Positions 1-34,185 of a stretch of 34,185 nt of DNA are shown one piece after another. Numbering within the stretch: position 1 is the stretch's first letter; the number at the start of each line of letters is the position of its first letter. Position numbers and translations under genes: made by a program. The stretch is from a virus (Duplodnaviria; Caudoviricetes), in IMG/VR virus record IMGVR_UViG_3300032332_000488, positions 1 through 34,185 of that record; one strand, given 5' to 3'. The notes below the pieces were generated by a model that was not told the origin of the DNA, searched no databases, and saw nothing but the letters and a program-made list of their open reading frames with translations.

Positions 1-123
1 ATAGGATGTGGCAGTAGTTGTGATTTGTACTGAGCCAACCTCAGTTCCTTGCCTTGCAAAAGAAACCACAATTCCATCTGAACTATTGCGATTGAATCGA
101 CCAGCAACTGTGTTATCTCTTGA
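1..123. repeat. Terminal direct repeat, left copy (circular assembly overlap)
   Basis: 1-123 is identical to 34063-34185, and a reading frame runs through the junction, so the contig is a closed circle of 34,062 bp. Confidence 0.95.
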
Positions 124-723
124 GACACAAAGTTGTCCAGCACTTTCTAAATAAATTCCAGTTGATGTATTGTTGCTTCCGGGGTAATCCACGGTGTAGT
201 TGCCGCTAAAAAAAGCAGAACCGCTAGAATTCATACGGAATCGTTCTGAGCCATTTGTTGAAAGTCCAACAGAATTTGCTGCTGGTAAATATATACCGTT
301 CCCCGTTGCGCTTGAGCCAGTTGGAATAAACTTTGTTCCAGTTACTGTTCCAAGAGAAGTTAAATTTGTCCCATCAAAAACTAAATTTGCAGAACCAGCA
401 AATGCGCCAGCATTGTTGTACTGAATTTGAGTGGTAGAGCCGCCTGGAGAGCCGCCAGCATTAGCCCAAGTAGGCGCAGCGCCTGTGCCAGCAGAGGTCA
501 GCACCTGACCGCTTGTGCCAGAAGCGCCCGTTAACAATAATGCAGTTGTTACGTTGGCAGAAGATAACGTTGGACTGGTTAACGTCAAGTTACCTATTGA
601 CGTAGTGGTATTACCCAAATAAACAGCCGTATTACCAAGCGTTATAGCCGTGGCAAAATTGCTGTCCAACTGAGACAGCGGAATAGCAGCGGTTGCAGTG
701 CCAAAGGTATATGGGACAGCCAT
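1..723 (-). CDS. Tail fibre/spike, N-terminal part (continues across the junction to 33652; about 377 aa in total)
   Basis: Read by hand from ATG at 723: MAVPYTFGTATAAIPLSQLDSNF...GTSGQVLTSAGTGAAPTW...GGSTTQIQYNNAGAFAG..., open to base 1 and in frame with ORF 33652..34131. Missing from the ORF track. Confidence 0.85.
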   Translation of the reverse strand, partial: MAVPYTFGTATAAIPLSQLDSNFATAITLGNTAVYLGNTTTSIGNLTLTSPTLSSANVTTALLLTGASGTSGQVLTSAGTGAAPTWANAGGSPGGSTTQIQYNNAGAFAGSANLVFDGTNLTSLGTVTGTKFIPTGSSATGNGIYLPAANSVGLSTNGSERFRMNSSGSAFFSGNYTVDYPGSNNTSTGIYLESAGQLCVSRDNTVAGRFNRNSSDGIVVSFARQGTEVGSVQITTTATSY

Positions 724-724
724 G

Positions 725-2944
725 TTAGAACCTCACTCGTAGTTCATGTTCAAATTCAAACGTGTTAACTACAAACCCTGGGTCTGTAGAAGTCATTGTC
801 AGACCCAAATACTTACCGTATTGCTGGGCATCTGATTTATAAAGAGCATAACCGTTACTTGTCAACCAGCCAATAGTGGCGTTGGAATTATTTTTCCAAG
901 TAATAGTTGTCCCTGAATTGTTGTACCACGTAACTGTGTTGTTCAGCACGTAGGTAGGACTGGAGCCACTTTCGCTATCCACTGTCACGTTGAATGTGCC
1001 ACCAGTGGTAAGCGTAGCCTCAATACCAAACTTCAAAGCCTGCTTGGTACGGATAGGGTCTTTCATGGGCGACAAAGCCGTCTGTATCTTGCTAGACACG
1101 TTGGCAGTCGAGCTGGCATATAGCTTATACAACGACTTGTCCGCAACCCCGTACAGGTTGATGACACCGCTGACAGGCGCAGAAGTTGTGTATGTGATTG
1201 CGCCTTGGCTGGTGATAAACCACTTTTTCTCAAAGAACACCACCTGGATGTACCGCCCACCTGTTGCATACGGGTAGGTGGACTTGAGGTAGAAATTGAA
1301 TGCAGCGCACAGGATGTTGTTGAGCAACACCTGACCGCCAGTGACAGGCAGGGTGAAATCTATGTACGGGAACAGACCATCTAGCTGGTCAGAAATCTTG
1401 CTGGTGGTAGAACCTACCAGCGCATATATGCCGTAGTTGTTCATAAACAGCACACTGCGGAAGTAAGGGAAAACCCCATACCGCAAGTTACTGCCTACGC
1501 TGGCACTGACGTTAGTGTTCGTAAACAGGGTTGAGCCAGTAGTAGAAACACGCAGGTCAGAGAAGACGTTGATGCTGTCTTCACCAAAAATGTAGAGGAA
1601 GTTGTTTGCCGACAGCAGAGACTTAATGTTGCCGTGCAAGGTTGAGTCTGTTATCGGGAAGTTTCCGGCAGACACAGAGGTGAAGTCACTGTAGCTACCA
1701 GCCGCAGAATAGTAAACGGTACGCCCTGCCGCCACCCAAGTGCGTCCTGAGAAAGTGGCAACAGAGGCAATCTCATCACTGTTGAGGATGACAGTACCTG
1801 CTGCGTTAGAGCCAGAACCACCAAAAGTGACAGTGCCAGCCGCCGTATATCCACTACCAGGGTTGTTCATAATCACTTGCGTGACTGCACCACCGCTCAC
1901 AATGGCAGTGGCATTTGCGCCAGAGCCACTTGTGCCAGTTACTGTGACGTAGAAAGAACCGCTAGCCCCATATCCAGAACCGCCGTTAGTTACCAGCACA
2001 GACAGTGTGCCAGTCTTGAACGTGACAAGCTGACAAATGGCAGTAGCTCCACTGCCGCTACCGCCTGTTAAAGTGATGGTGGGAGGTGAGGTATAGCCTG
2101 TTCCAGCGTTTGTAAGGGTGATGGAGTTGACCGTACCCTTGGTTAACACGGCTGTGGCAGTGGCAGCCCCAGTAGAAAAGCCAACTGTGGGCACATTCAA
2201 ATAGCCCGAGCCTGGGACAGTCACCGTAACCGCAACAACCGCACCGCCAGAAATAGTGGCAACTGCTTGAGCTTGTGTTCCACCCTGCACATCTGGGGCA
2301 GTGATGGTCACGCCAGGCACGGCGGTGTACGCAGCTCCCCCAGCAGTTACGTTAATGCTGGTGATACCACCTGCGCCTGTAGTGATAGTTGCTTCTGCTG
2401 TAGCCTGTATGCCGCCAGTATCGTTAGGGGCGCTGATAACCACAGATGGTGCTGCTAGGTATCCAGAACCAGGGTTTGTGATGCCGATAGAGCCGACAGA
2501 CCCCATAGAGACTAGGTTTGTGCCATCCCAGTTAGACAATCCCTTTGTCGGGTCACCAATGATGACACGCTCATTCTTGTATTGAGCGGTGGAGACATTG
2601 GCACTGGAGAACGTGCCTGTTACAGCCACATTGCCTTTTGTGGAACTGGTCAGGTTGAAGTATTCAGCCCGTCCGTTGTCCTCAAAAGACAAGATGTAGT
2701 CACTGACATTGATGTTGGCAGATTCCAATGAGGTAGTCGTGTTGGCATACACCACGGCATTGCCGCCAGAGTCCAGCACGGCAGATTGAGCCTGAACAAT
2801 CTTGATGTTGCCAAACCCGATAGGCTGGGCATTCTCTATCCAGGAGAACTCTTCTTCATCAATTGCCGTTCGGTTAGCCTTTGTGTTTAGGCCTTTGAAG
2901 TTCTTGATGACAGCATAGGACTTTTTTTGCTCTGCTGCTGCCAT
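725..2944 (-). CDS. Podovirus tail nozzle / DNA-stabilisation (P22 gp10-like) protein with inserted Gly/Thr-rich repeats
   Basis: 739 aa, follows the adaptor. N-terminal NFKGLN motif, beta-rich body, and six repeats of the form VTNxGSGY..xPTVTI in the middle. Confidence 0.6.
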   Translation of the reverse strand: MAAAEQKKSYAVIKNFKGLNTKANRTAIDEEEFSWIENAQPIGFGNIKIVQAQSAVLDSGGNAVVYANTTTSLESANINVSDYILSFEDNGRAEYFNLTSSTKGNVAVTGTFSSANVSTAQYKNERVIIGDPTKGLSNWDGTNLVSMGSVGSIGITNPGSGYLAAPSVVISAPNDTGGIQATAEATITTGAGGITSINVTAGGAAYTAVPGVTITAPDVQGGTQAQAVATISGGAVVAVTVTVPGSGYLNVPTVGFSTGAATATAVLTKGTVNSITLTNAGTGYTSPPTITLTGGSGSGATAICQLVTFKTGTLSVLVTNGGSGYGASGSFYVTVTGTSGSGANATAIVSGGAVTQVIMNNPGSGYTAAGTVTFGGSGSNAAGTVILNSDEIASVATFSGRTWVAAGRTVYYSAAGSYSDFTSVSAGNFPITDSTLHGNIKSLLSANNFLYIFGEDSINVFSDLRVSTTGSTLFTNTNVSASVGSNLRYGVFPYFRSVLFMNNYGIYALVGSTTSKISDQLDGLFPYIDFTLPVTGGQVLLNNILCAAFNFYLKSTYPYATGGRYIQVVFFEKKWFITSQGAITYTTSAPVSGVINLYGVADKSLYKLYASSTANVSSKIQTALSPMKDPIRTKQALKFGIEATLTTGGTFNVTVDSESGSSPTYVLNNTVTWYNNSGTTITWKNNSNATIGWLTSNGYALYKSDAQQYGKYLGLTMTSTDPGFVVNTFEFEHELRVRF

Positions 2945-2946
2945 GA

Positions 2947-3789
2947 TTAGTACGGAGTTGAGTAGGGGTCTGGAATACGCCGTGTGAAGGTGCTGTTAAG
3001 CACGGCATTCACATGCTTCAGATATTCTTGCTTGTAAATCTCTGCTTCACCATAGCTCTGCTCTTTGTACTTGGCTTTGTAAGCCGCATAGAAAGCCACA
3101 GGTGTGGTGTAGGGGTCATTGATAGGGTCAGTGACAGACGGGTCTGTCGCAACTAAAGGCGTTGGCAGAATGGTGCTGTCAATCTCTATGGGATAAGACT
3201 GGTCAGGCACAGGCCCGATATAAATCTGAGATTGTCCATAGACTGAAAAACACACAGGTCTGCCAACATAGTTTTGCCAATACCGCAACTGGGCATTGAA
3301 GTTTGACCAAGGCAAGTAGCGCAGGGGGATGCGACTGTTGCCCCAGTAAAGCGTGATGTTCAGAATGTCTAGCGTTGTTCCCGCACTGAGAATTGCATAC
3401 GGAATAATCTCAGCAGGGCCGGAGTATTGCAAGGTTGCCGTTCCATCTGTGAACGGGGTGCTGGGGGGAAATGTGTAGTTAGCGGCAGGGTAGGGAGGCG
3501 CAGTTGTACCCAGTACGCCACCTGTAACTACTTGATAGATGAAAATGTTGCTGAATACAAAGTCACCAGCAATGACAGTTGCTCCAGCAGTCCAGACAGT
3601 CGCAGGTACACCCGTACTAGATATGGGTGTGCTAGAAATTTGAAGTGTGCGTAAACAGCCGGTATCTCTCGCTACTCTCTCACGGGCGCTATTTATATCG
3701 TCCGTTAGTTCAGCGTCTGACCAGAAGACACCATTGGCATCATGCAAGAGCCGCCGGACTTCCGAGATGTAGGAAGTGAGAGTTGCCAT
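2947..3789 (-). CDS. Head-tail adaptor/connector protein
   Basis: 280 aa; TL..YI.EVRRLL.D...W.DAEL...IN N-terminus and IYIGPVPDQ motif typical of podophage adaptors; lies between head and nozzle genes. Confidence 0.6.
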   Translation of the reverse strand: MATLTSYISEVRRLLHDANGVFWSDAELTDDINSARERVARDTGCLRTLQISSTPISSTGVPATVWTAGATVIAGDFVFSNIFIYQVVTGGVLGTTAPPYPAANYTFPPSTPFTDGTATLQYSGPAEIIPYAILSAGTTLDILNITLYWGNSRIPLRYLPWSNFNAQLRYWQNYVGRPVCFSVYGQSQIYIGPVPDQSYPIEIDSTILPTPLVATDPSVTDPINDPYTTPVAFYAAYKAKYKEQSYGEAEIYKQEYLKHVNAVLNSTFTRRIPDPYSTPY

Positions 3790-3801
3790 TTGGCTTCCAT
3801 T

Positions 3802-4140
3802 TTAAGCTGCCCTTTGGGTGACCTTTCCCCCGGCAGCTTTCTCAAGCCGCAGAGGTACTACGCCAACCGCCGAGGGTAACGAGCGGTTCTGTTGGGGAGC
3901 TTCTGTCTGAATATCAAATTTAGACAGTTTCTCCATTCCTTGTTCCAATTCGGAGTGAAGGCGTATCCAGCCCAGATGGGCCAGACACGACTCCTTATCG
4001 TCTTTACCGTAACCAAAGATGTGTTGAGCAGCCTCTAAAGGTATCTCAACAGTCTTCCCGACTGGGAATTCCAATTCTGAATAAGCATACATTACTGCAA
4101 GCCTATCAGGAGAACGGTTGGTTACGTAGACAACACTCAT
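3802..4140 (-). CDS. Hypothetical protein in head module
   Basis: 112 aa; ATGA overlap with upstream gene. Confidence 0.7.
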   Translation of the reverse strand: MSVVYVTNRSPDRLAVMYAYSELEFPVGKTVEIPLEAAQHIFGYGKDDKESCLAHLGWIRLHSELEQGMEKLSKFDIQTEAPQQNRSLPSAVGVVPLRLEKAAGGKVTQRAA

Positions 4141-4547
4141 AGCGTCACAATGTCGCCGTAGACAGAGATTTCCACCGAGTTATTAGCTGCGGCTCCCGTG
4201 TTCACACAAACAAACAAAGAACCAGAATAGACCGTAGTGGCGGTGTTAGCCGTCAAGTTCAGGTCTTGGTACTTGGTTGTTCCTGTGACGTTTGCCAGCA
4301 CGACAGCGTTAGACACCGCATTTGCAAGAGCACCATCAGAGCTATTGATGATGGTCACGTTTGCGAGGGCTACGCTGCCGTTGGCTCCAGCCACGGTGAT
4401 ACGGCGAACAATGTAGCTTGTACCAACAGTTGGAATTGTCGCAACAGCATTACCCGTGTTGCCCAGCCCGATAGGATTGGGGGTAACGCCAATGAGAAAA
4501 TTACCGAAGCTGTCAGGATACCGTGAACCTACATTATTTGCGTTCAT
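4137..4547 (-). CDS. Putative virion structural (decoration-like) protein
   Basis: 136 aa, rich in Asn/Thr/Val/Ala; SD AAGGA; two genes downstream of the major capsid gene. Confidence 0.55.
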   Translation of the reverse strand: MNANNVGSRYPDSFGNFLIGVTPNPIGLGNTGNAVATIPTVGTSYIVRRITVAGANGSVALANVTIINSSDGALANAVSNAVVLANVTGTTKYQDLNLTANTATTVYSGSLFVCVNTGAAANNSVEISVYGDIVTL

Positions 4548-4556
4548 ACCGATTCC

Positions 4557-4880
4557 TTATGATGCGTAGGTGCTGCTAACGTTGATACCACCATTGGTAG
4601 CCAACAGAGTAACAGTACCGTTACCAGCAATCGTAGACTGGGCAAACACGTTTACACCATCAGACAGAATCACGCCACCAGTGTTGTTGGCGAGAACTGT
4701 TGCGATGGTAGAACCGTTGTTTGCAGTAACAATCACGTTAGCGGCTGGGAACATCACATACACACCAGCAGGAATCACTGCGCCAGCATTGGTTGCTGTA
4801 ACAGTGGCATTGCTGAAATATGCACCAGCGGAGTTGGTGGTTGCACCAGCCAGGATGATTTTGTTAGTTGATAGAGACAT
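4557..4880 (-). CDS. Putative head decoration/minor capsid protein
   Basis: 107 aa, small-residue rich; strong SD TAAGGAG; directly downstream of the capsid gene. Confidence 0.55.
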   Translation of the reverse strand: MSLSTNKIILAGATTNSAGAYFSNATVTATNAGAVIPAGVYVMFPAANVIVTANNGSTIATVLANNTGGVILSDGVNVFAQSTIAGNGTVTLLATNGGINVSSTYAS

Positions 4881-4889
4881 GATGACTCC

Positions 4890-5891
4890 TTACAGTGAGA
4901 GGTAGTTGTAACCAGACACCACGGTCATCGACTTGGGTTTGACGTTTACCAATTCGGCAATCATCAAAACCGCACCAACATAACCAATCTGCCAGTTCGG
5001 GAGGGTGGATTCAAATCCAGTAAACACAAACGAACCTTGCTCATGGATGTAGAGCGACAGGTAGTTGGTGTTCAGGAAGTAAACCGTACCTTCTGGGCAG
5101 TAGGGGTCAGGATAAATGGGAACACCAGCAACCATCAGGGCACGGAATGCTGCCTGGGGGCCGTTGTTGTCGCCATCAAAGCCGGAGCCTGGAGTAATGA
5201 CATACTGTTCTTGACCAACATAGTCTTGAGCCAGCAAAGTCCAAGTGCCGAAACCGCAAACACCAAAGCTAGGCATTTCAGCGCCGTTTTTCACAGTGCC
5301 GGAAATGTATTGCAGGATGTTTTGACGGGTTGGGTTCACAGAACCCGCAGCGTAGGCTTTGGACTGCCACCAGCTATAAGTCGAGCGGTTGATGTTGCCA
5401 TAAGTGCCAGTGGCGCTAACGGCAGCAGGAAGACCGATAAACTGCTGAGTGTTGGTAGTGTTGTTGTACAACGCCGTTGCCATTGCATCCATCATCACGT
5501 TGGTTGCATCGTTCATACGAGCTTCAATCAACGGAATAATAGCTGCGTCTTGCTGAACAGCGCCTTCCATACCAAGGAACGGCACGGGAGAAATCATCAG
5601 CTTGAGGTCAAACTCAGCGTTGTAAGCACCTTGCTGAACTGACGGCTGGGCAAAAGAGCCAGAGTAGTCAGACCACTGAGCATTCACAAACTGAGCGCCC
5701 TGCACGGGCACGGTTACGGAAGACACACCGCCGGAGGCTTGCTGACTGTTGGCAATCAGAGCCGCCATTAGGGGTGTCGAGTTGTAAAGCTGGACAACCA
5801 GCTTGGGGATAAAGGCTCTACGAGTAACGTAGGTCAGTTCATTGAATTGACTTGACCCTGTTGCCGGTACGATGCCGCCGCCAATAGCCAT
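4890..5891 (-). CDS. Major capsid protein (HK97 fold)
   Basis: 333 aa; perfect SD TAAGGAGG; follows scaffold and portal; GTYGNINR..YSWW, GVPIYPDPYCP and YFLNTNYL motifs seen in podophage capsids. Confidence 0.85.
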   Translation of the reverse strand: MAIGGGIVPATGSSQFNELTYVTRRAFIPKLVVQLYNSTPLMAALIANSQQASGGVSSVTVPVQGAQFVNAQWSDYSGSFAQPSVQQGAYNAEFDLKLMISPVPFLGMEGAVQQDAAIIPLIEARMNDATNVMMDAMATALYNNTTNTQQFIGLPAAVSATGTYGNINRSTYSWWQSKAYAAGSVNPTRQNILQYISGTVKNGAEMPSFGVCGFGTWTLLAQDYVGQEQYVITPGSGFDGDNNGPQAAFRALMVAGVPIYPDPYCPEGTVYFLNTNYLSLYIHEQGSFVFTGFESTLPNWQIGYVGAVLMIAELVNVKPKSMTVVSGYNYLSL

Positions 5892-5919
5892 AAGGCCTCC
5901 TTAGAAAAAAATACCCTCT

Positions 5920-6450
5920 TTACAGCCCAATGGGGCGCTGCGGTTTCCGCAGGTCATTGAGTGCTTTCATAGCTTCTGAACGAGCAGCAGTTGTCGGATT
6001 CTTCCAGTATCCCTTTAAATCAAACTGTTGAATGACTTGGGGGTTGTAACCAGAAGAAGTCGGAACTGCCGCTTGCTTCATCCACGTATGATACTGTGCT
6101 GCTGTTTCATGGTTGGTGATACCTTGCTCCAGCATGATTTTCTCCACGTCGCTTACTTCATCTTCAGAAGCAATCAATCCTTTTTTCATCAAGGACTGAC
6201 GGCGCTTTTGCAATTCTTCTATCGCATCCCGCTCACGCAACTTGGCTTCCAACTGTTGCACACGCTCTTCAGAACGGTTAACCGCCTTGTGCGTGTAGTC
6301 TTCAATATCAAGTTCGGGAATGGGGAGGTCTGGCTTGACCTTTTTGGTCATCCGCAGAAACTCTTTGCGAGTGGCGGGATTCTCAGCGAGTTGTTGGGCC
6401 AAGGCCGCTAACTCATCCCGAGCATCTGATGAAATGTTTTCAAGTGACAT
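5920..6450 (-). CDS. Capsid scaffolding protein (putative)
   Basis: 176 aa, charged and coiled-coil-like, immediately upstream of the capsid gene. Confidence 0.6.
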   Translation of the reverse strand: MSLENISSDARDELAALAQQLAENPATRKEFLRMTKKVKPDLPIPELDIEDYTHKAVNRSEERVQQLEAKLRERDAIEELQKRRQSLMKKGLIASEDEVSDVEKIMLEQGITNHETAAQYHTWMKQAAVPTSSGYNPQVIQQFDLKGYWKNPTTAARSEAMKALNDLRKPQRPIGL

Positions 6451-6470
6451 GGTTTACCCTCTTTATACGA

Positions 6471-6653
6471 TTAGATGACTTTTTTGCCATCAGCAGGTTT
6501 CTGCACAGCCATGCCAGCCTTGCCGACTTTGTTCGGAGCGGACAAGCCGCCGAGCTGTGAGAAACGGGGAGTGTTGGTGATAACACCGTGCTGCTGATTG
6601 TTGTCAGTAGGACGGCGGGGTGCGGCTGCGCCACGGGGCTTGAACAAGTCCAT
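6471..6653 (-). CDS. Small basic hypothetical protein
   Basis: 60 aa; SD TAAGGA; fills the gap between neighbouring genes. Confidence 0.7.
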   Translation of the reverse strand: MDLFKPRGAAAPRRPTDNNQQHGVITNTPRFSQLGGLSAPNKVGKAGMAVQKPADGKKVI

Positions 6654-6662
6654 GTTGTTTCC

Positions 6663-7127
6663 TTACATTGGGGGTGGAGTTGGTGCGCCGCCAGGAGGAG
6701 GCATACCGGGAATCGGCGCTGCTTGCATTGCCTTACCTTCAGGCGTTGCGCCACCTGCCTGGGGTAATGTTTGCAGCATCTGCAAAATTTCAGATTGCTG
6801 GAGTTCGTTTGTTTTGTTTTTCCGTGGCCCCATCAACCCGGTGAGAGAGCGAATAGCTGCCAGAGCTTTAGCGCCTTCTTCAGATTCGGAACCCAAGGCT
6901 GGAAGAGACTGCTCCAGCAAATCCATTGCCATGCCAATGTTAATCATTGCCGCCTCTTTTGAACCCATCTTTGGTTCAGGCGTAGACATGGGGGAAGCCA
7001 TCGGGGGAGTTTCAGCGTCAGAGATTGCGCCGACAGGCATCGCATCAGGTTCGGGGACGGGAGCGGGTGCAGCGGCAGAACGACTGCCTCGCATCAATTC
7101 CATCAACTTATCTGTTGGTACTGCCAT
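6663..7127 (-). CDS. Pro/Met-rich head-module protein
   Basis: Start moved to ATG 7127 (MAVPTDKLM...) behind SD AAGGAG; 154 aa with low-complexity ends. Confidence 0.7.
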   Translation of the reverse strand: MAVPTDKLMELMRGSRSAAAPAPVPEPDAMPVGAISDAETPPMASPMSTPEPKMGSKEAAMINIGMAMDLLEQSLPALGSESEEGAKALAAIRSLTGLMGPRKNKTNELQQSEILQMLQTLPQAGGATPEGKAMQAAPIPGMPPPGGAPTPPPM

Positions 7128-7145
7128 AAAAACTCCTTGTGCGCC

Positions 7146-7175
7146 GTTTGTAACCACTTACAAACCGCTTGTCAA
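7146..7175 (-). promoter_or_regulatory. Sigma70-like promoter for scaffold/capsid genes overlapped by an inverted repeat
   Basis: Minus strand TTGACA(7175-7170)-N17-TACAAA(7152-7147); inverted repeat GTTTGTAA-N4-TTACAAAC at 7146-7165. Confidence 0.5.
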
Positions 7176-7180
7176 TAGGT

Positions 7181-7226
7181 GGGAAGCATTTTATGTCTGC
7201 TTCCCAAAGACAAATCCTTACGGATT
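7181..7226 (-). other. RNA structure B: GNRA hairpin + H-type pseudoknot after micro-ORF B
   Basis: Minus strand AATCC-GTAA-GGATT, then TGTCT-TT-GGGAAGC-AGACA-TAAAAT-GCTTCCC (S1 5 bp, S2 7-8 bp). Confidence 0.7.
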
Positions 7227-7263
7227 ACTTGCGGCCTTTACGACCTTTACGAGCTTTACGCAT
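7225..7263 (-). CDS. 12-aa basic micropeptide B (MRKARKGRKGRK)
   Basis: SD GAGAAGGAG, 6-nt spacer, ATG, 12 codons, TAA; below the ORF-track size cut-off. Confidence 0.7.
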   Translation of the reverse strand: MRKARKGRKGRK

Positions 7264-7285
7264 GATGCGCTCCTTCTCAACAAGC

Positions 7286-7335
7286 GGCCACTTACTTAAA
7301 GGGGAAGCAGCCATACCCTTTTTCCTTGCGGGAAA
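7286..7335 (-). other. RNA structure A: hairpin + H-type pseudoknot after micro-ORF A
   Basis: Minus strand TTTCC-CGCAA-GGAAA, then AAGGG-TAT-GGCTGCTT-C-CCCTT-TAAGT-AAGTGGCC (S1 5 bp, S2 8 bp with two G-U). Confidence 0.65.
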
Positions 7336-7337
7336 TT

Positions 7338-7376
7338 TTACCGACGAGTCTTGCGACCACGCTTTGCTTTGTACAT
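7338..7376 (-). CDS. 12-aa basic micropeptide A (MYKAKRGRKTRR)
   Basis: SD AGGAG, 5-nt spacer, ATG, 12 codons, TAA. Confidence 0.7.
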   Translation of the reverse strand: MYKAKRGRKTRR

Positions 7377-7387
7377 GATAGCTCCTG

Positions 7388-7546
7388 TTAGCTGCGCCGA
7401 GAGTAGTCCCGTTGACTACGCCCAGTGTAGTTTTTAACCCCAGTTTGGCGATATGTCAAGCTGGGGGACGATTCCCCTCTTTTCAGTTGCTCTGTGCTTG
7501 CCCGAGGCTGGTCAGCTTTGGGAGGCACGATTGCTTGTGTAGCCAT
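7388..7546 (-). CDS. 52-aa hypothetical protein with Arg-rich tail
   Basis: TAATG coupling to the portal stop; MATQAIVPPKADQPRASTEQLKRGESSPSLTYRQTGVKNYTGRSQRDYSRRS. Confidence 0.65.
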   Translation of the reverse strand: MATQAIVPPKADQPRASTEQLKRGESSPSLTYRQTGVKNYTGRSQRDYSRRS

Positions 7547-9171
7547 TATCCTACCTGCTTTAAGTCTGGTTTACCCTCTGCCTTTGGAGGAGGTGCAGCA
7601 GGTTGAGCCTGTTGCTTGGCCTCCATCTTCTTCAGTCTGTCTTTGAGCAATTGTTTCATTGGAGGCTCCAGCAAGTCAAGCAAGGATTCCTTGTCAATAA
7701 CCTGGGCCTTGAACAAGTTAAACGCAAGCTGGCGCATGTCTTCCATAAAGATGGGCGAGTTGGAATGGGCATCCACCTTCACCACATAATCTTTTGTGAA
7801 CTGTTCAGCAATGAACTTGTGGTTGTCCATGTCTGTGAAGTGCGTTGCATCGTATGCTTGCATACACTTGAGATACAGAGTTGCCAGTTTCTCCAAGCTG
7901 TCCTCAATGATGAGGGCACGTTTCTTGGCACGGCTAGAACCCAGACGAGCAAGCTGAGATGCGTGACCAGATGAGCGCACACCCGCTTCACCCCGGCCTT
8001 GCAACACAGACACAATGCCGGATGCTTCTTCAAACATTAGGTCAATCTCACCAATCTCTTTGAACAAGTCAGGTGGAATAGTTGGCGCTAACTTTTCTAC
8101 CTTTGCATTAGGCATGTCAGTTGCCAACAAACCACCAGCACGATTGAGAGCAAAATTCTTTTCATCCAAGATGCCCGTAAACCCAATCAGCGCAGTGGGT
8201 GGGCTGACCTGTTTGGAGAGCAAGTCCAGGATTTCAGTCATGCGTTTGTTGCGTAGCTGCTGGAGGAAGACCAAACGCTGAACCTCAGAACCACCCCAGT
8301 AGTAGTCGTACAGTGGGTTGGGGCAAATCTGCACAAATGGCAACTCACCTTTGAGGAACACTTGCTCGCCAGGACGGTCATAAATGATTACGTCTGGGTC
8401 TGCTTTGGTTACAACTTGGTAATCTTTGGAGTCATCACACCACACCCACAGCTCAGTCATCTCCACTGTGTCTTCAGCAACGGTAGCTTTGTAACGGTTC
8501 TGTCCGCCAAGGTCTAAATTAACATTACCGTACATTGTTGGGTTTGACTGACTCAGGATGATGCGCTCTATGCCGTTGGCAACTTCTGTGCGCTCATGCT
8601 GGGTAGAGGTGATGCGTTTCACAATCTCATCCCGGCGGGGATGGCTGTACAGACGGTCATACAACTCAGACTTGGTGATGTAGTACGTCTGGGTGATGGC
8701 CTCTTGCCTGTCGGAATATGGGGTATCTTCCCGCAACACACCCATACAAGCGGGTTCCACCATGTACGGATGGATGCCGTTCTTGATGATGAGCTTGATA
8801 AAGGTTGAGTTGTAGACCAGTGACCAGGTGGTAGCAGCGGAGAACACTTGGTCAGCGTTGCTATTTAGCCACTCATCGTTCAAAGCACGGGTCAGAGCCG
8901 GGACTTTTACCTGCTCTCTGGGGTCTACAGCGGCTCCAACGTCAATAGAAAAGCGGGTAGTTTCCGCTGAGTAGAGGAAACTGGTGAGCTGGTCAATGTG
9001 AGGAAAGATTTTGTTGTAAAGAGCCGGAGCTTCATCCGGCCCGTTACCGAACAAATACCAACTCCGCAGGGAGCCATAGTCTACTTTTCTCTCTTGCTGA
9101 GTGACCTGACACTTGGTGATGAGGTCAAGGTAGAACAATTCTCTATCTACGGGGTTGGTAGGTATCCTCAT
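7546..9171 (-). CDS. Portal protein
   Basis: 541 aa between terminase and scaffold/capsid; LPFVQI.P.P....YWG and SGI..VLQG motifs of P22-like portals. Confidence 0.8.
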   Translation of the reverse strand: MRIPTNPVDRELFYLDLITKCQVTQQERKVDYGSLRSWYLFGNGPDEAPALYNKIFPHIDQLTSFLYSAETTRFSIDVGAAVDPREQVKVPALTRALNDEWLNSNADQVFSAATTWSLVYNSTFIKLIIKNGIHPYMVEPACMGVLREDTPYSDRQEAITQTYYITKSELYDRLYSHPRRDEIVKRITSTQHERTEVANGIERIILSQSNPTMYGNVNLDLGGQNRYKATVAEDTVEMTELWVWCDDSKDYQVVTKADPDVIIYDRPGEQVFLKGELPFVQICPNPLYDYYWGGSEVQRLVFLQQLRNKRMTEILDLLSKQVSPPTALIGFTGILDEKNFALNRAGGLLATDMPNAKVEKLAPTIPPDLFKEIGEIDLMFEEASGIVSVLQGRGEAGVRSSGHASQLARLGSSRAKKRALIIEDSLEKLATLYLKCMQAYDATHFTDMDNHKFIAEQFTKDYVVKVDAHSNSPIFMEDMRQLAFNLFKAQVIDKESLLDLLEPPMKQLLKDRLKKMEAKQQAQPAAPPPKAEGKPDLKQVG

Positions 9172-9677
9172 GTTGTCTTCACCTTCAGGTTATCTGGGTC
9201 TTGCATAGTGCCTGCACCCGCTTTGGGGCCAGACAGTGAGCCTGTGGGAGAGGCATCCCTGGGCATTATGCTCACAGCCTCGTCCCTTACTGGTTTGAAT
9301 TGTCCACCAAGAACGGATTTCATGCTAATACTACCACCGCCGCCCCAAATTGCCGCATCTCCGGCTCTGGGTTCTTTCTTCTGGGCATTCATAGCGTCTG
9401 TAGCCTGTGCAAACTCTTTGTCTGACAATTTGTTGTTGCGCTTGAGGTAACCAGTCTGGTGTTCCCCTTCTCTGGTGGACTTTACATCTGTCATCCCGTA
9501 TTCAATAGCCAATTGCTTGACTGTGTTGTCTGTATGCTTGGTCTTGGCAGACCTTGTGCCTACAGGCTTCAAGAATACAACGGACAGCTCGCCTTTGCAG
9601 TTTTTCATGGGACATACAGGCTCCCAAGCCTCAAATATGCCGTGATTTCCGCAGTGATAGTCTTTTAGAACGCTCAT
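9168..9677 (-). CDS. Zinc-ribbon (FmdB-like) protein
   Basis: N-terminal DYHCGNHG..FE.....CPMKNC; 169 aa; coupled to the portal gene. Confidence 0.55.
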   Translation of the reverse strand: MSVLKDYHCGNHGIFEAWEPVCPMKNCKGELSVVFLKPVGTRSAKTKHTDNTVKQLAIEYGMTDVKSTREGEHQTGYLKRNNKLSDKEFAQATDAMNAQKKEPRAGDAAIWGGGGSISMKSVLGGQFKPVRDEAVSIMPRDASPTGSLSGPKAGAGTMQDPDNLKVKTT

Positions 9678-9679
9678 AG

Positions 9680-10069
9680 TTACCCTCTTAGTGCTTCGTC
9701 AAGTGTGATTTCTGAATAGTCATGGCGGTTAACCATGCCGACTTTTAGTTTTATGCCCCCTGATGTGACCTGTAAACCCATGCTTGCCATCATTGGTGGC
9801 TTGCTTTCCTTCCTGTATTCCACGTATCTTGTCCTGTCTTTGTTCTGCATAACCCGCACATTGCCGCTTTTCCACTGCTGGTAGGCCTTGCTGACCCTGA
9901 TTTGCACCACTTCAGTGAGCGGTTCTTTGTCTCTGACGAACACATCTAGGAAGTGAGCCATTGACATACCCGCCAATTCGCAAAACAAGTTGATAGAGAT
10001 ACCCCTATCTTTGTCCGCATGGAAGCGTTTAATCTGGCGTTTGAGTTCAAACTTGGACAGGGACTTCAT
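9680..10069 (-). CDS. Hypothetical protein, possible HTH DNA-binding N-terminus
   Basis: GISINLFCELAGMS resembles a helix-turn-helix; 129 aa. Confidence 0.55.
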   Translation of the reverse strand: MKSLSKFELKRQIKRFHADKDRGISINLFCELAGMSMAHFLDVFVRDKEPLTEVVQIRVSKAYQQWKSGNVRVMQNKDRTRYVEYRKESKPPMMASMGLQVTSGGIKLKVGMVNRHDYSEITLDEALRG

Positions 10070-10862
10070 ATTTGTACTCCACCGTATAGCCTGTGGACTG
10101 CAAGTAGTCCAGAAACTCTATCTCACCGTATGCTTTTGAAACGTCAGCAGGGACAATGATGTGGTCATCATCCATGAGCTTCCTGCTTTGGGCGTGACAG
10201 CCTAGCAGCCTATCAAATGCAAAGCCTTCTTCGTGAAATCCTCGGCCTACATATTCCATTGAGAAGTATTTGGCAATGTGGTCAGGTGCATATCTGTACC
10301 CCAGGTACTGCAACTGAGGCTTGAGCAAGGCAGAGAGTTGGGCATCCTCGTTCCATCCATGTATGTCGTTGGCTTGTAGATGGGTAATCCCATGCTTATT
10401 GCAAGCAGACAAGAAACGCTTAGAGCGCAGGGAAAACCCCCCGTTTTGCACCACCCGCACACCAGGAATGCCCACCCAAGTAAAGTTCAAGTAAAGGTTG
10501 TACGCCTCGCCCTGGGGCAAGAAAGCGCAGTGTGAGGGTGCTCCTATGTAATCGTACTCATAGTATTCCGGCATGAAATTGTCGCCATCCAGCACCCAGC
10601 CGTCATCTTGAACTATCAGGCAATACTCTGTGTCTATGAATGCGTAGAGCTGGTGCATCATAAAAACAGAATACTGAAGGTAGTTGATAAACCCTATCTG
10701 CTTCCACTCTATGTTGTCTGGCAAGTTGTCTGGCTTTGCAATAGACAACAGCAGCCCTTTAGAGCCAGGTAACTCTTTCATACTGCGCTTGATACTGGGT
10801 ATAACGCTGGCCCCGTTGTTATGCCCATAAACAGACACGATGGTTAGGTCATTGTGTTCCAT
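10047..10862 (-). CDS. DUF5672-like putative glycosyltransferase
   Basis: LIVQDDGWV, YDYIGAP, NGGFSLRS and NED motifs; start moved to ATG 10862 (MEHNDLTIVSV), overlapping the terminase end. Confidence 0.65.
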   Translation of the reverse strand: MEHNDLTIVSVYGHNNGASVIPSIKRSMKELPGSKGLLLSIAKPDNLPDNIEWKQIGFINYLQYSVFMMHQLYAFIDTEYCLIVQDDGWVLDGDNFMPEYYEYDYIGAPSHCAFLPQGEAYNLYLNFTWVGIPGVRVVQNGGFSLRSKRFLSACNKHGITHLQANDIHGWNEDAQLSALLKPQLQYLGYRYAPDHIAKYFSMEYVGRGFHEEGFAFDRLLGCHAQSRKLMDDDHIIVPADVSKAYGEIEFLDYLQSTGYTVEYKYEVPVQV

Positions 10863-12606
10863 ACATTCCAATCCTTTTAAGGTAGTCGCTGACGTTTCTG
10901 CCCACAGAGATTTGTTCAGGTGTAAAGTTTTCCTGTGCATGACTGATTTGCCGGGTAATCTTTTGGGCAATGAGTCTGGGTTGTATCTGCTCTGCAAAGG
11001 CTACACAAGCCAGAGCAGTAGCAATCACACGGTCATCCTTGCCCCTACCCGGCGCACCCAGGAAGGAACCCTCCCGCACGATGCCCTTCATTTCTTCAAG
11101 AGTCTCCATGCTGCGTATCTTTATCATCTGCCTCTCAAAGTAATCCTTCATGTACTGCAACATGCGCTCTTTGGAATTGGTTGTGGTCAGGTAACCAATG
11201 CTATTAGAAAGCCCCCCAAGCGTGTCATTGCGCCTCCAAATGTAGTTGGTCATACTACCTAGCACGTCCATCAACCCATGCCCCATAGCGCCTCCTAACG
11301 AGACTGCCATGCGCTTCAAGTTCCGTATCTCATTGATGACTGCTTGACCAGGGCCGTTGACTTCCAGGTTCAGCGTAGAGTTCTTGTATGCGCCAGCAAG
11401 GTGGGCGATGACCCACGCAAACTGGTAGGTGTTCATCTCAGAAGTGGCAAACTCAGCAACTTGGTCAAGTCCATCTGCGTAGCATCTGTAGACCTGGATG
11501 CAGAATCTATCTGCCCAATCAGAGCTACCGTAAGCGGGGTCAGCACCGATAACGTAATAAGCAGTGTCAACAGGTTCTTCCCAGACCGTGAGTGTGCCCA
11601 GTCTTTCAGTGGACTTAATGACTTCAGTGTCTTGGAACAGTTGTCCAAAAGCATAGCGATAGTGGTCTGGTACAAGTTTCTTGGCCTCTTTAGCTGCCTC
11701 TGTGCAGCGGGTGGTTGAGAAGAAGGATGTGCCTGTCATCACAAAGGCATAGTCCTCAGTTGGGGGGAACTCTTGGTACATCAAGGATTCGTCTTTGATA
11801 CCTTCGTGCATTTTCCACCGCCACCAAGCCATTTGCCGGGAGTTGACCTCAAAGCCGTAGAGCTTCTTAATGTCTTTCACCCACTCCTTCTCTTCCGCAC
11901 TGAGCTTGCCATCCCAGTAGACCTTGTAGATGTTGGAGTCGCCAGGGACAGAGTAGAACTCATTTCTCCACCAGCCGCAAAAGATGGCTCTCTGTGTCTT
12001 TGCTTTCTTAGCGGTCTTGTACATGTCGTGGAACATGTTGAAGCCCTGCGCTGTACTCTCAAACATGTAAAGCCGCTCAGGGTTCTTTTCAGCAAGAGAA
12101 GCTATCAGGGAAGCTAGACCCTCTTCATTTCCCCAGGAAGCTGTTTCAGTGCCGTGCAAATAGGTTATGGCTTTACCCTGACCCAGACGAGACTTATTGC
12201 CAGCAATCTGATAAAAAATACGACTTCTGTTTTTGAGAACCATCTGGTTTCTGTTGTGAGCGACCAAAGGAATTTTGTATTCTTTCGGTAACCCTTCCAT
12301 GTACATAGCGAGAGTCGAACGAAACATATCCCTGTTTTCTTCTGTATCCGCAACCAGCGTACCTTGCCATCCGGGATGAGTGAACTGCCAATAGAGGTCA
12401 AGCGCCAGAGAAACAGTTGTGATACCCAACTGACGGCCTTTGAGAATGACAAAGAAGTGGACATCATCTTCTAGACCTTTTTTGATTTCCTCCATCACAT
12501 ACGTCTGAGTCCCCAAGAGGGTTCCCATCTTCTTCAAGCCCTCTTCCTTTGTCTCAATCTTGAGTTCGGAACAGAACTTGTAAAACTTGTTTAGGTCAAA
12601 GTTCAT
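10849..12606 (-). CDS. terL: Terminase large subunit
   Basis: 585 aa; Walker A ILKGRQLGITT, Walker B YLHGTE, ESTAQG coupling motif, nuclease YVIGADPA and DDRVIA. Confidence 0.95.
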   Translation of the reverse strand: MNFDLNKFYKFCSELKIETKEEGLKKMGTLLGTQTYVMEEIKKGLEDDVHFFVILKGRQLGITTVSLALDLYWQFTHPGWQGTLVADTEENRDMFRSTLAMYMEGLPKEYKIPLVAHNRNQMVLKNRSRIFYQIAGNKSRLGQGKAITYLHGTETASWGNEEGLASLIASLAEKNPERLYMFESTAQGFNMFHDMYKTAKKAKTQRAIFCGWWRNEFYSVPGDSNIYKVYWDGKLSAEEKEWVKDIKKLYGFEVNSRQMAWWRWKMHEGIKDESLMYQEFPPTEDYAFVMTGTSFFSTTRCTEAAKEAKKLVPDHYRYAFGQLFQDTEVIKSTERLGTLTVWEEPVDTAYYVIGADPAYGSSDWADRFCIQVYRCYADGLDQVAEFATSEMNTYQFAWVIAHLAGAYKNSTLNLEVNGPGQAVINEIRNLKRMAVSLGGAMGHGLMDVLGSMTNYIWRRNDTLGGLSNSIGYLTTTNSKERMLQYMKDYFERQMIKIRSMETLEEMKGIVREGSFLGAPGRGKDDRVIATALACVAFAEQIQPRLIAQKITRQISHAQENFTPEQISVGRNVSDYLKRIGMYGTQ

Positions 12607-12845
12607 TATTTTCTTTGTTTGTCAAAAGAGTCTAGGTTCCACTCAGAGATGGTTGCTGCCACAGCCTTGTTCTTAGCACAGCGTATCAGCTCTTTGTAAA
12701 ACAACTCTGAATATGTTTCCCGCCACTCAGCAGCTAACGCCCTCTTAGCCGCTGGCTTAATGCAAGACAAGGCCCGTGCCATCTCTCTTTTCAGCTTGAC
12801 ACGAGAAACGTATAAAGCCATCTGTGTATCCTTGCTCGTATCCAT
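12606..12845 (-). CDS. Hypothetical protein upstream of terL
   Basis: TAATG coupling to terL; true start uncertain because it overlaps the upstream ORF. Confidence 0.55.
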   Translation of the reverse strand: MDTSKDTQMALYVSRVKLKREMARALSCIKPAAKRALAAEWRETYSELFYKELIRCAKNKAVAATISEWNLDSFDKQRK

Positions 12846-12972
12846 GAGCTACCGCCTCATTTATTTGACTAGCCAATACCTGTACTACTAACTCTGTTTG
12901 GCAAAGACGAGTCATCAAAGCCCTACAGACTTCACGCAACTCATCCTCCTCCATCCACAGTAGTTCTGTCAC
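12757..12972 (-). CDS. Hypothetical protein
   Basis: GTGA coupling to the upstream gene; GYEQGY.DG motif common in small phage proteins. Confidence 0.55.
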   Translation of the reverse strand: MTELLWMEEDELREVCRALMTRLCQTELVVQVLASQINEAVAHGYEQGYTDGFIRFSCQAEKRDGTGLVLH

Positions 12973-13193
12973 CTTGTCCTCCAGACTCTTACAACAAGCC
13001 CCTCTGTTTTAGCCGTCAACCCTATCCCTAACCGCCTGCTGGCCCTGTAGTTGGCATTCAACACCTTTTGTCTCGCCCCTACAGGCACACAGAAACTGTC
13101 ACCAACATCCATCTCCTCATACGGGTAGGCATACACCACCCGTGCTACAGGTACAGGCCTACCAGTCTCCAATTCAATCGCAGTAATCATCAC
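12969..13193 (-). CDS. Conserved small phage protein (YP.EEM.VGDSF.VP...VRVWR type), probably DNA-binding
   Basis: Motif recognised from small phage proteins; first gene of the minus-strand block. Confidence 0.65.
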   Translation of the reverse strand: MMITAIELETGRPVPVARVVYAYPYEEMDVGDSFCVPVGARQKVLNANYRASRRLGIGLTAKTEGLVVRVWRTR

Positions 13194-13228
13194 CTAACCC
13201 TCTATACAGATAACGCTATATTACAGAC

Positions 13229-13257
13229 AAAAAAAGAGCTACGCAAGTGGTAGCTCT
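13229..13257 (-). terminator. Rho-independent terminator
   Basis: Minus strand AGAGCTAC-7 nt loop-GTAGCTCT followed by a T run. Confidence 0.75.
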
Positions 13258-13349
13258 AAGTTCTAGAAGAACGATGACAAACACGGCTGGGGACTGTTTG
13301 CGGAACTACTGTCTAGACGGTAGCCAATCCCCATGCGTGTTAGCACATG
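13229..13349 (-). ncRNA. Candidate free-standing small RNA with CI/C4-like junction fold
   Basis: AACACG-CA-TGGGGATTG ... CAGTCCCCA-GC-CGTGTT stalk enclosing a hairpin and single-stranded TTCCGCAAA; bounded by an extended -10 and a terminator. Confidence 0.6.
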
Positions 13350-13355
13350 CCAGCT

Positions 13356-13364
13356 ATCCTACCA
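13356..13364 (-). promoter_or_regulatory. Extended -10 promoter for the candidate sRNA
   Basis: Minus strand TG-G-TAGGAT about 14 nt upstream of the stalk. Confidence 0.4.
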
Positions 13365-13370
13365 GAAACC

Positions 13371-13700
13371 ATATTTTTTTTGGGGGGGACGAGATGTGGG
13401 GTGCTCACCTCACCAGACTCCGTAACCCATCGCTCAGGCCACGGCGCTGCTTGTGCTTGTGCTTGTGCGGTAGTTGTCCCGACCCAACCCGATAACGTGC
13501 ATGGTAGCGCACTAGGTGCATGGTACTGGTGCGGTAAAGCATACCCCATGCCAAACCCCATGTAATTCCCGGTGGGCGGTAGGTGATAAACCCTTGTCGA
13601 ATCAATAAACCCGAACTCAGGATACATTACAGAACTATAAGACAATAAATTATAAAGACAATAAACATAGTAGTCTTATATATATTATATACCCTACTGT
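13371..13700. repeat. Divergent intergenic region with short repeats and AT-rich tract (candidate origin or packaging/terminus region)
   Basis: T8G7 at 13374-13388; (GCTTGT)x3 at 13449-13466; GTGCATGGTA x2 (13497, 13516); ACCCCATG x2 (13543, 13555); AAGACAATAAA x2 (13639, 13655); TA tract 13677-13691. Confidence 0.55.
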
Positions 13701-13786
13701 ATACAACGGGTGCATCCACAAAAGTATTCATAGGCAAAACCTAACATCACCTGATTGACGATAGAAATATTTATGAAAAATAGTGC

Positions 13787-13814
13787 TTGACAGGTTAATA
13801 TATACCGGTACACT
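13787..13814 (+). promoter_or_regulatory. Early sigma70-like promoter
   Basis: TTGACA-N16-TACACT with AT-rich upstream sequence, 60 nt before the first plus-strand gene. Confidence 0.65.
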
Positions 13815-13873
13815 AGGTCAAAAAAAGCAAGCGAGACAGTCAGTAACCTAACCTAACCTAATCGGAGCATAGT

Positions 13874-14167
13874 ATGCACACAGTTCACAATCTTCTAAAC
13901 CTCTCCATGAGCGAGGCTTACGACTACACACAGTACAGCGATACCGTTAAGAATGGGGATACTCTCATTGTTTCTGATGGTGTAGGTGTGATGATGAATG
14001 CTTGGCCTGCGATGCTGACAGGCACTTCCGAGGTTTTCCACGCAATTAAGTCTGAATATCTCTCCGAAATTGCAAGCGAGTATCCCGAGGCCTGGAGCGA
14101 TTCACAGGTTGACGTGCACCAGCTGCTGGAGCGAGCTGTAACCTGCGCTGGTGTCATCGACTATTGA
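13874..14167 (+). CDS. Early hypothetical protein
   Basis: 97 aa; SD GGAG preceded by (TAACC)3. Confidence 0.75.
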   Translation: MHTVHNLLNLSMSEAYDYTQYSDTVKNGDTLIVSDGVGVMMNAWPAMLTGTSEVFHAIKSEYLSEIASEYPEAWSDSQVDVHQLLERAVTCAGVIDY

Positions 14168-14213
14168 GTGCCACCTGCAAGCCTATTCTGTGGGCTTGTA
14201 GATTGTCATTCGA
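14164..14213 (+). promoter_or_regulatory. Long imperfect hairpin between early genes (possible RNase III-type processing site)
   Basis: CTGCAAGCCTA/TGGGCTTGTAG inner stem, TTGAGTG/CATTCGA outer stem, no U tract. Confidence 0.45.
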
Positions 14214-14242
14214 CAATCAAAACCTAACCCGGAGAAAACATC

Positions 14243-14869
14243 ATGCAATTTTCAGTGCAACGCAAACAGTTGAAGGCCATGTCACGTTTCATGGCAGTGA
14301 AGGACATTCGCTATTACTTGCAAGGCATTCAAGTAGTACAAAACAATAGGGGCACTTACATTGAATCGACAAATGGGCACGTATTGGGCAGACTCTTGAT
14401 TGACGAAACCCCGTGTGCAGTGGCAGCTAGTGTACTTGTGCCTAGTGATGCAGTGAAGGCATTGGGCGCTAGTGGCAGAAAAGGGAATGAAACGCTACAT
14501 TTCACTATTGATGGGGTGAAAATCAGTGTCATTTCCCCTGATGGGTCAAGCATGACGGTTCAAGCGCACCAGGCACGTTATCCCGATTGTGACCGTGTAG
14601 TCCCTGAAATTTACAACGACACACCTAGTGAGTGCAGCACTTACAACCCTGAATACATCATGGCATTTTATGATTGTGCAAAGGACTTGGGTTCAAGTGG
14701 CAAGGGTGTTGCAGTGCAGATAAAGCAAAGGGGCAGTCAGTCCGGCATTGTAATGATTGACAGTGACCCTCTGTTTGTCGGCATCATCATGCCTATGCGT
14801 GAACACAATACAGTAACGATACCGGCATGGTGCACACGTGCTAAGACCCTGGAAACAGTGACGGCATAA
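14243..14869 (+). CDS. DNA polymerase III beta-clamp-like protein (short, 208 aa)
   Basis: KDIRYYLQGI, STNGHVL, RYPDCDRVVP, YNPEYI and GIIMPMR match DnaN signature segments. Confidence 0.8.
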   Translation: MQFSVQRKQLKAMSRFMAVKDIRYYLQGIQVVQNNRGTYIESTNGHVLGRLLIDETPCAVAASVLVPSDAVKALGASGRKGNETLHFTIDGVKISVISPDGSSMTVQAHQARYPDCDRVVPEIYNDTPSECSTYNPEYIMAFYDCAKDLGSSGKGVAVQIKQRGSQSGIVMIDSDPLFVGIIMPMREHNTVTIPAWCTRAKTLETVTA

Positions 14870-14908
14870 CACACCGTGTAAGGCAGTGACAGTGCCTTGT
14901 GCAGTGTG
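14870..14908 (+). promoter_or_regulatory. Imperfect hairpin between early genes
   Basis: CACAC-C-GTGTAAGGCA / TGCCTTGTGC-A-GTGTG, no U tract. Confidence 0.4.
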
Positions 14909-14945
14909 CTATCCGGCACGCTAAACCCTAACCCTGGAGCAAACA

Positions 14946-15227
14946 ATGCAGCAAAACTTGAATAACCTAATTTGGGACGCTAAACACTCAGCGGGTACAT
15001 TTTCCCTGACTGATAAACAAAAGGCGGACATTCTCCGCATGGTGGGCAGCGGATGCCGACAAAACACCAAAGCCAGATTGTCCCGCCGTCTGGACGTTCC
15101 CCTGAGTTGTTGGGAGTCATTCGGCATTTATTCCCGCATGACCCTGGACGACAAGGGTGCAGACTATATCTGTGGGCAGTCATGGCCTGATGAAATGCGT
15201 ACCCTTCGGGAATGTATCCTGCGATAA
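14946..15227 (+). CDS. Early hypothetical protein
   Basis: 93 aa; CCCTAACCCT-GGAG leader. Confidence 0.75.
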   Translation: MQQNLNNLIWDAKHSAGTFSLTDKQKADILRMVGSGCRQNTKARLSRRLDVPLSCWESFGIYSRMTLDDKGADYICGQSWPDEMRTLRECILR

Positions 15228-15230
15228 ATT

Positions 15231-15271
15231 AAGCCCCCTATAGACCCCTTTGGGGGCTTTCCTTCCCCTTT
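15231..15271 (+). terminator. GC-rich hairpin with pyrimidine tail (weak terminator or processing site)
   Basis: AAGCCCCC/GGGGGCTT stem followed by TCCTTCCCCTTT. Confidence 0.4.
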
Positions 15272-15295
15272 CCTAACCTAACCCCTGGAGATACT

Positions 15296-15472
15296 ATGCA
15301 AACCGTAACCATGCACCAAAAAACTCAGTCAAACGGCTGGAAACCCTGCAAAACCCTACCCATCGATTCCCCTCAGTGGGACGAACACGATAGGTCATGG
15401 ATTCAAACCCTGCTAGAACATGGAACGATGGTCATCACCATCGGCTGGACAATGTACGAACTGAACCGTTAA
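15296..15472 (+). CDS. Early hypothetical protein (58 aa)
   Basis: MQTVTMHQKTQSNGWKPCKTLP...MYELNR; CCTAACCTAACCCCT-GGAG leader; not in the ORF track. Confidence 0.7.
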   Translation: MQTVTMHQKTQSNGWKPCKTLPIDSPQWDEHDRSWIQTLLEHGTMVITIGWTMYELNR

Positions 15473-15504
15473 AAGCCCCCAACCCTAACCCTGGAGAATG
15501 CCCC

Positions 15505-15690
15505 ATGATGTACGAATTAACCCCTGAAGATGCAGCCGTTTTGCGAGGATTAAGAAAAGCAGGGTTCGCCGTGTGCGTGTTTCAGCCCCATGAAATAGGT
15601 TATTCAGACCCCGAACAAATCGAAGATGCGATGGCTGAGGCAGGATGGCATCAAATTAACTTTGACAATGAGGAAACGACCCATGATTAA
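15505..15690 (+). CDS. Early hypothetical protein (61 aa)
   Basis: Start moved to ATG 15505 behind CCCTAACCCT-GGAG. Confidence 0.7.
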   Translation: MMYELTPEDAAVLRGLRKAGFAVCVFQPHEIGYSDPEQIEDAMAEAGWHQINFDNEETTHD

Positions 15691-15877
15691 GATTAAGCCC
15701 CAAGACCTCAACCCCACTACCCGCAGATACCCTCGCACCCTGCAAGAGGCATTCCCCCAGCATGACTGGGAGACTGTGGATAAGACTGTGTATAAGGTAA
15801 ACCCTGATGATGTGCTATACCTGGTTGCCCTATTTGCTTTGGGTTTCCTATTTGGTTTAATTGTGAGTGGCGCATGA
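15683..15877 (+). CDS. Small membrane protein (TRRYPRTLQEAF type)
   Basis: ATG 15683 with SD GAGGA; C-terminal hydrophobic helix. Confidence 0.7.
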   Translation: MIKIKPQDLNPTTRRYPRTLQEAFPQHDWETVDKTVYKVNPDDVLYLVALFALGFLFGLIVSGA

Positions 15878-16479
15878 GGGTATTGGTTGCCTGTGAATAC
15901 TCTGGCACTGTCAGGGATGCCTTCATTCGTGCTGGGCACTATGCGGCATCCTGTGACATATTGCCCTCTGAATCGCCCCTGGGTGACCACTATCAATGCA
16001 GTGTGCTGGACATACTAGACCATGATTGGGATTTGATGATTGCTCACCCACCATGCACTCACCTGGCAGTATCAGGGGTTAGATGGTTTAAGGATAAACA
16101 ACAAGAGCAGCAACAAGCCTTAGAGTTTGTCCGTCAGCTACTGAATGCCCCTATATCCCACATTGCATTGGAAAACCCTGTCAGCATCATTTCAAGCCAC
16201 ATTAGAAAGCCTGACCAAATTATTCAGCCTTGGATGTTTGGACATGAAGCAACAAAGACAACCTGCCTGTGGCTTAAAGGTTTGCCCCATTTGATTCCCA
16301 CAAATGTAGTAAACAAAGGGGATAGACACATAACCAAAAGTGGCAAGAGTTTGCCATCATGGTACAACTTGCCCCCAAGTGCTGACCGATGGAAGATTCG
16401 TAGCGCAACCTTCAAAGGCATTGCAAATGCTATGGCTGAACAATGGGGTATTGACAGCCCCCAAAAAGGTTTGATATGA
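15874..16479 (+). CDS. DNA cytosine methyltransferase-like protein
   Basis: MRVLVACEYSG (motif I-like), DLMIAHPPCT (catalytic PC), IALENP. Confidence 0.75.
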   Translation: MRVLVACEYSGTVRDAFIRAGHYAASCDILPSESPLGDHYQCSVLDILDHDWDLMIAHPPCTHLAVSGVRWFKDKQQEQQQALEFVRQLLNAPISHIALENPVSIISSHIRKPDQIIQPWMFGHEATKTTCLWLKGLPHLIPTNVVNKGDRHITKSGKSLPSWYNLPPSADRWKIRSATFKGIANAMAEQWGIDSPQKGLI

Positions 16480-16480
16480 T
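16451..16480 (+). promoter_or_regulatory. Sigma70-like promoter driving the structured RNA region
   Basis: TTGACA-N18-TATGAT with an extended -10 TG. Confidence 0.7.
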
Positions 16481-16487
16481 TTCCCCC

Positions 16488-16578
16488 GTTGTCGTCGTAG
16501 TCAACACCATGAAGCCGTTTACACATGCCTCGCCCCGTTATGGGGAACTACGACGGGGCAGTTGTAAGCGGCTTTTTT
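16488..16578 (+). ncRNA. CI/C4-like antisense/attenuator RNA with upstream target hairpin
   Basis: Hairpin loop CGTCGTAGT (16493-16501) is complementary to ACTACGACG (16547-16555) in a fold with a 12-bp stalk, CA/GT internal loop, 7-bp stem, side hairpin and terminal T run. Confidence 0.7.
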
Positions 16579-16595
16579 GTTGCCCCAACTACATC

Positions 16596-16824
16596 CGTAC
16601 CCCATACGTTAACAAGCACCTACATGGGTGGCGTGGGAGAGAACATAGGGCAGCGTTACACCCCGCTGATAACCCTCGCAGACTGTGTGCGTGGTACTGC
16701 AAAAGACAGGGGGACATGGTGAGACAAGACCCCTATCGAATGAAACGCACCCTCAAGGGGAAGCTGGCGGGCATAGCCCGTGGGCTTAAGGGAGAGGCTT
16801 CTCACCCTTGGGGAACCTATGCCT
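16596..16824 (+). ncRNA. Hairpin-dense non-coding tract (candidate structured RNA or origin)
   Basis: At least seven consecutive stem-loops and no convincing ORF. Confidence 0.5.
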
Positions 16825-16839
16825 GAAAGGAACTGACCC

Positions 16840-17034
16840 ATGAACGTACAGCAAGCTCAGAGAATACTAGCCCGACACAAAGAGGGTGATGTTTACCCCC
16901 AATGGGTAATCAACACAGCCCTATACATCACAGGAGACATTGATGAAATGCCCACTATGCCAAGCCCCCACAGAGGTGGTGACCAGCAGACTGAGACAAG
17001 CAAACTACATTTACCGCCGGAGGATATGTTTTAA
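16840..17034 (+). CDS. Hypothetical protein
   Basis: SD AAGGA; IN.AL..TGD motif; 3' part overlaps the next gene. Confidence 0.6.
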   Translation: MNVQQAQRILARHKEGDVYPQWVINTALYITGDIDEMPTMPSPHRGGDQQTETSKLHLPPEDMF

Positions 17035-17122
17035 CCAACATTACTTCTCCACCCAGGAGATAGCAGTAACAGCCCCTAGCCCCAAACTCAAGAGAGGAAG
17101 ACCCCGCAATGAAAGACCCTAA
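16943..17122 (+). CDS. Zinc-ribbon protein (NrdR N-terminal/Ogr-like), putative transcription regulator
   Basis: MKCPLC..PT.V..SR.......RRRIC...H.FST.E; C-terminal KRGRPR AT-hook-like; SD AGGAG. Confidence 0.7.
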   Translation: MKCPLCQAPTEVVTSRLRQANYIYRRRICFNQHYFSTQEIAVTAPSPKLKRGRPRNERP

Positions 17123-17315
17123 CGATTGCACCTATCCCCACACAAACCTATGTCTGCATGATTGTGTAGGGGGTTGCGCCAAGCGTAGCCCCCAGCGTAG
17201 CGGCTGGCGCAAGTTGCAGATAGAGGACGCAGAAGAAGAAGCATGGAGGGAGTTAACCAACAAACAAGGTTCTCTCCCCAGCTACCAAGAGTGGACTAAG
17301 AAGGAGAACACATGA
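17109..17315 (+). CDS. Cys-rich hypothetical protein
   Basis: 68 aa; SD GAGGA. Confidence 0.6.
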   Translation: MKDPNDCTYPHTNLCLHDCVGGCAKRSPQRSGWRKLQIEDAEEEAWRELTNKQGSLPSYQEWTKKENT

Positions 17316-17464
17316 AAGCAAGACAAGTTTTTATCGCCCTGATGATGGGCAAGGGATACACAGTGGAGGAGCTGGCCTGGGAAGGCAGGAAGTTCTCTAA
17401 CCCCGCTATCACTACCCGCTGGAACTATTTCCTCATGGGCTGGGAAATGAGAGGCACACAGTGA
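17312..17464 (+). CDS. Hypothetical protein (50 aa)
   Basis: MKARQVFIALMMGKGY...RWNYFLMGWEMRGTQ; SD AAGGAG; ATGA overlap. Confidence 0.7.
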   Translation: MKARQVFIALMMGKGYTVEELAWEGRKFSNPAITTRWNYFLMGWEMRGTQ

Positions 17465-17529
17465 ACCTACGCAAACTCAGACTACGACACCACACATTGT
17501 TTGAACACAGAGACAGGAGGGTAAACACC

Positions 17530-17558
17530 TACACACACTAACCAAATAACTGTATAAT
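17530..17558 (+). promoter_or_regulatory. Promoter for the recombination module
   Basis: TACACA-N17-TATAAT in an intergenic gap. Confidence 0.5.
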
Positions 17559-17592
17559 TTAATCTCACCCTAACCTTAAAAGGAAGTTCCAA

Positions 17593-17808
17593 ATGAAATT
17601 CTGTATTGATTGCAAACATTTTGCGATGGAGAAGCACTCCATCAACCCTGAGGTTGGCAGATGCACCGTCATACGTGCCACAAGCCTTGTAACGGGGCTT
17701 ATCGTGCCTCTTGATACATTGCCCTTCTGCGCCATACAACGCTGCTCTACCAAGCCCTGCGGCCCTGATGCAAATCTGTTTGAAGAGAAGGAGGCCAGCA
17801 ATGTCTGA
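17593..17808 (+). CDS. Cys-rich small protein
   Basis: MKFCIDCKHF...C...C...R....CGPDA.LFE; SD AAGGA. Confidence 0.7.
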   Translation: MKFCIDCKHFAMEKHSINPEVGRCTVIRATSLVTGLIVPLDTLPFCAIQRCSTKPCGPDANLFEEKEASNV

Positions 17809-18694
17809 CTTCAGCCCTGAAACAAGAAACTCAGCATGGTGGTCAGGAGACAGTCGCCGTGCTGCCAGTGGCAAAGCCAACGAGGTCATACTCACAAAGC
17901 AGGGCAAGATGGAGATTCCAGACCTGTCCGGCATAGAAGCTGTGCAGATGGGACACGTGATGGAGCCTGTCATCGCAAGCCTAGCCAGCGAGAAACTGGG
18001 TGTGCGGCTGGAGAAGATTGAGGAAGCTCTCACGCACCCTAAACATCCTTGGCTGAAATCACACTTTGACTACCACGGGAAACTCAATGGCGAAACTATC
18101 TTGGTTGAGTGTAAAAATTACAACGCTGCGGTTAGAAATAAGTTTGATGAAAGCGGCCTCATCCCTGCTGCTGACATGGCTCAGATTGTCCACGAAGCGG
18201 CGGTATACGGCGTACGGAAAATTTATCTGGCTGTGCTATTTGGTGGTCAAGAGTTTGTCCTTATTCCGTTTGAAATCACTGACGAGCAAAAAGAAGAACT
18301 TATCAAGCAGATGGCGGTCTACTGGGGGCACTGCCAAGCAGGAACTCAGCTACCGCCAGAGACTCCTGAACAGGCAAGACTGATATACCCCACAGGGCTG
18401 GACAACACCAAGATGGCCTCCAGGAGCGTAGAAGAGGCTTGCCGCACCCTTGCTATTGTCAAGGGTCAGATAAAGGCTCTAGAGGCCCAGGAAGCGGCTC
18501 TGATGACCCTTGTGCAAGGTTACATGGGGGAATGCAACCAACTCGCTACTTTTGACGGCTCTGTGCTGGCAACCTGGAAGAACGCTAAACACAGTGAGAA
18601 GTTTGACAGCAAGCTGTTTCAGTCTGCCATGCCGGATGTGTACGAGAAGTTTGTGGTCAACGTGCCGGGTTCACGGAGGTTCTTAGTCAAATGA
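17801..18694 (+). CDS. YqaJ-like (lambda-exonuclease family) nuclease
   Basis: GHVMEPVI, HPWLKSHFD, LVECKN and Q..H motifs; start at ATG 17801 behind AAGGAGG. Confidence 0.85.
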   Translation: MSDFSPETRNSAWWSGDSRRAASGKANEVILTKQGKMEIPDLSGIEAVQMGHVMEPVIASLASEKLGVRLEKIEEALTHPKHPWLKSHFDYHGKLNGETILVECKNYNAAVRNKFDESGLIPAADMAQIVHEAAVYGVRKIYLAVLFGGQEFVLIPFEITDEQKEELIKQMAVYWGHCQAGTQLPPETPEQARLIYPTGLDNTKMASRSVEEACRTLAIVKGQIKALEAQEAALMTLVQGYMGECNQLATFDGSVLATWKNAKHSEKFDSKLFQSAMPDVYEKFVVNVPGSRRFLVK

Positions 18695-18888
18695 AAGCCT
18701 ATCCCTTCATTCACAAGCACCCCACCACTGGCAACACCACGATGGCAGAGGGCGCTGACTTGCGTGACATATTTGCTGGTCTTGCCATGCAAAAACTTAT
18801 GGGGTCAGCCGATGTTGATGACTGCTGTAAGTCTGCTTTTATGTGGGCAGACGCAATGATGAAGGCCAGGGAGGTCAAGCATGACTAA
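18691..18888 (+). CDS. Conserved small phage protein (LRD.FAG.AMQ...ADAMM.AR type)
   Basis: Recognisable motif; ATGA overlap. Confidence 0.75.
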   Translation: MKAYPFIHKHPTTGNTTMAEGADLRDIFAGLAMQKLMGSADVDDCCKSAFMWADAMMKAREVKHD

Positions 18889-18961
18889 CTGGAGCATCTA
18901 CGTCATGGCCTTTTGTTCCCTGATTGAACTAACCATAACTGTATTGGAAAAACTACTATGA
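18881..18961 (+). CDS. 26-aa hydrophobic peptide
   Basis: SD GGAGG; MTNWSIYVMAFCSLIELTITVLEKLL; stop overlaps the HNH start (ATGA). Confidence 0.5.
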   Translation: MTNWSIYVMAFCSLIELTITVLEKLL

Positions 18962-19377
18962 AAGATATTGTTGGATATGAAGGGCTGTACGCAGTCACTG
19001 AAGATGGGATGGTGTGGGCTTACCCGAATAGGATTCACAAAGGAAAATTCCTAAAACCGTCTTTGAAAAAAGGTTATCCGTTTGTTTGTTTGTGTAAGGG
19101 TTCAGAGATAAAGCAATTTTCGATTCACCGTTTGGTTGCCGAAGCCTACTTGCCTAATTTTGACTCTTTGCCTCAAGTCAATCACATTGATAGCAACAAA
19201 GAAAACAACCATGTTTCTAACCTTGAATGGTGTAGCGCCAGCCAAAACAAAAAACATTCTTGGGATTCTGGAACATCATTTGTTACCCCAGCAAAAAGAG
19301 AGGCATCTCGCCGTAACGCTTACATAGCACACAACACCTGGAGAAATAAACATGAGCAACATCGTAGCGGTATCTGA
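18958..19377 (+). CDS. HNH homing endonuclease (NUMOD4-like N-terminus)
   Basis: KDIVGYEGLYAV, HRLVAEAY, VNHIDSNKENNHVSNLEW. Confidence 0.9.
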   Translation: MKDIVGYEGLYAVTEDGMVWAYPNRIHKGKFLKPSLKKGYPFVCLCKGSEIKQFSIHRLVAEAYLPNFDSLPQVNHIDSNKENNHVSNLEWCSASQNKKHSWDSGTSFVTPAKREASRRNAYIAHNTWRNKHEQHRSGI

Positions 19378-20206
19378 TATGCAGGTGATGGCAGAGTCCA
19401 TCGTTAAATCAAACTTCTATGGTTTCAAAACCAAAGAGCAAGTCATGGCTGTCATGCTTGTCGCACAAGCAGAAGGCAAACATCCTGCTACTGTTGTGCA
19501 AGAGTACGACATTATTCAGGGCAGACCAGCGTTGAAATCACAGGCTTTGCTTGCAAGATTTCAAATGGCTGGTGGCAAAGTGGAATGGCAAGAAGTATCT
19601 GCCAAGCGATGCTGCGGCACTTTTTCACATCCTCTGGGCGGCAGTCTCACGATTGAGTGGACGATTGAAATGGCAAGGCAAGCTGGTCTTGTTCGGGATA
19701 ATTCTGGATGGACTAAGTTTCCTGAAGACATGCTCTCTGCCAGGGTCATCAGTCGTGCTGTCCGCAAGGTTTACCCTGGTTGCATCTTGGGTCACTACGC
19801 AGTAGAAGAGGTCATGGATTTTGAGCCTCGCAAACCATTAAACATGGGGCCTGTAGAGCGAGTGGAAGAAGTGCAGGCAGAAGAAGTTGTGGCAGATGGG
19901 GCATATCACCTCTTCATTCCAGGCAACGACAAGCCGTATGCCAGCTACCACACCACAGACGAATGGATAGAGGGTTACTGCTTGATGGTTAACCGCATCT
20001 CTGTGTCACCTAAATTCTCTGATGCTGAGAAGACTGAGAAGCTGGACTTGTTGAAGCAGTCAAACTTACCCATCACCGCTGAGTTTGACGCATACACAAA
20101 CATCAAGCTGAAAGGCGAGATTGTCAAAGCTGGTGGGAGCATCACTCCCCCAAAGCCAGAACCCCTGCCACCAACAGGTTCGGAACTCAACGAGCCAATA
20201 TTTTGA
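19352..20206 (+). CDS. RecT/Bet-like single-strand annealing protein
   Basis: IIQGRPAL, W.K.PEDML.AR.ISRAVR..YP; partner of the YqaJ nuclease. Confidence 0.75.
   Translation: MSNIVAVSDMQVMAESIVKSNFYGFKTKEQVMAVMLVAQAEGKHPATVVQEYDIIQGRPALKSQALLARFQMAGGKVEWQEVSAKRCCGTFSHPLGGSLTIEWTIEMARQAGLVRDNSGWTKFPEDMLSARVISRAVRKVYPGCILGHYAVEEVMDFEPRKPLNMGPVERVEEVQAEEVVADGAYHLFIPGNDKPYASYHTTDEWIEGYCLMVNRISVSPKFSDAEKTEKLDLLKQSNLPITAEFDAYTNIKLKGEIVKAGGSITPPKPEPLPPTGSELNEPIF
20135..20181 (+). promoter_or_regulatory. Candidate -1 programmed ribosomal frameshift signal
   Basis: Internal SD-like GGGAG (20135-20139), in-frame heptamer C CCA AAG (20149-20155), 3' stem-loop 20159-20181. Confidence 0.55.
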
Positions 20207-20391
20207 ATCACCTGGAAAACATTGGGCCGCTAACACCCAGAGAGGCACTAGACAACTATGGCAGCTTCAGGTTGGCGGCACATATCGAATATCTCAGGCG
20301 GCAGGGATACCCAATCCACACTTCAATGGTTTCTCAAGGTGGCAAAGACTTTGCCAAATACTCACTACGAAAGGAAAACAATGGCCTCTAA
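20149..20391 (+). CDS. Winged helix-turn-helix domain (probably reached by frameshift from the annealase; alternative TTG start at 20203)
   Basis: GTQRANILNHL...GPLTPREAL..YG.FRLAAHI..LR..GY.I wHTH pattern begins upstream of the only start codon. Confidence 0.7.
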   Translation, partial: PKARTPATNRFGTQRANILNHLENIGPLTPREALDNYGSFRLAAHIEYLRRQGYPIHTSMVSQGGKDFAKYSLRKENNGL

Positions 20392-20680
20392 TCCACACCA
20401 AGAACAACCCGGCATGGGTGTGTGCTACTGGGAGGAAGAATCCCAGCGCAAGTCACCCAAAGGGCCAGACTTCAAAGGCTTTGTCGTTCTGGAAATGGAC
20501 TACAAAGCTGGCGAGAAGTTGAAGCTGGCACTGTGGCAAAAGCCTACCAGCCGGGGTTACAACCTGCTGGCAGTCAAGGAAGACAACTGGCTCAAGAAGA
20601 AGAAGCTGGAAGAGGGCAGACCTACAGAGGTTGCGCCTCGCTACAGTGTCAGAAAAGACGATAACGACATTCCCTTCTGA
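20381..20680 (+). CDS. SSB-like protein
   Basis: ATG 20381 with SD AAGGA; PDFKG motif and acidic DDNDIPF tail typical of SSBs. Confidence 0.6.
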   Translation: MASNPHQEQPGMGVCYWEEESQRKSPKGPDFKGFVVLEMDYKAGEKLKLALWQKPTSRGYNLLAVKEDNWLKKKKLEEGRPTEVAPRYSVRKDDNDIPF

Positions 20681-21003
20681 TGGCTAACAAAATCACACCT
20701 ACCCAGAGAAGTCTTGCGTACCTACGGGAGCAAGGATACTTAGTCGCAATTGTTGAACACTGGAATCCGTTTGCCAGGATACGACAAGACCTCTGGGGAT
20801 GGTGTGACCTCTTGTGCATCCGCAAAGGGGAAATTCTGGCTGTGCAAGTCACTGCAAGTGCCGTGTCTACCAGGATAAAGAAGATACAGGATTCAGATAC
20901 CGTGCAGCATGTGCGGGATGCTGGCATCCGTATAGAAGTGCATGGGTGGAGAAAATCCACTAAGACCAACAAGTATGTTTTAAGAATTGAGGATATATCG
21001 TGA
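20680..21003 (+). CDS. PD-(D/E)XK nuclease / Holliday-junction-resolvase-like protein
   Basis: LREQGY.V, DL.G.CDLL, LAVQVT pattern. Confidence 0.65.
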   Translation: MANKITPTQRSLAYLREQGYLVAIVEHWNPFARIRQDLWGWCDLLCIRKGEILAVQVTASAVSTRIKKIQDSDTVQHVRDAGIRIEVHGWRKSTKTNKYVLRIEDIS

Positions 21004-21191
21004 GCCAGCAACAAATTCAACCATCTCAGAAGTCTTTGGAAAAAGGGCGTAATGCCGTTGAGTACACTCAAAAGTTTCTCAACATGTCTCTCCAGGAAAT
21101 CTGGAACATTGCATACACATCCGGGTATGAAGATGCGATGGAGATTGTGAAAACAGACTTGCAGCCGGGAGCAACTTCAGCGCAAAGCTGA
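21000..21191 (+). CDS. Hypothetical protein
   Basis: GTGA coupling; 63 aa. Confidence 0.6.
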   Translation: MSQQQIQPSQKSLEKGRNAVEYTQKFLNMSLQEIWNIAYTSGYEDAMEIVKTDLQPGATSAQS

Positions 21192-21245
21192 GGGTTAGGC
21201 CTCTGCTGGCAGACCAGAGTTATCCCGACAGTCTGCCACCTAACC
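21166..21245 (+). promoter_or_regulatory. Structured RNA leader of the glycosyltransferase operon
   Basis: CGGGA/TCCCG closes two hairpins; junction GGTTAGG and loop TGGCAGAC together complement GTCTGCCACCTAACC (21231-21245) next to the SD. Confidence 0.6.
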
Positions 21246-21258
21246 AACAAGGAACACC

Positions 21259-22005
21259 ATGAGCAAAGCACACATCTTTATCGCAACCCCTATGTATGGC
21301 GGCATGTGTACCGGGTACTTCACCCAGTCACTGCTGACCGCCGCTGGGGTACTGCGCCAGCATGACTACGACATGAGCTTTAGCTGCATGTTTAACGAGA
21401 GCCTTATCCAGCGAGGCAGGAACGCACTTGCACACGGGTTCATGCAAAAGAAGGAAGCGACCCACTTAATGTTCATAGATGCAGATATTCGCTTCAATCC
21501 AGCAGACATTGTGAAGATGGTGGAAGCTGACGTTGATGTTATTTGTGGCATGTATCCCAAGAAGGAAATCAACTGGGCAGGTGTTGAGCAAGCCGTGAAA
21601 GAAGGTGTGCCGCAAGACCAGCTTAAGACCCGCACAGGTTCTCTAGTGGTTAATCTGGTGGACTATAAGGGTGCAGTCACTGTACCTGCTGACAAGCCTG
21701 TAGAGATATGGAATGGCGGTACAGGGTTCATGCTCATCAAGCGAGAGGTGCTGGAGAAGCTCTCTACCCTCATGCCAAGCTATGTCAATGACGTAACCTT
21801 CCTGGACGGCACTATCAAGCAAGACCGTATCGTTGAATACTTTGCTTGCGGAATTGAACCGGGTACAGAGCGCCTATTGTCAGAGGACTACTATTTCTGC
21901 ATCAAGTGCCGTGAGCATGGCATCAAGGTGTATGCCGCACCCTGGGCAGTCTTGGGCCACTTTGGGACATACTTGTTTGAGGGCGGCTTGCTGCCAGCGC
22001 CATGA
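21259..22005 (+). CDS. GT-A fold glycosyltransferase-like protein
   Basis: IATPMYGG, ESLIQRGRN, THLMFIDADI (DxD), GTGFMLIKREV, LSEDYYFC. Confidence 0.75.
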   Translation: MSKAHIFIATPMYGGMCTGYFTQSLLTAAGVLRQHDYDMSFSCMFNESLIQRGRNALAHGFMQKKEATHLMFIDADIRFNPADIVKMVEADVDVICGMYPKKEINWAGVEQAVKEGVPQDQLKTRTGSLVVNLVDYKGAVTVPADKPVEIWNGGTGFMLIKREVLEKLSTLMPSYVNDVTFLDGTIKQDRIVEYFACGIEPGTERLLSEDYYFCIKCREHGIKVYAAPWAVLGHFGTYLFEGGLLPAP

Positions 22006-22484
22006 CGATAGCTCTGGACTTGGGGTGCGGTAGCAGATACCGCAACCACTACAACGCTGACATTCTTACTGGGTTAGACCAGTTTCCCGTGGCTGACATA
22101 CAAGCTGACTTGGTGTGGGAGCCTATTCCTCTCGCAGACAATTCTTATGACTACATCACAGCGTTTGACTTCATAGAGCATATCCCACGGGTTGTCTATG
22201 TGGACAAACAAGCAAAGTACCCGTTCATAGACCTGATGAACGAGATATGGCGTGTGCTTGTGCCGGGCGGCCTGTTCTACTCATCTACTCCGGCATTCCC
22301 ACATCCAGCGGCTTTTCAAGACCCTACACATGTCAACATCATCACGCCAGATACCTGGGGTGAATACTTTGATGACAAGAAGCGGTGGGCCAGTGTGTAT
22401 GGCTTTAAGGGTGCATTTCACATTGAGAGCATGGGCTACTTAAACCAGCACTTGCAGTGTGAGATGCGGAAGGTCAGCGTCTAG
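22002..22484 (+). CDS. Class I SAM-dependent methyltransferase (type 11-like)
   Basis: LDLGCG, IEHIP, EIWRVLVPGG, DPTHV. Confidence 0.85.
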   Translation: MTIALDLGCGSRYRNHYNADILTGLDQFPVADIQADLVWEPIPLADNSYDYITAFDFIEHIPRVVYVDKQAKYPFIDLMNEIWRVLVPGGLFYSSTPAFPHPAAFQDPTHVNIITPDTWGEYFDDKKRWASVYGFKGAFHIESMGYLNQHLQCEMRKVSV

Positions 22485-22620
22485 CAGTCTCAGCAGAGCG
22501 CCGGAAGGCTTCCTTGGTGGGATAGCCTTTCTGCCCTCTCTTCTTTGCTGGCAGACCAGCAGCCCTGCGCCTATTGATGTTGAAGTACAAGCCACGTTTG
22601 GCTTTAGGTGTGTATGCCAT
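22474..22620 (-). CDS. 48-aa highly basic protein
   Basis: MAYTPKAKRGLYFNINRRRAAGLPAKKRGQKGYPTKEAFRRSAETARR; TAATG coupling; last gene of the minus block. Confidence 0.7.
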   Translation of the reverse strand: MAYTPKAKRGLYFNINRRRAAGLPAKKRGQKGYPTKEAFRRSAETARR

Positions 22621-22850
22621 TATCTGCATCCCCAGCGTTTACGAGCTGCTTTACCACGCTCACCTGTCCAGCTCTTGCTTCTGGCGCAGAACGACTTGTG
22701 ACGTGGGCCTGATTTGGTGGGAGCCTTCAGGTTGCTACCTGTGGCTCTGTTGGCCTTGGCTCTGCCTTTAGCAGTCAGGCCACCACCCTTTTTGACAGAC
22801 AGCTTCTCGCCTCTGCCAACACTTAAATTAGGAAACTTCTTTTTAGGCAT
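22620..22850 (-). CDS. Basic protein (GGLTAKGR...SFCAR...RWGC, DUF6321-like)
   Basis: Motif recognised from phage proteins; start at ATG 22850. Confidence 0.7.
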   Translation of the reverse strand: MPKKKFPNLSVGRGEKLSVKKGGGLTAKGRAKANRATGSNLKAPTKSGPRHKSFCARSKSWTGERGKAARKRWGCR

Positions 22851-23271
22851 AAACCCTAGTCCCTTCTTTGTCAATGATGAGAGCTTGCAGTCTGGGCTTG
22901 TCAGCAGTGTGGTTGGGAATGCTCACATGCGTCCACCTGTCAAACTCACGTATAACTTGGTCATGGCCTAAGTTAGCGGCAATGATGGCCTTCACCACTT
23001 CATCTGGGGTCATGCCGGGTACACGTATGTCGGCAGCGCAACCTGTGCGGTGCTGGCTTGTGTCTTTGCTGCCTACCGCATCGTTAACCGCTTTAGAGCG
23101 GAAAGCACTGTTGACCATGATTGGCTTGTTACCAAGTACAGTTTTGACTGCCTCCAAGAACTCAGCCAATCGTTTAAGGTTGGCATATTCGTCCATGTTG
23201 GGCGTGTTGTCCAGAGTACGGTGGTCTGTGTGCGTCAGCTCTTCCAGGGTGAAATGTTCACTGAGGTTCAT
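22843..23271 (-). CDS. Endolysin, peptidase M15 family
   Basis: LSEHFTLEE, SAFRS..VN..VG, SQH..G.AAD and W.HVS zinc-binding pattern. Confidence 0.9.
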   Translation of the reverse strand: MNLSEHFTLEELTHTDHRTLDNTPNMDEYANLKRLAEFLEAVKTVLGNKPIMVNSAFRSKAVNDAVGSKDTSQHRTGCAADIRVPGMTPDEVVKAIIAANLGHDQVIREFDRWTHVSIPNHTADKPRLQALIIDKEGTRVYA

Positions 23272-23762
23272 TTGATGCCTTTCACAAGTGCGTCAGTCTT
23301 GTCCTTGCTTCCCTTGGATGACCCAAAGAAGAAGTTGAAGAACCCGGTCAGCACCGTGCCGATAAGCACACCAATGATGGTGTCAACGATGCGGGTGTTG
23401 TCTTCTGGGATTTTTGAGAAAGAAGCAAACGCAAAGAACGTCATGGCAAAGATTGACCATGTAGCAGTGAACAAGTACAAGAAGTTTTTGGCAAGCCAGC
23501 TTTCTTGTTGCAGGGCCACCTCTTGCATGTGACGGGCACTGGCTCTGTCTTCATTCTCTAGCTGGAATTGCTTGAGGTCTATTTCTGCCAGCTTCTGTGC
23601 GGCTTCTGGGTCAGCTTGCAGGGCTTGTGTCACAGCAGCAACAGTGTCAGACACACCCAACTTGCTTGCGATGGCAGACACGGCTGCACCACCCAGGGGG
23701 CCAGCAACTATGGTTGCCAGTCCTGGCGCTGCGCCTTTAAGGAGGTTGAGTAAGGTTTCCAT
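23268..23762 (-). CDS. Holin-like membrane protein
   Basis: AP.LAT...GPLGG N-terminus, DRASAR, two TM helices ending FFFGSS.GS; adjacent to the endolysin. Confidence 0.65.
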   Translation of the reverse strand: METLLNLLKGAAPGLATIVAGPLGGAAVSAIASKLGVSDTVAAVTQALQADPEAAQKLAEIDLKQFQLENEDRASARHMQEVALQQESWLAKNFLYLFTATWSIFAMTFFAFASFSKIPEDNTRIVDTIIGVLIGTVLTGFFNFFFGSSKGSKDKTDALVKGIK

Positions 23763-24444
23763 TTGGTCTTCCCATGAATCTCATACAAAATTCAGAAACA
23801 AGTCCTGTTGACTGGTATGCCACCCAGCAGTCTTGTACATCCCGATTTTGCCACTGCTTCTCAAAAAACTTACGACTGAAGGTATCTTCCTTCTTTCTGT
23901 CTTGGTAGTCAAGATGGATGCCGTAGAAGAGGCCTGTCATAGCAATAAGAAAGAACATGATGCCGATAAACATAGCGGCTCTGAGTTCCCACTTCTCCCA
24001 GAACTCCCGGCTGGCCCTGGCTTTCTTACGTTCTACTGCCTCTGCCTGTAATTCTGCTTTTATTCTTTCCTCTAGCAAGCGTTTGTGCTCGTCCACAATT
24101 TCACGCCAGAGGTCAGGCATACCCAGCTCCCAGCGCACCATGCGCTCCAGGTCAGTGTAGAACTGTTTTGTTTGCCGGACACGGATTACGTTGTCTATGG
24201 CCTCTTGCACCAGATTGGACTTTTTGCCCTTTTTCTGGTCTAGCTTCTTTTGTTTTTCAAGTTGCTCTTGATGTTCTTCCAGCTTGGATTGACCGTGGAA
24301 GAAGTTAGACAGTGCGCCACCTATTTCGGTGGTCATGTCAGACAGGTCTGAGCCTGTGCGTTTTAGGTCTTTATAAACGTCAATAGCACCTTTGATGGTG
24401 CTATAGGCGGTCTTGCAGAGGGCAAAAGCGGTAACCGGGTCAAT
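23737..24444 (-). CDS. Coiled-coil membrane protein of the lysis region, apparent ATT start (235 aa)
   Basis: Frame open from ATT 24444 (xDPVTAFALCKTAYSTIK...); SD TAAGGGG 6 nt upstream; in-frame TAG two codons before. Confidence 0.6.
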   Translation of the reverse strand: MDPVTAFALCKTAYSTIKGAIDVYKDLKRTGSDLSDMTTEIGGALSNFFHGQSKLEEHQEQLEKQKKLDQKKGKKSNLVQEAIDNVIRVRQTKQFYTDLERMVRWELGMPDLWREIVDEHKRLLEERIKAELQAEAVERKKARASREFWEKWELRAAMFIGIMFFLIAMTGLFYGIHLDYQDRKKEDTFSRKFFEKQWQNRDVQDCWVAYQSTGLVSEFCMRFMGRPNGNLTQPP

Positions 24445-24454
24445 GACCTACCCC

Positions 24455-24805
24455 TTATTGCAATCCCTCGCCAGGAGTCACATAAACAGTTGCCGTTCCA
24501 GTTGCAATAATTGCAGATACAAACAAGGTAGTAGACGCACTGTTGGTTGCCTGTTTAGGCGCAGTGAAGATAACAGTTTGATTGTTGTGCAATATAGTTC
24601 CATACGCAGGTGTACCCGCAACAGGAATAACAGCGTCATCTGTGCTTGCTGTGCCTATCCTGATAAACACCTCACCAGCAGTTCCGTTGTGGATACGCAA
24701 CTGGTTAGCAGGACTGTCTGACAGGATTGCAACCGTGTTAGCCGTAGTGGTGACGTTGATGCGAGTTGTCTTTCCCTGCACCTGAAAAGCAATGTTATTA
24801 GCCAT
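24455..24805 (-). CDS. Small beta-rich virion protein (paralogue of 33317..33649)
   Basis: Shares F...G.T, NQ.RI.N and AT.YVTPG.G with 33317..33649. Confidence 0.65.
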   Translation of the reverse strand: MANNIAFQVQGKTTRINVTTTANTVAILSDSPANQLRIHNGTAGEVFIRIGTASTDDAVIPVAGTPAYGTILHNNQTVIFTAPKQATNSASTTLFVSAIIATGTATVYVTPGEGLQ

Positions 24806-25020
24806 CAGTACACCTTCTTGCCACCGCCAGAAGTGGGAGACTCTTTGCGAGTGAAGTAGTCGTTAGGCTGGTTGTTCTTGAAGTTCCACACAGCTTGGAA
24901 ACCACCAGCGGGGAGCTTGCCAGGGGTGAATTCACCAGGGGCACACAACTTGTTTTGGGTGATGCCAGTGCCGATTTGGGCGGTGTGCTTCACAGATTTA
25001 ACCTTGGGAATCATGTCCAT
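24805..25020 (-). CDS. Small basic hypothetical protein
   Basis: 71 aa; SD AAGGAG; TGATG coupling to the next gene. Confidence 0.7.
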   Translation of the reverse strand: MDMIPKVKSVKHTAQIGTGITQNKLCAPGEFTPGKLPAGGFQAVWNFKNNQPNDYFTRKESPTSGGGKKVY

Positions 25021-25210
25021 GCTTACTCTCCTTGATGTTTACCAGTAGGAAACTGAATACTACGAATATAGCCAGTGTCGCAACTCTTGTCCACTCTGGC
25101 TCCCACATTGTCCAACACCCCAGCGCAAACGAAGTCAGCAGCGCCAAGATGCTGATAAGCCTGTCTGTGATGATTGCAAGGGCAACTTTGATGATTTGGA
25201 TTCCGTCCAT
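24998..25210 (-). CDS. Small two-TM membrane protein
   Basis: 70 aa, two hydrophobic segments; SD TAAGGAG. Confidence 0.7.
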   Translation of the reverse strand: MDGIQIIKVALAIITDRLISILALLTSFALGCWTMWEPEWTRVATLAIFVVFSFLLVNIKESKHGHDSQG

Positions 25211-25242
25211 GATTACTCCTTAATGTCGGGATAATCATATTA

Positions 25243-25452
25243 TCACTTATCCTCATCATCATCTACATCCATAAACCCTGCACCCCACTCGGCATCAGAG
25301 TCTTTGAGCTTCAAGGCTTCTAGCTTCAAAGCACGGTCAGCCACCCGCATCTTGTCGGTGATGGTGGCTTGGGGGTCATTCATAACCTGCCGCAAAAGCT
25401 CGTTTAAGGCCTTCTCCAGCTCTGGATTGATGCCCTTGGCCTTCTTGCTCAT
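25243..25452 (-). CDS. Small helical protein with acidic tail
   Basis: 69 aa; ATGA coupling. Confidence 0.7.
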   Translation of the reverse strand: MSKKAKGINPELEKALNELLRQVMNDPQATITDKMRVADRALKLEALKLKDSDAEWGAGFMDVDDDEDK

Positions 25453-25586
25453 CGCTTGCTCTTACGCCCGGTCTTGGTAACTTTGCGGTCAAGCTGGCGC
25501 TTAATCTTCATCGCATCTGCGCTACCCCGCAGTTCGTTCTCGCCACCCTCACGGGCCTGACGTTGCTCTTTAGTTTCTGTAGCCAT
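25449..25586 (-). CDS. 45-aa protein with basic tail
   Basis: MATETKEQRQAREGGENELRGSADAMKIKRQLDRKVTKTGRKSKR; coupled at both ends; not in the ORF track. Confidence 0.7.
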   Translation of the reverse strand: MATETKEQRQAREGGENELRGSADAMKIKRQLDRKVTKTGRKSKR

Positions 25587-27835
25587 CATTGACCTTCCTT
25601 TTCTGATAAAGCACGTTGTAAATCTCTTGCTGTTTGGGTTCTGCCGCCAACCAAAGACGATACGGCCTGTCTGCCACGGCCCAGCAAAGCCGCTACCGCA
25701 TCGTATCCTGGGTAATCCACACCTTCTGCACGGCTGCGAAGATTCAAAGCCCTGCCTGCATACCCAAGCTCATACAGCGGGTGTCTTGTTGTTCCGCTGC
25801 CATATCCGTATGCGGTTTTAGCCAAATACTCGCCCAAACCTTGTGGGCTAATTTTGCCGCCAATAACAAATCCTTGTTCAATGCCATCACGCAAAGCAGC
25901 CGTAGCCGCATACATGCGGTTTGTATCTTGTAGTTTCTTCAAGGATGCCGGGTCATACCTTCCCAATCCTTCATCTAAGGCTTTCACAAACTCAGCGGCA
26001 GCATTCCTGTCTTCACCATTGGGAGCAGTTCTGGCAAGGCGTTGCATATTGCTACGCAGACGCTGCAATTCATCGCCTTTAATTTTTGCCAGCACACCTT
26101 CAGCAATAGCAGGTTCGGCAGCGGCAGACACTGCACCAGCTTCTGCTCCAACTTGCTCAATCAAGTCACCACGCCAGTTTGCACGGAAAAACTTGTCTAC
26201 CTCTGAAACAAGAGGAACATGACCAACAACACGCTGGTAAATCTTTTTCCAGCTATCTGCCACTTTTGCAAAGAATTTCTCTACGGTGTCAGTTGGTTGT
26301 TTGGTTGTCGTAATCCAGCGAGATGTTTGTTCAGCAAACCATTCAGAGAAGTCACGCAAATAGCCTTTTTCAAAGCTAGTTTGAGGTATGCCTGTCCTGG
26401 ATTCTTCTGGGTACTTTGCGGCAGTCAGTGGCCTGTGTTGCTCTACTGTTTTGACACCCACGGGTATAGATGCCATCTGGTTATTGAAGGCTCTGACAAC
26501 ATCATCACGCTGATTTTTGGGAGCGTGAATGAATAACTGAAACTCGGCTTGGTGACCAAACTCATGCAGTGCAGTAGCTACAGCTCCTTCTACGTTTAGC
26601 CTGTCGTTGATGACGATATTGCCGTCACCAGTTGCCATTCCGTACAAGCCTTCACGCCTGGGTGCGCTTGCCCAAACTTTGGGTGTTGTTTTCAATCCAA
26701 GATTGTCAGACAACTCTTTGATTGTTTTCTCAACGTCACCCATCCATACAGGGGCATCTTTGGCAGATGAATCACGAATGGTAGGCCAGTCCTTTTTCAG
26801 TCTGGTGATTGGCTCAACACCACCACGCTGTTGAGTTTGCATGATGCGCTTGATGCGGTTTTCAATGTTCTTTTGCTGTGAAGCAATCATTTCTTCATTA
26901 AAACGCCGAATGATGTTGTCAGCAGTGCGAGTGACTTCACCCACACCAGCAGGGCCAACGGACACTTCAAAATTCTTCATGTCACGAATGGTTTTCACCA
27001 AGTCGCTATCAATGGTAAAGCTACGTTCAAATATCTTGTCGTAGTCTTTGCCAAGTTCTTTCATCCTGTCGCCAACAAAAGCAGGCGTGATGTTTTCCGT
27101 TGTCTTTCCAGTTGGTGTTGAAGCAAGTTCAGTAACAATTTTTTCGTTCTTGGCTTTTTCAGCCTCTCTAAATCCAGGAGAAGCAAGAGGTCTGTCTTTG
27201 CGTAATTGTGCAGGCTCAAGAACAATGCCTTTGCTTTCAGCCCACTTAGCAATGTTTGCAATTTCTGGTTGAGTTGTACCAACAGCCATGCGCCCAACAG
27301 CGCCAAGTGCTTTAGGCGCTTGCTCTAATGCTTTTACGCCAGCACCCATGCCAACAACACCGGGCAACCCGGCTTGTTCTGCAAGTTGTCCACCAACATC
27401 AGCAGCGGCAAACCCAGCTCCACCAGTCAACATTCTGCTGGTTGCTGGAGTTGTACCCAATGCTTGACCCAGAGCTTGTACACCTCTGCCAGCCGCTTTC
27501 ACAGGGGCATAAGGCACATAGCGCATACCTCTGCCAATTTTCTCAAGTGCTTTAGGCCCAGCCAAACCAACGCCAGCACCTAACTCAGCGGCAGTTCCAA
27601 CACGCCCAACATCAAATTCTTTTTCTTCTGATGGCGGGAAGAATCCCAAGGCCTCCATTCCGGCAGCAGCGGCCTCTGAACCTTTGCGTACAGCTTCCTT
27701 TGTCTCCGGCGTAGACGGCGTAGCACGTTGCTTGGGATAAATCCCAAACGCAGCACCGCCACCCTGTTCGGGTTTTGCAGTAGATGGGTCAAAACCTCCC
27801 GCAAGAGGCTTGGCTGTAGTTGGGTCAAATGCCAT
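25586..27835 (-). CDS. Internal virion/ejection protein with HExxH metallopeptidase-like domain
   Basis: 749 aa; FDP.TAKP N-terminal duplication, Gly/Ala-rich segment, ALHEFGH and FSEWFAE motifs. Confidence 0.65.
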   Translation of the reverse strand: MAFDPTTAKPLAGGFDPSTAKPEQGGGAAFGIYPKQRATPSTPETKEAVRKGSEAAAAGMEALGFFPPSEEKEFDVGRVGTAAELGAGVGLAGPKALEKIGRGMRYVPYAPVKAAGRGVQALGQALGTTPATSRMLTGGAGFAAADVGGQLAEQAGLPGVVGMGAGVKALEQAPKALGAVGRMAVGTTQPEIANIAKWAESKGIVLEPAQLRKDRPLASPGFREAEKAKNEKIVTELASTPTGKTTENITPAFVGDRMKELGKDYDKIFERSFTIDSDLVKTIRDMKNFEVSVGPAGVGEVTRTADNIIRRFNEEMIASQQKNIENRIKRIMQTQQRGGVEPITRLKKDWPTIRDSSAKDAPVWMGDVEKTIKELSDNLGLKTTPKVWASAPRREGLYGMATGDGNIVINDRLNVEGAVATALHEFGHQAEFQLFIHAPKNQRDDVVRAFNNQMASIPVGVKTVEQHRPLTAAKYPEESRTGIPQTSFEKGYLRDFSEWFAEQTSRWITTTKQPTDTVEKFFAKVADSWKKIYQRVVGHVPLVSEVDKFFRANWRGDLIEQVGAEAGAVSAAAEPAIAEGVLAKIKGDELQRLRSNMQRLARTAPNGEDRNAAAEFVKALDEGLGRYDPASLKKLQDTNRMYAATAALRDGIEQGFVIGGKISPQGLGEYLAKTAYGYGSGTTRHPLYELGYAGRALNLRSRAEGVDYPGYDAVAALLGRGRQAVSSLVGGRTQTARDLQRALSEKEGQ

Positions 27836-29412
27836 TATTCAATCTCCACCCATTGACCATTTCTTTTAACGGCCTTGTTTCCCGCAGCATCTGTAAATAC
27901 TTGCTCTCCAGGTTGTGCTTTTTGTTTTGCAGACACAGGAGCTGGAACGGCAGCAGGAGATACTGGCTCTGGCGGCAAATCTTTGGGCATTTGAATGCCA
28001 GATGAAATTGTCGGTGTCTGCAACAATCCTTTTATTTTTGAATCTAGCGTTTTTCTGTTTTTTCTCAATGTGTCCAGCACTGTATCAACATCAAAAGGAA
28101 CAACCCTGTTGATTTCACCAAGCATGGCTTTTGCAGAATCTTTTTGTTCAGGTGTTGCGCCAGGCATTTTTGAGTGAACGTCTATACCCGTTTGGATTTC
28201 CTGCTTGACACGGGCAATGTACAAAGCCATATTGATGGCTGAGTCGCCTTTCCGTGGTTTCAAAGAGTTAAAGCTCTGGATAGCAGCTTTGGTTGCGCCG
28301 CTTGCCAAGCCTTGTGCTTCAAGCCGTGACAACGCAGCGTCTAAGCTGTTTGTAATTTGCTCAAAAGCCTTCTCTTCTTTAGACGTGATTGTCCTGGCTG
28401 CAAGTGCGCTGATGCTTGACAGCGCAGTGTTCGGGTCTACTCCAATCATCCCGGCAAAAACTGGAGATTGAGCGGTTGCTGGCAACATTTGCATGTTCTT
28501 CAAGTCTTGCACAGCGTTGGCAATGTTTCCGTACTGGCGTGATGCAAACGTCAATGCGTTTTGACCTTGGCGACTGGCAGCAGGAACTTTTGCCGCTTTG
28601 TTTTCGGCGTTTATTTGTTTTAACAGTAGATTCTCTTCTTTCAAGCGTCTGTCATCAGCGGACTTTTGCAAATTGTTTTGCAGAGTCACACCTTTGTCTA
28701 CGCTTGTACGCAATTCTTTGATGGCGTTAAGTGTGCCAATCATGCCCACACGGTCTTCCATTGCCTTGAACAACGGAGAACCAGACTTGGCTAACGCCAG
28801 CTTACGAGCAATGTCACCAGCCTCTTTGTCGTACTGGTACATCTTGACCGCTTCTTCATAGTCCTTTTCCAAAGTCTTCACAGACTCTTGCATAGCCTTG
28901 AAGTTCTTGTCAAAAGACTCTTTCTCTTTTTTGTACAGGTCAGCCTTACCTTTTTGGTAGCCTTCCAGCATCCCGTTCATGGCATACATGGCCTGTTGTG
29001 CGCTTTGTTTGCCACCTCCACCCACAGCCATACCAATGACGTTGACCAAAGAGAACAATCCAGCCAAGTCTTGTGCATTGTCTTTGGTGGGGGCAAAGGT
29101 CATCCCGGCAAACTCTTCACGCTTGCTCTTCAAAGCCTCACGTTCTGGCAAGGCACGAATGTCTTGAGCCGCTTTCTGCGCCAGGACTTGCTGGCTTTCC
29201 AAGTCTTGTATCTTCTGCTCTTGCTTGGCACGTTCGATGCCAACGTCAGCCATGCCAATGTCTTTTTCGGCCTTGGCTTGAGCCTCAAACAGTTCTGCTT
29301 CTACAGGCGCTTTCTCAGCAAGACCCACGTAGCCCTTGGGAGTTTTAGGCAAACCCTGCCCACCCAGCAAAGCTGCTGTTTTGGGTAGTTTTAGAGTGTC
29401 AGCCAGCGCCAT
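27835..29412 (-). CDS. Internal virion/ejection protein (coiled-coil)
   Basis: Start at ATG 29412 behind GGAGG; helical; C-terminal GNKAVKRNGQWVE motif. Confidence 0.6.
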   Translation of the reverse strand: MALADTLKLPKTAALLGGQGLPKTPKGYVGLAEKAPVEAELFEAQAKAEKDIGMADVGIERAKQEQKIQDLESQQVLAQKAAQDIRALPEREALKSKREEFAGMTFAPTKDNAQDLAGLFSLVNVIGMAVGGGGKQSAQQAMYAMNGMLEGYQKGKADLYKKEKESFDKNFKAMQESVKTLEKDYEEAVKMYQYDKEAGDIARKLALAKSGSPLFKAMEDRVGMIGTLNAIKELRTSVDKGVTLQNNLQKSADDRRLKEENLLLKQINAENKAAKVPAASRQGQNALTFASRQYGNIANAVQDLKNMQMLPATAQSPVFAGMIGVDPNTALSSISALAARTITSKEEKAFEQITNSLDAALSRLEAQGLASGATKAAIQSFNSLKPRKGDSAINMALYIARVKQEIQTGIDVHSKMPGATPEQKDSAKAMLGEINRVVPFDVDTVLDTLRKNRKTLDSKIKGLLQTPTISSGIQMPKDLPPEPVSPAAVPAPVSAKQKAQPGEQVFTDAAGNKAVKRNGQWVEIE

Positions 29413-29413
29413 A

Positions 29414-30457
29414 TTAGGCCTCCGCTCTTGCAGTGGGTGTGCCAGCAGCGATTCTGGCAATGTTGTTAAAGTATGAAGAGGTCAACTGGTTAGCATACTG
29501 GTCAGCTTGCATACCCGTGCGGATAGCACCCAGAGCCATCTGGTCACCTATACCCGACAACTTCAAGCCGTAGTCGTATTGCTGTTGCAACAACTGGTTA
29601 CGCAAAGCCTGCACCTGTGCTTCCATCTGCTGTGCGCCCACACCGCCTCTGCGCTCTGCGCCCTGTGCGGCCTGTGCCCGTGCCGCTGCGATAGCTTGCT
29701 GGCCTGTAGGAGTGAGTTCACCCCTCTGTGCAGCCGCTTGCAGTTCCTGGCCTTTAGCTTGGTAGGGGGCAGCCACAGCTTGTATTTCTTGTTTACCAGC
29801 CTGAGCAGCTTCACGTGCTTGTGTAGCTTGTCTTCCACCCAGCAAGGCTTGTACGCCAGTGATGCCCAGCCGAGCCAAAGTGTCTTTGCTCAACCCGGTA
29901 GCTTTAGCAGCCCTGTCCATCAAGCCAATGTCTTGGGTGGGCGCTTGGTCTGGCAGTGCGGTAGCCCTTCCAGCGCCTATGTCCATGTACTGCTGAATAT
30001 CTGCTGGCGTAGGGGCCGTTGGTACTGATGGGACTCCACCAACCGCAAGTCTGTCTGCCGCACCCGCATACTCTGCTGGCTGCAATTCTCTGCCACCAAC
30101 AGTAAGAGGTTCGTAAGCTGGGAAACTAGAAATTTCTGGGGGCGGGGCAGCGGAAACAGTTGTGGAAAACTGAGGCTCTGACCCAAAAGATGTGTCTACA
30201 GGCATCGATGAACCAGCGTCTGTAGGCACTTGTCCAGCACCCATATCCTGCTCTGTCATCTCAAATTCGTTTTCAAAAGAGGGCACTCCAGTGTCTGCAT
30301 GTGGCTTACCAGAGCCTCCTTCCGCCTTCAACAGAGCTGCTTCCTGGGGGGTAATGTAGGCCAGCATGTGCCCTTTCGGGGCTTTTGCTTGCAACAGTGC
30401 GGCAATCTGGCGCACATCTGCGCCAATACCAGTCATTTTCCTGAGTGCTGAAGCCAT
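29414..30457 (-). CDS. Internal virion/DNA transfer protein
   Basis: LAYITPQEAALLK..GGSG.P...TG.P motif; Gln/Ala-rich C-terminal half. Confidence 0.6.
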   Translation of the reverse strand: MASALRKMTGIGADVRQIAALLQAKAPKGHMLAYITPQEAALLKAEGGSGKPHADTGVPSFENEFEMTEQDMGAGQVPTDAGSSMPVDTSFGSEPQFSTTVSAAPPPEISSFPAYEPLTVGGRELQPAEYAGAADRLAVGGVPSVPTAPTPADIQQYMDIGAGRATALPDQAPTQDIGLMDRAAKATGLSKDTLARLGITGVQALLGGRQATQAREAAQAGKQEIQAVAAPYQAKGQELQAAAQRGELTPTGQQAIAAARAQAAQGAERRGGVGAQQMEAQVQALRNQLLQQQYDYGLKLSGIGDQMALGAIRTGMQADQYANQLTSSYFNNIARIAAGTPTARAEA

Positions 30458-32161
30458 TTACAGTCCTAGCGCATCTTTAAGACGCAGTGATTCCTCGTTC
30501 CACACATTCTGGCGAGGCTTACCCGATTTCTTACCCTCAATTTCACCCGCTCCACGGTATCCTGTCAATGCCTGTCCCAGAGTGGTAGAAGGGTAAAACG
30601 GAGCCTGTAGTGTAGTGCCCAACTGGGTGGTTTGTCGCCCAGGAGTCTTAGGAGACTTGCCACCATAAATAAATAAATCAGGTCTATAACCATCTTCTTT
30701 TTTAGGAGTCGGTTCTTCTTCATCACCCGCTTTAGTACCGCCGCCTACAGTGCCTGTGCCGCCTGTACCAGCACCAGTACCATCACCTGTTCCAGCGCCA
30801 ACCCCAGGAGTTCCACCACCACCACCACCTGCACCACCAATCAAGGCAGAAATTTGTTGGTCACCAGTTCCATAGCCAGGACGTTCTATAACCCCTCCAC
30901 CGGGCAAACCTGAAATAACAGCAGGTGCAGCACCACCAGCTCTTTTTGCATCTATTGCTGCTTTTCCAGAAACCGCACCAGTAGAAGCATTGCCTGTAGA
31001 TTTGTCGCTAATGATGACAAGGTTTTGACCTGGGCCACCACTGCTAGGTTTTCCTTCAGTATCAAATGTTGGACGTTTTGTGGTTGCGGTTACACCAGCG
31101 CCTCCAGTTGGGTCTACCAAACTTCCATCAGGGCCAGCAACATATCCTGTTTCATAATATATTTGCTTTCCTTGTGGCGCTCCAGGGTCATAGGTAACAA
31201 CATACCCATATGGTTTTCCATCTGGAGTAACACCAGTAATAGAACGTTTATATGTAGTTATTCCCTCTTCTGTTACTGGAGATATAGGACTTGCTTTTTC
31301 ACCTTCTTTGCCTAGCAATTCAGGTATTGCAGAAATACGTGCAAGCTCTAGCGTGGCGGCATCATCGCCTCCGGCAACCTTAACCCCTGGGTCTGCGCCA
31401 GGAGCAGATGGTTTTGTTTTGTCATCTCCAGAGGAAATTGCTGCTCCAACAGCACCAGCCGCACCTGTAAGCGCCCCTGAAACACCACCAGATACAGCTC
31501 CACCAGCGGTACGTGCAGCTATATTACTGCCAGTGGCAGAGCCAATAGAAGAACCAACAATTGCTGCTTTTGCATTTCTAATTGCATCAGCTTCATTTCC
31601 ACCTGTTGCAGCCGTCTGAACTATAGAAGCTCCAGTAGACGCAATAAGATTTGTAACCGCTGGAATTCCAACAAGTTCATTTATTTTTTGTGCAACAGCA
31701 GGTGAGCCTGTTTGCACACCCGCAGTAACAAGTGCATCTGTTACCGCTTTGTCTGCTGGAACACCTCGAGAAATTGCAGTTCCCGCATTTGCTAATGCAG
31801 TACCAACAGTTGTGGCCTGTGCGGTTGCAGCCGCTGCCGCAGCACTTGCTTGGGCAGCAGTTGCTCCAGATGCGGTTGCGGCGGCAGAGGCTTCTGCTGC
31901 GGTAGTCATTAAACCAGATTCCATCAATAAAGCGCCAATTTCTGCACCAACAATAGGAATAGCAACAGCTAACCAAACAGGGGCAATATCCGCAAGGCCC
32001 CTAGCTTGTAGTCCACCAAAGTAACCGCCTCCAACAGCAGACTGACCAAAAACTCTTGAGGAAATTCTTTTTTGGTCTTCAGGAGGCAATATTTCTATTG
32101 GCAAAGCGCCACCAGATGCAACAGGTACAGGGCCAGCCGGGGTTATTTCTTCAATATACAT
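30458..32161 (-). CDS. Gly/Ala-rich internal virion (pilot-like) protein
   Basis: 567 aa with long Ala/Gly tracts; first gene of the ejection-protein cluster. Confidence 0.55.
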   Translation of the reverse strand: MYIEEITPAGPVPVASGGALPIEILPPEDQKRISSRVFGQSAVGGGYFGGLQARGLADIAPVWLAVAIPIVGAEIGALLMESGLMTTAAEASAAATASGATAAQASAAAAAATAQATTVGTALANAGTAISRGVPADKAVTDALVTAGVQTGSPAVAQKINELVGIPAVTNLIASTGASIVQTAATGGNEADAIRNAKAAIVGSSIGSATGSNIAARTAGGAVSGGVSGALTGAAGAVGAAISSGDDKTKPSAPGADPGVKVAGGDDAATLELARISAIPELLGKEGEKASPISPVTEEGITTYKRSITGVTPDGKPYGYVVTYDPGAPQGKQIYYETGYVAGPDGSLVDPTGGAGVTATTKRPTFDTEGKPSSGGPGQNLVIISDKSTGNASTGAVSGKAAIDAKRAGGAAPAVISGLPGGGVIERPGYGTGDQQISALIGGAGGGGGGTPGVGAGTGDGTGAGTGGTGTVGGGTKAGDEEEPTPKKEDGYRPDLFIYGGKSPKTPGRQTTQLGTTLQAPFYPSTTLGQALTGYRGAGEIEGKKSGKPRQNVWNEESLRLKDALGL

Positions 32162-32162
32162 T

Positions 32163-32501
32163 TCACACTCCCAAGGACGATGCTATCTGTTGATGAATAG
32201 ATTGATGCACACCAATCCAGTCGTAAAAATCATCTTCTACATTCCAATCACTGTCTAGCAACTGAAACGGGTTATCCAAGTTCAAGATAACAGCTAACTG
32301 CTGATGTTCTTGGTTATGCACAAACAACCAGTCATCCAGGTTTGCAGGGTCAGCATCTGTGATGGGGTACTTCTGCACAAGTATTCCTTGGTCAGCAAGA
32401 ATCTCGTAGAAAAGCTGGTGTTGCACACCGTTCTCAAACAAGAATTCTCCGAGGCCGTCCTTGTCCCCAAACTTGACGTAGGACAAGGCTTCCATGTTCA
32501 T
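32163..32501 (-). CDS. Acidic His-motif protein
   Basis: 112 aa with two DW..VH...HQQ repeats. Confidence 0.7.
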   Translation of the reverse strand: MNMEALSYVKFGDKDGLGEFLFENGVQHQLFYEILADQGILVQKYPITDADPANLDDWLFVHNQEHQQLAVILNLDNPFQLLDSDWNVEDDFYDWIGVHQSIHQQIASSLGV

Positions 32502-32722
32502 GGTTTGTCTGCCTTATTGTCTAGCTTGTTGAAGATTTGTTTGAGGATATCTTTAACTTCAGAGATATCAACACGGTAATCATCTTTTGCCACATACTCT
32601 TTAGGAAGTTCATTTATCTTGTCCTCCAGACGTTGAATTTGCTTTGTCGCATTGTTGAATACAAAGACAGCAAGAAAACCAGCTATGCTGACTACGGCGT
32701 TGAATATCTGTTGGTTATCCAT
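32498..32722 (-). CDS. Small membrane-anchored coiled-coil protein
   Basis: N-terminal TM helix; LP..YV.KDDY..D......IF.KLD.K.DK. Confidence 0.7.
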   Translation of the reverse strand: MDNQQIFNAVVSIAGFLAVFVFNNATKQIQRLEDKINELPKEYVAKDDYRVDISEVKDILKQIFNKLDNKADKP

Positions 32723-32723
32723 G

Positions 32724-33308
32724 TTAGACAGCGTAGTAGGGGACTTTTACTACTGTCCCGTTGAGGTTGACTTGCATGAATCCAGCAGGTTGCAGAGGCA
32801 AACTTGCTATACCATATGTTGCTGTGACAGTGGTGTTTGACACATGGTTAAGCGTAGTTACGTTGGCAGTACCACCAATAATAGTTACGTTAGCTACAGT
32901 TAGGTTGCCTACGTTACTGGTAGTGCCACCTAATGTGAGAGTGGTGTTACCAAGTGTTAGGGTGCTGTTAGCTAGACCACTGTTTGGAATGGTTAACGAT
33001 GCTGTTACAGGGCTTGTGTTGTTAGCATACATGTATCCTGTAAGGGTTGTAACGGTCAGACTGGTTATGTTTGTTGTATCACCCGCATCTACTTTTTGCC
33101 AAATACTTCCGTTAAATACAGCCCAGTCACCCACACCCCACAAAGTAGTGCCATTTAAGTTGGTAGAACCAGCTACAGACACAACATAGTAGTCACCCTT
33201 AGTGCCCACGCTAGAGACAAGCGTAGGATTATTCGTACTTGCGTCCCAAGTACCTTTGTAATTAAGAGCGCCTATAGCGTTAATGACTGAACTGACTGTT
33301 TTTAACAT
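32724..33308 (-). CDS. Tail fibre-related protein
   Basis: YKGTWDASTN.PTL...G.YYVVSVAG...VGDW..FNG..WQK domain, Thr-rich shaft, VKVPYY end. Confidence 0.65.
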   Translation of the reverse strand: MLKTVSSVINAIGALNYKGTWDASTNNPTLVSSVGTKGDYYVVSVAGSTNLNGTTLWGVGDWAVFNGSIWQKVDAGDTTNITSLTVTTLTGYMYANNTSPVTASLTIPNSGLANSTLTLGNTTLTLGGTTSNVGNLTVANVTIIGGTANVTTLNHVSNTTVTATYGIASLPLQPAGFMQVNLNGTVVKVPYYAV

Positions 33309-33316
33309 GGTTTACC

Positions 33317-33649
33317 TTATGAACCATCGCCAGGTGTCACGTAGATAGTAGCGTTGCTACTAACGGTAATGCCTGTGAAATAAGCGTTGGGTAAAAAAGA
33401 AAGAATCTCATCTGTACCTGGCAACAGTGGAATAGATGAGCCTGTGGTAGTAATGACTGAAGCATTACTATTTGCACTAGCACCATCTGCACCGTAACCT
33501 AGAAAGACAGTAACAGAACCAGCGTTGATGATGCGGTACTGATTACCACCCAGCGTGGTAGATACGGCTTGTACAGCAGTAGGTGCTGTTGTAGCCGCTA
33601 GAAAGGTGACAGTGTTACCTGTCCTTGTGAAAGGTGAATTAACGCTCAT
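33317..33649 (-). CDS. Small beta-rich virion protein (paralogue of 24455..24805)
   Basis: 110 aa; SD AAGGAG; NQYRIIN and ATIYVTPGDG. Confidence 0.65.
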   Translation of the reverse strand: MSVNSPFTRTGNTVTFLAATTAPTAVQAVSTTLGGNQYRIINAGSVTVFLGYGADGASANSNASVITTTGSSIPLLPGTDEILSFLPNAYFTGITVSSNATIYVTPGDGS

Positions 33650-33651
33650 GT

Positions 33652-34185
33652 TTATGCTCCTTGTAGTGCGGCAATTTGTGCTTTTGCTGTGTCAAGCTCT
33701 GCTTTGAGTTCTTGAATTGCTGCAGTCAAAGTGGCAACCAAAAATGATGTGTCAATGCCTTGATACTTAGGCACTTCACGCTCGCCCATTACCGCATCAA
33801 CAAATGGTGTCAACTCAATACCATCTGCATCGTATGTTGCAGCAATAGCGGGGGTGATTTGATATGGCTGCATTTGTGTGCCATCTTTTTCGCCCAATAC
33901 GCAATCTGGAACAACCTCTTGTAATTCGTGAGCAATAAAACCTTGACCATGAGAGCCGTTTGATTTCCATTTGTAGGTGACTGGTTTAAGCAAGGCTACT
34001 TTAGCCAAAGCCCCAGTCATCGGCGCAATGTTTTCTTTCAAACGATAGTCAGAAGATGTGACATAGGATGTGGCAGTAGTTGTGATTTGTACTGAGCCAA
34101 CCTCAGTTCCTTGCCTTGCAAAAGAAACCACAATTCCATCTGAACTATTGCGATTGAATCGACCAGCAACTGTGTTATCTCTTGA
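33652..34185 (-). CDS. Tail fibre C-terminal part with peptidase S74 intramolecular chaperone
   Basis: SDYRLKENI cleavage motif, GFIAHELQEVVP, L..AIQELKAE coiled coil; continues the ORF starting at 723. Confidence 0.85.
   Translation of the reverse strand, partial: SRDNTVAGRFNRNSSDGIVVSFARQGTEVGSVQITTTATSYVTSSDYRLKENIAPMTGALAKVALLKPVTYKWKSNGSHGQGFIAHELQEVVPDCVLGEKDGTQMQPYQITPAIAATYDADGIELTPFVDAVMGEREVPKYQGIDTSFLVATLTAAIQELKAELDTAKAQIAALQGA
34063..34185. repeat. Terminal direct repeat, right copy
   Basis: Identical to 1-123. Confidence 0.95.

Follow-up and report, generated by a model that had tools for sequence, protein, structure and literature searches.

A tailed-phage genome encodes two arginine- and lysine-rich micro-ORFs and two predicted H-type pseudoknots between its portal and capsid genes. 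The window, meaning the whole stretch of DNA analysed here, is a virus record of 34,185 bases, complete and bounded by direct terminal repeats. Comparison with relatives shows conserved coding and position of the micro-ORFs, covarying pseudoknots, a front pseudoknot (PK-A) tied to the start downstream of it, and a rear pseudoknot (PK-B) in a slot that a sister clade fills with a terminator. We propose that the polycationic peptides of these micro-genes would neutralise DNA in packaging, that the front pseudoknot would be a feedback operator and that the rear one would guard the 3' end. We rate this combined reading as close to an even call, slightly on the doubtful side.

The micro-ORF region and its setting

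The micro-ORFs lie in a minus-strand head module ordered terminase, portal, p52, micro-ORF region, p154, 60-aa ORF, 176-aa ORF and major capsid (Table 1). The original prediction, made from the letters of the window, described two tandem units of SD, ORF, hairpin and pseudoknot, and all of these parts are present on the minus strand at the positions it gave. Both ORFs have 12 codons including the ATG, not an ATG plus 12 codons as predicted; the fixed length does not extend to relatives, whose peptides run from 9 to 23 aa. The predicted location between portal and scaffold/capsid genes needs small corrections. On the portal side p52 intervenes. On the other side the next gene is p154, which has no match in Pfam, PHROG or NCBIfam, and the viral clusters that it matched are unnamed ones only. 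The 176-aa ORF ahead of the capsid gene is a better scaffold candidate.

Table 1. Features of the micro-ORF region and neighbouring head genes, in positions of the window
Feature	Position	Strand	Details
Portal protein gene (context)	7546..9171	-	PF23899 SU10_portal, E 8e-9; phrog_1216 portal
p52	7388..7546	-	conserved 52-aa ORF, Arg-rich C-terminus; between portal and micro-ORF A; no family match
Predicted internal promoter P1, inside p52 (inferred)	7431..7459	-	-35 7459-7454, 17 nt, -10-like 7436-7431
SD + micro-ORF A	SD 7386-7382; ORF 7376-7338	-	MYKAKRGRKTRR
Hairpin 3' of stop A	7321..7335	-	
PK-A, predicted H-type pseudoknot	7286..7320	-	S1 7320-7316/7303-7299; S2 7312-7305/7293-7286
SD + micro-ORF B	SD 7275-7270; ORF 7263-7225	-	MRKARKGRKGRK
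Hairpin overlapping stop B	7213..7226	-	
PK-B, predicted H-type pseudoknot, A-rich last loop	7181..7212	-	S1 7212-7208/7198-7194; S2 7205-7199/7187-7181
Predicted promoter P2, capsid operon (inferred)	7147..7175	-	-35 7175-7170, 17 nt, -10-like 7152-7147
p154	6663..7127	-	154-aa Pro/Met-rich ORF, ATG 7127; conserved neighbour downstream of micro-ORFs
Major capsid protein gene (context)	4890..5891	-	phrog_9953, E 9e-34

The portal family comprises at least 2762 proteins at E up to 1e-10, in 709 clusters at 50% identity. A search of 50,697 phage records found no cultured close relative and two uncultured ones. The PK-A model had zero matches in 150 other genomes of one host-bin family, and the portal profile matched 2 of 401 genomes of one order. 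Gene callers miss the micro-ORFs, as had been anticipated: both annotated relatives place hypothetical ORFs on the opposite strand there. The capsid protein has only 12 Arg and Lys in 333 residues, around half the proportion seen in three cultured distant relatives. Across the family these residues make up 3.6-5% of capsid proteins versus 8-9% in three cultured distant phages, and net charge is alike.

Other parts of the genome hold features of their own. The late operon closes with an M15 peptidase endolysin gene followed by one for a very basic 84-aa protein, DUF6321 (22620-22874, minus strand). An ORF at 14243-14869 (plus strand), near YqaJ and RecT-like genes (17798-20206), matches a DNA polymerase III beta clamp domain weakly (E 7e-4, below the cut-off). 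Between divergent gene blocks, the 680 bases of 13193-13874 combine stretches rich in A+T, short repeats and hairpins with a promoter-like site at 13787 (plus strand), and are a candidate origin or control region. The head module of relatives also varies. Insertions of 150-480 bases between the p60, p176 and capsid genes displace p176 or the capsid gene downstream in L100, L164, L148, L162, L127 and L161. Extra genes separate the micro-ORFs from p154 in L095 (184 and 135 aa) and L111, and L081 (5620-5720) and L082 have an additional basic ORF of ~32 aa between portal and p52.

Comparative evidence for micro-genes

Micro-ORFs recur in close and distant relatives. Portal similarity picked out 80 close-relative loci; every one of the 68 that extend to p154 has at least one micro-ORF, as do all three genome-bin loci. 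In a wider set, 53 of 63 loci have them, three have a Lys/Met/Pro-rich type and seven have none, the absences in L215 and L241 being judged via near twins. Arg/Lys peptides are missing in these seven related loci and are therefore not universally required. A search for the bare pattern SD-ATG-..KGRKxR[KR]-stop found 120 viral loci, of which all but one (119) lie in this head module, at portal identities down to 29%. To avoid the bias of the pattern, we picked distant loci by capsid proteins instead, using two that are 40% and 32% identical to that of the window. An Arg/Lys micro-ORF lies at most 2.2 kb upstream of the capsid gene in 60 of these 67 loci, with 71 matches in 147 kb of capsid-upstream sequence versus 7 in 959 kb elsewhere. 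A looser peptide pattern, run on general metagenomes, gave noise (12 of 120 in-frame, none near head genes). No free-standing micro-ORF lies between portal and capsid in Mx8, Mx9, BUCT555 or ppBjS10J-1, four cultured phages whose capsid similarity is distant.

The micro-ORFs bear the marks of protein-level selection. The 251 loci with p154 yield 144 distinct peptides from 257 DNA sequences, 133 of the peptides being 10-14 aa long, and a single acidic residue occurs among 1719. The Arg/Lys share of 62% is partly built in, because the peptide filter required at least 42% Arg+Lys; the synonymous pattern and the position of the ORFs are independent of that filter. Across 31 twelve-mers, codon differences are synonymous in 1318 cases and non-synonymous in 628, and third positions vary three times more. 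This synonymous excess among relatives bears out the view that the ORFs are coding. Arg codons are 85% CGY, compared with 83% in the capsid gene and 35% in the terminase. Judged by these comparisons, the micro-ORFs are genes.

Copy number and peptide type vary among loci. Each locus has one to three micro-ORFs; L115 and L119 have a third Arg/Lys copy. The subgroup with up to three, represented by the linkers of L093, L099, L100, L113, L129, L131, L166, L220, L249, L251 and L270 and also by L095, has no PK-A. In MFE folds the middle ORF sits in a loop closed by its two flanks, G-rich upstream and a pyrimidine tract downstream; the tract is also anti-SD-like and adjoins the SD of the last ORF. 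Sister-clade micro-ORFs that follow p52 (L233, L226, L216, L218, L268) encode Lys/Met/Pro-rich peptides of 18-25 aa, and L242 and L243 encode hybrids of the two types. The portal gene of L118/L411 is turned round with respect to the capsid operon, and promoter, leader and micro-ORF remain with p154 and the capsid gene.

Where the peptides would act is a matter of weighing these facts. They might work in the infected cell, on the host nucleoid, ribosomes, RNA or replicating phage DNA, with the pseudoknots limiting a toxic product. Polycationic 12-mers would be expected to bind any nucleic acid, a promoter and terminator of their own partly uncouple them from the capsid genes, some relatives do without them, and the portions of the literature consulted give little precedent for basic proteins in tailed-phage heads. 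Against this stand a codon use like that of the capsid gene and a fixed place before p154 and the capsid operon, held at 29% portal identity and even with the portal inverted. We regard an intracellular role as rather unlikely.

Fixed synonymous codons suggest promoter P1 within p52. Among relatives with Leu-Thr at this site, Leu is TTG in 62 of 63 and Thr is ACA in 54 of 63, counts that kinship inflates; four late genes use TTG in 35 of 108 and ACA in 12 of 71 cases. Several contigs from seven RNA runs span the micro-ORFs and one starts at 7427, near the predicted P1 start, but such contigs show neither strand, level nor ends, may be DNA, and carry no evidential weight.

PK-A is a leader of the downstream micro-ORF

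PK-A is conserved in pairing and in sequence. We aligned 69 rows by sequence alone, the window plus 68 of 87 non-redundant leaders; the 19 leaders lacking the core belong to the three-ORF subgroup, the sister clade and distant loci. Pairing holds in 88.7% of cells and double changes occur at 12 of 14 pairs, counts again inflated by kinship. None of 500 shuffles scored as high, slid controls were all lower, and each helix shows several independent pair types. At the 2x2 centre of S2, relatives show either tandem wobbles or pyrimidine mismatches. PK-A conserves sequence beyond what pairing needs, this non-canonical centre included, and PK-B does not. A finder allowing mismatches was uninformative for PK-A, since 355 of 684 shuffles pass, and the first threshold of the pseudoknot finder was too lax (274 of 685 shuffles).

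Support for structure is comparative, because the window stretch itself folds only modestly better than its shuffles (z -1.7, nested model). Covariation across relatives in both PK-A and PK-B upholds the structural selection that the original prediction had read from matched geometry. For the hairpin after stop A, the 30-nt stretch at the stop folds at -6.7 versus -3.3 kcal/mol when shuffled, and better than shuffles in 228 of 273 cases. Two further candidates were set aside. A long helix round micro-ORF B, present in the MFE fold of the window, is not kept in relatives by eye. Among 133 relatives with the core, just 21 leave open a 29-aa in-frame extension of micro-ORF B starting in PK-A.

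PK-A belongs to the gene downstream of it, because every copy precedes a micro-ORF and some have no micro-ORF A. In all 173 unique matches whose next gene is readable, a micro-ORF follows, with one PK-A per locus, and in 136 of 158 cases 16-23 nt separate the end of the pseudoknot from the following start. By inspection, micro-ORF A is missing in front of PK-A in 16 of the 173, and 14 of these follow p52. The other two are L111 (51% identity, model E 4.5e-5), where PK-A comes after the portal, and L211, where no ORF precedes PK-A and it lies in a leader after a promoter-like site. The spacing and occurrence of PK-A define a conserved cassette of PK-A, SD, micro-ORF B, hairpin and PK-B, with micro-ORF A optional. 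Two equivalent ORF-hairpin-pseudoknot modules, as first described, are thus not what the family contains: PK-A is tied to the downstream start and persists without micro-ORF A, and some micro-ORFs have no pseudoknot behind them (L213, L279 and the distant clades). Micro-ORF A of the window has no pseudoknot in front. In the clade of the window, the PK-A loop pairs with the strand just upstream of the SD (0 of 10000 permutations); pairing with the SD or ribosome-binding site was considered and rejected, with no selected pairing found (p 0.77).

The variation in spacing also bears on whether the pseudoknots are released as small RNAs mimicking a type III (ToxI-like) antitoxin, or stimulate read-through or frameshifting. 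Their compact H-type geometry 3' of a stop and their tandem arrangement invite the idea. A read-through or frameshift pseudoknot calls for a fixed short spacer and a conserved extension frame. Here S1 begins 14-34 nt after the stop in PK-A and about 10-52 nt after it in PK-B, and spacer frames divide 47/37/50; these variable spacers and frames exclude recoding. The antitoxin half of the idea is countered by the single PK-A per locus, the absence of near-identical repeats and the negative Rfam search. We give the proposal as a whole very little credence.

PK-B occupies a terminator slot ahead of predicted promoter P2

PK-B is too poorly conserved to align, so we defined stem 2 first and then tested the pairing of stem 1. 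Of 64 rows, 4 have no stem 2. In the remaining 60, stem 1 pairs with its own loop in 45, versus 1007 of 3540 swapped loops, a result reached by 0 of 10000 permutations. A finder that allowed mismatches detected PK-B in 122 of 141 sequences, compared with 111 of 564 when shuffled and 42 of 141 when reverse-complemented. Stem-1 types are scattered across a quick portal tree.

PK-B sits immediately before a promoter-like sequence. It ends 0-7 nt upstream of a TTGAC in 117 of 122 cases, and 159 of 178 unique tails have TTGACW downstream of their last micro-ORF. The predicted promoter at this site, P2, was not picked by a strict consensus promoter scan. An 8-bp palindrome (7169-7144, minus strand) overlaps the P2 spacer and -10 region and is kept in many close relatives; it is possibly an operator for a late regulator.

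The slot of PK-B holds an intrinsic terminator, a GC hairpin with a U tract, in a sister clade that branches outside the 96-row pseudoknot clade in a quick tree. PK-B itself does not have the terminator form of hairpin then U tract, which the sister-clade element does. The shared slot agrees with the 3'-end role first suggested for the fold. L213, L238 and L279 have neither PK-B nor a terminator.

Distant-clade leaders are predicted to pair with the ribosome-binding site

The distant clade also has a leader before its micro-ORF. A free-standing promoter-like site has a TTG-type -35 in 58 of 68 loci, and of 31 non-redundant leaders 21 have TAnnnT at a spacing of 18 nt; it is followed by a hairpin with a 10-15-nt loop, SD, ORF and usually a strong hairpin. 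Terminator-like signals come after the micro-ORF in 13 of 31, versus 6 of 93 shuffles. The 3' end of the loop is complementary to SD and spacer, at -7.5 kcal/mol for its own site, -6.0 for swapped and -5.6 for shuffled loops. No permutation of 10000 reaches this pairing, in a set that still includes two chance ORFs and a few mis-picked hairpins. The pairing is largely a shared CUC/GAG core, and covariation beyond it is modest (p 0.0006 in 23 rows with 8 dropped; p 0.03 in 17 rows with near twins collapsed). Read from sequence, the distant leader is laid out as a translational OFF switch.

The two kinds of leader may be of common descent. Their position, stem-1 polarity and loop size agree, and a GGCU or GCUC motif is common to some. 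The PK-A model did not detect the distant leaders (best E 1). Rfam gave no hit at gathering score in 8 distant loci; in two distant leaders it gave sub-threshold hairpin matches only, and riboswitch models had no match.

The distant order of promoter, leader, Arg/Lys ORF, strong hairpin and capsid operon, with no second promoter seen, resembles that of a leader peptide. Ribosome speed on the Arg/Lys codons would sense charged tRNA and set read-through into the capsid operon, by attenuation or translational coupling, the peptide being a by-product. The overlap of hairpins with the stop codon also suits this account. In the clade of the window, however, P2 follows PK-B (159 of 178); every one of the one to three copies has an SD of its own; and the Gly-Arg-Lys pattern is conserved at peptide level. 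L440, L469, L470 and L478 moreover have no hairpin between micro-ORF and p154. Leader-peptide control is thus quite improbable in our view.

The pairing with the SD bears on another account, in which both pseudoknots are passive stability elements of a long-lived mini-mRNA without feedback. PK-B would block 3'-5' decay, PK-A would shield micro-ORF B on its 5' side or the preceding ORF at its 3' end, and the peptides might still be packaged. PK-A nearly always stands behind a stop codon and hairpin, the clade of the window shows no SD pairing, and tight spacing to the next start or promoter could reflect genome compaction. A passive shield does not explain why PK-A, unlike PK-B, keeps sequence beyond pairing needs, including the 2x2 centre, or why L211 has PK-A without a preceding ORF; and distant leaders that pair with the SD would lower output rather than raise it. 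We consider purely passive pseudoknots unlikely.

A model for self-limiting synthesis of packaging peptides

Feedback control of DNA-neutralising peptides, our preferred model, would proceed as follows. A late promoter, P1 or the free-standing one of the distant clade, would make a short transcript. A strong SD and optimal codons would then yield thousands of +7/+8 peptides; by calculation, ~2100 peptides would cover a quarter of the phosphates. The peptides would bind phage DNA and be packaged with it. Their charge, the capsid-like codons and the pre-capsid place across distant clades are most simply explained by genome binding during packaging. Protein J of phiX174 and VII/Mu of adenovirus are precedents for such binding.

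Surplus peptide would shut off its own synthesis. It would bind and stabilise the leader pseudoknot, as gp32 does in T4. In the distant clade this predicted structure takes in the SD by base pairing, and in the clade of the window it stops a few bases short of the SD. Free polycation would be expected to be harmful, which would give the leader a reason to close once peptide exceeds the DNA sink. At the other end, PK-B would halt 3'-5' exonucleases just before P2, giving the short transcript a stable 3' end while still allowing read-through.

In its boldest form, the model holds that widespread tailed dsDNA phages encode their own polyamine as peptides of 10-15 residues, thousands of copies per head, dosed by a peptide-sensing H-type pseudoknot that would shut over the SD as free Arg/Lys peptide builds up; we put this forward tentatively and with more doubt than belief. 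Neutralisation of packed DNA in tailed phages is usually credited to metal ions and host polyamines. The consulted part of PMC3281028 holds that basic proteins are not known to contribute much to it for phage dsDNA and that dense packing leaves scant room. This view, the loss of the peptides in some relatives and the want of a front pseudoknot for micro-ORF A all count against the model. If the model is true, a protamine-like micro-gene in the head module of a large portal family would be a counter-example to what that part of PMC3281028 says.

Micro-genes of such kind would be missed by gene callers and trypsin proteomics alike. Our literature search found no description of the micro-genes or pseudoknots; anonymous entries in catalogues of small phage genes or structured RNAs are possible. 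The portions consulted of PMC10690425, PMC5737381, PMC3185693 and bioRxiv 10.64898/2026.09.22.753630 make no mention of the feature. Three of the six supplementary files of PMC10690425 have no match, and the rest may hold anonymous leader or peptide entries. The leader is an element of 50-90 nt whose switch behaviour is testable without the phage, in E. coli and in vitro.

Comparison with known systems

The resemblances to tmRNA and to ToxI antitoxins first seen in the region are those of compact pseudoknots and of a short ORF followed by structure, and neither goes deeper. ARAGORN found 0 genes and Rfam had no match, which removes tmRNA; ToxI differs in its tandem near-identical repeats, and we recognised no Rfam match and no toxin gene in the window. 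The expectation that no Rfam model covers the module was correct, as neither pseudoknot was matched. The Rfam search of the window returned one sub-threshold isrG match elsewhere at E up to 1, and a search of 7100-7560 returned two chance matches at E up to 10.

PK-B invites comparison with elements that end or protect transcripts. Intercistronic 3' stabilising hairpins are known, for example in the Rhodobacter puf operon. Like these and like terminators, PK-B is placed after the last stop codon and ahead of the following promoter; unlike them, it is a pseudoknot without a U tract.

The peptides have the marks of basic core proteins: they are small and strongly basic, contain almost no acidic residues and are encoded in a virion module. 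Adenovirus VII and Mu, according to the part of PMC4189039 consulted, are basic core proteins bound to the genome. As far as the consulted portions of the sources describe them, phiX174 J, adenovirus VII/Mu and baculovirus P6.9 are likewise very small, Arg/Lys-rich, Gly-containing products of virion genes. They belong, in the same portions, to ssDNA phages or eukaryotic viruses, whereas the micro-ORF peptides are shorter and belong to a dsDNA tailed phage. They also differ in that the micro-ORFs are one to three separate genes with RNA control elements. Three members of 21-23 aa had no match in PHROGs or NCBIfam at E up to 1; the 12-mers are too short to scan.

The distant leaders resemble riboswitches in topology. 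SAM-II is a translational riboswitch of the same H-type, SD-pairing topology. The consulted parts of PMC7641330 describe the S2 of preQ1-I as an SD:anti-SD helix, and distant leaders share with preQ1-I and guanidine-III (PMC7641330; bioRxiv 10.1101/2025.04.15.648854, as far as the consulted parts show) the arrangement of promoter, S1 hairpin and SD-pairing loop as S2. An S2 made of loop and SD is predicted in the distant clade and not in the clade of the window. Unlike preQ1-I, SAM-II and guanidine-III, the leaders match no ligand-pocket Rfam model and precede no metabolic gene.

A functional parallel proposed here, gene 32 of T4/T2, has an autoregulatory pseudoknot through which gp32 shuts off its own synthesis, in the account given by the consulted part of PMC3014915. 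That part of the 2010 review calls gene 32 perhaps the sole phage case of pseudoknot autoregulation. Like gene 32 as described there, these phage micro-genes carry an H-type pseudoknot in their 5' leader and encode a product expected to bind nucleic acid and to be titrated by DNA. Unlike gene 32, the gene controlled is a micro-ORF of 10-23 codons and not gp32/SSB. The gene 32 pseudoknot lies, in the same source portion, ~67 nt upstream of an unstructured A+U tract, while the one here stands 16-23 nt before the start or is paired with the SD. If the model is true, this would be a second phage case of pseudoknot autoregulation and perhaps a naturally occurring RNA that senses an arginine-rich peptide. 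The parts work like the gene 32 operator, SD-sequestering riboswitches and viral protamines, yet belong to none of them.

Follow-up and report, generated by a model that had tools for sequence, protein, structure and literature searches.

A predicted phage RNA with a constant stalk and a variable strand, possibly directed against the leaders of close relatives

The phage genome analyzed here (IMGVR_UViG_3300032332_000488, a whole virus record of 34,185 bases, called the window below) carries on its minus strand an element, called A, confirmed as a predicted RNA of ~120 nt with a genuine structure. Judged from sequence comparisons, A is one unit of a large, undescribed phage family, made of a constant stalk and a variable cargo. 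We tentatively regard A as an orphan immunity RNA acting against close relatives, in which it would silence the leader preceding the recombination genes; this reading falls a little short of probable. The leader at issue belongs to a second element, B, found in the window at 16.5 kb. By its layout and by the covariation of loop and seed, B appears to be a one-site, C4/CI-like leader-terminator, in which an RNA on the leader would favour termination.

Genome setting

Terminase, portal and capsid genes are annotated on the minus strand, below 13 kb. The early region runs on the plus strand from 13.9 kb, and encodes a clamp-like protein, a methyltransferase, YqaJ/RecE, HNH and RecT. No tRNA was found in the 34-kb genome. 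In the annotated phage collection, the TerL relatives exceeding 60% identity number two, both uncultured spring phages. Cultured phages searched with element A gave chance-level matches only; in the search of cultured and annotated phages, element B matched one uncultured spring phage. Of 37 matches to the stalk pattern in cellular genomes, visual inspection upheld 7 as true stalks. Each of them lies on a contig of ≤5.3 kb from an assembled bin (4 from Burkholderiales, 3 from others). These stalks are probably phage fragments, and provide a weak hint at the host.

Rfam retrieved no C4-family match at E≤1 in the whole window, and A and B both remained unmatched by C4/c4-2 at E≤10, the check suggested by the sequence-only reading of this DNA. 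A sub-threshold isrG match (27 bits vs 100) at 31821-31900 on the plus strand was rejected as a chance hit to a GC-rich repeat inside a coding region.

Structure of element A

Every part of the layout drawn for A in the sequence-only reading could be located on the minus strand (Table 1). The whole unit folds with a z score of -4.55, a value reached by 0/200 shuffles. The stalk domain has a z score of -3.43 (2/200 shuffles), its opposite strand of -2.28. A features one side hairpin and one strand. The latter had been described as a 9-mer: 8 nt of it (UCCGCAAA) are unpaired with P≥0.95, and the first U is paired within the side hairpin. A 101-aa ORF (13340-13645), with no PHROG match, overlaps A.

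Table 1. Elements A and B and their surroundings in the window
Feature	Position	Strand	Remarks
Conserved anchor (CCAC..C-run then A-run) opening the RNA slot	13374..13407	-	Listed at 37 anchors in relatives
Extended -10 element TGGTAGGAT	13356..13364	-	Predicted promoter, start near 13350
A, stalk 5' arm: AACACG (13341-13336), CA, TGGGGATTG (13333-13325)	13325..13341	-	Holds the CA half of the 2x2 loop
A, side hairpin, near-palindrome	13305..13324	-	6/8 pairs invariant in A's subfamily
A, exposed single strand UCCGCAAA	13297..13304	-	Varies; leader TTGCGGA of G001/G002 is complementary
A, stalk 3' arm: CAGTCCCCA (13296-13288), GC, CGTGTT (13285-13280)	13280..13296	-	GC half of the 2x2 loop
Intrinsic terminator, stem 13257-13235 plus U tract	13228..13257	-	z -3.68; closes the slot before a 74-aa ORF and the late genes
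B, sigma-70-type promoter TTGACA-18-TATGAT	16451..16480	+	11/12 consensus matches
B, leader hairpin	16488..16505	+	Loop target GTCGTAG(T) at 16494-16501
B, RNA: long terminator-type hairpin, CA/GU loop, side hairpin, exposed AACTACGA (16546-16553), U tract	16512..16578	+	z -5.43
Operon behind B: small ORFs, YqaJ/RecE exonuclease, HNH, RecT	16840..20206	+	Genes that a B leader would gate

Sixteen sequences, chosen from the 22 of the subfamily to which A belongs, were compared. Double changes were found at four stalk pairs (14 cells, 0/500 shuffles); the side hairpin has none, and 6 of its 8 pairs never vary. The stalk thus covaries in relatives, as the sequence-only reading had expected, and the seed, an invariant form of which would have spoken against that reading, comes in 9 different strands. 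The architecture of A had also been likened to that of the 16.5-kb RNA. A CA/GY-stalk descriptor run on both strands of the 34-kb genome picked two sites, A and B. The view that the strand of A has no nearby partner holds as well: in the own genome TTTGCGGAA has an exact match at A itself only, and one-mismatch sites are 12, vs 8.5 by chance.

The swappable slot

The stretch from anchor to terminator is a swappable slot, as denoted by the comparison of 80 terminase relatives. Eighty-seven loci were examined; anchor, terminator and downstream ORF are all present in 33, which correspond to 32 distinct slots. Categories of slot content overlap. A short GCAGTTGC RNA is the sole content of 21 distinct slots. 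The A-type stalk is present in 6, a different recurring RNA in 3 and a Met-type tRNA-like gene in 2; 2 slots are empty. The terminator is kept in relatives regardless of the content. An extended -10 pattern (YGnTAnnnT, variable in the middle letters) occurs in 23/32 distinct slots, vs 18% of shuffles. L700 and L707 have an empty slot, and one contig of run X1 skips it; the slot is therefore dispensable. Contigs L042 and L074 start 10 bases ahead of the anchor C-run, and the anchor possibly adjoins a genome end.

The cassette family

The stalk pattern marks at least 120 viral stretches; ~920 are estimated, some of them due to chance. A stricter parse yielded 162 units in 135 loci, 27 of which contain two units. 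Cargos measure 20–111 nt, and the 143 distinct ones were sorted into 99 clusters. In 142/162 units the stalk is directly followed by the tRNA-acceptor-like sequence GTTGG. This neighbour is absent at the copy in the window, where A is followed by GTTTG and then by the terminator. The 2x2 CA/GC loop is near-invariant in 172 distinct units (C.C in 160, A.G in 162), and the G-C pair at stalk position 8 is switched to A-U in 32 of them. A had been called free-standing, which is correct at this locus; elsewhere the same stalk is found in arrays, where units of another kind, with a 7-bp GTTGGTG/CACCAAC closing stem, alternate with it; some of these other units are tRNAs. Three tRNAs only were retrieved by Rfam in 20 array loci.

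A further 21 viral loci contain the cargo of A, their strands conforming to TTCC-N-AAA. In this subfamily the hairpin is nearly invariant, the strand variable. Three stalks quite unlike that of A also carry this cargo.

In the literature covered, which includes few subscription papers, and in the accessible part of PMC5737381, neither the cassette nor B nor orphan anti-leader RNAs turned out to be described. Stalk words are missing from six supplement files of PMC10690425; three more files lie outside the portion searched, so an unnamed catalogue entry may exist.

Element B and its leader

The sequence-only reading assigned a target in cis to the seed of B, and one upstream leader loop is indeed complementary to the exposed strand. 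B has one side hairpin, one strand and one upstream target. Of 113 distinct B elements, 92 display in the leader hairpin a 7-mer complemented by the exposed strand of the same RNA, and 25 different 7-mers are involved. The remaining elements include 5 register misses of the pattern and 16 without a simple hairpin form. Wider descriptors raised the loop-seed 7-mers to 35, in 194 loci (duplicated contigs included); 60 targets were obtained from 143 distinct leader RNAs, families with other stalks included. In relatives, the genes behind B (31 ORFs chosen from 82) encode RecE, primase/helicase and replication initiators. The CA/GY loop proved not to be obligatory for B: some B elements have AU/GC or other stalks instead.

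Variants of the element were noted. A longer B subtype with two leader boxes (L220, L257, L284, L297, L306, L650, L670, L673) is closer to the two-site C4 design. Two further leader-terminator families feature other stalks and a covarying loop and seed, TTGCGCC, TCGCGTC, TCGCACC or TCGTGCC in one (L103, L153, L176, L325, L331), TTGGCGG or TTGGCAG in the other (L126, L352, L366, L718). A 65-codon ORF (16525-16722, plus strand; no Pfam or PHROG match) starts at the AUG in the CA-UG loop of B and crosses the terminator, and resembles the small ORFs overlapping IsrK. A RecE-like gene at G001:C1:9281-10249 has one in-frame TAG inside the match.

Kinship of A and B

Stretches of B side hairpins recur in two short cargos, with 19 identical bases in one and 16 in the other, as against ≤13 in five rounds of shuffles; sequence has thus been exchanged between B heads and cassette cargos. 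The sequence-only reading had proposed to scan phage contigs with a covariance model made from the two copies. A model built on the A subfamily recovered RNAs of the B type, correctly placed and on the correct strand, in 38/52 B loci at E≤1 (14 at E≤0.01), a result partly built in by the preselection of the 52 loci for CAUG/CAG words; the B element of the same genome scored poorly (8.4 bits, E 4.6).

Match of the A strand to leaders of relatives

The target suggested for A in the sequence-only reading, the leader of a competing phage, was found in part. A match of 7/9 nt is present in two phages, G001 and G002; an exact TTTGCGGAA leader was not found. A scan of the full viral collection for B strands ending in AAC gave 58 matches, among which loci L656 and L662, whose records are G001 and G002, feature the leader GTTGCGGA and the strand TTCCGCAA. 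The latter is identical to the first 8 nt of the strand of A. The open residues UCCGCAA of A equal the exposed B seed of the two phages, and form 7 bp with their leader. Both are near relatives of the phage carrying A. TerL of G001 is 99% identical, and DNA identity is 91.8% over 5,983 bases for G001 and 92% over 5,969 bases for G002. Their slot is filled by an RNA other than A, so those phages would not hit themselves.

In calculations that ignore kissing geometry, the strand of A forms a duplex of -10.9 kcal/mol with the G001/G002 leader vs -2.2 with the own leader, the former ranking best and the latter 120th among 137 distinct leaders. Under the same limit, once opening costs are included the G001 leader scores -3.8 kcal/mol, similar to the -3.2 of the exposed strand of G001 itself, and leaders of the GTGGAAA/G type are better partners (-7.3 to -7.9 kcal/mol, through G.U pairs).

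Searching by the ORF located behind B identified 16 loci, 15 of which belong to close relatives (84.5–89.1% identity over aligned parts); 11 show a leader. In this close group 8 leader types are found in 12 loci, own phage included, as expected of immunity groups. When the strand of A was compared to 7 of these types (the L705 type was left out), a 7-nt match was reached by 17/5,000 shuffles. The sister strand of L001 (TerL 100% identical) matches the GTGGAAA leader of the close group over 6 nt (147/5,000 shuffles), that of L004 finds at best 5 nt in the group (709/5,000 shuffles). An 8-nt match links cassette L096 to the L153 leader; the two loci have no DNA similarity, and share one protein region with 39% identity.

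Extended to the whole class, the same claim fared worse, as the excess of matches is not significant across cassette cargos and strands. Anti-leader 7-mers are not enriched in whole cargos (9/143 vs 8.9 shuffled). Cargos combining a hairpin and a strand were tested three times, as the leader catalogue grew. Matches of ≥6 nt were 4/25 with the first catalogue (33/150 shuffles), 8/26 vs 3.5 with the second (7/300 shuffles), 8/27 vs 4.6 with the largest (23/300 shuffles). Matches of ≥7 nt were 1, 1/26 vs 0.75 (154/300 shuffles), and 2/27 vs 1.0 (84/300 shuffles), respectively, and were never significant in the three catalogues. If the TTCC..AAAC frame is kept fixed, a 7-nt match results from 1 of 16 two-base middles. 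The commonest strand, TTCCCACAAA, found at 12 loci, matches at best 5 nt of any leader; three common B seeds each differ from its 7-mer at a single base. Two targeted scans for its partners (leaders GT[CGT]N?GGAA, seeds TTCC[ACG]N?AC, common stalk only) covered 7/64 and 12/64 parts of the collection, and gave 0/120 and 0/121 B elements among the matches listed. Leaders GTTGCGC and GTTCCGG with the common stalk are absent among the 58 matches of the full-collection scan. A metagenome scan for B strands ending in AAAC gave 14 matches, 5 of which are real, all of the long GTTTAGTAG type. The idea that cargos act as decoys, carrying leader loops in sense, was rejected (8/143 vs 11.1 shuffled).

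Proposed function and alternative readings

If A is an orphan immunity RNA, the slot promoter would drive the synthesis of a short terminated RNA. The constant stalk would keep the 8-base strand open, and may in addition serve as a stability or processing handle. In a cell entered by a relative of the GTTGCGG type, the strand would occupy the loop of the incoming leader, as the B RNA of that phage would, and occupancy would favour termination before the recombination operon of the rival, sparing the carrier. The scheme supposes that B leaders work like P4 seqA/CI, a leader-bound RNA favouring termination, that a 6–7-bp contact made by an orphan RNA may suffice, and that the carrier of A and G001/G002 would share a host. 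Neither an integrase nor a repressor was recognised among the ORFs of the genome; a resident state that would call for immunity is thus hypothetical, which counts against this reading. Broader still is the notion of a programmable, RNA-guided war, in which the seeds of rivals would be captured and mounted on a universal stalk, either in an array or in a slot between promoter and terminator, heteroimmune competitors would be silenced, and leader loops would diversify to escape; we consider it unlikely.

A may instead be directed to the host, a reading that we rate as somewhat unlikely: the invariant palindromic hairpin and the CC-N-AAA strand would serve to decoy a protein or to seed pairing with a host mRNA, the G001/G002 match being coincidental. 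The cargo of A recurs in unrelated phages (G003, G004, G005, G007, G009, G012, G013), which have ≤163 aligned bases in common with the genome of A, and a host target fits this distribution equally well. The side hairpin, conserved in sequence and devoid of double changes, is in keeping with such a target, as is the resemblance, judged by eye, of many other cargos to pseudoknots, T-loop minihelices or tRNAs. So is the absence of a leader for the commonest strand among the matches listed. Yet a fixed host target would explain neither the 9 strands of one subfamily, nor why the sole perfect match falls in the nearest relatives. It is also conceivable, if quite improbable, that recombination during co-infection brought in the strand as a copy from a G001-type B RNA, and that no effect of it is under selection, the stalk alone being important for processing or stability. 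Nine bases are shared, RecET is present, the exchange of sequences between B heads and cargos is documented, the slot is dispensable, and the frequent junction of stalk and GTTGG unit is what a processing mark would produce. After the stalk of A, however, only the terminator follows, with nothing else that needs release, and the cargo hairpin is kept near letter-for-letter across unrelated phages, which argues for selection on the cargo. Least credible, and to us very improbable, is that the palindrome acts as DNA, as an operator or a packaging signal beside the genome end. An 18-bp near-perfect palindrome does lie beside the conserved C-run/A-run anchor. Against this, G.U pairs exceed A.C on the given strand of cassette units, 209 vs 7 (142 come from one consensus position, and the filter scored G.U as a pair), the same cargo is found in RNA arrays far from such an anchor, and the slot often holds other RNAs or nothing.

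Relation to known systems

According to the accessible part of PMC4825925, the CI RNA of P4 pairs with seqA and seqC and causes termination before the replication genes. B resembles both this system and the IsrK/SeqA-like locus of Gifsy-1 dealt with in the same part of the source, having an upstream leader complementary to an RNA of one and the same transcript, a terminator, and replication or recombination genes behind. CI has two targets there and acts on its own phage, B has one target. A displays a strand like that of B, and in this resembles CI. Unlike CI, it is equipped with a promoter and a terminator of its own, lacks a target in the genome that carries it, and finds its match in other phages only.

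The c4 antisense RNA underlies the heteroimmunity of P1 and P7 and blocks translation of the antirepressor, in the accessible part of PMC12197685. Exposed strands of c4 (RF01695) pair with short leader loops and set heteroimmunity, a trait recalling A and B. Two loops of the c4-a1b1 alignment in the accessible part of PMC2864571, GUGGAAG and GUGGUAA, occur among B leaders. The c4 rows of that alignment feature two side hairpins and two target sites, A and B one side hairpin each. The targets of c4 flank the RNA in its own operon, whereas the genome of A offers it no target and B has a single one, upstream. No antirepressor was recognised among the ORFs of the A genome. Neither A nor B is a member of C4/c4-2, as both lack a model match and the anatomy with two hairpins and two targets.

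Phage RNAs which restrict another phage are known, and A would be similar in this respect to STnc6030 and svsR (PMC12803456, accessible part). STnc6030 of BTP1 is described, in the accessible part of PMC12197685, as a long antisense RNA made in cis to the tailspike gene of the same phage, and limits superinfection. In the parts of these sources at hand, neither RNA appears as an orphan copy of a rival seed on a swappable stalk, unlike A.

The early RNA of T7 carries stalks processed by RNase III, and stable RNAs are encoded in phage tRNA clusters. The cassettes resemble both in having a constant stalk of ~18 bp, with an internal loop, between RNA units. The interiors of cassettes differ in being conserved recurring modules, not free loops, and a role for RNase III here is putative.

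RNAs of the C4/CI type protect a phage against its own immunity group, as far as the accessible parts of the sources go. An orphan RNA with the seed of a rival would extend this protection to offensive, or heterologous, exclusion. If true, this would for the first time assign a concrete function, open to testing, to a cassette family of ~900 viral stretches with otherwise unexplained cargos; if general, it would amount to a protein-free, CRISPR-like collection of guides between phages. A, the fitting G001 leader and the non-fitting own leader form a matched test set. B leaders, with at least 35 covarying loop-seed types, provide a natural library of candidate orthogonal RNA switches.

Additional elements in slots and arrays

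In 22/32 distinct slots, as in L005, L007, L042 and L044, the GCAGTTGC(C) motif either directly follows the slot promoter or occupies a hairpin loop, and a U tract follows GCAGTTGCC in 32/56 contexts. From its placement the motif looks like the seed of a separate tiny sRNA; the carrier of A is without it. The Met-type (CAT) tRNA-like gene, found at L011:4290-4365 and L014:7917-7995, features an odd D-arm, and its CCA in L011 coincides with the first three bases of an A-type stalk. The G001/G002 slot houses a recurring RNA, also found in L001, L081, L083, L090, L103, L114 and L126, which ends in the single strand A(A/T)TCCTCAC. It resides on two different stalks, and resembles the anti-Shine-Dalgarno sequence.

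In the arrays, 94 sequences were called as units of the GTTGGTG/CACCAAC-A type (L083, L096, L097, L102, L127, L131), some of them falsely; the closing stem of this type resembles a tRNA acceptor. Modules are common to both unit types, as the GGTTAGCGCC hairpin with ACACTGCTTTATGTGAGC. H-type pseudoknots with covarying stems were recognised by eye in cargos L082/L159, L122/L142/L164 and L143/L176/L192, and T-loop minihelices, again by eye, in those of L091, L099, L105, L108 and L168. Both sorts of cargo are candidate protein-binding decoys or antitoxin mimics.

Follow-up and report, generated by a model that had tools for sequence, protein, structure and literature searches.

A programmed −1 frameshift very probably operates at the end of the gene for a RecT/Red-beta-type annealase in the window, by which we mean the whole 34,185-nucleotide stretch of phage DNA analysed here; the claim is made from this DNA and its relatives. 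The initial annotation had predicted a −1 shift, stimulated by an internal Shine-Dalgarno (SD)-like element, that fuses the annealase to a winged helix-turn-helix (wHTH) and gives two products, and this prediction is strongly supported by conservation among homologues. The signal for the shift is genuine and highly conserved, whereas the hairpin and the function are less secure. Comparison of the loci establishes the signal, the relation between the two reading frames, the encoded domain and the conservation of each.

Genome setting and the annealase

The window is a complete podovirus-like phage genome, because a 123-bp terminal repeat is found at the ends of the 34-kb sequence and genes for a terminase, an SU10-type portal and a major capsid protein are encoded in it (Pfam and PHROG HMM scans). 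Near-identical DNA is present in freshwater metagenomes, and the capsid protein is 89-93% shared with two GenBank spring-water phages. The early region on the + strand is composed of a YqaJ exonuclease, a small ORF, an HNH gene, the RecT-like annealase, the HTH, a probable SSB, a 107-aa ORF and a glycosyltransferase-like gene, an order retained in relatives. The YqaJ/RecE-like exonuclease (17804..18694, + strand; PF09588, E 1.1e-8; phrog_434, E 1e-43) is the likely partner of the annealase. Between the two lies a NUMOD4-HNH endonuclease (18958..19377, + strand; PF07463, PF13392), a slot filled by other ORFs in relatives according to the neighbourhood comparison.

The product of the ORF at 20381..20680 (+ strand) is probably a small ssDNA-binding protein whose C-terminal tip is acidic. 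The assignment is by synteny: the ORF lies behind the HTH in the neighbourhoods inspected and itself gave no Pfam or PHROG match, the syntenic ORFs of L237 match phrog_18154 (ssDNA-binding), and DUF736, carried by 10% of cluster members, is the Atlas lead. Two tandem SSB-like paralogues stand behind the HTH in the clade of L237 (2700-3156) and L350 (3053-3500). The 107-aa ORF (20680..21003, + strand), with no Pfam or PHROG match of its own, is possibly a junction resolvase, a candidacy suggested by position only, as L041 has RusA (PF05866) in the same slot.

No initiator, primase, helicase or polymerase was found in HMM scans of 23, 27 and 36 window ORFs, an absence by profile only. A sliding-clamp-like protein is encoded at 14243-14869 (PF02767 weak, phrog_947) in this genome without detected polymerase, primase or helicase. 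About 680 bp between the divergent arms (13194-13873) hold no convincing gene and contain a T8-G6 run, short tandem repeats and an AT-rich part, making this stretch a candidate control or origin region. Glycosyltransferase-like (21259-22484, phrog_1574) and methyltransferase (10047-10997) genes follow the recombination module; together with the label dpG-synthase-like on the homologue in MW202753.1, they hint at DNA modification.

The annealase (19352..20206, + strand; 284 aa in the 0 frame) was identified from PF03837 (24.5 bits, just above the cut-off of 24), phrog_561 (E 8e-21), a structural model and Foldseek, whose top matches are the Red-beta N-terminal domain (7ujl, E 9e-4) and LiRecT (7ub2, E 7e-3). 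An N-terminal annealing domain and a nearby YqaJ-like exonuclease, in the same order in relatives, were both seen, as is typical of the RecT/Red-beta class. In the model, an annealing domain (residues ~1-155) is followed by a linker, a β-hairpin plus helical domain (~185-260) and a disordered acidic tail, in which the frameshift site sits. The helical domain (~200-260 in the model) gives only generic bundle matches (Z ≤ 6.3), as against the three-helix bundle of the Red-beta C-terminal domain, and structure and profile comparison yielded no named family for it.

The predicted products are 284 aa (0 frame) and 346 aa (−1 fusion). Downstream of the site the 0 frame encodes an acidic tail in 147 of 153 junctions, often with a terminal Phe, and the −1 product is basic. 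This acidity is partly forced by the overlap of the frames; even so, the acidic tail of the short form probably has a use of its own, because 4/4 short-tail and 18/29 cassette-less representatives also end acidic.

Frameshift signal and its conservation

As the initial annotation had it, annealase codons 267 (CCA, 20150) and 268 (AAG, 20153) form part of a slippery heptamer C CCA AAG (20149..20155, + strand), preceded by an SD-like GGGAG (20135..20139, + strand; anti-SD duplex energy −6.2 kcal/mol), the predicted −1 stimulator, with 9 nt between the two. The −1 frame is open from 20089, after the TGA at 20086, to the TAA at 20389-20391 and contains no ATG, GTG or TTG before TTG 20203, and the wHTH pattern begins ahead of that TTG, Pfam HTH_39 matching from profile position 1 at 20185; on all these points the earlier description holds. 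From 20152 to 20187 (+ strand) the −1 frame encodes a linker that the 0-frame tail overlaps, and substitutions are synonymous in the −1 frame from here on. The 0-frame stop TGA (20204..20206, + strand) overlaps a conserved Leu codon (TTG 20203) of HTH helix 1. In-frame X XXA AAR occurs only three times in the 8027 codons of 27 window genes, and the RecT one is the only one that scores an SD (one of the other two, at codon 7, was not scored). An in-frame A AAA AAG is located at codons 7-8 of the tail gene (725-2944, − strand), near its start, where the −1 frame is open for 17 codons.

In E. coli, C_CC.A_AA.G, G_GG.A_AA.G and A_AA.A_AA.G are given as the most efficient −1 motifs, and reported shifting on C_CC.A_AA.G ranges from ~0.3% for the bare motif to 54% with an IS3 pseudoknot (PMC4066793). 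The three heptamers found in our junctions include two of these three (PMC4066793), and the SD spacing of 9-10 nt at these loci agrees with the published range for −1 stimulation, 9-14 nt (PMC5009743).

Loci were gathered by scans with RecT and HTH queries and from GenBank. Removal of 172 duplicates, 21 loci with too little flank and 14 without RecT reduced 433 loci to 226 distinct RecT ends; L079 was excluded as indel-ridden and L095 and L228 as cut contigs, and L253 (T TTA AAT, no SD) was treated as chance. The HTH lies directly behind RecT in 153 of the 226 ends, always in −1, never in frame and never in +1. Every one of these junctions carries the heptamer (C CCA AAG 130, C CCA AAA 15, A AAA AAG 8) and the HTH mostly lacks an ATG or SD of its own, so that the predicted fusion withstands comparison with homologues, the 153 being kin-related and partly found by HTH queries and hence not 153 independent events. 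After reduction to <80% protein identity, 43/43 junctions carry X XXA AAR with a −1 HTH, and a scan using RecT patterns only gave the same picture as the scans with HTH queries. A later scan using the L108-type RecT (28% identical to that of the window) added four more junctions, all with the signal, for a total of 157 related junctions, from freshwater where the habitat is recorded.

Such heptamers are rare by chance in these genes. Away from the junction, 30 related RecT genes have an in-frame heptamer of whatever type at 16 of 7231 codons, and only 2 of 32 other Pro-Lys pairs in these genes read C CCA AAR. A AAA AAG substitutes for C CCA AAG in two separate contexts (L049/L237/L283/L284 and L435-L437), so it is slipperiness that is kept, not Pro-Lys. 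The A-site codon is AAG rather than AAA in 138/153 junctions, as compared with 300:219 elsewhere in these genes, a preference that would fit a host with a single tRNA-Lys.

The SD is present in 142/153 junctions. Anti-SD energy is ≤ −4.5 kcal/mol in 27 of 30 divergent loci versus 16% of 6878 in-phase control windows; it peaks in windows ending 6-10 nt upstream of the heptamer, and in most loci the core stops 8-10 nt short of the heptamer. The element is built from different codons by lineage (Gly-Val, Gly-Gly, Gly-Ser or Glu), and its Gly codons are GGA or GGG in 24/26 cases versus 166/488 (34%) elsewhere. The position of the shift is bracketed, because a −1 stop lies within two codons 5′ of the heptamer in 26/153 junctions and the 0-frame stop comes 6-20 codons after it. 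Substitutions synonymous only in frame 0 versus only in frame −1 number 39:2 upstream, 7:11 and 4:14 in the overlap, and 5:86 in the HTH; as read from these counts, the frame under selection changes at the heptamer, from 0 to −1.

Where RecT has no HTH behind it, the signal is almost always missing too; the exception is one group with a different −1 tail. No heptamer opens the −1 frame past the stop in 46 HTH-less RecT ends used as a control, and none of 50 ends without the HTH from a second RecT subfamily has X XXA AAR. A quick tree, used for this purpose only and with 34 of its 73 branches open, shows a patchy distribution of the cassette (10 changes). Many relatives, including MW202753.1, lack the cassette, which is therefore dispensable for the phage group. 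In L350 (MW202825.1), the region 2847-3056 contains the SD, C CCA AAG and a 69-codon −1 frame, of which GenBank annotates only a 37-aa HTH stub.

No natural in-frame RecT-HTH fusion was found among the 226 RecT ends. A search for longer HTH proteins returned three singletons, among them P0002, in which RecT is joined to the HTH via ~30 garbled residues, and P0001, in which the HTH is joined to the next gene; both were read as assembly indels. No annealase of 498-2000 aa was found, and the best 120 of 6645 annealase matches are 280-291 aa long and have no PF14090. All these searches argue only weakly that joined proteins are absent. A GTDB scan gave 17 distant RecT loci, none with an HTH.

The exceptional group comprises 26 HTH-less RecT ends, from about three lineages, that have a heptamer in the corresponding position (C CCA AAC 22, C CCA AAG 4), along with an SD-like element and 52-60 open codons in the −1 frame (for example L286:2283-2462, L300:1330-1509, L343:2301-2477 and L305:2328-2483, with 22 more loci). 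In 25 of the 26, the 16 codons after the stop show 17 synonymous third-position, 15 non-synonymous and no second-position changes, a pattern resembling that of coding DNA. A GTG overlapping the RecT stop is often GTA, several of the loci fold a strong stem 6-8 nt downstream, the later part of the tail overlaps the SSB-like gene, and an HMM scan gave no family match for the tail. The short −1 tail is likely a second payload on the same cassette, which we regard as a lead.

The cassette also occurs behind another type of annealase. L108 (2171-3043) and L434-L437 have the N-terminus of the other RecT subfamily (28% identical to the window) with the same helical domain, cassette and HTH, from which it follows that the C-terminal module passes from one annealase to another. 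Even among close relatives of the window, an HTH of 95-100% identity goes with differing N-terminal halves.

The 3′ structure is less constant. The initial annotation had named a stem-loop GAA-CC-CCTG/CAGG-TTC just downstream as a stimulator, a role it does not appear to have: the stem can form (7 pairs, −4.7 kcal/mol, z −1.74) but is weak, is broken in relatives without family-wide conservation, and loses in context to a 6-bp hairpin at 20177..20196 (+ strand), close relatives keeping 57/63 of its pair cells versus 54/54 for the hairpin. The latter begins 21 nt after the heptamer (−10.4 kcal/mol, z −2.9) and belongs to the window's own clade, where all 6 pairs are kept in 16/16 sequences, with one-sided changes only. 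RNAalifold gave no pairs on 40 sequences across the family, and per-locus z for positions +7 to +46 averages −0.2, with 2/30 below −1.5. An H-type pseudoknot guessed from the alignment was rejected, having 47% of cells paired versus 48% in shuffles. The L219 clade (16 sequences) has a strong 11-bp stem 6 nt downstream with one compensatory change, and the L001 clade a weaker 6-bp stem. A 3′ stem-loop or pseudoknot is described as an inconstant part of prokaryotic −1 signals (PMC4066793). Judging from the aligned loci, the common stimulator is the SD, and the 3′ stems, which differ by lineage, probably tune the level of shifting in each.

Role of the winged helix and competing explanations

The wHTH (HTH_39) occupies 20185..20391 (+ strand) of the −1 frame and matches PF14090 over positions 1-69 of 70 (E 3.5e-11, 44.1 bits versus a cut-off of 21.3). 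Its model (pLDDT 88.8) is composed of three helices and a β wing, with wHTH fold matches of Z up to 8.5; no sequence relative was found among solved structures. From its fold and charge, the domain is predicted to bind DNA.

The reading that we prefer, and hold to be likely from the comparative evidence, is that an SD-stimulated −1 shift yields a minority of wHTH-bearing subunits predicted to tether annealase oligomers to duplex DNA for recombination-primed replication. Its first step can be proposed with high confidence: 16S rRNA would pair with GGGAG during decoding of CCA-AAG, and tRNA-Pro and tRNA-Lys would re-pair on CCC-AAA, so that a 346-aa product accompanies the 284-aa one. The shift would replace the acidic tail of 17 residues by a basic extension of 79 residues, made up of linker and winged helix, with a minority yield that we put at a few to tens of percent. 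It is reasonably likely that both forms would co-assemble through their shared N-terminal domain, a few subunits per oligomer showing the wHTH and most keeping the acidic tail; mixed oligomers of mostly acidic-tail subunits would also explain why no in-frame fusion is seen.

More tentatively, the wHTH could give the oligomer a grip on preformed duplex and so place the set of exonuclease, annealase and SSB at a replication-priming site. Red-beta is reported to bind no preformed duplex, and its C-terminal domain contacts the exonuclease and possibly SSB (PMC9512822). Such placing, which is possible but somewhat doubtful, would concern a phage without detected initiator, primase or helicase. In JC1 a free HTH_39 gene stands before those for an initiator and a loader, in 587AP2 before a P-like loader module and in CRP-227 before a primase gene; the neighbours in NK-7 carry no annotation. 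A replication role was suggested for the JC1 HTH_39 gene product (PMC9144972). It is gene context only that points to a role in priming replication, and we put this role forward with some hesitation.

The same frameshift could instead serve transcriptional autoregulation, the long form sensing the annealase level at an early promoter, or the recruitment of a protein, which we think rather unlikely. The folds nearest to the HTH, whose matches name no function, belong for the most part to regulators of transcription and to small DNA-binding proteins from viruses or plasmids. The recognition helix has His in 142/153 fused domains, in place of the Arg of most free relatives (108/150), so DNA binding may be changed, yet the domain stays basic (mean net +4.2). 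Partner recruitment as a common theme is suggested by the short peptide tail of the second group, which cannot be a folded DNA-binding domain. Against both variants, a free HTH_39 gene opens the replication module in each of the three isolated phages with annotated neighbours, and fusion to the annealase offers a repressor no obvious gain over separate encoding.

That the HTH is instead a separate small protein, made by termination-reinitiation at a TTG or ATG overlapping the annealase stop, with the heptamer a conserved Pro-Lys, is very improbable. The window does have a TTGA overlap, and the TTG-started ORF passes the HTH_39 cut-off (35.8 bits), although it covers PF14090 positions 8-69 only. 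Such a start would cut helix 1, because this helix spans 20188-20223 in the model (residues 4-15) and TTG 20203 is inside it. The codon at this position is TTG in 92 of the 153 junctions and ATG in one, but CTG (41), CTA (13), TTA (5) or CTT (1) in 60, and 48 junctions have no start codon at all up to the Leu of helix 1. An SD before this Leu codon is found in 17/153, the background level (−2.2 kcal/mol in the window), and selection on the −1 frame begins upstream of the TTG. The Pro is replaced by Lys or by an Ala/Asp/Glu context in the A AAA AAG lineages. At loci where the HTH stands free, an ATG precedes the helix-1 Gln by 2-6 codons in 15/15 cases, and 147/150 library relatives of the HTH begin at or before this Gln, which starts helix 1. 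Among the junctions, an ATG is found inside helix 1 in 15/153, including the L144/L204/L207 group with its ATGA overlap, and a start at or before the helix-1 Gln in 11/153, several being a GTG right after A AAA AAG; all of these still keep the heptamer. Because of these TTGA overlaps, ATG codons and early starts, a free HTH may additionally be made by reinitiation in some lineages.

Transcriptional slippage, assembly error and a decayed in-frame fusion are nearly excluded at the DNA level: a C5-A3 run is present in the window (20147-20154), but most relatives have only C3-A3, far below the runs of 9 cited for slippage (PMC5009743), the same −1 relation and no other is found in 153/153 assemblies, an independent DNA contig crosses the frameshift site without gaps, and the HTH is under purifying selection.

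Relation to known systems and significance

The SD-stimulated −1 shift is mechanistically of the known dnaX/IS kind. In E. coli dnaX and the IS911/IS3 family, as here, X XXA AAR is decoded by tRNA-Lys, an SD lies 9-14 nt upstream and two products share an N-terminus, and the A AAA AAG of the dnaX/IS type itself is used in 8 of the 153 relatives (PMC4066793, PMC5009743). The differences are that the dnaX shift truncates its product whereas that of the phage annealase adds a domain, that no family-wide 3′ stem or pseudoknot was found for the annealase signal, and that the gene concerned is a phage annealase. In its outcome the shift resembles phage capsid extensions: in T7/T3 gene 10, the head and tail proteins of Lactobacillus A2, Listeria A118/A500 and lambda G-T, a late shift likewise appends a domain to a share of an oligomeric protein (PMC5009743). 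Those extensions are on virion or assembly proteins and are often Ig-like (PMC5009743), in contrast to the winged helix on a recombination protein seen here, and the phage frameshifts reviewed in this source are mostly in virion and tail-assembly genes (PMC5009743).

Lambda Red-beta and RecT (Red, RecET) resemble the window's annealase in having an N-terminal annealing fold, a flexible linker, a small helical C-terminal domain and an exonuclease gene upstream, but no alternative C-terminus produced by recoding was found for them in the literature searched. JC1 gp18 of a Burkholderia phage belongs to the same Pfam family, HTH_39, as the fused HTH and lies in a DNA-metabolism module (PMC9144972). 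Free HTH_39 proteins have their own ATG and precede an initiator/loader or a primase, whereas the fused domain, which lies behind RecT in −1, lacks a conserved start.

No frameshifted annealase was found by listings in the literature searched, a scope that left aside subscription papers and the supplement tables of PMC4066793 (69 clusters, 5 from prophages). RecT is mentioned neither in the text and two of the three supplements of the GeneTack paper (PMC3711429) nor in the text or supplement of the PRFect paper. The use of such a shift on a recombinase appears new.

The annealase junction shows the clearest comparative marks of recoding, namely heptamer swaps, an SD built from different codons and a switch in the frame under selection. 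Current annotation misses the extended annealase, as the stub listed in MW202825.1 illustrates. The shift would provide an extra domain for a protein class employed in recombineering, in which the host range of the annealase is reported to be set by C-terminal contacts (10.1101/2020.04.14.041095). At its broadest, and as a rather unlikely extension, the SD-heptamer may be a modular switch that builds mixed oligomers with a swappable payload, a winged helix or a short peptide; the long form would then be the missing replication initiator, and recoding would set the ratio of annealing to initiation in widespread freshwater phages without a rep, primase or helicase gene. Tethering of the annealase through its frameshifted subunits would in this way offer a route to the start of replication in small phages that have no recognisable initiator.
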